A stretch of DNA of 64,000 nt from contig OZ260666.1 in NCBI GenBank assembly GCA_965285935.1, forward strand, positions 38,936,001 to 39,000,000, in the 5' to 3' direction. A model generated the notes under the pieces. The model was given only the letters and a program-made list of their open reading frames with translations, had not been told where the DNA came from and ran no database searches. Position 1 is the first letter of the stretch; every line of letters starts with the position of its first letter. Below are positions 1 through 64,000 of this stretch, piece after piece. The DNA is from Ophelia neglecta (lineage: Eukaryota). A program made the translations under genes and the position numbers.

Positions 1-79
1 GGGGGCCAGTCAGAGGCCGGACAGCTGCCCGGGGCTGGCCGGATACCTGCCCGGGCTGGCCGGTCAGTGGGAGCCCTAG
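1..79. mobile_element. Probable right end of a GC-rich hAT-like MITE truncated by the window edge
   Basis: GC-rich subterminal repeats CTGCCCGG(G)GCTGGCCGG ending in AGTGGGAGCCCTA. The reverse complement TAGGGCTCCCACT resembles hAT TIR starts. The other end is not visible. Confidence 0.4.
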
Positions 80-3000
80 ACTGGGGGACACAACACAGGC
101 TGAAAGCTCATCATGCTGAACTTCCTCCAGCTATTTTGTAAATAACAAGCTCCAATATTGTCTACAGCCTGACTGACCCAAATTGTGTGTGTGTTTAAGA
201 CCAGCTAATTCGAGCTAATTCCGTGTACATGTGAACTTGTGAAGTGGCCTAACAACAGTGGAGGGCCAGATGCTGAGTGTTATGATGATAAATCTATGCT
301 TTAAGAGCTTGGGTGATGATGGAGCTGATTAGATCAGAATTGCCCCAGCTGATGTCAGTATTTCTTTGATCATGTAAATGCAATGTGTGATGTTTGTGAT
401 GAAAGCCTGGAGCCCAGAAGGCACCATCATGCCAGCCATCTTATTGTAATCTACCAGCATGCTAGCTATCACTTGTCATCAACCTATGGCTGATGGTGCT
501 TTCTCTCACTTTACTTGATGAGGATGAGAGTGACATTTGACCTTTGTTCCATTGACCCTTGACTTGATACCCTGGCCATGCTGGGAGTGGTCTTTAAAGT
601 GTTTGACTATAGCCTGTGATACTTGGCCCCTGTTGCCAGCCTCCTTGACCCATTATATACTGATATTATAAACTGCCCCATGCCTTGCTGTTCTGACCTG
701 CTGTATGCAAACACCAGGCACCATATTACTGTGTGTGGTGGCCCTGTAGTGCCATCCGGGCCCCACAGAGGGTGTATATATCCCAAACAAATCAGGCTTA
801 ACCCAAGTTTATTATCATAGATATTAACTCATCATCACCTCCATCAGCACATCAGATGATGTGGCCATCTTAGGTGGTCCTGGTCTGGCTGTAATGTTAT
901 CGATATTAATTAAATTGGTTTGCATTTGATTTGCCTTGTCATTGCTTTATTAGTTCTGGCAAGCTTGAGAAATTGATCAATGACATGAACTGAGGTGAAT
1001 ACAGTGAGTTGATTCTCATTTTGGCGAGTTTTACTGAGGACAGGGTGTGGTCACTCAAATATCTCCCTACACAGAGCACTGATCATGTCAGTTACAGTTT
1101 CATCAGTACCTTAACCATATCACCTGAAAGTGATCTCCCAGCACATTGAAATAGTCTCTGAAGAAGATCTTCATAAAGGAAGTTGTGTTTACTTGCAATG
1201 TCCTTTAAAAGAGGTGCAAAGACTAGATGTTAGTATTACTTTCATTTCACGGAGATAGTTTTCTTTAAGTAAAGTTATCTACACATATATAAGAGTACAT
1301 GGACATGAATGCACACAGTAAACATACATATACCGGTACATTGTATTACAAAGTGCTTCTGTCCCTTTTTTATTCTATGTCTGGCATTCTTCCCTGAATG
1401 AATATGTCTGACTTTGGTCATGCAACAAGCTCAAAAGTGCTTCAAATTAAGCTACAATGTACATGCCTATTGTACTTGTTGGTGTTTATTGTGTTTATCG
1501 TGTTCGCATTTATCCTGTTCAGTTCTTATGATGATGCATCAGTACCTCTACAAGATGCACTTAATCAGATATGATGGGTGCTGTCTCATTCTCTCAGAGA
1601 CTTGTGCTGCCAATATTTCTGGCGAGGTTTCTGCTGGAGTTTTCTGCTACCGAGTGGAGTGTGAGTGCTTGATGGAGGGGCCTGTAGCCATGGTGATGGG
1701 AAGTGCAAAAGATAAAGAGGGTTCAAAGAAAGTTTGCCTCATCTATCACAAGGAGAGATGGTAGGCCTGGAAAACCTGCATGGTGAACCAGTGAGGAAGA
1801 GGGTCCTCAGGTAAAAATAGACAGCTAGACACCAGTGCAGAGCAAACAAACTAGTGAAATGCATATGATGGCTGCAGAATGGCATTGCGTCAGTGATGAT
1901 GATAGTTAGGTGCCTGATGATAGGAATGTACAACCCCTCCTCATTCTCAGCCATTCCTATCGTTGTCAAGATGTGATAGCCAATTGCAATAACCTTGAAA
2001 GAAAGTTTTTTGATAAGATAAGAAAATGTGTTTTGTTCAAATGAAGATTACAGACTCGTAGGTTATGAAGTGTGTGGCGTCTGTTTGCAATGTTTTTAAG
2101 AGAATGTAGTAAATTTGTCAAAAAGTCTGTCAGCACATCATCATCATAATCTTTTTTTAAATGGTAGATATTGCTGGTGTATGTAATGCCAAAAACTTTG
2201 TGTGCATTGGGAGACACTATATCATACTGCCAAGTTTGCCTTTCGTGACAAGAACATCTATCTATCTTCAGTACTGTATGAAAGTTAGCATGCCAGTACC
2301 TCTCAGATATTATGTTTTAAAGCAATGCTGTATACAAAGCCCAGCCAGAAGTCCCGAGAAGCTCTCAGCGTTTCCTGTTTGCTAGGTTTTGTTTGCTGTT
2401 TTTTCCTACTCTACAATTGTTCAGGCAGACCTTGTCATCAGTTTTCATCAACAGTTGCTGGCTGAGTACTTGTACTGCAGACTGTTTTAGGTTTTATGCC
2501 CTGTTTTTTGCCTGTACCTCCTCACAGTGTAAATACCCCTCATTAAACTTGGCTGATGGCTGTTCATGTACATGTATTGCTGCGAGTAGCATCATCATGG
2601 CTGCTCTGCTCAAGATTATTGCTCATTAAGCAGGCAGTGCCAGGGCATAGGGATCGATCAGAGAAAAAATATTGTTCTTAAGGCTGCCTCTTACCCATAT
2701 AAAGTGACTGTTTATGTATGGACAGCTCATACATCTAGTTGTTTAATACCTGTGTCTCTCTTGTGGCCTTTAACTATGGTGACAGCCATGCTGTGCATGT
2801 ACAGTACGGCTCACCTGCACATGTTATTGACCAGCGATGCCTAAAATAGGCGATTACTGTGTATGATGGTTTAAATATTCCATGATGTCATGTCTGCAGG
2901 ACTACCGCCTGCCTGTCTATAGGACAGCCTCCAATCAATGGTCTGAGTGGCAAATGCATGCCAATAATCTTGTCAGCATTCTAGCTCATAAAGCTTGGGA

Positions 3001-6000
3001 TGCTATGCCTCCTGCTCTGCCATGGGATGCTATGCCTCTTTGTGCATATTCATGAATGAATGTAGTGAACTCTTTATTTGATTATCAATTTGATGCCAGT
3101 AGGTATCCTATAAATACCAACTGGTAAATACATTACAGCCACTTTCAGTTAGCATCAAATTCAAGATATACTATATACCATGCCAAGGAACATTTATATT
3201 TCAATTTGTTGTCAATAACTAGTGTTGGGTTTTTTTTACCCAGATCTACATGTATGTTAATTGTTTAAAAAATGTTTAACTTGGTGAAGAATCCATTTAA
3301 GTTTCTGTATCTAATTATTAACACTTTTAAGAAAAAAATCAGCTGTATGATGTTCATCAGCAAGCTAGGAGTTGATGGCATCCAGGACACTGTGGAGATG
3401 GACATACAAGACACGAGTAGCATGCTCTCGCTCTAAGGTCAATCATTACACTCTGTGGTGTCTTCTCCAGACAGTCCAACTCATTAAGTACACAAGAACT
3501 CAGCAGGCTACTTGAAATGTTTTAGATTCTTATACTTAGCCTGAGAAGCTAGCTATACAATCTAATGTATTGGAAAGCACAGCAATAATAATAACACTAG
3601 AAAGCAGCACACCATACATGAACTGGATATATTATTTTTCAACTATGTAGACATGTTTACATGTATTTAACAGAAAACTATCTTTTATTACCTTAACCTA
3701 ATTGGCCACCAAAATGTTGAGAACGGTGGTATTTTTATTTAAATGTGTACAGGTCGCGTGTATGAAAGCTTCTCACGTTAAGTGTACACAGGTTCACAAT
3801 GTGTTGTTACATACTTTCGGTCTTTACATTCGAATCAATCATTTAAAAGATGATTACAGGTTGACATAAATTGATCAACACTACATACAAGTCCTTTGAG
3901 TCTCTGGCAACAAAAAAATGTCCCAAATAAGATTGATTGGACATTATATGGAATGCAATAGAAAATAAGGCATTTTGTATTGAAAATATGGAAAATATCA
4001 GTCCAGACCAAAATGGTGCCTTACATAAAATATAACAGCAGCTGGAAGAAGGGTCTGTGTTAAATTAACCCCCTGAACACATGTCAAATGGGAAATATTA
4101 ATAGACTATTATATTTTATTAATGGCCTATATATGTGTAAGATAAGAAAGTTAATGGAATTTATCGGCTTGTATATACACTTAATATACACTCATAAATA
4201 CTGCACAGCTATCATTTAATATATGATTAACTAAGAGTTAACAATGGCAGAGTAGTCATAAAAATAATAGTCATAAAACAATTGGTTGCTAACTAAATGT
4301 CAAGTTAGTGTTTTGTATTGGTCTTTAAATTCAGCTCCAAAGGTCACACATCTTCAATTAGCAACAACACATTAAAATGATATGTAGAGTATTTGCCCCT
4401 GCATCACAATCTTTAGAAGTTAAATTTAAGTGTTTTTTTTCCACACATACATGTACATGAAGGTTCAACCTTTCAGATGGGTGTGGTCAAAATTTTAACC
4501 CATGGATTTGGTGGAAAAAAGGGGTGTGTACTTATAAGGACATGTGCACTTATTTGAAGGAATATGGTAATCTTGAATTGATCAGTTTCCTGTTTAACAC
4601 TACAAAAACACATGTCTAGGGGTAAGTACGTAAGTGGCATATTGCAGCAGAACATGGAAGTTAGTTTTGCTCGCCACGAACCATGACAAGACTATTTATA
4701 TAAATAGGAATAAGCCAGTACTTATTACTTAAATGCATCTATTAAATATAGCCCTGATGTCTATCAAACCAACAATCCAAACTTCCCTGTACAGTTCTAC
4801 ACATATAATAGGAGGTGACAATAACTGTTAACATGGCTCCAGCCCCAGCCTGTAACCGAGGCACCTGCCAGCCATATGTTCCCAAGCATTGTACTTTGTG
4901 TGATACATGAAGTCAACTTTCCACTATAGTTATTCAAGGCTCCGGTCATGTGGTGATGGCCCCTGAAGGCTGCCAGACCCAGATTTTGGTCAGTCTTGCT
5001 GCCTCTAGTAAACTGGTCTAGCCTGGTTCACTCTCCTTGTGCTCCACTGTGTGCCATTATCCTTCTCATTTTCTGGACTAATCAAATGAGTGGCACCTGT
5101 AACACACAGGAGACAGTTTGTAGCCCACCTTCTAATAGTTCTGCCGCTGGATCAAATTCAGTGTGTCAGGATTCTAGTCCAATGTTATCCAGACTGATGG
5201 TTCAGTGGCTCAGAAGCCTTGATATTTAATATTTCATGTGGCCTGGGAGATTAATATACATGTAGTTGAGGACAAAGTCACAGAGTGGCCAGCTCAACTC
5301 ATCTTTCACCATGGTTAGGGCAAACAAAGTCAGGCCTCACCAGTCAAATGAAACTTGGTCCATTTAGACTTACTAGTATTGTGATTGCATTTTTATTGCA
5401 CTATTAAACTGTCTGTGTTTTTAGCTTCTTGTGCTGACAAGGGCTTCTGCTGTTTTAAGAAAGATGATTGATATATAAGTGTTCACATGTACGAGGAGTC
5501 TTACTCCTAACATCTGTGCACTCTGTCATTGTCTAAAAACTGTTTGCAAAATCTAAATCAAAGCACTCTCCTTAGTGGGATTGCATGTGCACTGTTTTTA
5601 TATTAGTCAGCATCAGCATATTGCTGAGAATTAATGATTTTTGTTTTTGCTATTTAAGCCAGTACTCTGATTTGCTCAGCTGCTCATTTTTACTCTAGAT
5701 CAGTATGCTGGGCGAAGAGCCTGGCAGCTTTGAGACCTGGTTAACCACTGACACATGTTCAAAGTCAAGTTGGCCACCTGGAATTTTTTAAACTATTTCA
5801 GAAGCTGTTGCACCTGATGTATCTTGCCATGCCCAGGTAGCTATAAAGTCAATTTGTGCCTCTCTCAACCATTCTGTGATTGCCAGCAGGGGTCATATGG
5901 CACCAATATATAGTCTTTCATTACTGTGGGTAGTAGAGATATTGTTTGGAAGGTGCTGCCCCTGATACCCCCCAGATCTAGGTTCTCAGGTGTGGACAGC

Positions 6001-8220
6001 TGAGATGAATACCTCTCAGTAGATTCAGGGGGGGGGGGGAGGGGATGAGAGTGTGTGGAGTGCACCCATCCCCAAGTGGAGGGTGGTGGATGCTGCCCTC
6101 TCCTTCACCCTCCCTGTTAGCTTACCTATTCAGAAATAAGGAGGTGTGTGGGAATCTGGGCAAGAAGTGGGGTCATGGCTTTCTGACCTTCAAAATTACC
6201 CCCTGAGCAATGTATGTAGTATGTACATCTGGATGCTGTCCAAAACCAGAAACCACAACCACTATGTTGTCTTACACCTTCAAGCCTTTACATCTTTACC
6301 ACTCTCTGATCTGATAGCACTGATATACTCTTACTGGTATATAATCTTATAGACAGCTTATCTAGCTCCAAAGGTGTATCTTTAAACATTTGTAGCTGAA
6401 ACAATGAACACCACTGATAGGAATCTAAATGACCTGCTGTTTAAATACCTAGAGCATATTCTGGTGTACTGTAATTGTAAATCTTAGTCAAAAAATATTT
6501 TCTCAAGCCTTTAAAATTGTTTGTGATTTTCACTAGCTTGGAAAAATATTCATCAGTCACAAAAATTTACTTAAACAATGAAACAAAGGTGAACAATTGA
6601 ATTTGGATTGTGATGGGTTGTAACAGTGCCAAGACAATATATGGAGATATATTGGCAGGAAGAACAAACAACAAAATGAGTATTGTGTATTAGGTGTAAA
6701 TGATCGAAAGATCACTGCCCAAATAGACATTAGATCTCGAGAAAGCTTTATACTGGAACATAGGAGATTAAATTTACTGCCAGAAAGATACCATAACTCC
6801 CTACCCTGTCACCATAAGTATCTGTCATTCTCAGGTTTCTGGTTTGCAGGCGGCAATTGCCAAACTATATGCCAAGGTCACAAGAGATTGTTAAGTCAAA
6901 TGAAAGGAATGGTAACCAATTAACAGGCATGTTTTACCAAGTGCTTTGTTTGCAACCTCCAGAAATTTCCTCTCTGGCATTATCCAAGGAACTTTGCCCA
7001 GGAGAAAAAAGTGTATTGACATTTCCCTGAAATATCAAATTATCAGAAGTTGTGAAATTAAAGTACCCGGAAATGAAGCATCCCTCTATGGGGTACAACT
7101 CCTGTTTCTCTGAATAGCTCTTACAAACTACTGTTAAACATGAAAATTTCACATCAACTTAATTTTTGTTCCGATAACAAGGAACCACAGAAAAAAAGTA
7201 CAAGAAAATTTAATGCAATACTAGTGGTTTCAATAATTGTGAAAATTATAAGTGCACAATTTAATTTGCCACATTTTGCAGAAAATTTCACCCTGCAAAA
7301 ACTTTTACACTACGTGTGCAGGGAAAAAAAGGGGAAAATGTTGCCATATATTTTGTTTGAAAAAAATAATTTACAGCACTAAACAGTTCTTTTTTGCAAT
7401 CTGATGCCATGTTTTTGGGAGTATTGACAGATTTACTCCAATGATGTACAGGCATCTCAATATCTGGTGAAGTAACTTTGAAGGCATGCAGAAGATATCA
7501 TTTCCCCTTGAACTATCCACACTTTTCAGTTTCAGTTTATGTCACTGTGTCTAATATGATAAGCTATCACTTAGGTATATATATATATATACCATGCCAG
7601 GCACTCACTTGTTAGAAAAAATAACTCCCTCATACCAGAAATATGGAACATTTGACAACTGGTAGTGGGCTTTTAAAGATGGTTGTATATTACTATCATA
7701 CTTCAACTTCATTTAAGTATGTCAACTTAGTTGTCATTTTGACAATTCTGACATACTTTATGCAATACAGATGTTGTCACGAGTATTGTCTGTCAATTAA
7801 CTACATTATATTATAGTATTAACTGCATACAACATGTTTTATATCGCCAGCCCTTACATTGGGATTGACAGAGAGTGATCCCTAATTTAGAGGCCATCAG
7901 CAATTACCAATGTGAGAATTACTTGTTACCTCAATAACCAACAAACTCCTGTAACACACATAGAACCAACTGAGATATGTTAAACTCCACACTGGGTTAG
8001 ACATGATTAAAGTTATAGATCATTTGTTGAACATGTAAAATTTATAAATCCATATCAAATGCCTATGAACTAAAGACTAGAATACTGTAAGAGTTATTCG
8101 AATGTTATTTCTTTTCCTGTTTAAGTGGGTTAGAATTAATAACAAAATTAAATACCATAAAAATAACATGTTTATTATAAGACTTCATTTTAAAACCTAG
8201 TGTATATTGATTTAAGTATA

Positions 8221-8398
8221 CAGTCGTCTCTGCGATGTAGGGCCCCTCCGATGAAGGGCCACCTGCCATGGCAGGACGGTTTTTGAATTCCCATGTCCTA
8301 TCTTTTCCATGTTAAAGTACTTCCGATGAAGGGCCACCTGCAATGTAGGGCCACTTTTCATGGGATATAGGGGTGGCCCTACGTCACAGGGACCACTG
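8221..8398. mobile_element. Tc1/mariner (pogo/Tigger-type) MITE
   Basis: TA flanks both ends; TIRs CAGTCGTCTCTGCGATGTAGGGCC / GGCCCTACGTCACAGGGACCACTG; internal repeats of GATGAAGGGCCACCTGC. Confidence 0.85.
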
Positions 8399-10391
8399 TA
8401 TGTAAGACCATTATGAAATTTAATACCCGCCTTGCCCAATTATCAAGTCCTAGAGAAGTGTGATGTTAGATAGAGTGAGGTTCTTAAAAGTAAAAGTAGG
8501 GGAACTCCAACTTGAGTAGAGATACATGTACATGTACACATGGAGTAGAAGTGGTGTATGGCTTGTTTTGTACTCACTGCCTGGTGTATTTGTTTAGTTC
8601 TGTTTGTTTTTTTGGCATACTTGACTGTGATTTAGGTCTGATTAGCTGCCAGGAAATCAGACCCATTTTATAATAGAGGGCTACCCTTCCAACAGGTGAA
8701 TATTGTATTCTCCACTAGTTCCCTCACTAGTCTCTGCTAGTCATTGGTTGACAAGCTGGTATTGTGCATGAGTTGGCTACACAAAGTTAGTTATAAAGGA
8801 AGGTGGCTTATACCAAAATCAACATCAGATCTTCTCCAGGTGATCTGCATTATCTGCAATTATCATAATAAAAGACAGATGAGAAAGTAAACTAGTCAGG
8901 GGCTGTGTTCCTAGAAGCTTGTAATAGCTGATTCTATTTTTAAATGTATTAATCCTTTGGGTATTGTATGTGAAATAGGTGTGTTCTGTTAGGTTTGCGT
9001 TTCTGTACAGCTGGGCATTCTGCTATCATTTGGAAGTTTCTATGAACCCTGCTGGTATGAGCGGTATGACTGTTGAGAAGATTTACTTGTGAATTCCTTT
9101 ATCTATGTCAGCTTATCAGTCTAACCCAGTTTAAGGACTTTGCCACTAGGACTTGCATAGAATAAATATGACAAATTGGTTTTAAATTTGTCATATCCCA
9201 TTGGCAGACTGCAGCATCCCCACATCCTATTGATATATCTCAGTAATTACTCACTCCAAGATTGCTATTTTATGGGTTTGACTCTACTAAGATATTCACA
9301 ACTTCTATGTTGCTCAATTTTTATATCCCCAGCAAGGCTCCCCAGATACCAACAGGGTCCTTCTAGAACATCTGTGTATTTCTGTCTGGGTAATACTGCA
9401 AACCATCAACCATAGATCTGCTCTTCACAACCCATGCTGAATATCAATGTAGGCACCCAACCCAACGTCTTTCAAAAAAATATATAAGGCCAACATTAAG
9501 GTCAAACGAGTAATCTATTGTGTGACAAATGGTTCTTGCTCTACCAATACTAGCAGTTTGAGGGTGTAGGGAGAGCCCAGAGGTGGTGGTTTTACCCCTC
9601 TGGTGGCCTCCGGATGAAACTGATGATACTTGGTATAGTGCCAGTTGAATTAATGTGGTTTGAGTCAAAGTGCTCATCAGCCTAATTAGTTTATTTGTGT
9701 TTCAGGTTGACATGCTTGGTAACATGTTGACTTATCTACAGCAATGGCTGACATACTCTAAATATACTCAACCAGGCGCCCACAAACATTATGTAATCCC
9801 ATACTCTCCAACCATGCTAGTCTCCAGAATATTCATCTACATTTCCCAGCAGCTGTTTTCATGTTGGCAGTCTGTGTGAAGATTATTACCTTCATGCTAT
9901 GCAGTTTGCTGTAAGCTAGTCCCAAGTTTTGTCATAGTTTTGAAGGCTGTATTTTAGGTGTATTTAATCTCCAGCTTCAGGGGGAATACTATTTCATGCA
10001 AAAGTTCTATCTTGTCCTAGCTGCACTGGTATTAAAGGTGAAATTGTGTTTGACCTGGGCTGGTGCCATCCCAATTCCATCCTGACCAGCAGATTAGATT
10101 CAGAAGTATTACGTGTGATGGAGGAATTCCATGTTATCCCTTGTCATTAAAACAAAACCTGCTGTCCAACATACCAACAAATATGCCCTAGTTGGTTGAT
10201 CGCTTTGTATGGCGGGTAATCCATGTTTCTTACGATGGGTTGTCTCTTGATTGATGTACAACTTGTCTATCATTATTTTGGAATTCTTCTATATCATCAA
10301 GATTGATTTTATTCCATGTTATATGATGATGGATGCAGTTAACTAGGTGTTGACATAACAAAAACCTCACCTGATTTATTCAACAACAAAA

Positions 10392-11150
10392 GTGTGGGTC
10401 TGGGTCCAAGTCAGGTCTCTCCTACTAGCTAACACAGCCCCTCCTGGCTCCAAGTCAAGCCTCACCTACAAGCTAAAACTCCCTCTCATAGCAGTGTGGG
10501 TCAGGCTCCAAGTCGGGCCCCATGTACTAGCATACACTCCCTGTCAAAAATGTGTGGGTCTGGCTCAAAGTCAGGTCTCTCCTACTAGCTGACAAAGCCC
10601 CTCCTGGCTCCAATTCAGGCCTCATGTTCTAGTTTACACACTCTCTCATAGCACTGTCAGTTTGGCTCCAAGTCAGGCCTCATGTTCTAGCTTACAAACC
10701 GTTTCATAGCAATGTGGGTCTGGCTCAAAGTCAGGTCTCCCGTACTAGCTTATGAACCATCACATAGCAGTGTGGGTCTGGCTCCAAGTCAGGCCTCATG
10801 TTCTAGCTTACACACCCTCTTACAGCAATGTGGGTCTGGCTCCAATTCAGGCCTTATGTTCTAGCTTACAAAACCTCTCATAGCAATGTGGGTCTGGCTC
10901 CAAGTCAGGCCTTATGTTCTAGCTTACACACCCTCTTACAGCAATGTGGGTCTGGCTCCAATTCAGGCCTTATGTTCTAGCTTACAAAACCTCTCATAGC
11001 AGTATGGAACTGTCTCCAAGTCAGGCCTTATGTTCTAACTTGCACAACTTTTCATTGCAGTGTGGGTTTGGCTCAAAGTCTGGCCTTATGTTCTAGCTTA
11101 CACACCCTCCAATAGCAGTGTGGGTCAGGCCTCTCCGACTACCTAACAAA
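10392..11150. repeat. ~59-bp minisatellite, about 13 copies, in SBF intron 1
   Basis: Unit approx GCAATGTGGGTCTGGCTCCAAGTCAGGCCTTATGTTCTAGCTTACACACCCTCTTACA. Confidence 0.93.
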
Positions 11151-11627
11151 CCATGGCTGCAAGCCAGACCCACATGGCTCCTGTTAAAAGTTAATATTAT
11201 CATTGAATTTGGTTGTTACCATCGGTTGGCTTTAGGAACATTAATACTGTTATTGACAGATTATCTTGTTTTGAAAACTCTATCAGTATTACTATATTAT
11301 GGTCAAATTCCACCAATTTGTTATGATTCGCAGTATGTGGATTTGGTTTATTGAGTTGAAAATAATGGCAAAATATTTTACTAATTAACAAAATAATGAT
11401 TAAATATTTTACTGGTGTGGTGCATTTAATTATTTAGCGATATTTGAATACACCAACTGTCACCTATCTCCATTCCCTTGCATATCCATGGCAGCCTAAT
11501 TGAACCTTATTATTGTCATGTAATGTGAAACTCATGGATAATGTGTTAAATATTTGTGCCCTTGGAAAGTGCAGACTTCAGTTTGATCAGAAATCAATGA
11601 GACTTATTTCCGATGGTTCTATTTCAG

Positions 11628-14600
11628 GAAGTGGTAATGGTGGCGGCGGTCGTATCATCCAAAGATTTCCGGAGACAGATTGGGATGACTGTCCTTTCAC
11701 ACAGGGTCTGGAGTTGGTGAGAACATATTATTTTATATCAAATACATCAATTGATCATAAAAACTCGGCTGTAATGACACAGGGACTGATAACAATATGA
11801 AGTCTCATTGATCACAGGCAGTGCAGTAAGTGATAATGTTGTAGACAATCTAATGTAAAACATCAAAAGAAAATCATGATATAATTATGAAACTAAATAC
11901 ATGTATACTTGTAAACATACATATACCAGTGTTCCCAAAAAAAGCAGGAGGAAGAAGAAAGTTTTGGGAGTATTGTAGCAATATCAGGGCACCGCCCCTC
12001 TAGGCGCCGGCACCTCCCAATTGCTCCAGCTGAATCTAATGACTGCTGTTCAAATGAATAATTATAAAATGTATACCCACAACCAAAAGCTCATCTATTG
12101 ATTATGTCAGAACATGTCTGCCAATTCTAATCTTGTAGGCCTCTTTCTTAAAGGAAGGCAGATGCTTGGTCCTTAAAAACAGATATATGGGTTTTGTGAG
12201 TCGTGTGGAAAAAGTTAAACTTATGTTTACAGATATATCATAAATGAAAAATAACATTGTTTTCAACAAGAGGTTTAAGGTACAAATAAGCATTGCTGAA
12301 ATTGAAACATTGAGTTTTAGCATAAAATAGTGTAGTGACATTTTATTATGTCCTACTATTTCTTTAAGTTATATTTAATCTCCAAAGTTAGGATAATGAT
12401 TAACTATAACTGCAGGGACCATTGACTTCCTCATTGACTGTGTGCATAGTGCCATGGTCCAGACACTTGAACTTTACCAACAGACACATAGAGATAAAAA
12501 AGCTGATAAAAGGAGGAAATTATCATGTCCTAGATGCATTTGGTGCTTCCATATGTAAACACATGACATTGTCATTAGATGTACATGCTAATGTACATGT
12601 ATGTTTCAGTATGATAATGTGATCATAAATTGAAACTCTTTGAAACCATATATTTGCTTTCCTCCCAATTTTAATATTACTTAAATTTGAAAACTTTTTC
12701 GCAGCCTCTGTGGGTATTTGGGATATGTACACAGATAAAGATGATTCAAAGAATGACTATAAAAGCAGTTTGATACCTGTAATATAATTGTTCAAAATGG
12801 TCAATTTAATAGTTGGTAATAAACAATGATGTATTTTACAGGGTTATTTAGTACTGTGCCATGACACATGTGATACGTGAAATTGTTGAGTGTCTTATTA
12901 AAGTCATCTGGTTTGTTATAGTTTTGCCAGCCTGCTGGATGGCAGTTGACTACACAGAAGCAGCAACCAACGTTTTTCATCTCGGTGCTGACCGACATCG
13001 ACGCAGACCGCCATTATAGTGCCTGCCTGACATTCACCGAGGATGTGATAGTCGACCCACCCAAGGTCGACGACGAAGATCCTGACGATACCTCCACAGA
13101 CCCTGCCCTTGTTCGTGCCTCCAATATGTTCGCACCTAAAAGTCTGGTCCTTATCTCACGCTTAGATTACTTTGAAGTGTTCAGGGTGAGAATACCAGTT
13201 ACATTGTGTTAACTTTAAGATCAAAGTATCTTTATGAATGCAACATGTTTATGAATAAATTAAGTAGAATAATAAATTAGTATAGTACCGGTATATGTTT
13301 TTGTCACACAATACTTGCAGTGTTTTATTCTGGTTTATTTGGGCAGCAAGAATATGCCAAACTCTGGTCTCGGCTGTTTGTGAGAAGTATTCAAAAATAA
13401 TGTGGCTGCCAGAGATGCAAACCATTTTTTTCCTTAGTCGTGTATTAAAAAAATTCCTTGTTTTTTTTATTCAGTTTTTTGGCAATCAAGAATTTGACAC
13501 AAACTGGGTTGCTTTTGACCAACCTCAGAACATATTTAGTTGCCATAGCGATGTGAATAAACTGAATTTATATGCAGTCTTTTTTAATAACCCACCTTAA
13601 ATTTACTATGGAAAGGGGATAGAAAAGTATATGCTGTGCATTTAGTGGTGTTTTCAGATTTATCTTTGTCTGCATCTTCAAGGTCAAATGAATAAGATCC
13701 TGATTTTACCTTTACTTGTAGGATATAGAACCAATATCAACATTAGAGGCCTATAGGAATGCATATCTGACTTGCTGATCTTATCAAGTGCTCAAATTTG
13801 ACCTTGGTGCCCAGTTTGAAGATCTGATCACTATATTAATGATTTCAGCCTTTAATTCAACAGTTAGCACCAAGATGGACATTGGAAGCTTATATGGAAG
13901 CTAATTAATCGAGTTATCTAATTGACATTGAAGTACATTTCAAGGTCAAACTGCATAAAAAATCATTATTTCTGCTTTTGCTTTATCAGCTAGGGCCTAA
14001 AACTATATTTGGAATCTACAAGAAAGAACATTTCATGAATCATTGAGGTTTCAGATTTGAGAGTTGACTACGCCGATTGCTCTTATGAGTCTCGCCATCA
14101 GTTTACATAGCATGCACAGCAAGCTGGAGCTTCATAGTTCAGATTGTGAGGCAAGTTTAGTTGCTTAAGATTATGCAAAACTAGTTATTAGCTTTGCCAT
14201 GAGAATGATTCCATGGGTATCTTGGGGAGGCAGAATGCCCTACATGTACAAAGTGTCATTAGCAAAAACACATTTGGTTGCCATAGCAATGGAACTGTAT
14301 CGTTTTGTAGATTACTCATCGGCCCGTGCAAGTCTTGGTTTTAGATGGAGGGAGGGGAGGGGGGGGGGATGCATTTTATGTTGTTACCCTGGGTAGTGTT
14401 GTCCTCATGGCTGTTTGCACCATCAATAGAAGTGAACATGACGTAGCTAGGCCATTTTAAGACGCCTTAAATTGGAAGTGGAAATGAGCTGGTTTTTTTT
14501 CTGTTGAATACAATATATATTTTGCACCCTTCATTGTTTTGTAGTTTGCCTTAATTAAAACTTGACTGTCTCTTCCAGAACTGTCTTGGCCTGATCTACA

Positions 14601-17600
14601 CAGTTCACATAGAGAACATGCAGGTAGAGCTGGAGGCTCTGGTGGGTAACATCCTGGGGTGTATACAGGTGCCCCCGCCAGGTAGGAGACTCATCTGTCC
14701 TGGTCCGTATCACACTACTCTGTTAGCCTGGTGTCTGTAGCCGTCGTCTGCCTGCCATGTCAGATAGCTCACTAACTCTGTCCCGGCCAGGGAGACTGGC
14801 TAGTCTGCTGGAACATGGTGTCCTCAACACGAAACTATACCCCCCAAAAATCAGTCCAATCTCAGTTATAAATAAAAGACAATTTATAAAAATTAAAGAT
14901 AAATAAAATACAAATTTAGAACAATTTGATACAACATAATATAAAAATATATTGAAAATTGATGGGCAATGTTGTAGACTATATTTGTGTATACTATCTT
15001 ACTGGCCCAATATTGTAGTTAATCCTGAGTTAGTTCTTACTAATAAAACTCGCCCCTATGTGACTTTGAACCTTCCTGAGGCACCATGTTGCTGTGTCCA
15101 AACCAGGTCCTTCTGCTCTGCCAAAAGACCAAAACCAGAATCAGGTTGTCAAACAGAATACGGTGTATTTTACCTCACAGTGGGATGGCTAATGATGTGC
15201 CATCTATACGTGTAGAGACTACTGGATGTGTGTCACTTTTTTCTTTTCAAACTAAGTAATTTTCTTCCTTTAAGTGTGTGTGTGTGTTGGTTGTTGGTGG
15301 CAGATTTAAATTTGTGGGTAACTTGATCTCGTGAGTTGATAGTGAGAAGTCAGTAAAACAGCTCTTTTATCATCTTCGTTTGTTTTAACACCTTTTTACT
15401 AATCCATCATTATGTTTTCTGTCAGTGAGTTTTGTTGTTTTTTTTGGTAGTGTTTTCTCCTGGAGTCTCTACATGTATCCCACTGATATGGTAAAATGCC
15501 TGTTCTCTGTTGTTTTAATATCATTTCCATGCAATGATTAAGTAACAAAAAAGCTGAAAGTTTTTCACCAAAATCTCTCGGTGCTCCTTAAAGTACCCAT
15601 ATGATCAGCTATTAGATTATGTTCTAATTATCATTATGATTTATAAAATGTGGTCTTTGTACTGTGGAATTGATTTACATTCTACTTGAAATGAGTTCAA
15701 TTAAAGTCCATGTAATGAATACTTGCCATATTGTCATAAGAGATTAACAGTAAAAGATTTTTAGTGTGAAAGCAATTACATTATTGCATGCGCTCTTAAA
15801 ATATTGGACGATTTCAGAAAGAGAAAAAGTAGAATTTAAGTTAGTATTACTAAATACATACACAGTGTTGAATGTTAGCGGTAATGAAGTTTTGTGTTTT
15901 TAGATGTGCAGGTACTTGTCAATAAATAGTTAACTAGTATAGTAAATGGGTGTTTCTGGGATACTGATGAAGAAAATGATTTTTATTTAATATTTATATG
16001 GCAATATATTCTTGGCACACTACTGTTATCCAGACATTGTAGTATTCTTAAGTTGATAATACGGAAGTGGAAATCTTTCTAGTAGATGCTTTTAACCTCA
16101 TTTTTGTTCAGATATTATGCATAGCTTTTAATTATGAGGAAGTGGGCAGGGATTGTGGTTTACAGTGTGTCTCCTTTATAATAAGGATGAGTAGAAATTA
16201 TACACAATAGCATATTAAATAACAATATAACTTTGTATCTAATCATCATTGATTTTAGGGTCTCAAGTAGTGTTTTCTGTAATAATGTTGCTTTTGAATC
16301 CATATGTTTAACGCTAGTGCATCACCACATTTTTACATTTGTTGTCCTGTGCTGTTTCTAGGTGGTCCACAGATACGGTTCAGCATCGGAGCAGGTGATA
16401 GGCAAGCTCTCCAGCCGCCCCTCAGCTCCACCCTACCTGTCACCCATACCTGCGTCGCCATGCTCTTCCAGCAACTAGGTAAGACAGTAAAATTGGCTTA
16501 AATGTTACTGGCTGGCTTTTAAAAACCAATAGGATTTTATCAGAGAAACTAGCAGAAGTTATTCGGGAAGGGAGGAAAACGGGTGAAAGGGAATATCAAG
16601 ATATAAACACTAATCAATAGCAAGTATGTGTGAGCAAGTTTTGATAGTGCCTGAAACGAGAGGTGAGAAATGGAAGACAGTGCTTCATGCTCGGATGCTT
16701 TGGTAGGCAAGAAAGCCCAGCCGTCATTATATACTGCTGCCACACTCTTTTGTCACTGTCTTTCTCTGCAAAACAACTGCTGAAAATTAGAGGGCATGCT
16801 GGTTTTGTCCCGAAAGTGACAATTAAGCATACATATTTGCCAAACCCTTGTTTCGTGACCGCACTCCAAAGATCCTTTAAAGTTAAATTGAGGCTGAAAT
16901 AATGTCCGCCTCGCTTGGCCCACCCTGTATGGCTTTGAAAAAATTCAACTTGGGATATCAAGTTTGTTTCATTTGTTGTCTTAATAAAATACAGCCTATC
17001 AATGATGTTTTACAAAGATTTTCTAATAAAATCTTTTAATAGACAAATTTTACAACATTAGGTGACATGTTCATAATTTCTCCAAACCCACACATAAAAT
17101 AGAGCTCAATAACCGCTTACTTCTTACTATCATCCCCATGTAAATAAAAATAGACAGTACAATAAACAATAAACTATACCCAACTTAAGACACTAAATGA
17201 CCCACATGGTGTCTATGTGTCGTTAAGCCCCAAAAATCCAAATCCAAAGCCACACCTGACATAGACATTATTTCAGTTTAGACAAATATGTTTGCTACAA
17301 GCAGAGGGCTCTAGGAATACTCATCAATATCAGATCAAACCCAAGGTTTTCTAATAATATCACTACTTTAAAATGGAAACCTGAGCCCTCAGTCAGAGGA
17401 ACCAGTGTCGATGGCGAACTTAGCTTCTTCCAGAGTCCAGTTTAATAATAGAGTAAATCAAGCATTTTTATTTATATTTTTGTGACTGATTTTTCTTTAA
17501 AGTTTTTCTTGGAATTAAACTTCAAACAAATACATGAATTCAGGTGAAACACTATACCTGTGTAATTATGGTTAGGCATTATCGGTTTCTGGGTTAATTT

Positions 17601-20600
17601 TCCTTACACACGTATCCTCAATTCAAGAGTATATATTTTTTTTTGGAGCTGTTGCCAATTCACTTAGTTTATTTTTTCTTTGACAAGTATTGCCGAATCA
17701 CTTGGTATATATTCCTTTAGCAGGAACTGCCATACACTTAATATATTTTTCTCTGACAGTTGTTGCCAATTGACTTATTGTATTTTTTTCTGACAGGTAT
17801 TGCCAATTCACTTAGTATATTCTGTGCGGCTCTGGCAGACCATAAAGTGTTATTTCACTCTCAGAGCTACACGCGGCTGACAGACGCCAGTCATGCTGTT
17901 ACTTCCCTTATGTACCCTCTCAAATATAGGTAAGCTACTGACTGATAAGACCTGTCTGCTGTTTTCTTTTTTGGCGGTTTCATTTAAGAATGTCCTCAGG
18001 GGACAGACCTGAAGAGAAACATGAATGTGGTGAAGGGGCATGATGTAAAAGTCTGCAATAAGGTGAAATTGAATATAAAAAAAATTATTGTGTGCTGGTG
18101 GGGTTGGGGCATAATGGAAAGGTCTGTAGTAGTATAAAAATGGGTTCAAGAAACTTAAATTTTTTTTTGGCGGGGGGGGGGAAGCTTTATTAATTACATT
18201 ATTTTGAGAGCAGGCAAAGCCGCCAACAGTCAAAGTCATGTGCAGTATGAATTGTGTAATTATTAGTAATGTCTGTTCCGTCTTGTTTCTTTTCAGTTAT
18301 GTATATATCCCTTTACTGCCAGTTGGACTGATTGAGGTGCTGTGCACCCCTACACCATTTATAGCCGGGGTGCACACCTCAATCAAACCAGACGTCTCAG
18401 ATCTGGTGAGTAGGCCAGTCCATTGTACCTTCTTACTGATAGCAGTTAATACTAAATATGTAAAAATTAATGATCATTCCAGTATAGGGTAAAACCAAAC
18501 TATATTGATCTTGTCTCTGGCTATGTATTGGATGTCAGCTTTTTGAAAGACACTTTCCATTATGCAAGGGTCCTGGTCAAATTTACATATTTTGTGGTGC
18601 CGTCCCTGTATTTGATTGCAGCTTGGCCTGTTTGTTTTCAGCAATTTGTGACCATATTTAAGGGGATTTTTTGTTTTTGCTCGCTGTGATTTGTTTGCTT
18701 TATTTTTCAGCTTGATGTGATCGTAGCTGACCTGGATGGTGGTAGCATCCATGTCCCTGACCACATCAAACTCTCACTGATCCCGGAGCCTATATACGCC
18801 AGGGCCCTCAACTCTTTATATCTGGTAAACCCACTATATCTTGTAAACCCAGTGTCTTATGGGCACAAATACTAGTGTACATAGACACTTCAGGCTGTGT
18901 CTTAAGATTAAGTCTTGAACTCTGATTATTGTTTATTAAATATTGGTTTGTAGACTAAAATATCTTTTTATAGCTTTGTGTTAGTAATGAGTTAACTTCT
19001 TTTTCCCCCAGATTTTACGTCCAGATCTGTTATCGTCAGACCACGCTTTCCCGCCCTCTCCCTCCAAGACTCCCCCTTTGGAAATCCTGGACAAAGAAAT
19101 CCGGGCTGTCTTTCTACGCATGTTTGCTGAGTTGTATTTTGGATATAGGTCGTGTCTGACCATCATAAGAATACATCCCGAGCCAGTCATCACATTTCAC
19201 AAGGTGAGCCGGCAGCAGCAGGAATAGGTAGAGAATGAGTCATGTTAAAACAGATATCCACAGGGATCTGTAGTGTTTGGGGGTCATGTTAAACCTGACA
19301 GCAGCATGGATCTGTTAGTTAGGAGTCATCCTAAATCTACAGCAGGAGGGAACAGTAGTGTATGGGTCTTGATAAAAGCGATGGCCCCAGGGAACTGTAG
19401 TGTAGGGGTCATGTTAAACCTGACCACAGCAGGGAGCTGTAGTGTAGGGTCATGTTAAACCTGACCACAGCAGGGAACTGAAGGGTAGAGGTCATGTTAA
19501 ACCTGACCACAGCAGGGAACTGAAGGGTAGGGGTCATGTTAAACCTGACCACAGCAGGGAACTGAAGGGTAGAGGTCATGTTAAACCTGACCACTGCAGG
19601 GAACTGAAGGGTAGGGGTCATGTTAAACCTGACAGCAGCAGGGAGCTGAAGGGTAGGGGTCATGTTAAACCTGACCACTGCAGGGAACTGAAGGGTAGAG
19701 GTCATGTTAAACCTGACCACTGCAGGGAGCTGTAGTGTAGGGGTCATGTTAAACCTGACCACTGCAGGGAGCTGAAGGGTAGAGGTCATGTTAAACCTGA
19801 CAGCAGCAGGGAACTGAAGGGTAGGGGTCATGTTAAACCTGACAGCAGCAGGGAGCTGAAGGGTAGGGGTCATGTTAAACCTGACCACAGCAGGGAACTG
19901 AAGGGTAGGGGTCATGTTAAACCTGACAGCAGCATGGATCTGTAGTGTAGGGGTCATGTTAAACCTGACCACTGCAGGGAACTGAAGGGTAGAGGTCATG
20001 TTAAACCTGACCACTGCAGGGAGCTGTAGTGTAAGGGTCATGTTAAACCTGACCACTGCAGGGAGCTGAAGGGTAGAGGTCATGTTAAACCTGACAGCAG
20101 CAGGGAACTGAAGGGTAGAGGTCATGTTAAACCTGACCACAGCAGGGAACTGAAGGGTAGGGGTCATGTTAAACCTGACCACTGCAGGGAGCTGTAGTGT
20201 AGGGTCATGTTAAACCTGACCACTGCAGGGAGCTGTAGTGTAGAGGTCATGTTAAACCTGACCACAGCAGGGAACTGAAGGGTAGAGGTCATGTTAAACC
20301 TGACAGCAGCAGGGAACTGAAGGGTAGAGGTCATGTTAATCCTGACCACAGCAGGGAACTGAAGGGTAGGGGTCATGTTAAACCTGACCACTGCAGGGAG
20401 CTGTAGTGTAGAGGTCATGTTAAACCTGACAGCAGCAGGGAGCTGAAGGGTAGGGGTCATGTTAAACCTGACCACAGCAGGGAACTGAAGGGTAGGGGTC
20501 ATGTTAAACCTGACAGCAGCAGGGAGCTGAAGGGTAGGGGTCATGTTAAACCTGACCACAGCAGGGAACTGAAGGGTAGGGGTCATGTTAAACCTGACCA

Positions 20601-23600
20601 CAGCAGGGATCTGAAGTGTATGGGGTTATGATAAAACTAGATATCTCACTCTTGTTACTTGTTGTTTCAGGCTAATTTTCTTGGCCACCGGGGCCTGGTG
20701 GAAGATGAGTTTACCACAAGAGTCCTGGACTCCATGTCATACAGCGCCTTTGTGGCCGAGCGAGGACCTCCCTATAGAGTGTGTGACATCTTTGACGAGG
20801 TGGGTCTATAGCCGATAGCTCTAGTCTACACAGCTATTATCTCATCTTCAGATTAAGCATTTGATAAAACAGGACAACTGATTTCTCATATTTAAATTAA
20901 TAATTTAATAATGATATAAGTGAACAAAGTAAAATCTTGTAAGTATATATTTATTTAGATTAATTCTTTGTTTGCACCACTGCTTTAATGCTGGAATTAG
21001 TTATTGTTTTAATATGAGTTTGTTTTACATTCATTTGGCCAGGTCTTTGCAACAATAACAGAAACATTAAAAAATGAAGCACAAAACCCAGATCGTCTGC
21101 TACATAACATAAAGGACCTTGCCCAACAACTATACCTCAATGTGAGTATTGTAGAGTGAACATCATGGCTGTGCCTCTTTGGTGTGTGGTTTGTCCGCTT
21201 GATGTTTTCTAGCAGGGGCTTTATGACAAGTGGTCTATATATTTATATCAGTACAGTTATCTGTCCTTTTGCTCACTCTTCGTAGTCTCATCATGAATAT
21301 AGTGGTCTGGAGTATGTAGTCTTTACTGTCACAATTGACTTTATCCTTTTAATGTTGGTCAAAGCTTGATATTAATTATTTTGCTTGATTTCACTTGATA
21401 AGTTTAACTGTGTTGGTCTTCGTATTAGTAGTATCTTCTACCTTGGCAGTTAGATATGAGACTGGTGAAGCTTAGTGGATTAAAATGCAATAGATTTACA
21501 AAGTTTACTGCATGGCAGTTTCTATATGTCGACATATTACATACACTACAGGTGAACAGGTCTTATATTTATATGGGGCCTAAACTGGAGGTAAGGTGGA
21601 TTTCCTCACTGCAGATTATTGCATTGCAACTGGCTGTTATTTGGTTTTATGTTTCTTCCTATCAACTTCTTGCTGCATGGAGAGAGAATAAGAAAGGCAT
21701 CCCATTGCTTCTTCATGTCGTCTAGTTAATCTGGATGAAAACGCACACTAAAAGGAGCAGAAATGTTGTATCTGTAATCTGGCGACATGATGTGTTTAGA
21801 GAAATGCATTTCATATCTCAAGTTGATGTTGTACAAGTGTTTCTAACCTGGTGACTGATCCATTAATAAGGTGTTTTGTGTAAACTGCATTCAAAGTGTT
21901 GTATGGATACACCAGTCCATCGTGTCAGTAGTATAGATTACAGACGGTTGATTCCGACCATTTTATTCTTGTCATTCTTATGATTTGCGTAGAATGCGTG
22001 AATGGCTCTAAGCTTCTCCCTCCTGCATCAGTGTAAGTTGATAGGTGGACAGGTCATCCTGCCACGCCTACGTGTGCAAAGTTCTGACTGTTAATAAGTT
22101 AACACCATTAGATTTATATTGTTTTGTTGTGTTTTATATCTAAGATAATAGCACTGACAGTCTTCAAATAACAATATCACCCACAGAATGTGTGTTGTGA
22201 TTTCAAAAGACAAACTTTACCCTCTATAACCTTAATGATACATGATTAAATGGTGGTTGTCTGTAAGCTAGTGATGCTGTGAGAGTTATGACTTACAAAG
22301 TGTTCTCTTCCTTATTACAGGGCTTAGCTAAGAGCTAGTATATCATGTCAGTTACAAATCAGATAGTTATGACTATTTCTTTTCAATGTATACAGTGAAG
22401 CCATCTTGATATTTTCCAGGAGAATCCCAACCCCCAGCCATATGTACAGAAAGTGCCCAAGCCTACAGACGGTGCACATATGCGTATCCACCAAGCTGTG
22501 TTCCCAAAGATTGATCGCAACAAGGTCCGAGAACTGATGGAGGAGGGTCTCGCTAAACAGAACGTCAAATCAAAGTATGTGTCTGCCTCATAAAGGCCTT
22601 ACAGGCCCTGACATAACGTTTGAAAACTTTCAAGTCTGGGCCTTGCCGCTATATGACACATGTAAATGCAGCTGAAATTCACTTGCTTGACTTTTATTTT
22701 TACTTGCCCTGGGCAGTTGGCATTCACTAATGTCAGACCCTGGCTTTATCCGATAAGAACATCTATATTAGATGTTGGTTTAGCCAGTTTCCCATCATTT
22801 ATCTATTTTGTATTTGTGATCTAGATAACATCCCTCTGACTTCTGTAAAATATTGCAGGCAATTGTTGGCAACTACATGTATATGATTATCATTTTGTTA
22901 TATAGCTCATCGTATGTTTTCTAATTTCTTTGATCTGCATCTTTTTTATTTGTAGAAGTGTATATTTTAAAGAAATTGTGTTCTATTAATTATGGATTTG
23001 TATTGATAAGTTCCTTTTGTTGTTCCTTAGACTTGTACAGATGCGACCTCAGCAGCCGAGAATTGTGCCAATGGGCCCCCATGTCAATACAGCTCAGGTG
23101 AAACAATGTGTGGTGCCCACCAACGTCAGGAGGCTAGAAGTCCTACGAAACTGTGTCGGCTTTATATTTGATAACAAGATCTCAGATGCTAGGAAGGTAA
23201 AAAACTTTTATGAATGTTATAACCTTAGGCATTACTAATAGTCTTGTGAAGGCAAACATTGCTCATATAATATCTTGTTCAAGAACTTTTTAAAATGCTA
23301 CATTTTTACCCATTTTTATTGCTACGTTATTTGTTAGATGACTTGAAGGTGTGGTCATTTTATCTCTTGCCATTAATTGTCAGATTTTCCCTGCTGTGCT
23401 ACGAGCATTGAAGACCAAGAAAGCCCGGCTGGCACTGACTGAGGAGCTGAGCTTTCATGTACAGAGTAATCGAGCCATGTTAGAACATCAACAGTTTGAC
23501 TTGGTGGTCAGACTGCTCAACTGTGCCCTGCAGAATGACTCCTCCATGGATGAACATGGGGTAGCAGCAGCAATACTGCCCCTGGCTACTGCCTTCTGTA

Positions 23601-26600
23601 GGGTAGGTCACCACTTCACAAATAGAGAAAGCATTACCTGACGGAAATTACCAGATAGCAGATGTTTTAATGGTTTGCTTCTGTAATGGGATGTTTATTG
23701 GCAACTATTTTGCATTAAACTGGTTTAATAATTAATGCCGAACTAGGTTTTAAGATGTAGTTCGTTAGTGTAAATTTGACTTCAGACATGCAAGTTAGCT
23801 ATCAATTGTTTTCAATTTTTCAGAAATTATGTACTGGTGTTATCCAATTTGCCTACACGTGTGTACAGGAGCACGCGGTGTGGGCCAACACTCAGTTCTG
23901 GGAGGCTACGTTCTACCAGGACGTTCAGAGGGAGATCAGACAGCTGTACCTCCCTCAATACGAGGAGCACCTGGTACCCAACCGGGATTACCACCAGGGC
24001 CCGTCCAGTCCCAGGGAGGTAAGTACACTTCACAGGGGGAAAGGAGAGGGTGGGGTGGGGATTATTTAAAATAATGTAGTAAAGCCAATAACTTGTATGG
24101 ATGTTCCTCGTTGTATTGCCACAGATAGATTAAAACAATACAGATATATGCAGCACCTTTGTGTTTCAGGGGATATTTTAATTTCTTCTATAAAAGATGG
24201 TCTAACGCATTTTATACAGCACCATTCTCCTTCACAATAATCCTATATAGACCCATATCATTCAATTCACATTTTACAATACAGGTGGGTGTTATATCAC
24301 CTAATTATTTGTATCAACTACAGTTTTATGCCCTCCCTAGCCCTGTCACATACAGGCTATCCCTTGGCCTCTGCCATCTATCACCAGCCCTGTCATGTAC
24401 ACACCTTCATAACAATTATCAACCCAAACACACAAACTGTACAGTTCCTACATGCACATTGTTCCTATGCCAGCAGCCTTTTGATAAATATCAGGAATAA
24501 ATATTGTGCCATTATTATTTCCAGAAGTTAGATCTGAATGGCAGCTGGAGTCGAGACTCCTGGCGGAGTAACGGTTCGACGCCAGACGCCAAGCGTCGTT
24601 CTGTCACACATAACTCTTCAATGTTCAAACCTCGGCAGATAAGTGGATTAGAGATAGCTGCTGAACAGGTGAGAGGGTACAGTGAGAGAACTTTACCAAG
24701 AAAAAACCAATTAAAACAGTATATCAGTAAAACTGGATTTATTCAGAACTTCAATTCTGGTATGTTTAATTCCTTTTGATGTACTGACACATTTCTCATT
24801 GCTTTGTACAACCAAAAAAATGAAATTATGGCATTCCCTGTGGAGGAAGTGTCTTTGTTAAATTATGTTTGAAAACTACTATGTACCTTTGCCTTGTGTA
24901 GCTGAGAGTTTGGCCGACCCTGGGTGAAGAGAAACAGGCAGAGATGATCAACAACGAGGAATCCACTGTGTACAGTCAGGCTATACACTACGCAAACCGC
25001 ATGGTCTATATGAGGGTGCCACTAGACACCAGCAAGTCTCTGAAAGAACAGGCTCACGCTGGAACCGAGGGAGAAAGCACCAGCAGTAACATCACTAATA
25101 GGTACACCGATATCACTAACAGGTACACCAACGGTATCATCACTAACATGTACACACAAACATCAGCTACATGTACACACATGCATCACTAACAGGTACA
25201 CAGCAACACGTGCAAAACAACATCACTAACATATACACAGAAACATCACTAACAGGCACACAAATATCACTGACAAGTACACACCTACACCACTAACATG
25301 TACATACTAACATCACTTAAAGATACACAAAGACAACACTAATATGCACTGAACAAAATCACTAACAGGTACATACCAACATCACTAATAAGTACACAAA
25401 CATCACTAACAGGTACATACCAACAAAACTAACAGGTTCAGACAGACATCACTAGCAGGGATACAAGCACCACTAACAAATACACACCAATATCACCAAC
25501 ACACACATACTATAAAGATCACTGTCATGTACATGCCAATATCAGTTACATGTAATCACCAACAGCTCTAGCTGTACACTCCAACATCACTAACATGTAC
25601 ACACACATACAACACTACCATGTACACACAAACATCACTTACAGGTACACACCAACATCATTACATGTTCCCGCAAACTTCAGTAACAGGTACACAAGCA
25701 ATATCACCAGCATGTTCACACTAAAATTGCTAAGATGCACAAACTAATATCACTCATTCATATGTACACACATCACTAACATGATCACACTTATATCACT
25801 AACATGTATGCACCAATATCACTAACATATACACACTACTAACACTAACATGTACATGCCAACACCACTAACAGGTACACTGGCAGTGACATCACTAACA
25901 TATACACTCTTATAACTATAAGATACCACAACAATAACATTCCTATGAGAAGCACCAACATTCTAACCCACACACACTTACATCCTTACAATAACAGCAA
26001 TCTTACTAAACCCAAACTAATATCACTAGCATTTAAATTGGGTCTGGCAGTTATATAATAATATAATAATATCTTTATTCAGGATAGCCAAATATACTAC
26101 ATGCAATAGTTTAATGGATAAAAATAAATTTATGAAATTTCGTAATATTGGGTGTAAAATCATCTAGAAGGACGTATCGGCCATGTCCGTGGCCACTCCT
26201 CCGGCCGTCCTATTACTGACAGCTGCCACTACAGGCAGAAACAAGCCCGTCTTGTTGAACTGGTTTGATTACACTCTTCATTGTGACAATGTCTATTCAA
26301 CAACTTCAACTTGGACGTACTGCCCTCAAGTTGATGTAGGCTAATAAGAAGCCTTGTGTTTATAGCTTTCTTAAAAAAAAGTTCTACCCAAAAGAACACA
26401 TCTGACTGTTGCTACTGACATTCATTGGTAGGTAAGACAGTAACAAACTCTGTTATGATTTATTATAGCATTGCTGAGAGTGACAGTATGGATGCAGAGA
26501 GTGGCTTTGACGAGCAGGAGGTGTCTGAGGTGGGTGCCAATGTTGTCAAGTTTGTCTCCAGATTTGTGGACAAGGTCTGTACACAGAGCAATGTCACGTC

Positions 26601-29600
26601 TGACCACGTCAAGTGCCTTCACCAGATGGTACCCGGTAAGTTGGTGATCTTCTCACTCCAGTCTTCTTGTATTCACATACCGGTAAAAAGCCCTGGTAAT
26701 CTGGCACATTCAGGTCACATGTATCTGAGCATTGCAGTGGACAGATTATATTTCTTATTAACATACTGACTAGCTCCATCTGTGTCCTCCTACCAGGTGT
26801 TGTTGCCATGCACATGGAGATCCTGGAGGGGGTCTTCCAGGAGAGCAAGAGACTGCCTCCAATACAGAAGGTCAGTCATAACCTCATGATAATATCTAAC
26901 TTGTGTACATTCAGGGTACACAATATTCATTTTGTATGCTCTCTAGACAGCCAATCACGAGAGTTCTTATGTTTGACTACACTCTATCTAGTGGATTGAA
27001 CACAGATTTAATAATGAATTTGTAGTCTACCTAATTGTAAAATTGGAAGCTGAAAGCATATTGTTAGCAGTACAAGGGTAATCAAGCCCAATAATATTGG
27101 GTATTAAGAGGTCCTTAGACAAGAAGTATGATTACTATGTTTGTCTTTCAGCCTAAGATCCTGACGCCGACCCTATTGCCAGGCGAGGAGATAGTCATGG
27201 AGGGTCTGAGGGTGTACTTGGTGCCCGACGGGCGAGAGGAAGCCACCGGCGGTAATACGGGTGGCCCCACACTACTCCCAGCAGAGGGAGCAGTTTTCCT
27301 CACCACGTACCGAATTCTGTTTAAAGGCACACCTTGTGACCCACTTGGTATGAATAAGCATAATCTAAATCATATCAATCATATTTATAAATTACAAATT
27401 ATTATGAAAAAATGGTTATAATTAATTAATAATTGTACATCAAATTTCTCAGGGACAACTTGGTAAAACTGTATATTTTGGTGGTTTAACTATTATTTCA
27501 CTGCAATGGAATGCCAACAATTGGTCAAATCTTATTTAAAATGCTATTAGCAGATGACTCCTATTTTTGCCGGTGCGTCAATGTCAAAGAGATATAATGT
27601 GTATCATTGTCACAGTAATGTATCAGATAGTCAATACTAATCTGTCAGCAGTGCATTTCTGCCTTCCAAAAGTTTGAGCAAAAATAATTCATCCCATCCC
27701 CCTCTGTATTTTTGTAAGTGAAATTATCCATTAAAGCAAACCATTGAAGACTGATCTAGTTGTATTGATGTGATCTCCTTTTCCTTGTGTAGCCTGTGAG
27801 CAAGTTGTATGCAGGAGTTTCCCCGTGTCGACCATCACTCGAGAAAAGAAGATCAGTGTCCAGTATCTGTCACACATTGATCAATGGCTCCAGGAGGGGC
27901 TGCAGCTACGCTCTAATACATTCCAGGTACTACTACTACCGACCAACAGGCTGCAGGTCACACTTGTAATTTTTACGATAATTGGGCTCTTTTAAGGGAT
28001 GTGTTATTATCTCCCATCCAAATTACATCTACCAAAAAAATCAGATTATATATATGCTGAGGATCTAAACCAATTAACAGAAACATTACATAGATTAAGT
28101 TGTTATCCTTTTTTGCAGTTGATGAAAGTAGCATTTGATGAGGAGGTGAATGCGGATGATGTGGAGACACTGCGGAAGCTGGTGCACAAAGTGCGGAATC
28201 CCCCTAGCGTCATGAACACATTTGCCTTCACAGGTCTCATATTCACCCAGCCATCTCAGCTAGCCAAGTCCAAAGAGAAAAATGCCTCGCTCAAGTAAGA
28301 CTAGAGGATAATAACATTGTGTTTTGTCAACAGTCAGGGAAATAGACTAGGCAATCTCAAACTTGTTTGTAAGAGAGGTAGCTGGTATTGTTATAAGTTA
28401 TAAGTACCAGGTACTTATGAATTACTGTAATACCTCTAATGATTGTCCCTCCTTGTTTTTGAATTTATAGCTGTGTGAACTATGACAGGCCCATAAGAAA
28501 TGTGTATTACATGGAATACTAGATTTCAGTGGTCTCCACAATAGGCTTCAATGTAGCTTGGCTATTTATTGCAGAGAAATAATTATTTAGGGATTTTTTT
28601 ATGCAATTGGGGTGTACATATAAATACAAAACTAAGTGCCAATCATTAGAGGCAATGCGGTTATCTGTATTTGAAAGAGATGAGAGTAGCCAATGTGTGT
28701 GCTACACATCACACATATTAAGTATTAATCAGCATGACATTGTCGATTCTGTTTGACACCTTATCACGACTTTGGTGAGATGCATGTGACCCATCAGTTT
28801 GGTATATATTGATTACCACTTTGAACTTGTGTTGCAAAGGGGGTTTTCACGAAGAGAAAGCTCGTTGTATTTATGATCAATCACCAATATATTTTGCTTC
28901 AGCCGAACTCAAAACTCATAGTATGGGTTGAAAAATTGTATAGTCCACCCTCAGTCTATTTGATTTGAAAACCATTCTTTTTTTGGGGGGGGGGATTCTT
29001 TTAAACAGGGGAACAGGAAGGAGATTTAAACTGATTTAATATATCTTGCAGACATATTTTATAATATTAAAACGATTGATGGTATTAAAGTTGTGTCTGA
29101 TTTGCTATACCTTGTAGTCATCGTGGACCATTGCCCTTGGTTTAAAGTCAACTTAGTTATGATTATACATTTCAGGATGGTGTAAGTTTTCTAAAGTCCT
29201 GGTAATATAATTGCCATATGCTGGTTTTGGCGGTTTGAATTTGAGCTTTTTCTGGTGAAATATGACATTATTATTTGCAAACCCATTAACAACTAACAGT
29301 GTAGTTTCGTTTACAATTCCTCAATAACTCGACCATCGACACTTTAATGTTTTCTAGCCGCTCTCATATAGCTTCAGAAATTGTTCTGTCACCTTCCTGT
29401 TCTTTTGCCAGTTATTACGTGATGTGAACGACGTTTTTTTCCAAGTTAACTGAGCAAAATATTGTTTATTCTGATAAATGTTAAGTTATTGTTTTGGCTT
29501 GTCAATGTTGACGTAGTAAGTTAAGAACCCCACATTAATGATTGGAGCCAAGTCTTTTGGTTTGGAATGTGCCAAGTTGCACTGATGCTTACTTGTGATG

Positions 29601-32600
29601 TTGGAAAGCTATCTATTGTTGTCCCACCTTATGCTAGAGATATTTCAAAAGCACATTATTTGAATTTTACCTGTTTATATCAGAAAAAATGCATGAGTTT
29701 GGTAAATGCTCTCATCAAGATAAGAAAAAAAATTTCAAACAAATTATGACATTTGAATGTCAGTACCTATGATCTGAAGGCTGAGAGCATTGAGCTTGAA
29801 GTTTCAGTTGTTAGTCCCCAAACACCCATGTTAATCACTGTGTAGTCAATCTGGAGCTGGTAGGTTATAGTAGATAGGTCTCACGCCCTAACCGTGTAGA
29901 ACAGGCTGATAACTCATTCGCTTACACATGCACCTTCAGGTTTGTTTGGGGCATGTGTGGCGTATTTCTATATTCTAAGGAGCTCTGTTCATCTACATAG
30001 ACTTATAAAAAGTTTGAACTATAACAACACTTCACTGGATTACATTTGTTTCCTAAACTTACTCTCTACATTCAAAATGGAACCTTTTCCACTATTAAGT
30101 TTGTTTAAGCAAAACCTAAATATTGTATATTGAAGCATATTATTTGTATTAGATGTGTGTATACTTGATTCAGTGAACTTTTTAACAGGTTGCATAACAT
30201 TTTAAGTTGTAAGTAGCAAGTAGATAATAAGAAATTATTTCAAATGATAATTTTTCCAAATGACTGGTAGTTGGGTACAATTTATTATGAACCATGACTT
30301 AATGATTCACCCTCTGTTTTATTTGCTCAGGGGCTTTGCCAAGAGAACACTGATGAAAACTGCAAAAAAAGCAGGATTTAAGTCAAAGGAGAATCCCAAC
30401 AAGAGACAGAAATATGTTTTACCTACTCCTCCCATGGCCCGGCGAGCACTGGTGGGGTACACATATGACAGCAAAGATCGGCCGGTCAGCATGTACGAGG
30501 ATCATGAGCTATCTGGTTAGTACCTCAGCCTGCCCCTGCTTTGTGCCTCTCAAAGAAACTTTTGAAACACTGTGACCATTATTATATATACTATTATAAT
30601 ACCACCCTGGTCACTCAGGAAATATGGCATGTGTTTTTAATATTTTTATTTTCTAACAATACTAATTTTCAGTGATAGATGAGCAGGAAATAGCGATGGC
30701 TATCCAGACGGACGCCAAGAACGTGGACCGTCTGGCAGAGCGATTGTACTGCCGGGACTTTACCCGTCTGGGTCTTAGCTCTCTCCATGGCAACAACACC
30801 CGGGGCCGGACAGAACCGTTCAGGCTCACCATGGTGAACACCACATACACCGTCTGTCGCAGGTATATTCTCATCATGATTCCTCAAATGATTTATTTTA
30901 GTACAAACTTTCTATACGAGGAGAGTTTAAATAAAATTGTTGCAGTGCATTTCCTCGTGGTCAAATTTGATGACTCCTGTAATAGAGCAATTGGACAAAA
31001 ACAGAAGGTAAAATGTTAACTAGGACTTGCAAGCAAGTAGTGTGGTGATGTCCAGACAAGGCACAGCAGTTGTAGATTAACTTAATTTAATAGAATGTTG
31101 GGATGTCGCTTTTAATATGTGTTTTCTTCCTTTGTCTCCAGCTACCCAGCAGTATTATGTGTACCACAGTCCATAACAGATGCTAGCATACAGAAGTTTG
31201 CTCGGAGTCATAGACAGTACAGGTAGGTCTATTACATGCCTTGTACGTTGTGTAACATACTGGGACTACCTGTGTACAGCTAAAGACATATTTCCTATTC
31301 ATTGGATACCAGTGCTACAAAATATGTCTACACTGCCCAGAGAGGGCTACAAAGTCAACATTATATGGTAGATAAAAGGTTAACTTCACACCCTGAACTG
31401 AGTTGTTGTTGCTTTTGATCACTGTGATAAACTTTATCCATGAAATCTGTAATTCAAGCATTGAGGAAAGTATTTAATAAACATTTATAGTATTGCTGTT
31501 TCTATATGGTTATTGAAAGCTCATCAATAATATATTGACACACCTTTATGGTTTTAATTTGATTACATTGAATTCATCTAAATTGAAAGCTATTTATTCC
31601 AGGTTTCCAGTTGCAACATGGAGACACCCCAAAACCAAAGCAGTATTATTGCGGGCCAGTGGATTCCATGGCAAAGGGGTGATGGGTATGCTGAAAGGCC
31701 ATCACAATGCACCTTCAGGTTTGTTACTAGCTTCATGACCCTGCCTACCACCACTTGTTATTAAGCCATGCATTTGTAACTTCATATCAGGCAGAAAGTT
31801 TTAACATGATAAGCTGATTGAAGATTTGATGTCATTGTGAAACTACTAATATTCAAATATTTAAGAAATAAATGATCATTTTACATACCTCTGTTTTTTC
31901 CACAATGGCCTTAAATTGCTGTGCAGCATCATAATATTCAAATGTACGTTTTGTACATTAGCATCAATATCATATCACATATACATATATCTGCATACAA
32001 CAATCCTCACCATTTTACCATATCATTGACTGTTGATTTGTCGACTCATCTCACTAGATGGTCTGACTATAACCAGAGTCTCAGTATGCCGTAAGAGGAT
32101 GCCCTCTAGTTAATGACAATCAAGCATTTCTAAGCTTCACTCATCATTTGCTTTAGTAACAAATTGATGAAGTTTTTGACATCAGGAGGAAAATTAATTA
32201 AAAAATGTTAATGCTTTACCAGTAGTAAACTGCTTATAACCTAACTTTTGCTAAGTTTCATCGTCAGCTTTTTACCTACCTTTTTCCAGTGTTTTTTTTT
32301 CAGATTTATGTCAATGTCTACTAATTTATGCATGCTGCTTAAACCCGTTTTAGTTCATGTATGATATTATAGAATTTATATGTCTAAACCTATAATATTT
32401 TAGTTCATTTTTCAGTATATTTAGTGTAGACCCTTTACATTTTATTTCTGTAGATATTTTAGTGTGTTCACATAACATTTTGGTATAGAATTTTCATTGT
32501 TCTGGTATCTGCCATTTTGGGTGGAAAAATCTCATTGTATATTTTCTCCATTCTGATAATTGTCCAAAACCAGAGTTATTAGATACATTCTGTTCAACAC

Positions 32601-35600
32601 ATGCAATATTTGTAGTATTTGAACACATGCAATATATGTAGACTACATTTGTATGGGTAATTGTATGCTACATTTGTATGTGCTGTTGATTTAGGAAACC
32701 ACTACGATGAGATCTCGTTGGAACTAGAACAAGTGAAATACTTTTCTGCGATAGTGGCTGGTAACATGCTGGGTAAAGCTGACTTACTGCTCTCTGCAAC
32801 TAGATCCTCCGAATGATTTGTGTGCAACTTCAATGTGTTTAGTTGTTTCCTTGTTGCGTTTCAACCAAATCATGTTTTTATCGTTTGAATTTACTTTGTT
32901 GCCAATTGGTATTATGGCTCATTGCTGCTAAAAGAGAAGGGAAAATTGAATAAAGTTTTGATTACTAAAAGATATTTATCTTGTGTGGTGAAAAATCTCC
33001 AAAAAGTGTTTCTGCTTTGGTTTCCATTTAGGAAATTACATAGGCAATACCGATTTGAGAATTAGAAAAAATAGCTAAATTTGATTCAATCACCGTTTGA
33101 GTACGCAGATAAATGAGGGATGTATATTAACATGGCCAGAGGACAGGGTGTAGGAGTATACAGGCACAGATACTTGTAGAATTCTATAGAATGCTCAAAA
33201 TGCTGGGCACAGGCAATGGGAATCACTAATGAATGTGCATAGACCTCTAACATGTAACACGTAACCTGTCTGAGCACACCTAACACCCACCTCTGTGTAA
33301 TACCATACTGTCTACAACATTTTCTCAAGTCATACTATTTCTTACTGAGTTAATATTCAATTAATGTTTGCTGGTACTGTTTTCTTGTTTTTCAATTTTC
33401 CAGCAACCACAACTATTTTTTGTGTTTGAAAACAACCTGTAAGGATTTACCAACTGGTTTGACTTGTTGTAAGATAATTTGATGACTTCTTGCATACTTT
33501 ATGAAACAAAGTTTAAGGAGGATGTATTCAAACTGTCAATCATCCATGCTTTATGCACACATACACAGACACTGTCTGATATCAGTGTTTTTTACATCAG
33601 GTGCAACCATACTGTACAAATAGGAGCTAAAATGACAATGACAACAACTGTCCTGACCTTTTCAGGTTTAGTTTATCAACTTTGACCTTTATACTCGGTA
33701 CTTATTTCTCCATCATTTTTCTTAATTATTGAATAATTTTCTTCTTACTCTTATAAAATATGTTTGGCACCCTGTCCCCTTTATTTGTGTAAATGTATAA
33801 AAATATTCAAGTCTGTACCAGGAGAAATGAGACTGTCTTTGCCTTCCTGTTTTATATTTGCAGGCATACTAATTATTAACATTGCATGCCCCCACCCCCC
33901 ACCCCACACCCAGAAAAGAATCCCAAGTTTTGCCTTGCAGACAGTCTTATACATTTTCACCTTGTAAATTTGAGTATCATGACTTCTTGTAGATTTATCT
34001 GTAGTCTTAGAAGAGTGTAAGCAAATTAAATATTTGCAGAATTAGTGATGTCTGTAGTTTAGATTCAGTAACTATGTTATGTACATGTAAATGTATTGTA
34101 AATTGAACTTTCAGTATAGGGCAATCTATAGAATAGGATTAGCCTTCATCAGTGTTTCTTAATCACAATTGTAACTTTGCATAATGGCATTTACTTTTCA
34201 TACATTGTCTCGTTGTGCATAGATATGTTTATTGAAGTATACGTTTCCATTTAAATAGTCATATCTCATTTTTGACGAGTACAAACATATGTACATGGAG
34301 TAAAGACCTGCTAAGCAGAGAGTGTCATTTATAGTGTATACCACTGCCCTTTTAACTCCATTCATCTAGGCAGATTATGCATTTAAAGATAAATATAGGT
34401 ATTTTGTCCTCACTGCATGGTTCAAAAATGTGAATGTTCATCTTTGTGATATCCATATTGGTTTGTTGCAGGAACGAGTAGTGAAGTGTCGTCAACTACT
34501 ACTACCATGGAGCAGGAGAAGTACTTTTCGGCGGTGGTGGCCACCACACCAATGGGTAATCAGCGCTGTCTGCCGGTCTCCGGCAGCGACTCACTAACCA
34601 GCCTGGACTCCCTCCTGCTTGCTGCGGGTGCGGTAGACCCCCTTTCTCTCTCGCAGGGCGACACGCCCGACCTCTCTCGCCGCAATCCTCTGGCTCGTGC
34701 TGTCAACAGCCTGAGGAGTAGCGGTGGCAAAGCCAAATGTAAGCACCTCCCTCTACGCTAATCCCCTTGCCCTGCCAGCTCTCGATCAGGCCACAATCTG
34801 TCAACTCACGTTCAGATACCACAGTCTATACAGTCACAGAGGCTCCTTGACATAACCATTAACATAGCAATAGGTAAAAAAAATCAAAGTCAAAGCATGG
34901 TGCTCTGTATCAGGCAATAATTAATTGACATTCAAACAGTATCTTTGACTCCAGCCTATTTGCTCCTTGTTGTACTGAAATATATTTAAAACATATCGAG
35001 TTTAAAGGAAATAACTTGAGAAATGAGCTGAAGAGGTAACATGATTGAGTATACAGGTCAAGAGCTGGCACGGCATTCTTCATCACACAGACCAATATGT
35101 TTAGATTGATTTCATAAATAAAATGATAAGAAATACATTAATGACATATCAATGTCATATACATTTATGTGCACCAATTTGTGAAGTTACCGAAAACAAA
35201 TTCTCCTCTGTAGTAATTTTTGAAATTGTACAACTTCTGAAAACTGAATTAAGTATGAGTATTTCAGATCACAAAGAGATGAGTGCTTACTGTATTTGAT
35301 GGTATAGGTATATTTGGAAATGAACAACAGTCATGATTGGTCGGTCTGTGGCGCCCGATTTCTATTCTGTGGTGTCGGTTTTCACTTCTCAAGCTTGTTT
35401 ACCGTAATACCTCTAATAAGTAGCCCACCTTAAATTAATTAAATTTATGGAATTATAGAAATTTTTATTATTTGGATTATTAAATTTTCATAGTCTCCAC
35501 AATAAATTATTATTTTAGGAAAGTGCAGTCAATGCATTAATACAGGGTGCCACTTATTAGAGGCATTACGGTATATCAGTTTAACTTGAGACTGACTGAG

Positions 35601-38600
35601 CAACACAGGATGTATAAACATTTTAGACTGATTGCTTTAAAAACCTGTACATTTCTCCCATATACTGACTACACACTGTAAATATACACTGATAATGTTT
35701 TGTATATATGGCTCTGTACGTGTGCTCAGTCAGTTTAAATGATTTGCCTTTATAATGAATTTAATATTCACTTATTTCATGAAGCCTTTGCACAGTTTGA
35801 CCTATTTTTGGTGCCAGTCTCTAATAATCCACCAACTTTAACTAAAGGAGATATTTAGTTATCAGTCTACATTACCTGCCCTATAGTCTGGTGACAAAGT
35901 AGGACTTTAGGTTGGTTTGGGGCTGACATTATTCTTGGGTTGGTTTGGGGCTGACATGATTCTTGGGTTGGTTTGGGGCTGACATGATTCTTGGGTTGGT
36001 TTGGGGCTGACATGATTCTTGGGTTGGTTCTGCCTAGCTAAGCGTCGCAGCTCTGGGTCCATTTCTAATGTCATATTGGTTGGTTTGGCCTAACTTGGGA
36101 CCTCAGAGGTATGGGTGGACCCTTCTACATCTGTGTTGGAAGCCTAAAATTTTCAACTTACCAAAAGGTCCTATTTCTACGGGGATATAGAGTGGCCACA
36201 AACTTGGACAAATAAACAAAATTTCAAAGTTGGTCAAAAATCTCTATTTGTCGACAGATCTAAATTTACAAAAATGAATTGGGACTATGCTGAATCACCC
36301 GAGTATTTGTTCATGTATTCATGTACCAACAAGATAGCACAATAGAAGTAGCATCTTCTTGGTTAAATGGAAAAAGTTTGGCTTTCAACGCAGTGTAGAT
36401 GGTTCGCTCCATAACCGTATACATAGCCAACCATTATGACATTAGAAATGGACCCAGAGCTTTGATACTTTACTTACTTCTGCCATGGTGCGATCCCTGT
36501 GTTTGTGTATCATTGAGGTTAACAAGGTGCTGGATGCTCCATGCCTTAATGCATTACACTAGGTTGTCGGATACTACTCGTCTTCTTTAGGGGAGAACGT
36601 TCTATTTTAATTCATGTGATGTTAGGTATGTGGGGTCAGTGGACCCTGTGGTAGATAGGAGTCCTGTAGACAGTATCATGGTCATGTATCTATCAGTAGT
36701 CCTCAGACCCGAGGGAGCTACATGACATACATGATATGAATGGTATACAAACATGATACTAGAGTCTCTTGTTTTATCAACTCGCTGTTTGTTAGCTACA
36801 TGAGCTACTGATGTATCACGGGACGGGTATGTCAGCTCTTAATATAGACCCTTCTGTGTAAATAATCAATAAAATGTGCCATCGGTTGTTAAAAGATTAT
36901 TAATATTTAACACAACATGCATATTAAAGTTACACATGAAGACTTAGACAATTAGTGGTACCACTAATTAAAGTTGACTTAGCTACCTGCCCTGGGCTCG
37001 GTGTAGTTATCCCTTCCACCAAACATTAATATCCACGTTGGTATTAAAATCAACAGTCACCAAAAAATAACATGTCTCAAATCAACACCATCATCAGTTA
37101 TATCAACCCAACTGGAGCCCTTTACCCCCCACCCAATCACACCTACCTCCCCCCCATTATTACCTTGACCAACCCAACTGACACCATGTTGAGACCTGGC
37201 CGTTGATAAGCCTCACAGTAATCTGCACTCAAACATATCTTTCATAAATTATTTGTGCATGATTTCTTAGTCTTCTTAAGTTTTCTATGCAAGAAAATTA
37301 GTGTGCCTTAAAATGATTGAATCATATTATTGAAAAATATTTTTGGTTGAAACAAGCATGTGTCTCAGTTGTTCCACTGTCAGTTAACTGTTGCTTGTTT
37401 AACTCTCAGAAATGATTCAGTGACCCTTTATATTGTTGTAAGAAGCAAAAGCTGCACTCTTGGCTGAGACTTCCTGCTTGTGTCTTTAATAATAATGCAT
37501 GCAGCATGAGTATGCACTTCCAGCCCTACAGTAACCAGCATGTAGTCAAATCCGATATGAATCTATGCCTATGATTTCTGAACACATTGCTATTAAAACG
37601 CAATGTGTAATACTTTTTGAAGATGTGATTTCAAATTAATATATGTTGCACAGTATTAAATTGTTGCTGTTTATGCTTGATTTTACTTTTAATGCTTATT
37701 TTGACACTGTTACCCAATTAAATTACCATCTTACAATCACCTAAATGTATCTGAATTATGGCATGATTGGCATTGAAGTTTCAAATGTATATTGCTGATT
37801 GCTAGATCTAAACTGATTGCTGAATATGATTTGATATTTTCTTCTTCATTAAATTAAGAGGAACAAAGGAACCAGCTCTAACTATGGATAATTTATAGTT
37901 TCATACTGTGACTGCTTCATTCTATATTGTCATACAAACAAACTGTTTTTTTCTGGAATTTCTAAAAATGATGTGTTTGATGGGTTGTCTATTTATCTGT
38001 GTAATATTTATTTTATTCCTGAGAGTTGGTTTCTTGGTCCCCTTGTTTCTCAATGTGTGTGTTATTAGTAGCGGGCCCCTCTCTCATGAGTGTACCCACA
38101 ATGCAACGCCAGCCGCAGGCCTCTAAGCCTCGTCAACATGCTCCTTTTGGCTTTGCCCGAATGTTTGGTAGTTTGCGAGGCAAACCAGAGCGGGCGAGTT
38201 TTGGTGCCGGTTCTAGCAGTCAGCGAGAAATGGAGTCTGGGGAGAAAAAGTCATGTACGTACCACAGCACTGAGCCGTTAGTTTTACCAACAATTGTCTG
38301 CGGTGTATGATAGCTTATTTGAGATTTGCCAACCGGACCATGCAGTTAGTTTAAATCCTAGTCAAATGGTGGCTAGAATCTCTATTATGGCACAGCCAAG
38401 GGCACTACTCGCACATTACCAACAAGATTTAATGTGCGAGTAGTTTTTATAGCTAAGAACCTTAGGTATAAGAATAACAGTTTACATATTAAGTTGCCTT
38501 TGCAATAAAATTTTACAAGTTTGTCTTTTTTTCAGTCAAAAACAGATTTTGCTTTGAAATTATATGCAACACACTATCGCAGATTATTGCATGAAAATAT

Positions 38601-41600
38601 AAACTTAAAACCAAAAAAATAGATACAGGTAATGTTAGTTAAAAAACATTTAAAGAGTGAGTTGCATTTATTGGTACTCACTAGGGTAGTTATGATACTA
38701 AAGATAACAGTTTTATGATAAGCCCCTACTTAACCCTAAAAACACCTGCATTCAGTAAGTAGATTCCAGCTTAATTCCAGGCTTATATACCTCGGTAATA
38801 AACAACATGAACTACAGTATTGTTTAGTAAAACACTTTAAAATCCTAAGGTAAGCTTTCTAGATGTCACACTTACAGGACCTAGTTGCACTGGCACACTT
38901 TGATAAATTTGAATGGGATAAAAGAGATGGACAAAACTAGATAAGAGTAATAATGCTTTTTGTTGAGAAGTCCCCCTTTAGGAGAAGCCCTGAACTGCAT
39001 GTGCATGACCATCTTATAACACTACTCACAGTCTATGGCCTACCATTTTTAAACAACAGCTGTTTTCTGTCTTAACAAAGCTTTTCTGTTTAGATAAGAC
39101 ACCATTCTTTCTATTTTTACTAAAATTGAGCAGACGTAGCAACTTATGTTTCTAATATTCTTGCTTAGACTCCATGGCTGATTTAATTGATCTCCTACTA
39201 GCATGTTATAACATTTAATATATGTGTCAATATCTCTCAGTTCTTGTACAGGAACTAACTAAGTGTTTTAATTTTCTTTTTCTCAAATTAATATATGTAT
39301 GTTATCAATAAATATAATTTCTTAATGTGAAGCCTAACTTCTGATCTGTATTTATGTTAGTGGTTAGTCTAAATGTTGAGTTTATAAATGTTTTGTTGGC
39401 TAGATTTCACTCAGAACTAACTTGCTATGATGCTGTACTGTACCGCTGTACCCTTTGTGTACAGCAAGTAAATTGAGCACATGTTCCCAGATACAGTGTA
39501 TATATTGTATCTATCTGTTTTAAGCCATGTCCAGTGGTTTAATTATTCCAGACAACTGTTAGGCTGGTGGGAGGGTGGGTTCACTGGTCACTTCTGACAT
39601 TTAGGTCAAACAGCACTTGGTGAAAGGTTCTGTCTTCCTGTTGACCAAATATTTTGTCTTCTTCTGTTATGCTTGATACAATTTCCATCAATTTATTATT
39701 CTCATGGACTGTTCCTTTTCTAGCAATAAGCCGTGCACATAGTTTGCGAGATAGGCGCCCTCTGTCGGCAGGATATGGTGGCCAAATGGTTCCCAAACAA
39801 AACGGGACGATAGATTTGGGAGATTTAGGCGATGCGCCCCAGGGACTACACAAGGCAGCGTTATACATACTGGGAGAGAAAAACCAAATGAAGGTCAGTC
39901 TGAGCGAGCAATGTGCAGCCTTTAAGAAACATACAGCCCAGTTCTATGGCAAGGAGGAGCCATGTGTTTTTATAATCAAACAAATTCTCTTGCCAAAATT
40001 GTTCAGATTTGAAACTTCTGTATATAGCAGTGCTTCATGATAAGTGTCATAGAAGTATGATGGTGCAGTAGTATGCCAGGAGTATGCACATTGATTACCT
40101 TGTTTTGTAGGGTATCAAGATGGAGTCATTTCCTAAGTGTGACTTCATACCAGTTGACTTCCACGAGGTGCGCCACGTCAAGTCCAGCTTCAAGAAGCTG
40201 ATGCGCGCCTGTGTGCCGAGCGCCCCCTACACAGACCCCGAGAAGGGCTACCTGAAGGCCATCGAGGATTCTGAGTGGCTGAACCAGCTCCAGAGCATAC
40301 TGCAGATCGCTGGGGCCACCGTGGACCTCCTGGACGTACAGGGCTCCTCGGTGATGATCTGTCTGGAGGATGGCTGGGACTTCAGCACACAGGTACAGCA
40401 ATGGTAGACACACCACTCCAGGTCATGTCTCTGTATCACAAAGTTAGACGCTGGCATTAGACAGAGACTGTGCTGATTTGAGTGCCTTGATTTATATGAA
40501 TCAATATTATTATGCACCACCTTGCTTATGAATTCTGTTTTAATGTATTTTGTTGTGTCTTAAGACCTCCACCCCATCATATCTCTCTAAATGTTCCCCA
40601 TTCAGGTTGTGTCTGTGGCCCAGATTTTGATGGACCCGTACTACCGTACGGTGGAAGGGTTTCAGACCCTGGTAGAGAAGGAATGGCTGTCGTTTGGACA
40701 CCGGTTCACACACAGAAGTAACCAGACCGCGGCCACCCAGGCCAGTGGCTTCGCTCCCATCTTCCTACAGTTCCTAGATGCGGTTCATCAGGTTAATCCA
40801 TGTTTATTACAGTGTTTCTGTTAGGCGAAGTTAATATCCCATGAGTTTCTTAGTATAGTTTCCTAAGTCAGTGCTGTGGTGTCTATGTTATGGCATTTTC
40901 GTAATTATTCCCACAATTCAATTGAGAATGATTTTTAGATTAATTCCCAAGAATGTGTTAATAAAATATAAATAATTTTTAACCAGTGTGTAGAAAAAAC
41001 AAAAGAAAAAACGGCTTTGTTTTTCAGATCTACCGGCAGTTTCCCCTGAGTTTCGAGTTTAACCAGTATTACCTGAAGTTCCTGGCCTATCACTATGTGT
41101 CCAATAGATTTCGGACGTTCATGCTGGACAATGAGTTTGAGAGAGTGGAGGCCGGGTGGCTGTTAGAGGACAGAAATTACAGGTTAGTATACTTATAATT
41201 AAATTAATGATACTATGAATAAACTTCCAAATGGTGGCATATTTCATAAGAATGCTTGTATAATAGTTGTAATCATGGACTGATGAGAGTCTGTGTCAAG
41301 CTGTGAACTAGCACTGGTCGTGGATTATCAAGTTGTAGTTAAGAGTAGATAAGTACGTGTAAGTGGGGAGGACTCACTGCTGAGAGACCAGCAGAAATTA
41401 GAGGGGTGCTCTCACCACAGGAGGTGAACTACATATAACATGCATGAATACAAGATTTATTTAAAATATGGCAGTTTTTGTCACCTATGAGAAGTTAATT
41501 ATTATTCTCCGTACATCTTTTGTGTTTGTATGTTTAATTTACTTCTTACACTAAGTTGTTGGTTTTATAACTGTTTGGTTTCATAAACATACCACATACC

Positions 41601-44600
41601 CTTTAATCATGTACTCTTCTTGAACGAGCAATAACAGATATTATTAGGGGAATGTTAAATTATTCTGGTGTCATCAATGTATTAATATTTCTCTGTGAAG
41701 CAGACCAGACCTGTCTCTTGGAGAAGATGAGAACACATCACCCTCACATTCCACGCCATCAGGGTCTGCCGTGTGGGACTTCATTAACAAATATCACAAA
41801 GATTCATCCATCTTCTTCAACTTCATGTACTCCCCTGCAGAACAGGAGGCTGTGAGTTCTCGTCTCTTAACTATTAAAACTAGATGATAAAACCAATACT
41901 GTCTGCTCTCTAATTAGATTGAGTACTCTGTTATTATTTTATTATAGTATAATAGTGTTTTAAGTCTTAGAGCTTGAGTCCTATTAGATTATGTAATGAA
42001 AGTAAGATATAGTGAATATATCTTAAATATATTACGTTACTTGATAGTCTTCTGAATGAGGCACCACATTGTTTCCACAACCAATGGGGTAAAATGATAG
42101 ATGCCCTGTAGTTTACTCTCTGCCTCATCCCTGTTTGTTTGATGTTTATGCATAAAACTGTTTAATATTACAGTCAGCAGGGGCAGACCTAGGGGGGGGG
42201 GAGTGATGGTTCCCCGATCCTCCTGGTACTTGGAGCCCTGTTCTTGGAGAACATTTCTGTATAGCCCCGGAGCTTTATTATACCTTTACGTGTTTTGTTT
42301 CTGTTGTAGGTGTTGCGTCCGTACTCTAACGTGTCCAACTTGGCAATCTGGGATTACTACCTGAAGGAGGACCTGGCCCACGGCCCGTCGTTTGACCTGG
42401 ATGTGGTCGCCCGAGAACAGCAGCAGTTAGAGGACCAGGAGATGGTGGATGGACCGCTCCATCCCAGCCAGCGCAGAATCATCAATGGCTGCTACGACAA
42501 CATCGACTACAAACAGCCAGACTCCTGTACATTCCTCATACAGGTACTGACACACTGCATCTATAGTAGTATTATAAGTTATCCGTATCTGCATGAATAC
42601 CAACTGCTATATCAAACTTTGAAAAATTCATAATTATTTCAATAAATGCCAATGATTGTTTCATAAGATCCATGTTTATGTCTGTGTAGGAAATCATAAG
42701 ATTGGAGACAGAATTAGGTTATTATCCCTCCAAGTGGGACGGGCTATGGTCCAAGCTTGAACACCCGTCACGCGAGCAGCTGACCAGACAGGTGTCTTTT
42801 AACACCCAGCTGGTTCGCTCACACGGACGAAGCATTCACAAACGTAGCACCATCGAGCTTCTGGTCAAAGGCAAGATGTTAGGAGAGGCGGCTAAGATGT
42901 TCAGCCAGCCTCATCGCTTTGAGAAGTTCACCTACACCACACCAGCCTATTGCGACTACTGCTCCCATGTACTCTGGGGTTTGGTCAAAACAGGTCAGTC
43001 ATCAGCACTCTTGGTATAATCTATTGTGCAATTGTATCAGCAATGCTTTGAAAAACACCTAGGCATGGCACTAGTCACGGATGGTATTTACATGTACCAT
43101 AGCAGTGTTACGAGGCTTAAGGTTCAGCGAAATTGTTACAAAGATTATAGTGTACATTTGAGGAGAAAAAATACATATATACAGTTAATGCAATATAGTC
43201 AGGGAAAACAACAAAATGTAGAAATGATAATTTGGCATGTCCTATGTTTCAGGAATGCGTTGTATGGACTGTGGATACAATTGTCATGAGAAGTGTATGG
43301 CTCATGTACCCAAGAACTGCACTCGTTTACGACCAGTGTCGGAAGCTAGCACTAGTAGTACCAACATCTCTAAAGGCAGCATAGCGGAAACGGCATCCAT
43401 GACTGGAGGTAGGATACATGAAAATGGTCGAAAGAGAAACTATGTATATAATCTGATGCACCATTCGATAATTATGAATTATTCTGATTGTTATGAAAGT
43501 AAACTATTACCATGGTTGTGTCTGTTCAAAATGTTTTCAACTTAAATCATGCTTTTGTGCCATACTAACAATCAGTTATTTTATTCAAAAGCCTATTCAG
43601 CACGAAAAGAACACTTGCTTGTATTGTTGATTTTCTTAATTTAAGAAAATCAACAATACAAGCAAGTGTTCTGACCTAGGTTGGAGTCACTGACTACCTG
43701 CCCCTGTCTCCCTGATTGCAGTTAAAGTCACTTAAAGATGGCTAGGATTATCCTGATTGGCTTGCTGATAATCCCTTAATATGTGTATTTTAGCCAATGC
43801 ATGCATATATATACCCAAGAATGCTGAGATTTTTTTGGCAAAATAAAGTTTGCAAATCAGAACAGTTGTCCACGTAAAGTTATTGTAATAGTAATAGTAA
43901 TAGTAATAGACGGGTGTGTAATAGTAATAGTAATAGTAATAGAACTAAGAGGCTGTAATAGTAATAGTAATAGTAATAGAATTATTTCAAGGTAATAGTA
44001 ATAGTAATAGTAATAGAGGGTATGTAATAGATACCATGTCTGTTCTTAAATAATTAAACCAAAGTAGAGGTATGGAATGGAATGCTTTTTGTAGCCTGCC
44101 ATTTTATGGAAGGGTATGCGTTTAATCGAAATAATATATTGAACCCAAAATATTGATATAACTACCTGCTATGTCAACTATCTGCATTAGATCTACAATG
44201 ACAATTTTCCTCCCTGCTGTCACCATCAGTCCCTGCATTACAGTGACTATGTCACTTGCTGTTATGTCACTATTACTCCGTGCATTACAGTGACAATGCC
44301 ACTCCCTGCTATGTCACCATCCCTCCCTGCATTACAATGATAATGTCACTTCCTGCTATGTCACCATCCCTCCCTGCATTACCATGACAATGTCACTCCC
44401 AGCCATGTCACCAACCCTCCCTGCATTACAATGTCAATGTCACTCCTTGCCGTGTCACCATCCCTCCCTGCATTACAATGACAATGTCAATAAAATACTG
44501 ATATGTTCATATTATATTTACCTAATGTATGTTGGAAGAAAAAATGTGGACTTCAATTATGAGATGCTGTTGTAGAAACAGTCTTGTTCCTTTTGTTCGT

Positions 44601-47600
44601 AGCACATTCCTAGTCTATATGTAGCATGTTTACAGGTTTGATCAAAAGTAGTATGTCTGTGGTTTCTTCACTTTATTTCTTTGTAGAGGATGTTGTGTTC
44701 ATTTCGTATACATTGCATGTTAATGATGTTTTTTGGAGAGGTACATATACCATTTTGTTGTATGGGTGTAGCATGGTTTTTTTTCCATACATGGCACATG
44801 ACTTGTCCATTCCTGCATACAAATATAATGTGTGGTTCCTTCTATCCTTTCTGTTGATGCCATATATAACAGTCCTTTTTATTCATGGTTTCTAAGTGCT
44901 CATTTCATGATTATGATTAATTTCTGTGTATTTGGTATGGTGTATGTGTCTCATTTTCTGTTTCTTTCTCCTTGTACAATGCTCTATCTCATCTTAACAA
45001 GTGTTTATGTCTACTGAAAGCATGTTTATTTGTAAATTTCTGGTATGTATGAATTTAACATTTGATTTCTATGTAGCATGTTCACTGTTTCTTTCTATAT
45101 GTAGCACGTTGCACGTTTTCAGTTCACTCCACAGCAGTTCCTGCTGTCAGCCTCCTACAGGGTCCTAGAAAGATCTACAGTCAATTCTCCTCGGCTGTTT
45201 CAGAGCACCGTACCTACGAGGGCTATCTCTACAAACGGGGGGCACTGCTCAAAGGATGGAAACAACGCTGGTTTGTGCTCGACTCCATGAAACACCAGGT
45301 AAGTACCCTACTCTGTCCTAGTACTACCTATACTAACACAGGTACTTAAAAAACCTGAAATATATGTGTGCTCTGCAGCCAAAAGTAGTATAGGTGCAAA
45401 ACTGAAATTGATACGTACGAGTCTCGTAGAGAGGGACATGAGTTGATTAACTTTTTATGCGAATCAAAATATATTTAGTTGCAGTAGAAAAGCCAAACAA
45501 AAATAGTCTTTCTTCATGCCTTATATAACCTCTCTATTGGAGCACTTTCAACATGGTATTGGGAGTTTATAGGAACTGATATATTGCAATTATGATGGAC
45601 TTGTCAGATTTCATCTTGACATCCTTTTCAAGGTCAATTTGATAATGTCATGATTTCAGCCTTTGTTTTAGCATTAAGAGCCTAGAAGTCCATGGGGAGC
45701 CTATAGCAAAACCACATTTTTTGCATTATATCAACTTTTTAAATTTAACCTAGTTATTTTCAAGGTCAAGTTACAAAATGAAGAAGTCAGACTTTATTTT
45801 AGCAGTTAGAGCCTTGAAGTACATTGGGCACCTTTTCAAAAGCACACTTTTGCACCTAATGGAATTCTCATACTTGACCTTGGTGTTAAGTTTCAAGGTC
45901 AAATTACCAAAATGATAAATTCAGTCTTTATTTTAGCAGTTAAAGCCTTGAAGTACACCGGGAGACTGTCTATAGGATAGCACATTTTTCTCATCTTATA
46001 GAGTTTTTAGATTTCACCTTGGTGTTCATTTTCAAAGTCAAATTACCAAATTATGAATACAACCTTTATTGTACAGTTAGATGCTAGAAGTTCATAGGGA
46101 CATAATAGGATTAATACGCCTTTTTTAGAAGCAGTAGCCTAGCACTTTGTTGACAACCTTTATAAAACAACATTTTTTGCATCTTATTAAGTTTCAGAAT
46201 TGAACTTGGAGAGACTGCTCGCTTAGCCTAGCGCTACTCGGTCAATCCAATAAATGTGTTTAAACCGAACCAACGGGTTTCTAAACACCTTGTTACTGGT
46301 AGCTCTTTCTCTGCCGGATTGTACCAGAAACACTACTAGATACAGAATAACTGGAGGACAAGGGTTGAAAAAACATTTAAGAATTTTTAGGGATTCTTTT
46401 ATTTATTGTGCAGGATCTTTATGAAAGTGATCGTTACTAATGTACTCTGATTATGAACTTTGATTAAATATTAGGTTTGTAACAATGGATGTTTGTTTTT
46501 GTAGCTGCGTTATTACGACTCAAAGGAGGACTCGATGAACTGTAAGGGTTTTATAGACCTGGCTGAGGTCGAGAAAGTCGCCTCTCTCAAAAATGTACAG
46601 GGAGCTCCTAAAAAAGCTGATGAAAATGCCTCCTTTGAGGTATGCTCATCTCGCGATCACTGATTTTATTAAAATAATATTGTTATAAGTGAATGTGTTC
46701 TATAATTTCATCGAGTTTGATTTCACACTTCCATAAATGTATATTTATTAAATGAAGACTCTTATGCCATTTGTGTTTGGCATTTATAATATCCATTTTT
46801 TACGACTTGATGCTGTTTAAATTTATTAATATAAGGAATAATTTTGTAATTAGTGACAGGTTTATCTTTTCTAACACCAATGGTCCTCTTCAAAGTTTAA
46901 TTGCATGTTCTAAAGTTATACAGTGAAACCTGTGAATTAAGACCACCCAAGGGACTGGAAAATGCTGGTCTGATTTTGAAGGTGGTCTGTTTAGACAGGT
47001 TATTTAACACTTAAAGTATATATCATGGTACACATATTTAATAGTGGTCTGAATTTGCAGGTCTGATTATAGAGATGGTCTTAAAGGCAGGTTTCACTGT
47101 AGATTATTGAGCCCTCTAGTACTGGTATAGATTATAGACATAGTTTTAAAAATGTGGGGGGTATCATATACATAGAGGCTAAGGGACGGGTGTACCACGG
47201 GGCTGCACCCCCTTCAAGAGTGCATCCCCTCCAAGAGCTGATCCTCTGAGACTTGGCTTCCAGATCCCTCCCACCCCGACCCGCCCTCTCTGTATTTGTA
47301 TTTGAGGGGAACCTACTGCATTGGAGGGGAAACCCAACACACACTCTAAATTCTCTACCTCCCCCCCGCCCCCCCCCCCCCAACCACAACCGCCATCTTC
47401 CTGGTAGGGGAAACTGACAAACACTGGACACTCCACCCCCCTCCCTCTGTTAGGGAGAAGAAACCCATCACACTCTAGACATCCACCCCCTGGGAGAGGA
47501 AACCTGTCACACACACTCTAGATCCCTGTGCCCCCTCTAGATCACTGGGACCCCTCTAGATCACTGGGTACCCTTTATGTCACTGGGTACCGTCTAGGTC

Positions 47601-47888
47601 ACTTGGTTGCCTCTATATCAATGGGTACCCTCTAGATCCCTGGGCTCCCTGGAGATCCCTGTTCCACCTATAGATCACTGAGCCCTCTCCAGGTTCCTAT
47701 GCACCTCTAGATCCCTTTCCTCCCTCTAGACCCCTGTGCCCTTTGAGTCTGCCATTGTACTTTAAATTTAATTTTTCCTACATGTTTTTATTTAGCTGAA
47801 GACGTCGAAGAGAGTGTACAATTTCTTGGCGAGTGATGCCAATGCTGCTCAGGAATGGATCGAACAGATACATGGCTGTATCCAGTGA
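11628..47888 (+). CDS. SBF2: SET-binding factor / myotubularin-related protein 13-like (single invertebrate SBF1/SBF2 co-ortholog); multi-exon, 5'-partial
   Basis: Phase-consistent GT-AG exons: 11628-11716, 12922-13185, 14579-14681, 16362-16478, 17797-17929, 18297-18405, 18711-18824, 19012-19203, 20671-20799, 21043-21141, 22420-22574, 23031-23196, 23384-23602, 23824-24018, 24525-24668, 24902-25101, 26469-26635, 26797-26870, 27152-27347, 27793-27926, 28119-28294, 30331-30515, 30673-30862, 31142-31222, 31603-31718, 34472-34738, (38072-38254), 39724-39893, 40111-40392, 40606-40791, 41028-41182, 41701/41704-41851, 42310-42543, 42690-42993, 43253-43408, 45123-45298, 46505-46639, 47796-47888 (TGA). 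Motifs: u[43 protein letters not shown]; [20 protein letters not shown]; [23 protein letters not shown]; dead phosphatase [16 protein letters not shown] and [13 protein letters not shown]; C1 [23 protein letters not shown]; [25 protein letters not shown]. The first exon is not found in 1-11627. Confidence 0.96.
13660..14100. mobile_element. Diverged second copy of the ~131-133-bp unit repeat family
   Basis: CAAGGTCAAA at about 13679 and 13941 (two periods apart); TTGACCTTGGTG and ATGATTTCAGCCTTT are shared with 45410-46250. Confidence 0.5.
17195..17250 (+). mobile_element. Possible short SINE 3'-tail fragment
   Basis: AATGACCCACATGGTGTCTATGTGTCGTTAAGCCCCAAAAATCCAAATCCAAA resembles the CGTTAAA-plus-microsatellite tails of invertebrate SINEs. 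Confidence 0.3.
17630..17822. repeat. ~37-bp degenerate tandem repeat (about 5 units) built on a 3' splice site
   Basis: Units like TTTTTCTGACAG|GTATTGCCAATTCACTTAGTATA; the last unit is the real acceptor and exon start at 17797. Confidence 0.75.
19235..20635. repeat. 42-bp minisatellite, about 33 copies, filling nearly a whole SBF intron
   Basis: Unit GGTCATGTTAAACCTGACCACAGCAGGGAACTGAAGGGTAGG; homogeneous centre, degenerate edges. It produces the 14-aa periodic minus-strand ORFs. Confidence 0.97.
25088..25910. repeat. ~21-bp degenerate AC-rich tandem repeat built on a 5' splice site
   Basis: Unit AACATCACTAACAG|GTACACACC; the first unit is the exon end and donor at 25101/25102. Confidence 0.85.
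26070..26340 (-). mobile_element. Possible 3' end of a non-LTR retroelement (LINE/SINE), minus strand
   Basis: The minus strand reads ...AATAAAGATATTATTATATTATTAT (polyA signal plus ATT-type tail) downstream of a CpG-containing segment unlike the surrounding intron. Confidence 0.35.
28425..28660. mobile_element. Diverged relative of the 35402-35571 MITE family
   Basis: Ends CTGTAATACCTCTAATGATTG / CAATCATTAGAGGCAATGCGG; shares the internal GTCTCCACAATA with the 35402 copy. Confidence 0.65.
32695..32772 (+). CDS. Candidate alternative (duplicated) SBF exon, paralogous to the start of exon 34472-34738
   Basis: TTTAG acceptor in phase 1, matching the upstream exon end at 31718. Reads [23 protein letters not shown](NMLG) versus [29 protein letters not shown] in the 34472 exon. 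Phase-1 donors at 32761 (GTAACA) and 32773 (GTAAAG); if unspliced, an in-frame TGA ends at 32816. Confidence 0.6.
35402..35571. mobile_element. Tc1/mariner-type MITE (CCGTA termini)
   Basis: TA flanks; TIRs CCGTAATACCTCTAATAAGTAGC / GCCACTTATTAGAGGCATTACGG. Confidence 0.8.
35909..36030. repeat. 28-bp tandem repeat, about 4 copies
   Basis: GTTGGTTTGGGGCTGACATGATTCTTGG repeated. Confidence 0.9.
38072..38254 (+). CDS. Probable SBF cassette exon in the phosphatase-domain insert
   Basis: GC/CpG-richer open stretch in AT-rich intron, TTAGTAG tandem acceptor, donor T|GTACGT. It is 183 nt, phase 1-1, and compatible with the flanking exons. Encodes [40 protein letters not shown]; FGSLR resembles the WGSVR/WASLR segment I recall in vertebrate SBF1/2. 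Confidence 0.65.
43608..43672. repeat. Perfect 65-bp palindrome (32-bp arms, 1-nt centre)
   Basis: AGAACACTTGCTTGTATTGTTGATTTTCTTAA-T-TTAAGAAAATCAACAATACAAGCAAGTGTTCT. Confidence 0.95.
43884..44042. repeat. Four (GTAATA)4 blocks with unique short spacers; probable solo transposon end
   Basis: Four identical hexamer tetrads separated by different ~7-12-nt spacers, ending GTAATAGATACCATGTCTG. Confidence 0.8.
44180..44490. repeat. ~47-bp tandem repeat, about 6 copies
   Basis: Unit approx TGACAATGTCACTCCCTGCTATGTCACCATCCCTCCCTGCATTACAA. Confidence 0.88.
45410..46250. mobile_element. Dispersed element with internal ~133-bp tandem units (Helentron/HINE-like)
   Basis: CAAGGTCAA recurs at about 45629, 45761, 45894 and 46033, each followed by TTCAGCCTTT..TTAGCAGTTAGAGCCTTGAAGT. 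Short GAGTCTC / GAGACTG near the ends and a GC-rich 3' segment. A related array lies at 13660-14100. The family label is inference. Confidence 0.55.
46921..47099. mobile_element. Tc1/mariner (pogo/Tigger-type) MITE
   Basis: TA flanks; TIRs CAGTGAAACCTG..TTAAGACCA / TGGTCTTAAAGGCAGGTTTCACTG; internal GGTCT repeats. Confidence 0.85.
47505..47745. repeat. ~20-bp degenerate tandem repeat in the last SBF intron
   Basis: CCCTCTAGATCACTGGGTAC-like units, preceded by looser ~40-bp C-rich units at 47300-47520. Confidence 0.8.
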
Positions 47889-50861
47889 GGGACCAACTTG
47901 TATTTCAGACTGTGCAATGGATTACAAACCACTCCCTTGAGCAAAGCTGTGGAGCTGGATGTAGTTGGGATCTGACGATGGAGGTGTATTAACTATACAC
48001 AGACTTCTCTGGTGGATTGAGGCTGTCCTCTTCACCACCACTTCGGAGGAGATAAATAGATAGAATTCCTTTAATATCTTTGTGGCTGTCAGAGACAAGA
48101 GTGTTGGAATCTAAGGCCCTCCAGAGAAGTAACGGGCTTGTAACAGCCCAAATGGACACTGTGCAATGTAGAACTTCCAATGTAATAGGCAATTATTTGC
48201 AGTGTATTAGTGGCATGAATGCTTGTGTTGGTTTTGTTATATTTGCTGGTAGCTAGCGGTGGTTGTCTTGACAGAAATGGGAGCTCTATGACTTATAGCT
48301 GTGCTTTCAGTGCAATGCCTTGAAAGGAGTATTTTAGCATTTCATGAGGATAAATGTAGATCTACAAGTGTTAGATGCCTGGGAAAAAACATGGACACTC
48401 ATCATTATTTCAGTCTCTCTTTGAGATCAGTGTTGCATGACAATTGCAATCAGAACCAGCCTGAAAGTTCATCTGGGATATTGTGTATCAAATCGTTGTC
48501 GTTGGTATGGATAAAGTCGCTTTCATTGCCCCCAACCTCTTGCCGAGATAAAGTATTTATCCCAGACCAGTGTGACTAGAAGGTCGATGTTTATGTTTCT
48601 CGCAATGTGGATGAGTGCGGTGGCGACATCATGCGATCTATCCTAGTTTGTACCTGTATTAACCTCCGCTATGTACGTGGTGTGTGTTCAGGTATGGTCT
48701 ACGTACCCGCCCCTCCCTCTAGCTCGCACTATGCTAGACTCTCTTGCTAGCACCCCCTACACTTTTCTTATTGTTATGGGCTTTCAGGGTCAATGTGTAG
48801 ATACACTTATGTATGATAGTATGCAGGCTAATGTGTTAAGTATTTTCTATGTGATAACTTTTGCTAACTATCAGAATGAAATCCATGTACTACTCTGCTC
48901 TCCTGGCAGGGTAGTAACCCGGCAGAGTTACTACTCTCCCTTCCATCTAGGGTTGCAAACTCGACTATGTCTCATTGTTAGGTGCTACTTGAGTAAATCT
49001 TAGACTTGACAAACTGTAGGATTTTACGTTTACTTGACATTTGCTTATTTTAGACAATGCTAGATTTTAAGTGCACCACTGACACCAATCCATGAAGTAG
49101 CATAGGCTTCCTTGGGCACTCGATGCATGAACTCATTCTATGCTCAATTTATTTTATTTTATCTATTCATTTGCATTTTACATTAAGTATTGTGTGTTTG
49201 GAGGTGAGTTAGAGCCTGAGAACTAGCCAATTCTGGCTGAGCTCTGTAGGTTACTGCATGACTAGGTTGCCTCATTGCTTCTCCCCTCTTCCAGTTATTT
49301 TCAAGCATAAAACTTAAACAGGTCCAAAAGAACCATGATTGTGACTGCATCATGACTGAAATACCATCCACAGCTGTCTTGCACGGGATGCCGGCTATTT
49401 TTAAAGTAGATTACAGCTTCTGTGGATTTCAGTGGCATGTTGACAACGAGGATATGTTTATTGGACATGGCCAGGGTATATTTTACCCTAAAATGGGTTG
49501 TATTTTAATAAGATGGCAGACTATTTGAGGAATAAAAAGGTAAAGGTTGTAGTTTTCTTGTTAAGTAGAATTCAACTTGTGTCCTACATACACTGTGACA
49601 CTCAATTTTTAAAAAAGATATGTACATACTTTGTACTGGGGCTACCATTTTGTTGTTCCAGGGTACACGTTTTTTATAGATAAAAAAGTATCATTCCACC
49701 CGAACACACTCACTATAATTCATTAAAATATGACACTATAATTCATGAACATATGACTCCCAAAAAAATTCAACAAGGCACTTTAAAATTGACAATCAAA
49801 CTTTCATGGTTGAAGTGGATTTTTCTCAATGTGTCATTTCTCTGAACCATACTGAAGCACCGGCACATCAGGGAGATGACATATTTGTCCCAAGGCAATG
49901 CGGAACCAGGTTTTTGATGACATTTGTACAGATTTTTAAGGTTATCAGTATACTGTGCATTTTCTGTATTTTGTGAATAGTTGACTGCTGCTGTATATTT
50001 GGCTTTAGATGGTCGTTACCAGAGCTACCTAGTCAAATCTTAACACTGACATACCAGTGAATTGAGTTGCCAGCTGATGGACATCAAACGCTATCTGTGC
50101 AACTATTGCTTTATCTGGTGTGCAACACTGTTGCCTGCCAAGTGAATTAGTATTTTTGATCTACAGTATATATCCAATAATCTGGACTATACACTACTAG
50201 TTTCTATTAGACCTCTGTATATTTGGTGTAAGTTGGCACGCTTATACATGTACTTGCATGGTGCACAATTTGTACAGATGAACATTGTATTGTATGTAAA
50301 ATTGAATTTTGTATATATGCTTGAAATTATTAGAAGTCCGGAGAATGTACCATTGACAGTAGTTTGTTTATATTCTAGTTGTAACTTATCTGAGCTGGAG
50401 TACATGTACCAATAGAAGGAGAGAAGCTCTCTCGGCCGTGTCTTAGGGGCTATGCACATTGTACACTTACCATGTATTCAACCGTTAACCATACATGTAG
50501 AGCTCCTTGTCGTTTGTGGCTTGTCTTGTTTATCGTATCAACAGCTTGGTTGTTGATCCAGATGTTTGTTAACTGTTTCAATTCCAAATTGATAGAAGTA
50601 CAATATTTTTATCTTCATCTTTTTTAAGTTCAGACTCTCAGTGTGTTAAAAGTTAGTAAGCATCTCCAAGCATTAAATGTTGAGAAAATGGAGAGGACAG
50701 TCTAAAAAGTATTACCATTTAGAAACTAGTGACTTTCTTTCAAAATTTAATCAATTCTAAAAGAATTCAAAAATAAATCTAGATTTCATCAAACTCCAGT
50801 AGAAACTCCCGATGTCAGTTCTACTTCACTCTTGCTTGGTGTATGAAAGAACTTCAGAACA

Positions 50862-50867
50862 AATAAA
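50862..50867 (+). terminator. Candidate SBF polyadenylation signal (implies ~3-kb 3'UTR)
   Basis: AATAAA at the end of a GT-rich UTR-like tract, followed by GT/T-rich sequence. Other AATAAA sites exist (e.g. 49531, 50176, 50772). Confidence 0.35.
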
Positions 50868-52127
50868 AAGATTTAAAATACTTGCAAAGGATTGTTTATA
50901 TGTATAATACAAAAGAAGCTTTTTTTTTACATATTGACAGTTTAAAATAATGAACATAAAGTCATAGTGATAATGACAAATTCAGCTGACTGTATAAAAA
51001 CCTACTCACTGACACTGAATCAATCTTTGTATCCAGTGAATTCGTTTATAACAAATGTGTCAGTCCAGGCCAATGCGATTCAGAATATATAAATCTCCAG
51101 ATTATATTTCTTACTTTGTCCATTATGAACAATCACATTTGTTTCCTAAACTCTTCCCTGCTTAACACTTTTTTCAAATTGTTTCCTCTTTTATTAAATA
51201 TTGTGATCCAAGTACATGTGTATATATTTTTTTAAACTTGGGCATAATAGCGCATCTTGTCACACATTTTTCAGTTTGTTATGTGACTATTTTATTCAAA
51301 TACAAACAAAATTAGACAGCAGTTTGAATAATCTTCTATAGTTATGGCAAAACATCAGGAAATGGACATGTATGCTACAAAAAACTCCCATGTGTGTCAA
51401 AGAAAGGAACCATACACTGTATATTAACAACAGAGTAAGGCAAAAAACATTGACCAGTAAATCAGAAATAGGAATTAGGAATTTGGTGGTAATTTTTTTT
51501 CTATTGCAAAATTAAATTGTGGCACAGCATGAAAAATGTTTTAGATTGTGTACAGGTACCGGTAGTAGAAAAACAACTCTCATGAACATTTCTGATTTTA
51601 CAGTATTCAATAATGGGTACAAATAATTTTCAATCATGTGACAAATTATGCATACAATGTTTAAATGTTCACTGTGTGTAACTAAAGTGCAGTAGGTTAC
51701 TCACTGTGTGTATTACTACACTGATTTCAATGTCAATAGGCGTATAAAATAGGTCATCAATATAAATCTATGAATGGTTTTATAAAACCGACATTCATAG
51801 CTGAGGCTAGCATTTGCTTACACAATGTTTTGCCTTTTACATATAAACATTAATATTTACCTATTTAGTAGGTAAATTTACCAACTCAGCAAGACAAATA
51901 CATGATCACAAGGTTGAACATTCTTTCTTAAAAAATACTCAACATTATTTAGGTACATGAATATATTTAAATCATGACATTGTGTATAAATTTATTACAA
52001 TATTGATATGACACTGTAGGCAAAACAATGCTATTGATTATGTTTATGCTACATGTAATCAACTTCACATATCACTATACAATTTTATATCTACACATTT
52101 TTTGTTAAGCTAGATTTGAACAGAAGC

Positions 52128-55100
52128 TTATACAAAGTAGTTGGCCAGCTGAGTCATTTTGTCTTTGGGTTTTCCTCGTCCCCTGCCTCTCCCTCTGCCT
52201 CCCCTCCCCCCTCGGCCACCACCCCTCCCTCCTCCCCTGCCTCGGGACCCTCCCCGGGGTTTGTTCACAGCATGCTTCATCTTCACCAGATTCTTGAGCT
52301 GTGGGTCACAGAACACACAGCCACTGTGTTCCATCTGCTCATTCTCAAGGGGGGTCTTGTTCTAATCAAATTAAATAGATAAACACCACATTAACATGTA
52401 TTCTTCTACTAGTAAAATAAGTTAATTACAATCAGCCTTGAGCTGCTTATTGTTATTAAAGTAATTCAAGTGTAATGCCACAATTGGGCCTACCTTAAAC
52501 TGGACCTCCAGTAGAGCGGACTGACACTCGTCACATGAGTCCTCCGAGATGCTCACCTTGTGAGCGTTCTCAAACAGTGTGATCATCACATTACATCTGG
52601 ACAAAAACAAAACATCATAGAATGTCCTTGGAAAACATCTGAAAATATCTTGAACAACAATCAGAACATCTGTCTGTAGTATAACTAGTTATGTTGCCCA
52701 TGTCTCTAGTAGAAGTATTAGAGTTGAGATTCTAGACTTACTTATTACAGGCGACTTTCCACTTGGGTCCGGAGAGGGGGTCGAGGACCAGGATTCCATT
52801 CTCACACTCCACACAGTTGCTGAGGCCGTTCTTGGCCACTGCATGTGTACAGGTGGGGTGGGTACACTCGTTACAGCCCATACCTTTCCGCATGTCTTTA
52901 AATGGGGAGTGGTTGTAACAATATGGACACAGCGGGTAGCCCTGCAGGAAAATAGTTTAATAGTGATAAAGGGACATGTATTGCCAAGTCTCGGCAAAAT
53001 AAGACTTACACCAAGGAGGTAGAAAATGACTATATTTGTAAATTATGTCCATTTCGAGTCTCCAAGATTTGACTTCCAAATGTTTTGATGAGCCCTGAAA
53101 GTTCAATACTATTGAAAAGCACCATCAATAATTTAACAAATAGATTTTGTTCCTCTCTTAATCAATTGTTTATCAGTCTGGCACTTAATATCAGTGTTGG
53201 TAGGCTACCTTTGTTTGGTATACACCTACCTTTCCTTTCAGTCCTCCTGTCCAGTAGACCATCTCAAAGTCATCCAGTGGACACTTGAGCTCCCTGTACA
53301 GTTTTATATTACCATTCTGTGGCAGGTTGTAAGTCTCATCACAAGTCGAGCAGTGCAGGCGAGATGGCTTGGCCTCCACAAACTTCATGTACCGGCGACA
53401 TTTACCACACCTGTTAAACACAGTAATCATTTGATGAATCAAACTCTATAGGCCCTTGCAGCTAAGGGATCTTTATTCATTATTATTAACCTGGGGTATT
53501 GTTATATGCTGGATATTTGTTGGCTTAATTAAAAATAAGACATCCATACACACACTTTGTTATAGAGTGATAGTTTTAAAATACTGACCTAGAAAGTGGC
53601 CTGCCACTTGCAGCTAAGGGGGAGAAAGACACCTCAAATAACTCATCCATCAGCATTATGTTGATGACAAAGTACTTGAACTTTCTACTGAAGATGTCCA
53701 GAGCGTGTGAGAGCACTGCCTCAAAGTTGGCATTACCCTGGGCGATAAGGTTGAGCTGGTCTTCTATGGCTGCCCTCATAGTGGGTTTAACCAAGTCCAC
53801 ATCAATCTGTTATATTATGAAATCAGAATGACCAATTTTGGTATAATTGAACCAATTAATTAAGAAAATATGTTCAGATTAAAATGCATGGAAAATGTTA
53901 TCATATGTTACAACAACCAGCAGACTAAAGAAAAACCAGGGATTTTTCGTATTTCGCCAGCCAAATGCTTTTTGCACCTGATCAATCAACTTGCTAACCT
54001 TCTGATAGCCATGGACGAGGACCACTCCAAGAGTGGTTGGTTTAAGTTTACGTCCAGCTATCACAGTGACATAATTCCTCTCAGAGATGTTGTTGATGTG
54101 GACTGGGATGCTGGCGTCCGTCCCGATGCCGTGTTTTTCCATCAGGCTGATGAGCTCGGACTCTGTCAGGTAGTCTGGGGCACTAGTCAGTCTCTCAGCT
54201 AACTTCACCTATAAACAGAGGACACAATCGTCAAGAGATATAATGCTTTGAAATAATAAATGCATTAATTATGACCAAGAATAATTGCTAAAATAGTCTT
54301 TTCTTTAAAAAAAAATACCATTATATCATCTGAGAAATTACTATACTTTTAAATAGGTATTGAGCTTTGACGGTTTGCTTAATATTAAATTCTCACCCAC
54401 CTCATTAACTCCACATATTTCTCCTTTCTTGAAGGCTGGCATGTTTTCGTCCTGTGTGATGGCCTGCCATGTGTACACATTAGTGTAGCCTGGGTGTATC
54501 AGAGTCTTTCCAGTACAAGTAAAACTCTCAGCACCAATCTCAAAATACGCCGTTGTTTGTAGATACCGGCAATCTGGACTGAGCTGCAAATAACATCCAC
54601 ACTCTGTAATACACACTAGAATTATATGTTCTTAGAGACTTATTTTTGTAAACCGTAATAATTTAATCTGGGGGAGCACATATCTTTATATCTATATGAA
54701 CAAATTGTTGAACATATCTCCCATGGGTATACATTATGACAGAAGCATACAACACATTTAGTAGTTATAAACAGAAGAGGGACACTCAGGTAGGAGACGC
54801 ACTGTAGCTATGAAGTGGCGTGTGATGAACTCGTAGAGTCTGTAGGCCTCTCCCCCCAGCTCCGACTCCGTGGCTGCCCTCATTGGGGTGATAGGGGGAT
54901 GGTCTCCTACATCAGTACCTTTCCTAGGGGTTCAAACAATCTTTATAACTTTGATTCTAATTTGACTGATTTATTAATTCTTTAAAAGTAACCGACTACT
55001 TGAAGTTCACTACTGATATATTCCAGTCATAATTCTCTAAAATACATAGATTAATACAGTGTACATCTTTATGACAAGATAGTTTAATAGCTGGGTACAG

Positions 55101-58100
55101 GTTCAGGGTTCTTGAACATACTTTGGTTTTTGCATTCCGGCTTTTAACAGTTCTCTTACTTCAGCTCCCCAGTCCGAGTTACTGGCCTGAGCTTGGAGAG
55201 GGCCTCTGTAAACAAGTCAATATCAAAATTACTTGTAGGTCATGATGTCAAATAGCCTGGTTTCAATATAAACATGTAAATAAAGTAATTACGTATATTA
55301 ATATATGTCTCCAGCAATGATTATAAAATATGCCCATAGCTTCATCAAAGCTAACTGTCCCAGTTTCTGAGAATAATGGTGACTTGGCTTATAACAGTTG
55401 GTCTACTTTTTAAGACATGTTGCAGTCAAGTGGTTTGGGGTCCAGCCTTTACTTACTTGAGATCAAAGTTCTCTGGGTAGCTGGAGGTTTCTGTCCTGGG
55501 GTAGCTGATATAACCTTGTGTATACAATCTCTCAGCAATCTGCATTGCATGGTGGGGACTTATACCTATCATAGATAATGAAAGTGAATGAATTTTAGGT
55601 GTGAAACTATAGATGTGATTGTCTGAATCTTACAGCCAAATTCATTGTATTGTTTGTAAATGGTGTAGTGCTGTACAGAAGTTTTGATGACATGAAATTG
55701 TAACTCAGGATCAGGTTGATTGTATTATTAATGCAGACCTAATCCTGAACTGCAGGCTTTCAACATCTCTACGGTGTTCAGTGCCATTGGCCGGGCTTTA
55801 GTCTTCTCCTTCTGAACTACATTCACAATCCTATCAAACAGAAAATGCTGATTTTTTTACCAAGATATAATGCATTTAGTTGCCAAAACATGATATATTT
55901 AAAGTCTCAATTATCGGTCTCAACATGAGACACAATTAATGAACTAACGTTATTGTAGTAAATACAATATATTGTAACAGTCAGTGAACATACAGAGGAG
56001 TAGGATATGTCATCATTACAAACTCAGTACCTGGCTTTGTCATTTCCTTTCACAGTGTTTAAAAACATCTGTGCTACTTCCCGGTCAAACAGACGGACGC
56101 GATCCCAGTCCAGGTTCAGTGTCTTGCCTCCAGGGTGTGTCACCTGATAAGAACATGATTATTATTATTAGTTTTTCATGCTTTGACACTGGATAATCAT
56201 AAATAATGTGCAATCTGATACCAGGAATTATAGTAAATGACCCATTATCACAATTTTATTCTTGTAGACTCACCTGTACTTGCAGCACCCAATATGTCTC
56301 TGGTTTAAATGACTGAATTTTGTCATGTCTCTCTACACAGAAGCCCAATGTGGGGGTCTGACATGGTCCGTAAGAGATCAGAGTACTGTCCAGGTCACCA
56401 TATTTACCCTGAATGCATTAATCAAACACATTAATTTTACTTTCTATCACCACAATATGAAACATACTGCATAGAACAAAATTCTTGCCACGAATTAAGA
56501 ATACCCTTGTGAATAGAAACATATTGAAATAAACTTTTACCTGAAAGAATTTGGTTTGGTATCTTGTAAATGCACATCCTATTCTGAGATCTAACTCTTG
56601 TCTGGCATCAACAGACAAGGATTCATTCTTATTTGGGGTAATCAATGAGCCAAAGGCTCTCTTAACATCAGTGTCTGTGATAGAACTGAACTTGGCTCGA
56701 AATATAGTCTGAAATTGAACACAAAATGATAATGTTAATTTAAGAGGGATCTCTAAATGCAATAGTCAGTGTCTTAGGTCTTTACCTACTTAACATGTCT
56801 GCCAAACAATGCAAGATGTTGAAGTCTGAAAAAACTTTGAGACTTTTAGTATAAAACGTAACTAAATCTTGTGTATGACTGATCCAATATGAATTAAAAA
56901 CACATTCATTTGCTCAAATTTGTGTACATGTATTACTAATTTGATGGTACACTAACATGTGTACATTTTACAAATGATAATCATCGTTTGACACTCACCT
57001 GTTCATTGCCCCTTGGTCTGTTCATCACAGGCCGTATGCAGTCTAACACTTCAAAACAAATATTTTCACCTTCTTTGTCACAATCAAGCCACAGTATAAC
57101 ATAGTCACACCCTCTGGCCTGGAATGCAAATCACTAAATAACAAAAACTATGAAAATTAAAGAATAATTCAAATAACAATAGCCATTGATACAAATGTAC
57201 TATTCCTTGTTACAGTAGAATTTTGACAGTTTTTTTTAAACAGAAATGGTATATGTATGTGACATACTTACCTCCTTCTCCAAAAAGCTTGGCATATGTA
57301 AGTTGGTAGATGCTTCTTTCTTTTGAGTAGGAGCAGTGAAAAGTTCAGCCTGAAGAGAATATTTGAATAAGAGTTGGAATGTTTTCTTTCAAAACAAGCA
57401 ATAAAAAACAGGCAAAACAGGCTAAAAGGTAAAACCTAATTATATGTAATTTATGCAGCTTGCAAACTTGGATTCCATGGTTCTTATTCAAAATCATCAA
57501 AATAGCAGCTATATTACCATCAATTGCTAGGTGGCATGGATCGTATTGTGTTAAGTTGAGGGAAAGGCCTTTATTAATTAAAATTTGGTCTAAACATACT
57601 ATATAGCACATACCGAACATGATAAAGGGGTTATTTCACAAAATTAATAGTTTTTAGGGGTTATTCCGGGTTATTTCGATATTTCAAAGGTTATTGCGTT
57701 GTTTCGCCAGACCGCCTCAGGGGCACACAGGGCCCAGCGATGTACTCCAATACATGGCTAGGGCAGCTATCCTCTGTGGTAACGTATATCTTTAAATAGA
57801 GTACATTTTTCATAATGATGCTATCCAATATATCCCTTGTTCAAAAGGCCCCCCTTTATAATACAAAAAGTTGTTCCCATACATCAAAAAACAGAAAAGG
57901 GTAAGTTTTTGAAAAGGAAATGCACTCCGCACAGAACAGAGTGAGAAAAAGCATGTTTTTTGATCCGGCAACTTAACAGCTTAAGTCTTCTTGTCCGATG
58001 TGTGGCAGTCTTCAATGCCATCAAGTTGGCAGCTGGTATTATTTCATTTGTTTTGGAACCCGTAGTATTCAAAGACGCATACTATCTATGTTTTAATGTT

Positions 58101-58559
58101 TAACATCTTTTACCGGCTGGTGTTCTTGTATCCCAAAATTAGGGTATGTAATTTCAACATTTAAATCCTGCTATGGGTAGGATTTTTCATGTTCACACTT
58201 TAGCTTGGGACCCCATTTGAGATTTGACTGCCCCCCCCCCCCCCCTCCGTGTATAAAAAATACTTTATGATTTTAATGTGCGGGAGGGGTATTTTATTGA
58301 CAGCGGCATAAATACTTACAGGGTCTACTTTATCCCAGTTGTTGTATTTGCCTATAAAATCTAGATTCATGACATGACCGCATACTGATGTAAATTTGAA
58401 ACGAACAGTTTCGCTTGTAGCAGGAAAGCGACCGGTGAATTCATGAATGGAACAAGCACCATTTGAGCCTTTCCTAGACGAAAGTTGGCCATTGGACAAG
58501 ATTTTTGCTAGTGACTGCGCTAGCGACGGCTTCTCCGCAATCATAAATGCCGACTTCAT
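52128..58559 (-). CDS. TOP3B: DNA topoisomerase 3-beta (type IA DNA/RNA topoisomerase), complete multi-exon CDS
   Basis: Exons (minus): 58559-58320, 57349-57272, 57118-56999, 56708-56541, 56408-56274, 56143-56031, 55830-55739, 55565-55457, 55205-55122, 54923-54803, 54583-54401, 54208-53999, 53806-53589, 53410-53230, 52941-52742, 52596-52494, 52361-52128. Motifs: [63 protein letters not shown], catalytic [10 protein letters not shown] (Tyr codon 55501-55503), [23 protein letters not shown] zinc-ribbon repeats, RGG box and C-terminal [10 protein letters not shown], which is characteristic of TOP3B rather than TOP3A. Confidence 0.97.
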
Positions 58560-58697
58560 TGTAAGATTATCATTAATATCCTTAAATAATCTTGAAAATA
58601 AAAATATTTTGGTCTTCGTTAGCCCTTTGCTAACTGTACCGGAAGTGTGGATATTATGATTCTAGAGCCAAACGAGCAACTGCAGTACACTTAATCG
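58560..58697. promoter_or_regulatory. TOP3B-proximal half of a putative bidirectional TOP3B/MCM9 promoter
   Basis: Lies between the TOP3B ATG and the transposon. Consensus ETS/GABP site CCGGAAGT at 58639-58646, a motif typical of head-to-head housekeeping promoters. Confidence 0.5.
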
Positions 58698-60707
58698 GGT
58701 AGAACCTAAACCCCGGAGGTAATTCGGCGGAGCTATGCACTTACATGTATAAGCTCCGCCGGCCGCGGAGCTATGCACTTACATGTATAAGCACGATCTC
58801 GCGGAGCTATGCACTTACATGTATAAGGATTTTGAAAGCGCGGAGGTCGCGGAGGTAGACTTGAAAACACATATGCCGGAATTTTAAGCAAATTTTTACT
58901 TCTTTGCGGGTTCAGCTTTTGGATTTTTTTTGCATGCCTGATAAATTTATAATTAACATATAACATTTCAGAATAAAAACGGCTCCCTAGTAAACTTTAA
59001 GCAGCCAATGAGCCGTTATATTACAAAGGTCGCAAAACGTCAGAGACACCATATTATTGACAGCCGGCTGACGTAGATGTGCCAGTGTTTTTATGGTTTC
59101 TTGTGTCTATTCGTTTATATTTTTTTATGTATGCCATTGAAATGGACGTAATGGTATACCATTTAATTGTGCATTATAGTATGCCATTAAATTGTGCTTT
59201 AACCAAAGTTTGATTGATCCTTGTTTCATTCAGTTTTAAACCACAGTATAAGGTCCTCATGTACATCAATTGTATGGGATTATATGCAAGTGGCTAATGA
59301 CTTTAAGTGCTTTACACTTGTCCTCTATTATTTGTTTATAAGTAACTTATGGATTGAACGTATGATGTGTCATCTAGATGTTTTGTGCCAGAATGATCAT
59401 AATAATATATTTATTTTGAAAATGAAACTTAAATATGCATGCAGTTTAATGTCGATGTGGAAAACCTTCCCTGTCAAAAAAGGTCCATATATAGATTGGA
59501 AGTTATAAATAATGCCATTAATTGATTCGTGAGAGTATAAAGTTCAGGGTTCATTCATTGGTGGATTATTGTTTTAACACATTAAACTGTGTCACAAACT
59601 AAGAGGCAATTGAGCAATTGGGTGTGTTTGCCAATTATTCCTTAGAAGCACCAACACCTTTTATTATTATTAATCTTTATTCCTCCAATGAAAGGAGAGT
59701 ACAAGTAATCGAGAAAAAATACGAATTATTTAATAATGCAAGGGAATTATTTAAATCAAATAATAATGTGAAAATATAATATGTATATTTTAGGAACAAA
59801 AAATATGCTAATGAAAGAAACAAAACTCTTTGTGCTATATAAACATTCTACAAAATTACAATATGTTTATGACAGTTTTGGTTTTTGTTGCTTCATATTT
59901 CTAGAAAAAAAACTGTTTGGACTGTGAGACCCATTGGATTATTTGCCACACATAGATAGAAATGTTAGGACAAGGAAAAATGTCTTCCTAAATGGGTACC
60001 TCCTAAATGTCTTCCTAAATGATAGAGGATACAAGGGGTAAAATATTGTTTTGAACTTCTGTGTTTATTTTTCTATTTTCTAGAAGGAAAAATCCAACAC
60101 ATTTTCTTTCCAATGATACATATAGATATCTATATGTTTAATATCGAAATATATGTTCGGTGTGGTTTGAAACTGAATGAAACAAGGATCAATCAAACTT
60201 TGGTTAAAGCACAATTCAATGGCATACTATAATACATAATTAAATGGTATACCATTACGTCCATTTCAATGGCATACACAAAAAAAATTATAAACGAATA
60301 GGCACAAGAAACCATAAAAACACTGGCACATCTACGTCAGCCGGCTGTCAATAATATGGTGTCTCTGACGTTTTGCGACCTTTGTAATATAACGCCTCAT
60401 TGGCTGCTTAAAGTTTACTAGGGAGCCGTTTTATTCTGAAATGTTATGTTAATTATAAATTTATCAGGCATGCAAAAAGAATCCAAAAGCTGAACCCGCA
60501 AAGAAGTAAAAATTTGCTTAAAATCCCGGCATATGTGTTTTCAAGTCTACCTCCGCGACCTCCGCGCTTTCAAAATCCTTATACATGTAAGTGCATAGCT
60601 CCGCGAGATCGTGCTTATACATGTAAGTGCATAGCTCCGCGGCCGGCGGAGCTAATACATGTAAGTGCATAGCTCCGCCGAATTACCTCCGCGGTTTAGG
60701 TTCTACC
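58698..60707. mobile_element. Non-autonomous foldback/Mutator-like (MULE) DNA transposon with very long TIRs
   Basis: Left arm 58698-59245 is the reverse complement of right arm 60161-60707 (about 13 differences counted by eye). Termini GGTAGAACC...GGTTCTACC. Direct repeat ACTTAATCG at 58689-58697 and 60708-60716 (alternatively read as 11 bp CACTTAATCGG). Three subterminal copies of CGGAGCTATGCACTTACATGTATAAG per arm; ~915-bp AT-rich non-coding centre. Confidence 0.92.
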
Positions 60708-60911
60708 ACTTAATCGGAAGGCAATAAAATAGTCGTGTCAGGATGTGACGAACAAGGCGGGAAGTGACAAAATTGTCAGAACGCTCACAATGCTGTAGAA
60801 ATATCGTTTGCAATGTTTCGCGAACTAAGTAATTATTAATGACAGTTGCAAAAAATATGCTACACAAATACAGTTGATCTGAACGGTGGTTTATAGCTAC
60901 AAAACTAAAAG
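60708..60911. promoter_or_regulatory. MCM9-proximal half of the putative bidirectional promoter
   Basis: CpG-retaining segment with E2F-like GGCGGGAA (60756-60763, overlapping GGAAGT) and TTTCGCG (60816-60822) upstream of the predicted MCM9 ATG. Confidence 0.45.
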
Positions 60912-62690
60912 ATGGACCTCACTGAAAGTTTCCAAATTAGAGCTACCCAAAAAACTGAAAACGACAAAATTACAGGTAGGCCTAAATTAAAAGATATTAA
61001 ACTGGTAAACATGCATTAAGTATGAATATTTTAATATCTTTCATGGTCAAGGGTGGGGGGTGGGGGGATCTTGGGCTTGTCGTTCACGCTTAATAAGCGA
61101 CTCCTCTCCTCTCTCCCCCATTTATTTAGGTATCAGGACGTTCCGTCCCCAAACCAGTCCGGCCCCTAGTCGATCCGGCCCCATAACCTTAGTCGATCCG
61201 TCCCCACTCCCTTAGTCGACCCGGCCCCTGACGTTTTACATATTAATTGCATTTAGCATTATTAACGCCTAAGAAAGATGTGCTCGCTGCCATGTTTGAC
61301 ACTTGTCATGTCCTACCTGCTCATCAACCTAGGCAAGTGCAATCTATTGATGGTCCCAAAACGACCCCAAAGTGATACATGTAATTAATCTTTAGAATGG
61401 TAAACACCGAAACCGACCAAAACCGAGAAGAAACACCGAAACCCTCTGAAACTGGGGCCAATCTGGTAGTTATTTGGTTGAATTGCTTATGGACGTGGGT
61501 AATATTTGTAGACGAACAATTTCCGAGGCGCTTGGCACGCCTGTTTTCATTTTAGTATGCCAAAAAACAAATTTACGATGTAATGTGCGGAAAACAGGCT
61601 GTATCTACAGTAATATACACTATACACTGAAGTGTTCGTAGGCTGATAGACGGGCCAGTTCAACTAAGGAAGAGGGGACGAATCAACCAAGGTAGTGGGG
61701 ACGGACCGACTAGGGGCCGAAGAGGTTTGGGGACGGAACATCTAGAAAGCTTTATTTAGGGGGGGGGGGGGTATTATTATTTAATTATTGCCATAGAGCG
61801 TGGGGGGGTATTTATTTACTTGGGGGGGTTTCAGTGTAAATTTTAATACATGTACCTTCATTCCTTGGACCTTGCCCATCCTATAACCCAAGACTCCTAA
61901 CCCATCCTCTTTACCACGTTAAATTCAAATTGGCCCTTGATCAATTAACTCTATCAACACTACCACCCTCTACTGAAGGTAGATATCCCTTTAGTTACAG
62001 ATTTTCAGAGTTGAAAGGGTTAATGATACCCATGCTTATTTGCACATCCTTAAAATGTAGCATAAAAACTGTATGGGTGTTCCATTTGATTTATCACTAA
62101 ACAGGTAGTTTGGATTGGGGACTGTTTGTTTATATTTACCCCCCCCCCCCAACACGTCCCCTACCTCCCCCCCTGTGGTGGAAATCTTTCCTACACCTTC
62201 TTTTTTCCAGTATGCAGCTAGTTTGATAATTGTTGAATAATAAATGAACAACCCCTAAGTGATAGGGGGCTACATATCATATTTATAACCTAATATTTTA
62301 CTTGTAGAAGATTTAGAAAGTTATGTGTTAGAAAACCACCGCATAGATCTACTTGGAATTCTAGAGGAGGAAGACTTAGGTGAACATCATGCAGTTGTTA
62401 TAAAGTAAGGGAAAAACTTCCATTTGGAAATATCTGACTTTTAAAGGTATTATCATCTTTATGCTTCTAGATTAATTATTTTGCATACCAGAATATACTT
62501 TCAAAATAAGTGAAATAGCCATACTTTGGTATAAAATTCCAGTGCCTTAAACCTCCTTGAAAGTAATGTCATCCTTGGAGATTCACTGCTGTCCAATCCT
62601 CGGAAGGTACTTCCCCTGTTTGATACTGCCTTGAGAAGAGCTCAGAAAGTTGTTTTGGACAGCATTCCTGCCCAGGAGAAGAATGACTTG
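60912..62690 (+). CDS. MCM9: DNA helicase MCM9, first three coding exons (3'-partial; the gene continues beyond the window)
   Basis: Not in the ORF track. Exons 60912-60975, 62308-62404 and 62543-62690 join in phase to give MDLTESFQIRATQKTENDKITEDLESYVLENHRIDLLGILEEEDLGEHHAVVINALNLLESNVILGDSLLSNPRKVLPLFDTALRRAQKVVLDSIPAQEKNDL. This aligns with the recalled MCM9 N-terminus ([44 protein letters not shown]). The first exon is the least certain. Confidence 0.85.
61129..61750. mobile_element. MITE / non-autonomous TIR element in MCM9 intron 1
   Basis: Imperfect ~100-bp inverted ends (GGTATCAGGACGTTCCGTCCCCAAACC... / ...GGTTTGGGGACGGAACATCTAGAAAGC) with subterminal TAGTCGATCCGGCCCC repeats. Flanking direct repeat TTTATTTA at 61121-61128 and 61751-61758. 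Superfamily uncertain. Confidence 0.85.
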
Positions 62691-63699
62691 GTAGGGAAAA
62701 TCATGATTATATAGTTCAGTATGAACCTATATAAAGAATGGCCATTAGACATTCAATCACTTGGAGGCTGTCTAGATATGTGGTTGTTCTGTTAATGATC
62801 TAGTAAAGAAATTTCAAATGGTCATCCTGGCCCATCCATTTGACATTTCTAAGGACTAATATTTACTATATAAACTCAAACTTTGGGGATAATATTCATT
62901 AGAAACACAATTTTTATAATAGAAATATATCTATTATATATTGTCCAATTGTTTACGATTTTTCTCGGCCGCTGCCGGACGGTTCGCCCCCAACTTTTGG
63001 CGACGCCTTTCTGTCCGCTCCAATCGTGGAATTTTTTATTTCGGACCAGTTCGGTGCGATGTAAACCTTCGAACCGTGCGCGTTTGCCTTTTAGCTCGCC
63101 TCTGTCGTCTGCCGATCGCCGCCATTTTACCCGGTTGAGGTGGACACTACCCTTCGCAGCAGGTGCCAATGCTTATCGCATCTAGCTTCTCCGCATCACC
63201 GCTACAGGCGAAGAGAACAGAGCTGTGTGCACTGCTACGAAAGGAAGGTGGACACCCGACCATGCAGTCTCGATACGAGCGACTCGCAGCTTTGAATATT
63301 CATACGCCACATTCAGCTGTGTATTTCTTGGGAAAGGAGGCCGATTTGATGATTAATATATTGTCGGATACTTGCTGCATGAGTCGATTTGTTTGTTTAT
63401 TAGAATGTTTTCGACATCACCAAAACCATCTGACAAAATAGACAGTTTGTACTACTTTTTTCCAGTCTACGGTTCACTGAGTTTGTATAACTGCGCTGGA
63501 TTCCTTTATAGCTTGACCCGATCTATTTTCATTCCCACGCGTGTTATTGTTTGTATATATAAGGACAGCGATGGCTATATGTACATATGCCCAGTGGACA
63601 ACCTTGCACTCAGAATATATGCAAAAATTGAGGTATTATTGGCAAATTAATGTGCTGGTAACAAACTATTGCAAACGCCAGATGTTTTGGGATATCATT

Positions 63700-63850
63700 G
63701 ACAGCAAAAATTTCGGGAAACGTCATGAATTAGCTGTGACATACTAAACTATTATGACAGGTTTCTTTACAAATATTGACTAAAGGAAAAGTGACGAATT
63801 AGCTGTGATATAATAAACTATTATGACAGGCTTCTTTACAAGTGTTGACA
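63700..63850. repeat. ~69-bp tandem duplication
   Basis: GAATTAGCTGTGA..TAAACTATTATGACAGG.TTCTTTACAA..TTGAC at 63727 and 63796. Confidence 0.85.
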
Positions 63851-64000
63851 CCTGTCAAATCAAATTTGTATGCTACATTGTTACTTTCATTTTAACACGG
63901 CAAGTAAACAACATGGGAGGTTGGTGCCAGTTAATCATTAAGTCGTCTTAGCTATGACCCAATTCGAAATGTGATATTCAACACCTCAGAACAAAGCCTA

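What the first reader, a model, noticed from the sequence alone, without database searches (positions are those of the whole stretch)
58689..60716. Young 2-kb foldback transposon splits a compact TOP3B/MCM9 bidirectional promoter and presents mirror-image sequence to both genes
Seen: ~548-bp TIRs about 97-98% identical, an intact ACTTAATCG target duplication, and no transposase. The element lands ~140 bp from the TOP3B ATG and ~200 bp from the predicted MCM9 ATG, so removing it leaves only ~330 bp between the start codons. Each arm carries a CCAAT box (GCAGCCAATGAG near 59001, mirrored near 60400), TGACGT and CpG-rich 26-bp repeats, so both genes now face the same 550 bp. Established: long TIRs with 9-11-bp TSDs typify MULE/foldback elements, and Mutator elements favour 5' gene regions and can carry outward-reading TIR promoters. 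Inference: the insertion may uncouple, or symmetrically re-drive, two genome-maintenance genes. It could also form a long hairpin or dsRNA that attracts silencing.
Basis: partly seen in the sequence, partly recalled or inferred. Interest (0 to 1): 0.8.

Follow-up and report, generated by a model that had tools for sequence, protein, structure and literature searches.

The report
Segregating MULE transposon in TOP3B/MCM9 promoter
A 2-kb non-coding copy of a recently mobile Mutator-type "jumping gene" sits between the start sites of two genome-maintenance genes, and reads from the species still contain the uninterrupted version, so it is a fresh, ordinary transposon insertion whose effect on the two genes is untested.

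Summary
Window 58698-60707 is a 2,010-bp element with 548-bp inverted arms (97% alike), a perfect 9-bp target duplication and no ORF. It lies 138 bp from the TOP3B ATG and 204 bp from a candidate MCM9 ATG; both genes were verified.

It is one of about 135 copies in the 762-Mb genome. Copies are 96-99.6% alike, and 21 of 24 examined have perfect 9-bp duplications.

I found the autonomous partner on another chromosome. It is 7,482 bp with the same ends and a 9-bp duplication. Its single 1,161-aa ORF carries a MULE DDE domain, a SWIM finger, a Ulp1 protease domain and a PHD-like finger, plus a minisatellite: a Rehavkus-like Mutator element.

Contigs from the only public sample holding this locus join 58687 directly to 60707. 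The empty allele therefore exists and the insertion is not fixed.

Flanks of 19 independent copies show CpG observed/expected falling from 0.79 next to the insertion to 0.40 at 1.5 kb. This suggests the family targets unmethylated, promoter-like DNA.

The claimed effects on expression (uncoupling, symmetric re-drive, silencing) could not be tested because no RNA data were available. Each gene keeps its proximal upstream DNA, which contains motifs resembling ETS or E2F sites.

Verdict: a new member of a known kind, of moderate interest.

The parts
58689..58697 (.). left copy of the 9-bp target site duplication
   Evidence: identical to 60708-60716
58698..59245 (+). left terminal inverted repeat, 548 bp
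   Evidence: 97.6% identical to the right arm of the autonomous copy
58727..58828 (+). three subterminal 28-nt repeat cores at 36-38 bp spacing; inferred transposase binding sites
   Evidence: family D2; conserved in diverged subfamilies
59052..59116 (+). 65-bp block holding TGACGT; nearly invariant across 7 arms that are otherwise 86-97% alike
59246..60160 (.). non-coding internal region, derived from subterminal parts of the autonomous element
59660..59805 (.). 146-bp segment specific to the 2.0-kb subfamily; absent from the 1.87-kb copies and from the autonomous copy
   Evidence: (joint 59659 to 59806)
60161..60707 (-). right terminal inverted repeat
60708..60716 (.). right copy of the target site duplication
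58323..58559 (-). TOP3B first coding exon, ATG at 58559
   Evidence: matches residues 2-78 of solved TOP3B chains at E 3.7e-33, against TOP3A at 2e-5; Toprim domain
58638..58647 (.). ETS/GABP-like motif in the native TOP3B-side upstream DNA, 50 bp from the insertion
   Evidence: read; motif assignment from my own knowledge, not tested
60756..60823 (.). two E2F-like motifs (60756-60766 and 60816-60823) in the native MCM9-side upstream DNA
   Evidence: read; motif assignment from my own knowledge, not tested
60912..60975 (+). candidate MCM9 exon 1 (ATG, 64 nt, phase 1, consensus donor)
   Evidence: joins in frame to the acceptor at 62308; inference, no transcript evidence
62308..62404 (+). MCM9 coding exon 2; contains no ATG
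   Evidence: resembles the MCM9 N-terminus as I recall it
62543..62690 (+). MCM9 coding exon 3
   Evidence: downstream MCM exons on the same strand match human MCM9 at E 4.6e-31, against MCM8 at 3e-12

Best explanation
The element is a non-autonomous internal-deletion derivative of a 7.5-kb Mutator-superfamily (Rehavkus-like) DNA transposon. It has no gene of its own. It is moved in trans, by cut-and-paste, by the 1,161-aa transposase of an autonomous copy on another chromosome (G000:C2:901674-909155). That enzyme presumably recognises the shared termini and the subterminal 28-nt repeats, and it makes a 9-bp staggered cut. This copy landed in the 334-bp divergent upstream region shared by TOP3B and MCM9. 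It did so recently enough that the uninterrupted allele still exists. The site was probably not random, because the family's insertions cluster in short islands of CpG-undepleted DNA. Each gene keeps its own proximal upstream DNA (138 bp and 204 bp). My expectation is therefore that the insertion is tolerated, with at most a modest cis effect.

Shown: the anatomy, the family, the partner, the 9-bp duplication and the empty allele.
Inferred: mobilisation in trans by that particular copy, the target preference, and the mild effect.
For: - Arms and duplication.
- Copy number: about 270 termini against 0 in the control.
- The whole 2 kb is repeated at 96-99.6% identity, with deletion variants.
- 21 of 24 copies have perfect 9-bp duplications, with a weak S-T-W5-M-S target pattern.
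- The autonomous copy has the same terminal sequence and a 9-bp duplication, and the non-autonomous consensus maps onto its two ends.
- Its ORF has MULE and Peptidase_C48 domains and a weak PHD match. D337, D402, E518, the CxxH motif, the SWIM cysteines and the protease H/D/Q/C residues are all conserved against 8 relatives.
- Relatives with MULE + C48 + PHD occur in bivalves and mites.
- The empty allele appears as a joint from 58687 to 60707, with 11 shared letters, in all three runs. One 1,606-bp contig spans both flanks.
- The copy differs by 0.85% from the family consensus and is 99.55% identical to an independent copy.
- There is a CpG gradient around 19 independent insertions. Near versus 750-1500 bp gives p = 0.0016, and the flanks are unique sequence.
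Against: - All three read sets come from one sample and are contigs. Allele frequency, zygosity and presence of the filled junction in those reads cannot be read.
- The empty allele could in principle be a precise excision product, though that is rare for this kind of element.
- Only 40 of 2,370 candidates were scored in the transposase search, so 'one intact copy' is a lower bound.
- The CpG test used 19 sites and a non-random background.
- The zinc-binding histidine of the PHD-like finger is replaced by phenylalanine in all five copies read.
- No transcript data support the MCM9 exon 1 model or either transcription start site.
Confidence: 0.85

Rival explanations
1. The insertion rewires expression. 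Outward-reading promoter activity in the two identical arms now drives, or co-drives, both genes symmetrically. Alternatively, the 2-kb spacer uncouples a formerly shared bidirectional promoter.
For: Both genes face the same 548 bp, which holds CCAAT and TGACGT. A 65-bp block around TGACGT is nearly invariant across diverged subfamilies, so it is probably functional for the element. Outward-reading promoters are known for maize Mu1 ends (my own knowledge).
Against: The motifs lie 300-370 bp inside the arm. Their order (CCAAT, TGACGT, T-rich stretch) points inward, toward the element interior. That is the arrangement expected for the transposon's own promoter, as in MuDR. Each gene keeps native proximal DNA with ETS-like or E2F-like motifs. 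No RNA run was available.
Confidence: 0.12
2. The element acts as a silencing nucleus. Its arms form a long hairpin or double-stranded RNA that attracts small-RNA or methylation-based silencing, which spreads into both promoters.
For: The predicted single-strand DNA fold is -740 kcal/mol, against about -184 for shuffles. 538 of 548 left-arm bases pair with the right arm. About 135 near-identical copies could supply small RNAs in trans.
Against: There are no small-RNA or methylation data. The flanks show no CpG depletion (observed/expected about 1.0), but the insertion is too young for that to be informative. Many copies sit in similar CpG-rich sites, which suggests such insertions are tolerated.
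Confidence: 0.15
3. The structure is an assembly artefact (a hairpin chimera or a collapsed repeat) rather than a real insertion.
For: Short-read contigs from the sample show the uninterrupted junction. No listed contig was seen to bridge the filled junction.
Against: A misassembly does not create a perfect 9-bp duplication at exactly the family's canonical termini. Twenty other copies have the same architecture. In two runs the contigs break exactly at 60707 with a 30-letter overlap, which is what a graph branch caused by a second (filled) allele would produce.
Confidence: 0.02
4. It belongs to another superfamily with 8-9 bp duplications (Merlin/IS1595, hAT or P) rather than Mutator.
For: Merlin elements make 8-9 bp duplications and their ends begin with GG (my own knowledge). 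The genome holds IS1595-type transposase relics.
Against: The only coding element that shares these termini, the subterminal repeats and the internal sequence encodes a MULE-domain transposase.
Confidence: 0.02

Closest known systems
Rehavkus group of Mutator-related transposons (Repbase; summarised in PMC6446971, Table 1)
   Same: 9-bp duplication, TIRs of hundreds of bp, a single transposase ORF with a C-terminal PHD-type finger, a minisatellite inside the element, and invertebrate hosts.
   Different: The arms are longer (470-548 bp against 26-400 bp). The minisatellite lies 5' of the ORF rather than before the 3' TIR. The PHD-like finger lacks its histidine. A Ulp1 protease domain and SGNH-hydrolase-like pieces are present. 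Placement in a tree with Repbase Rehavkus sequences was not tested.
Ulp1-carrying Mutator transposons of hydra, lancelet and plants (KI-MULEs; PMC2836005)
   Same: A MULE transposase fused to, or accompanied by, a Ulp1 C48 protease domain and a PHD finger.
   Different: At most 38% protein identity to any database relative. This family is documented here with its non-autonomous derivatives and a segregating insertion.
Maize MuDR with non-autonomous Mu1-type elements
   Same: Long TIRs, 9-bp duplication, non-autonomous copies mobilised in trans, and a bias toward gene 5' regions (PMC6446971 states the bias toward genes).
   Different: An animal host, one ORF instead of mudrA plus mudrB, much longer arms, and extra protease and finger domains.
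Drosophila Foldback (FB/NOF) elements
   Same: Long inverted arms, a 9-bp duplication and an affinity to MULEs (my own knowledge).
   Different: FB arms are built almost wholly of tandem repeats and vary in length. Here there are only three short subterminal repeats per arm and the rest is unique sequence.

Membership tests
Mutator-like elements (MULE superfamily) | target site duplication of 8-11 bp (PMC6446971) | tested here: met
   exactly 9 bp in 21 of 24 copies
Mutator-like elements (MULE superfamily) | long terminal inverted repeats, commonly hundreds of bp | tested here: met
   548 bp, 97% identical
Mutator-like elements (MULE superfamily) | an autonomous partner with the same ends that encodes a MULE-domain DDE transposase | tested here: met
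   L039:174-7655; PF10551 at E 3e-7, above the cut-off; D, D, E and CxxH conserved
Mutator-like elements (MULE superfamily) | mobility (filled and empty sites) | tested here: met
   empty junction 58687 to 60707 in three runs of one sample; transposition itself not assayed
Rehavkus | PHD finger in the transposase | tested here: inconclusive
   PF00628 at E 0.006, 17 bits, below the cut-off of 24; cysteines conserved but the histidine ligand is phenylalanine in 5 of 5 copies; relatives carry PF00628
Rehavkus | minisatellite before the 3' TIR | tested here: inconclusive
   a minisatellite of about 740 bp at L039:4346-5082, but on the 5' side of the ORF
Rehavkus | transposase groups with Repbase Rehavkus sequences in a tree | not testable with these tools
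   no Rehavkus reference sequences were available by reference
Drosophila-type Foldback elements | arms composed mainly of tandem repeats | tested here: not met
   only three 36-38-bp units per arm
Pack-MULE | host gene fragments captured between the arms | tested here: not met
   the interior maps to the autonomous element's own subterminal DNA; no ORF over 95 aa; about 290 bp of the interior remains unassigned
Merlin/IS1595 | an IS1595-type transposase bounded by these ends | tested here: not met
   10 PF12762 hits in the genome, none linked to these termini; the linked transposase is a MULE

The most novel reading that the evidence does not exclude
The family is active now in this animal. 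It homes to unmethylated promoter islands, perhaps through the C-terminal finger and Ulp1 module of its transposase. The filled and empty alleles at TOP3B/MCM9 would then be a natural experiment: a 2-kb perfect palindrome inserted in the middle of a bidirectional promoter measurably changes the co-regulation of two genome-maintenance genes.
Probability: 0.25. Interest if true: 0.55.

Novelty: new member of a known kind. Interest (0 to 1): 0.35.

Why it matters
Active cut-and-paste transposons are uncommon in animals. Here a complete system is laid out: one apparently intact autonomous copy, about 135 young non-autonomous copies, a defined 9-bp target, and an insertion that is still segregating. 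That makes the family a candidate for transposition assays and for studying promoter-directed integration. The TOP3B/MCM9 site offers filled and empty alleles of a compact divergent promoter, so cis effects of a long palindromic insertion can be measured directly in heterozygotes. The insertion itself is ordinary transposon biology.

Tried and rejected
- The longest terminus pair (5.7 kb, L031) was tested as an autonomous candidate. It is a family copy with a nested LINE carrying an endonuclease/reverse-transcriptase ORF of 1,023 aa.
- Three other long pairs (L032-L034) are diverged relatives without a transposase.
- Merlin was considered because of the 9-bp duplication and the GG ends, and dropped.
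- The Pfam MCM_N search did not find the MCM9 N-terminal exons. They were found by reading open frames.
- The bacterial promoter/terminator scan is not meaningful for this genome and gave fewer sites than shuffles.
- Rfam found nothing in 58000-62000.
- Only DNA contigs of one sample were available, with no RNA run.
- The MCM9 exons were examined one by one and not joined into a spliced protein for any search.
- The organism was not identified and its name was not needed.

Full report
**Observation**

Two inverted arms, 58698-59245 and 60161-60707, align at 97% identity. They are bounded by a direct 9-bp duplication at 58689-58697 and 60708-60716. In this copy two further flanking bases also match, so 9 to 11 bp would fit. 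The family settles it at 9 (see below). The interior has no ORF above 95 aa. The CCAAT and TGACGT motifs and the subterminal repeats are present. The repeats are three 28-nt cores per arm at 36-38-bp spacing.

**Flanking genes**

- TOP3B: the minus-strand exon 58323-58559 matches residues 2-78 of solved TOP3B chains at E 3.7e-33. TOP3A matches only at 2e-5.
- MCM9: MCM-domain exons lie on the plus strand 6.7-13.8 kb beyond the window end. One of them matches human MCM9 residues 441-509 at E 4.6e-31, against MCM8 at 3e-12.
- MCM9 N-terminal exons are in the window at 62308-62404 and 62543-62690. Exon 2 has no ATG, so the start codon must be in an upstream exon.
It joins in frame to the acceptor at 62308. 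It is a sound model without transcript support.
- I examined the exons one by one and did not join them for any search.
- Without the element the two ATGs are 334 bp apart.

**The family**

- The left arm finds 302 candidate places in the 762-Mb genome. The 40 that were scored are all 96-100% identical.
- The terminal 30-mer, with up to 3 mismatches, matches 134 forward and 136 reverse places. The reversed control matches none. That gives about 135 elements.
- The whole 2 kb is repeated, not just the arms. Deletion variants of 1.3-1.87 kb exist.
- Of 24 distinct copies, 21 have perfect 9-bp duplications. All are different, and they show a weak pattern that is A/T-rich in the centre with G/C at the edges.
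- Nine full-length copies are 0.6-1.2% from their consensus. The window copy is at 0.85% and is 99.55% identical to an independent copy on another chromosome.
- The consensus arms themselves differ by 1.5%. About half of the arm-to-arm differences in this copy are therefore inherited, and arm identity is not an age measure.

**The autonomous partner**

A search for MULE domains in the genome gave one hit in a 1,162-codon open frame, 4 kb from an unpaired family terminus. The region L039:174-7655 (G000:C2:901674-909155) is a 7,482-bp element. It has the same termini, arms of 469 and 486 bp, and its own perfect 9-bp duplication.

The non-autonomous consensus maps onto its two ends, with the coding interior missing.

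The single ORF (L039:806-4291, minus strand) has these features:
- MULE and Peptidase_C48 Pfam domains.
- A sub-threshold PHD match.
- Against eight relatives it keeps the DDE residues, the CxxH motif, a SWIM finger and the protease catalytic residues.
- The PHD histidine is phenylalanine in all five copies read. This is a family trait, not damage to this one copy.
- A minisatellite of about 740 bp lies 5' of the ORF.

Among the hits scored, this is the only full-length open copy. The others are fragments or carry stops.

Database relatives are at most 38% identical. They include bivalve and mite proteins with MULE + C48 + PHD.

The literature describes Rehavkus as having a 9-bp duplication, TIRs of 26-400 bp, a PHD finger and a minisatellite (PMC6446971). 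It also reports Ulp1 and PHD domains in animal Mutator transposases (PMC2836005). The element is therefore a new member of a known kind.

**The empty allele**

Only three runs, all from one sample and kept as contigs, hold this locus.
- All three contain a joint from 58687 to 60707 that skips 2,019 bp and has 11 shared letters.
- In one run a 1,606-bp contig covers 57600-58687 and continues at 60707-61155.
- This is exactly the uninterrupted site with one copy of the duplicated 9-mer.
- The assembly carries the filled site, so the insertion is heterozygous or polymorphic.
- In two runs the contigs break exactly at 60707 with a 30-letter overlap. That is what a graph branch from a second allele would give. 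Contigs cannot prove this.
- Other joints in the same table correspond to the 1.87-kb subfamily.

**Target preference**

- In the flanks of 19 independent copies, CpG observed/expected falls steadily from 0.79 in the first 250 bp to 0.40 at 1,250-1,500 bp.
- Near versus 750-1,500 bp gives p = 0.0016.
- The flanks share no sequence with one another or with the element, so nesting in repeats is not the cause.
- Three of the sites have a CCGGAAGT core within 500 bp; by my estimate about 0.2 would be expected by chance.
- This suggests insertion into short unmethylated, promoter-like islands, in line with the known gene-proximal bias of Mutator elements (PMC6446971).

**Likely consequence**

- The insertion point lies between an ETS-like motif on the TOP3B side (58638-58647) and two E2F-like motifs on the MCM9 side (60756-60766 and 60816-60823). 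Each gene keeps its proximal DNA. These motif calls rest on my knowledge of the consensus sequences and are not tests.
- Inside the arm, the order going inward is CCAAT, then TGACGT, then a T-rich stretch. A 65-bp block around TGACGT is nearly invariant across subfamilies that are otherwise 86-92% alike. This fits an inward-reading promoter of the transposon rather than an outward one.
- A single strand of the element would fold into an almost perfect 538-bp stem, at -740 kcal/mol against about -184 for shuffles. Hairpin or double-stranded RNA formation is physically plausible but unobserved.
- No RNA, methylation or small-RNA data could be reached. Uncoupling, re-driving and silencing remain hypotheses. 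I rate a tolerated insertion with little effect as most likely.

**Verdict**

The functional reading is open. The finding is a well-documented example of ordinary transposon biology. It has some value as an apparently active animal MULE system and as a natural filled/empty promoter pair.

Noticed in passing
L039:5375-6474 (minus strand), inside the autonomous element: Three collinear open pieces upstream of the transposase ORF give weak matches to the GDSL/SGNH hydrolase family, covering profile positions 65-141 and then 136-176. One Mytilus relative of the transposase also carries this domain. This could be a second gene, upstream exons or a captured fragment.
   Followed up: partly
L031:1654-4725 (G000:C2, inside a family copy): An open 1,023-aa endonuclease/reverse-transcriptase ORF of a LINE is nested in a copy of the family. 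That LINE has therefore also moved recently.
   Followed up: partly
window 61108-61771: A second inverted-repeat element (120-nt arms, 77% alike, with 23-bp tandem repeats) lies in the predicted MCM9 intron 1. Its word depth in the reads is in the thousands, so it is a high-copy repeat.
   Followed up: no
L035:1300-1910 (about 5.3-5.9 kb beyond the window end): Open frames in an MCM9 intron look to me like the C-terminal part of a PIF1/Helitron-type helicase relic. This was judged by eye only.
   Followed up: no
L035:7284-8984, minus strand: ORFs of 149 and 213 aa, which look ankyrin-like by eye, lie antisense between MCM9 exons. This may be a nested gene.
   Followed up: no
G000:C1:73906643, 73918316 and 73930000; also C2:116494834-116744225: Family termini on the same strand recur at even spacing of about 11.7 kb. 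This suggests tandem segmental duplications that each carry a copy.
   Followed up: no
window 58231-58257: A homopolymer run shows a 2-bp length difference in one run, and contigs break there. This points to heterozygosity or a sequencing difficulty next to TOP3B exon 1.
   Followed up: no
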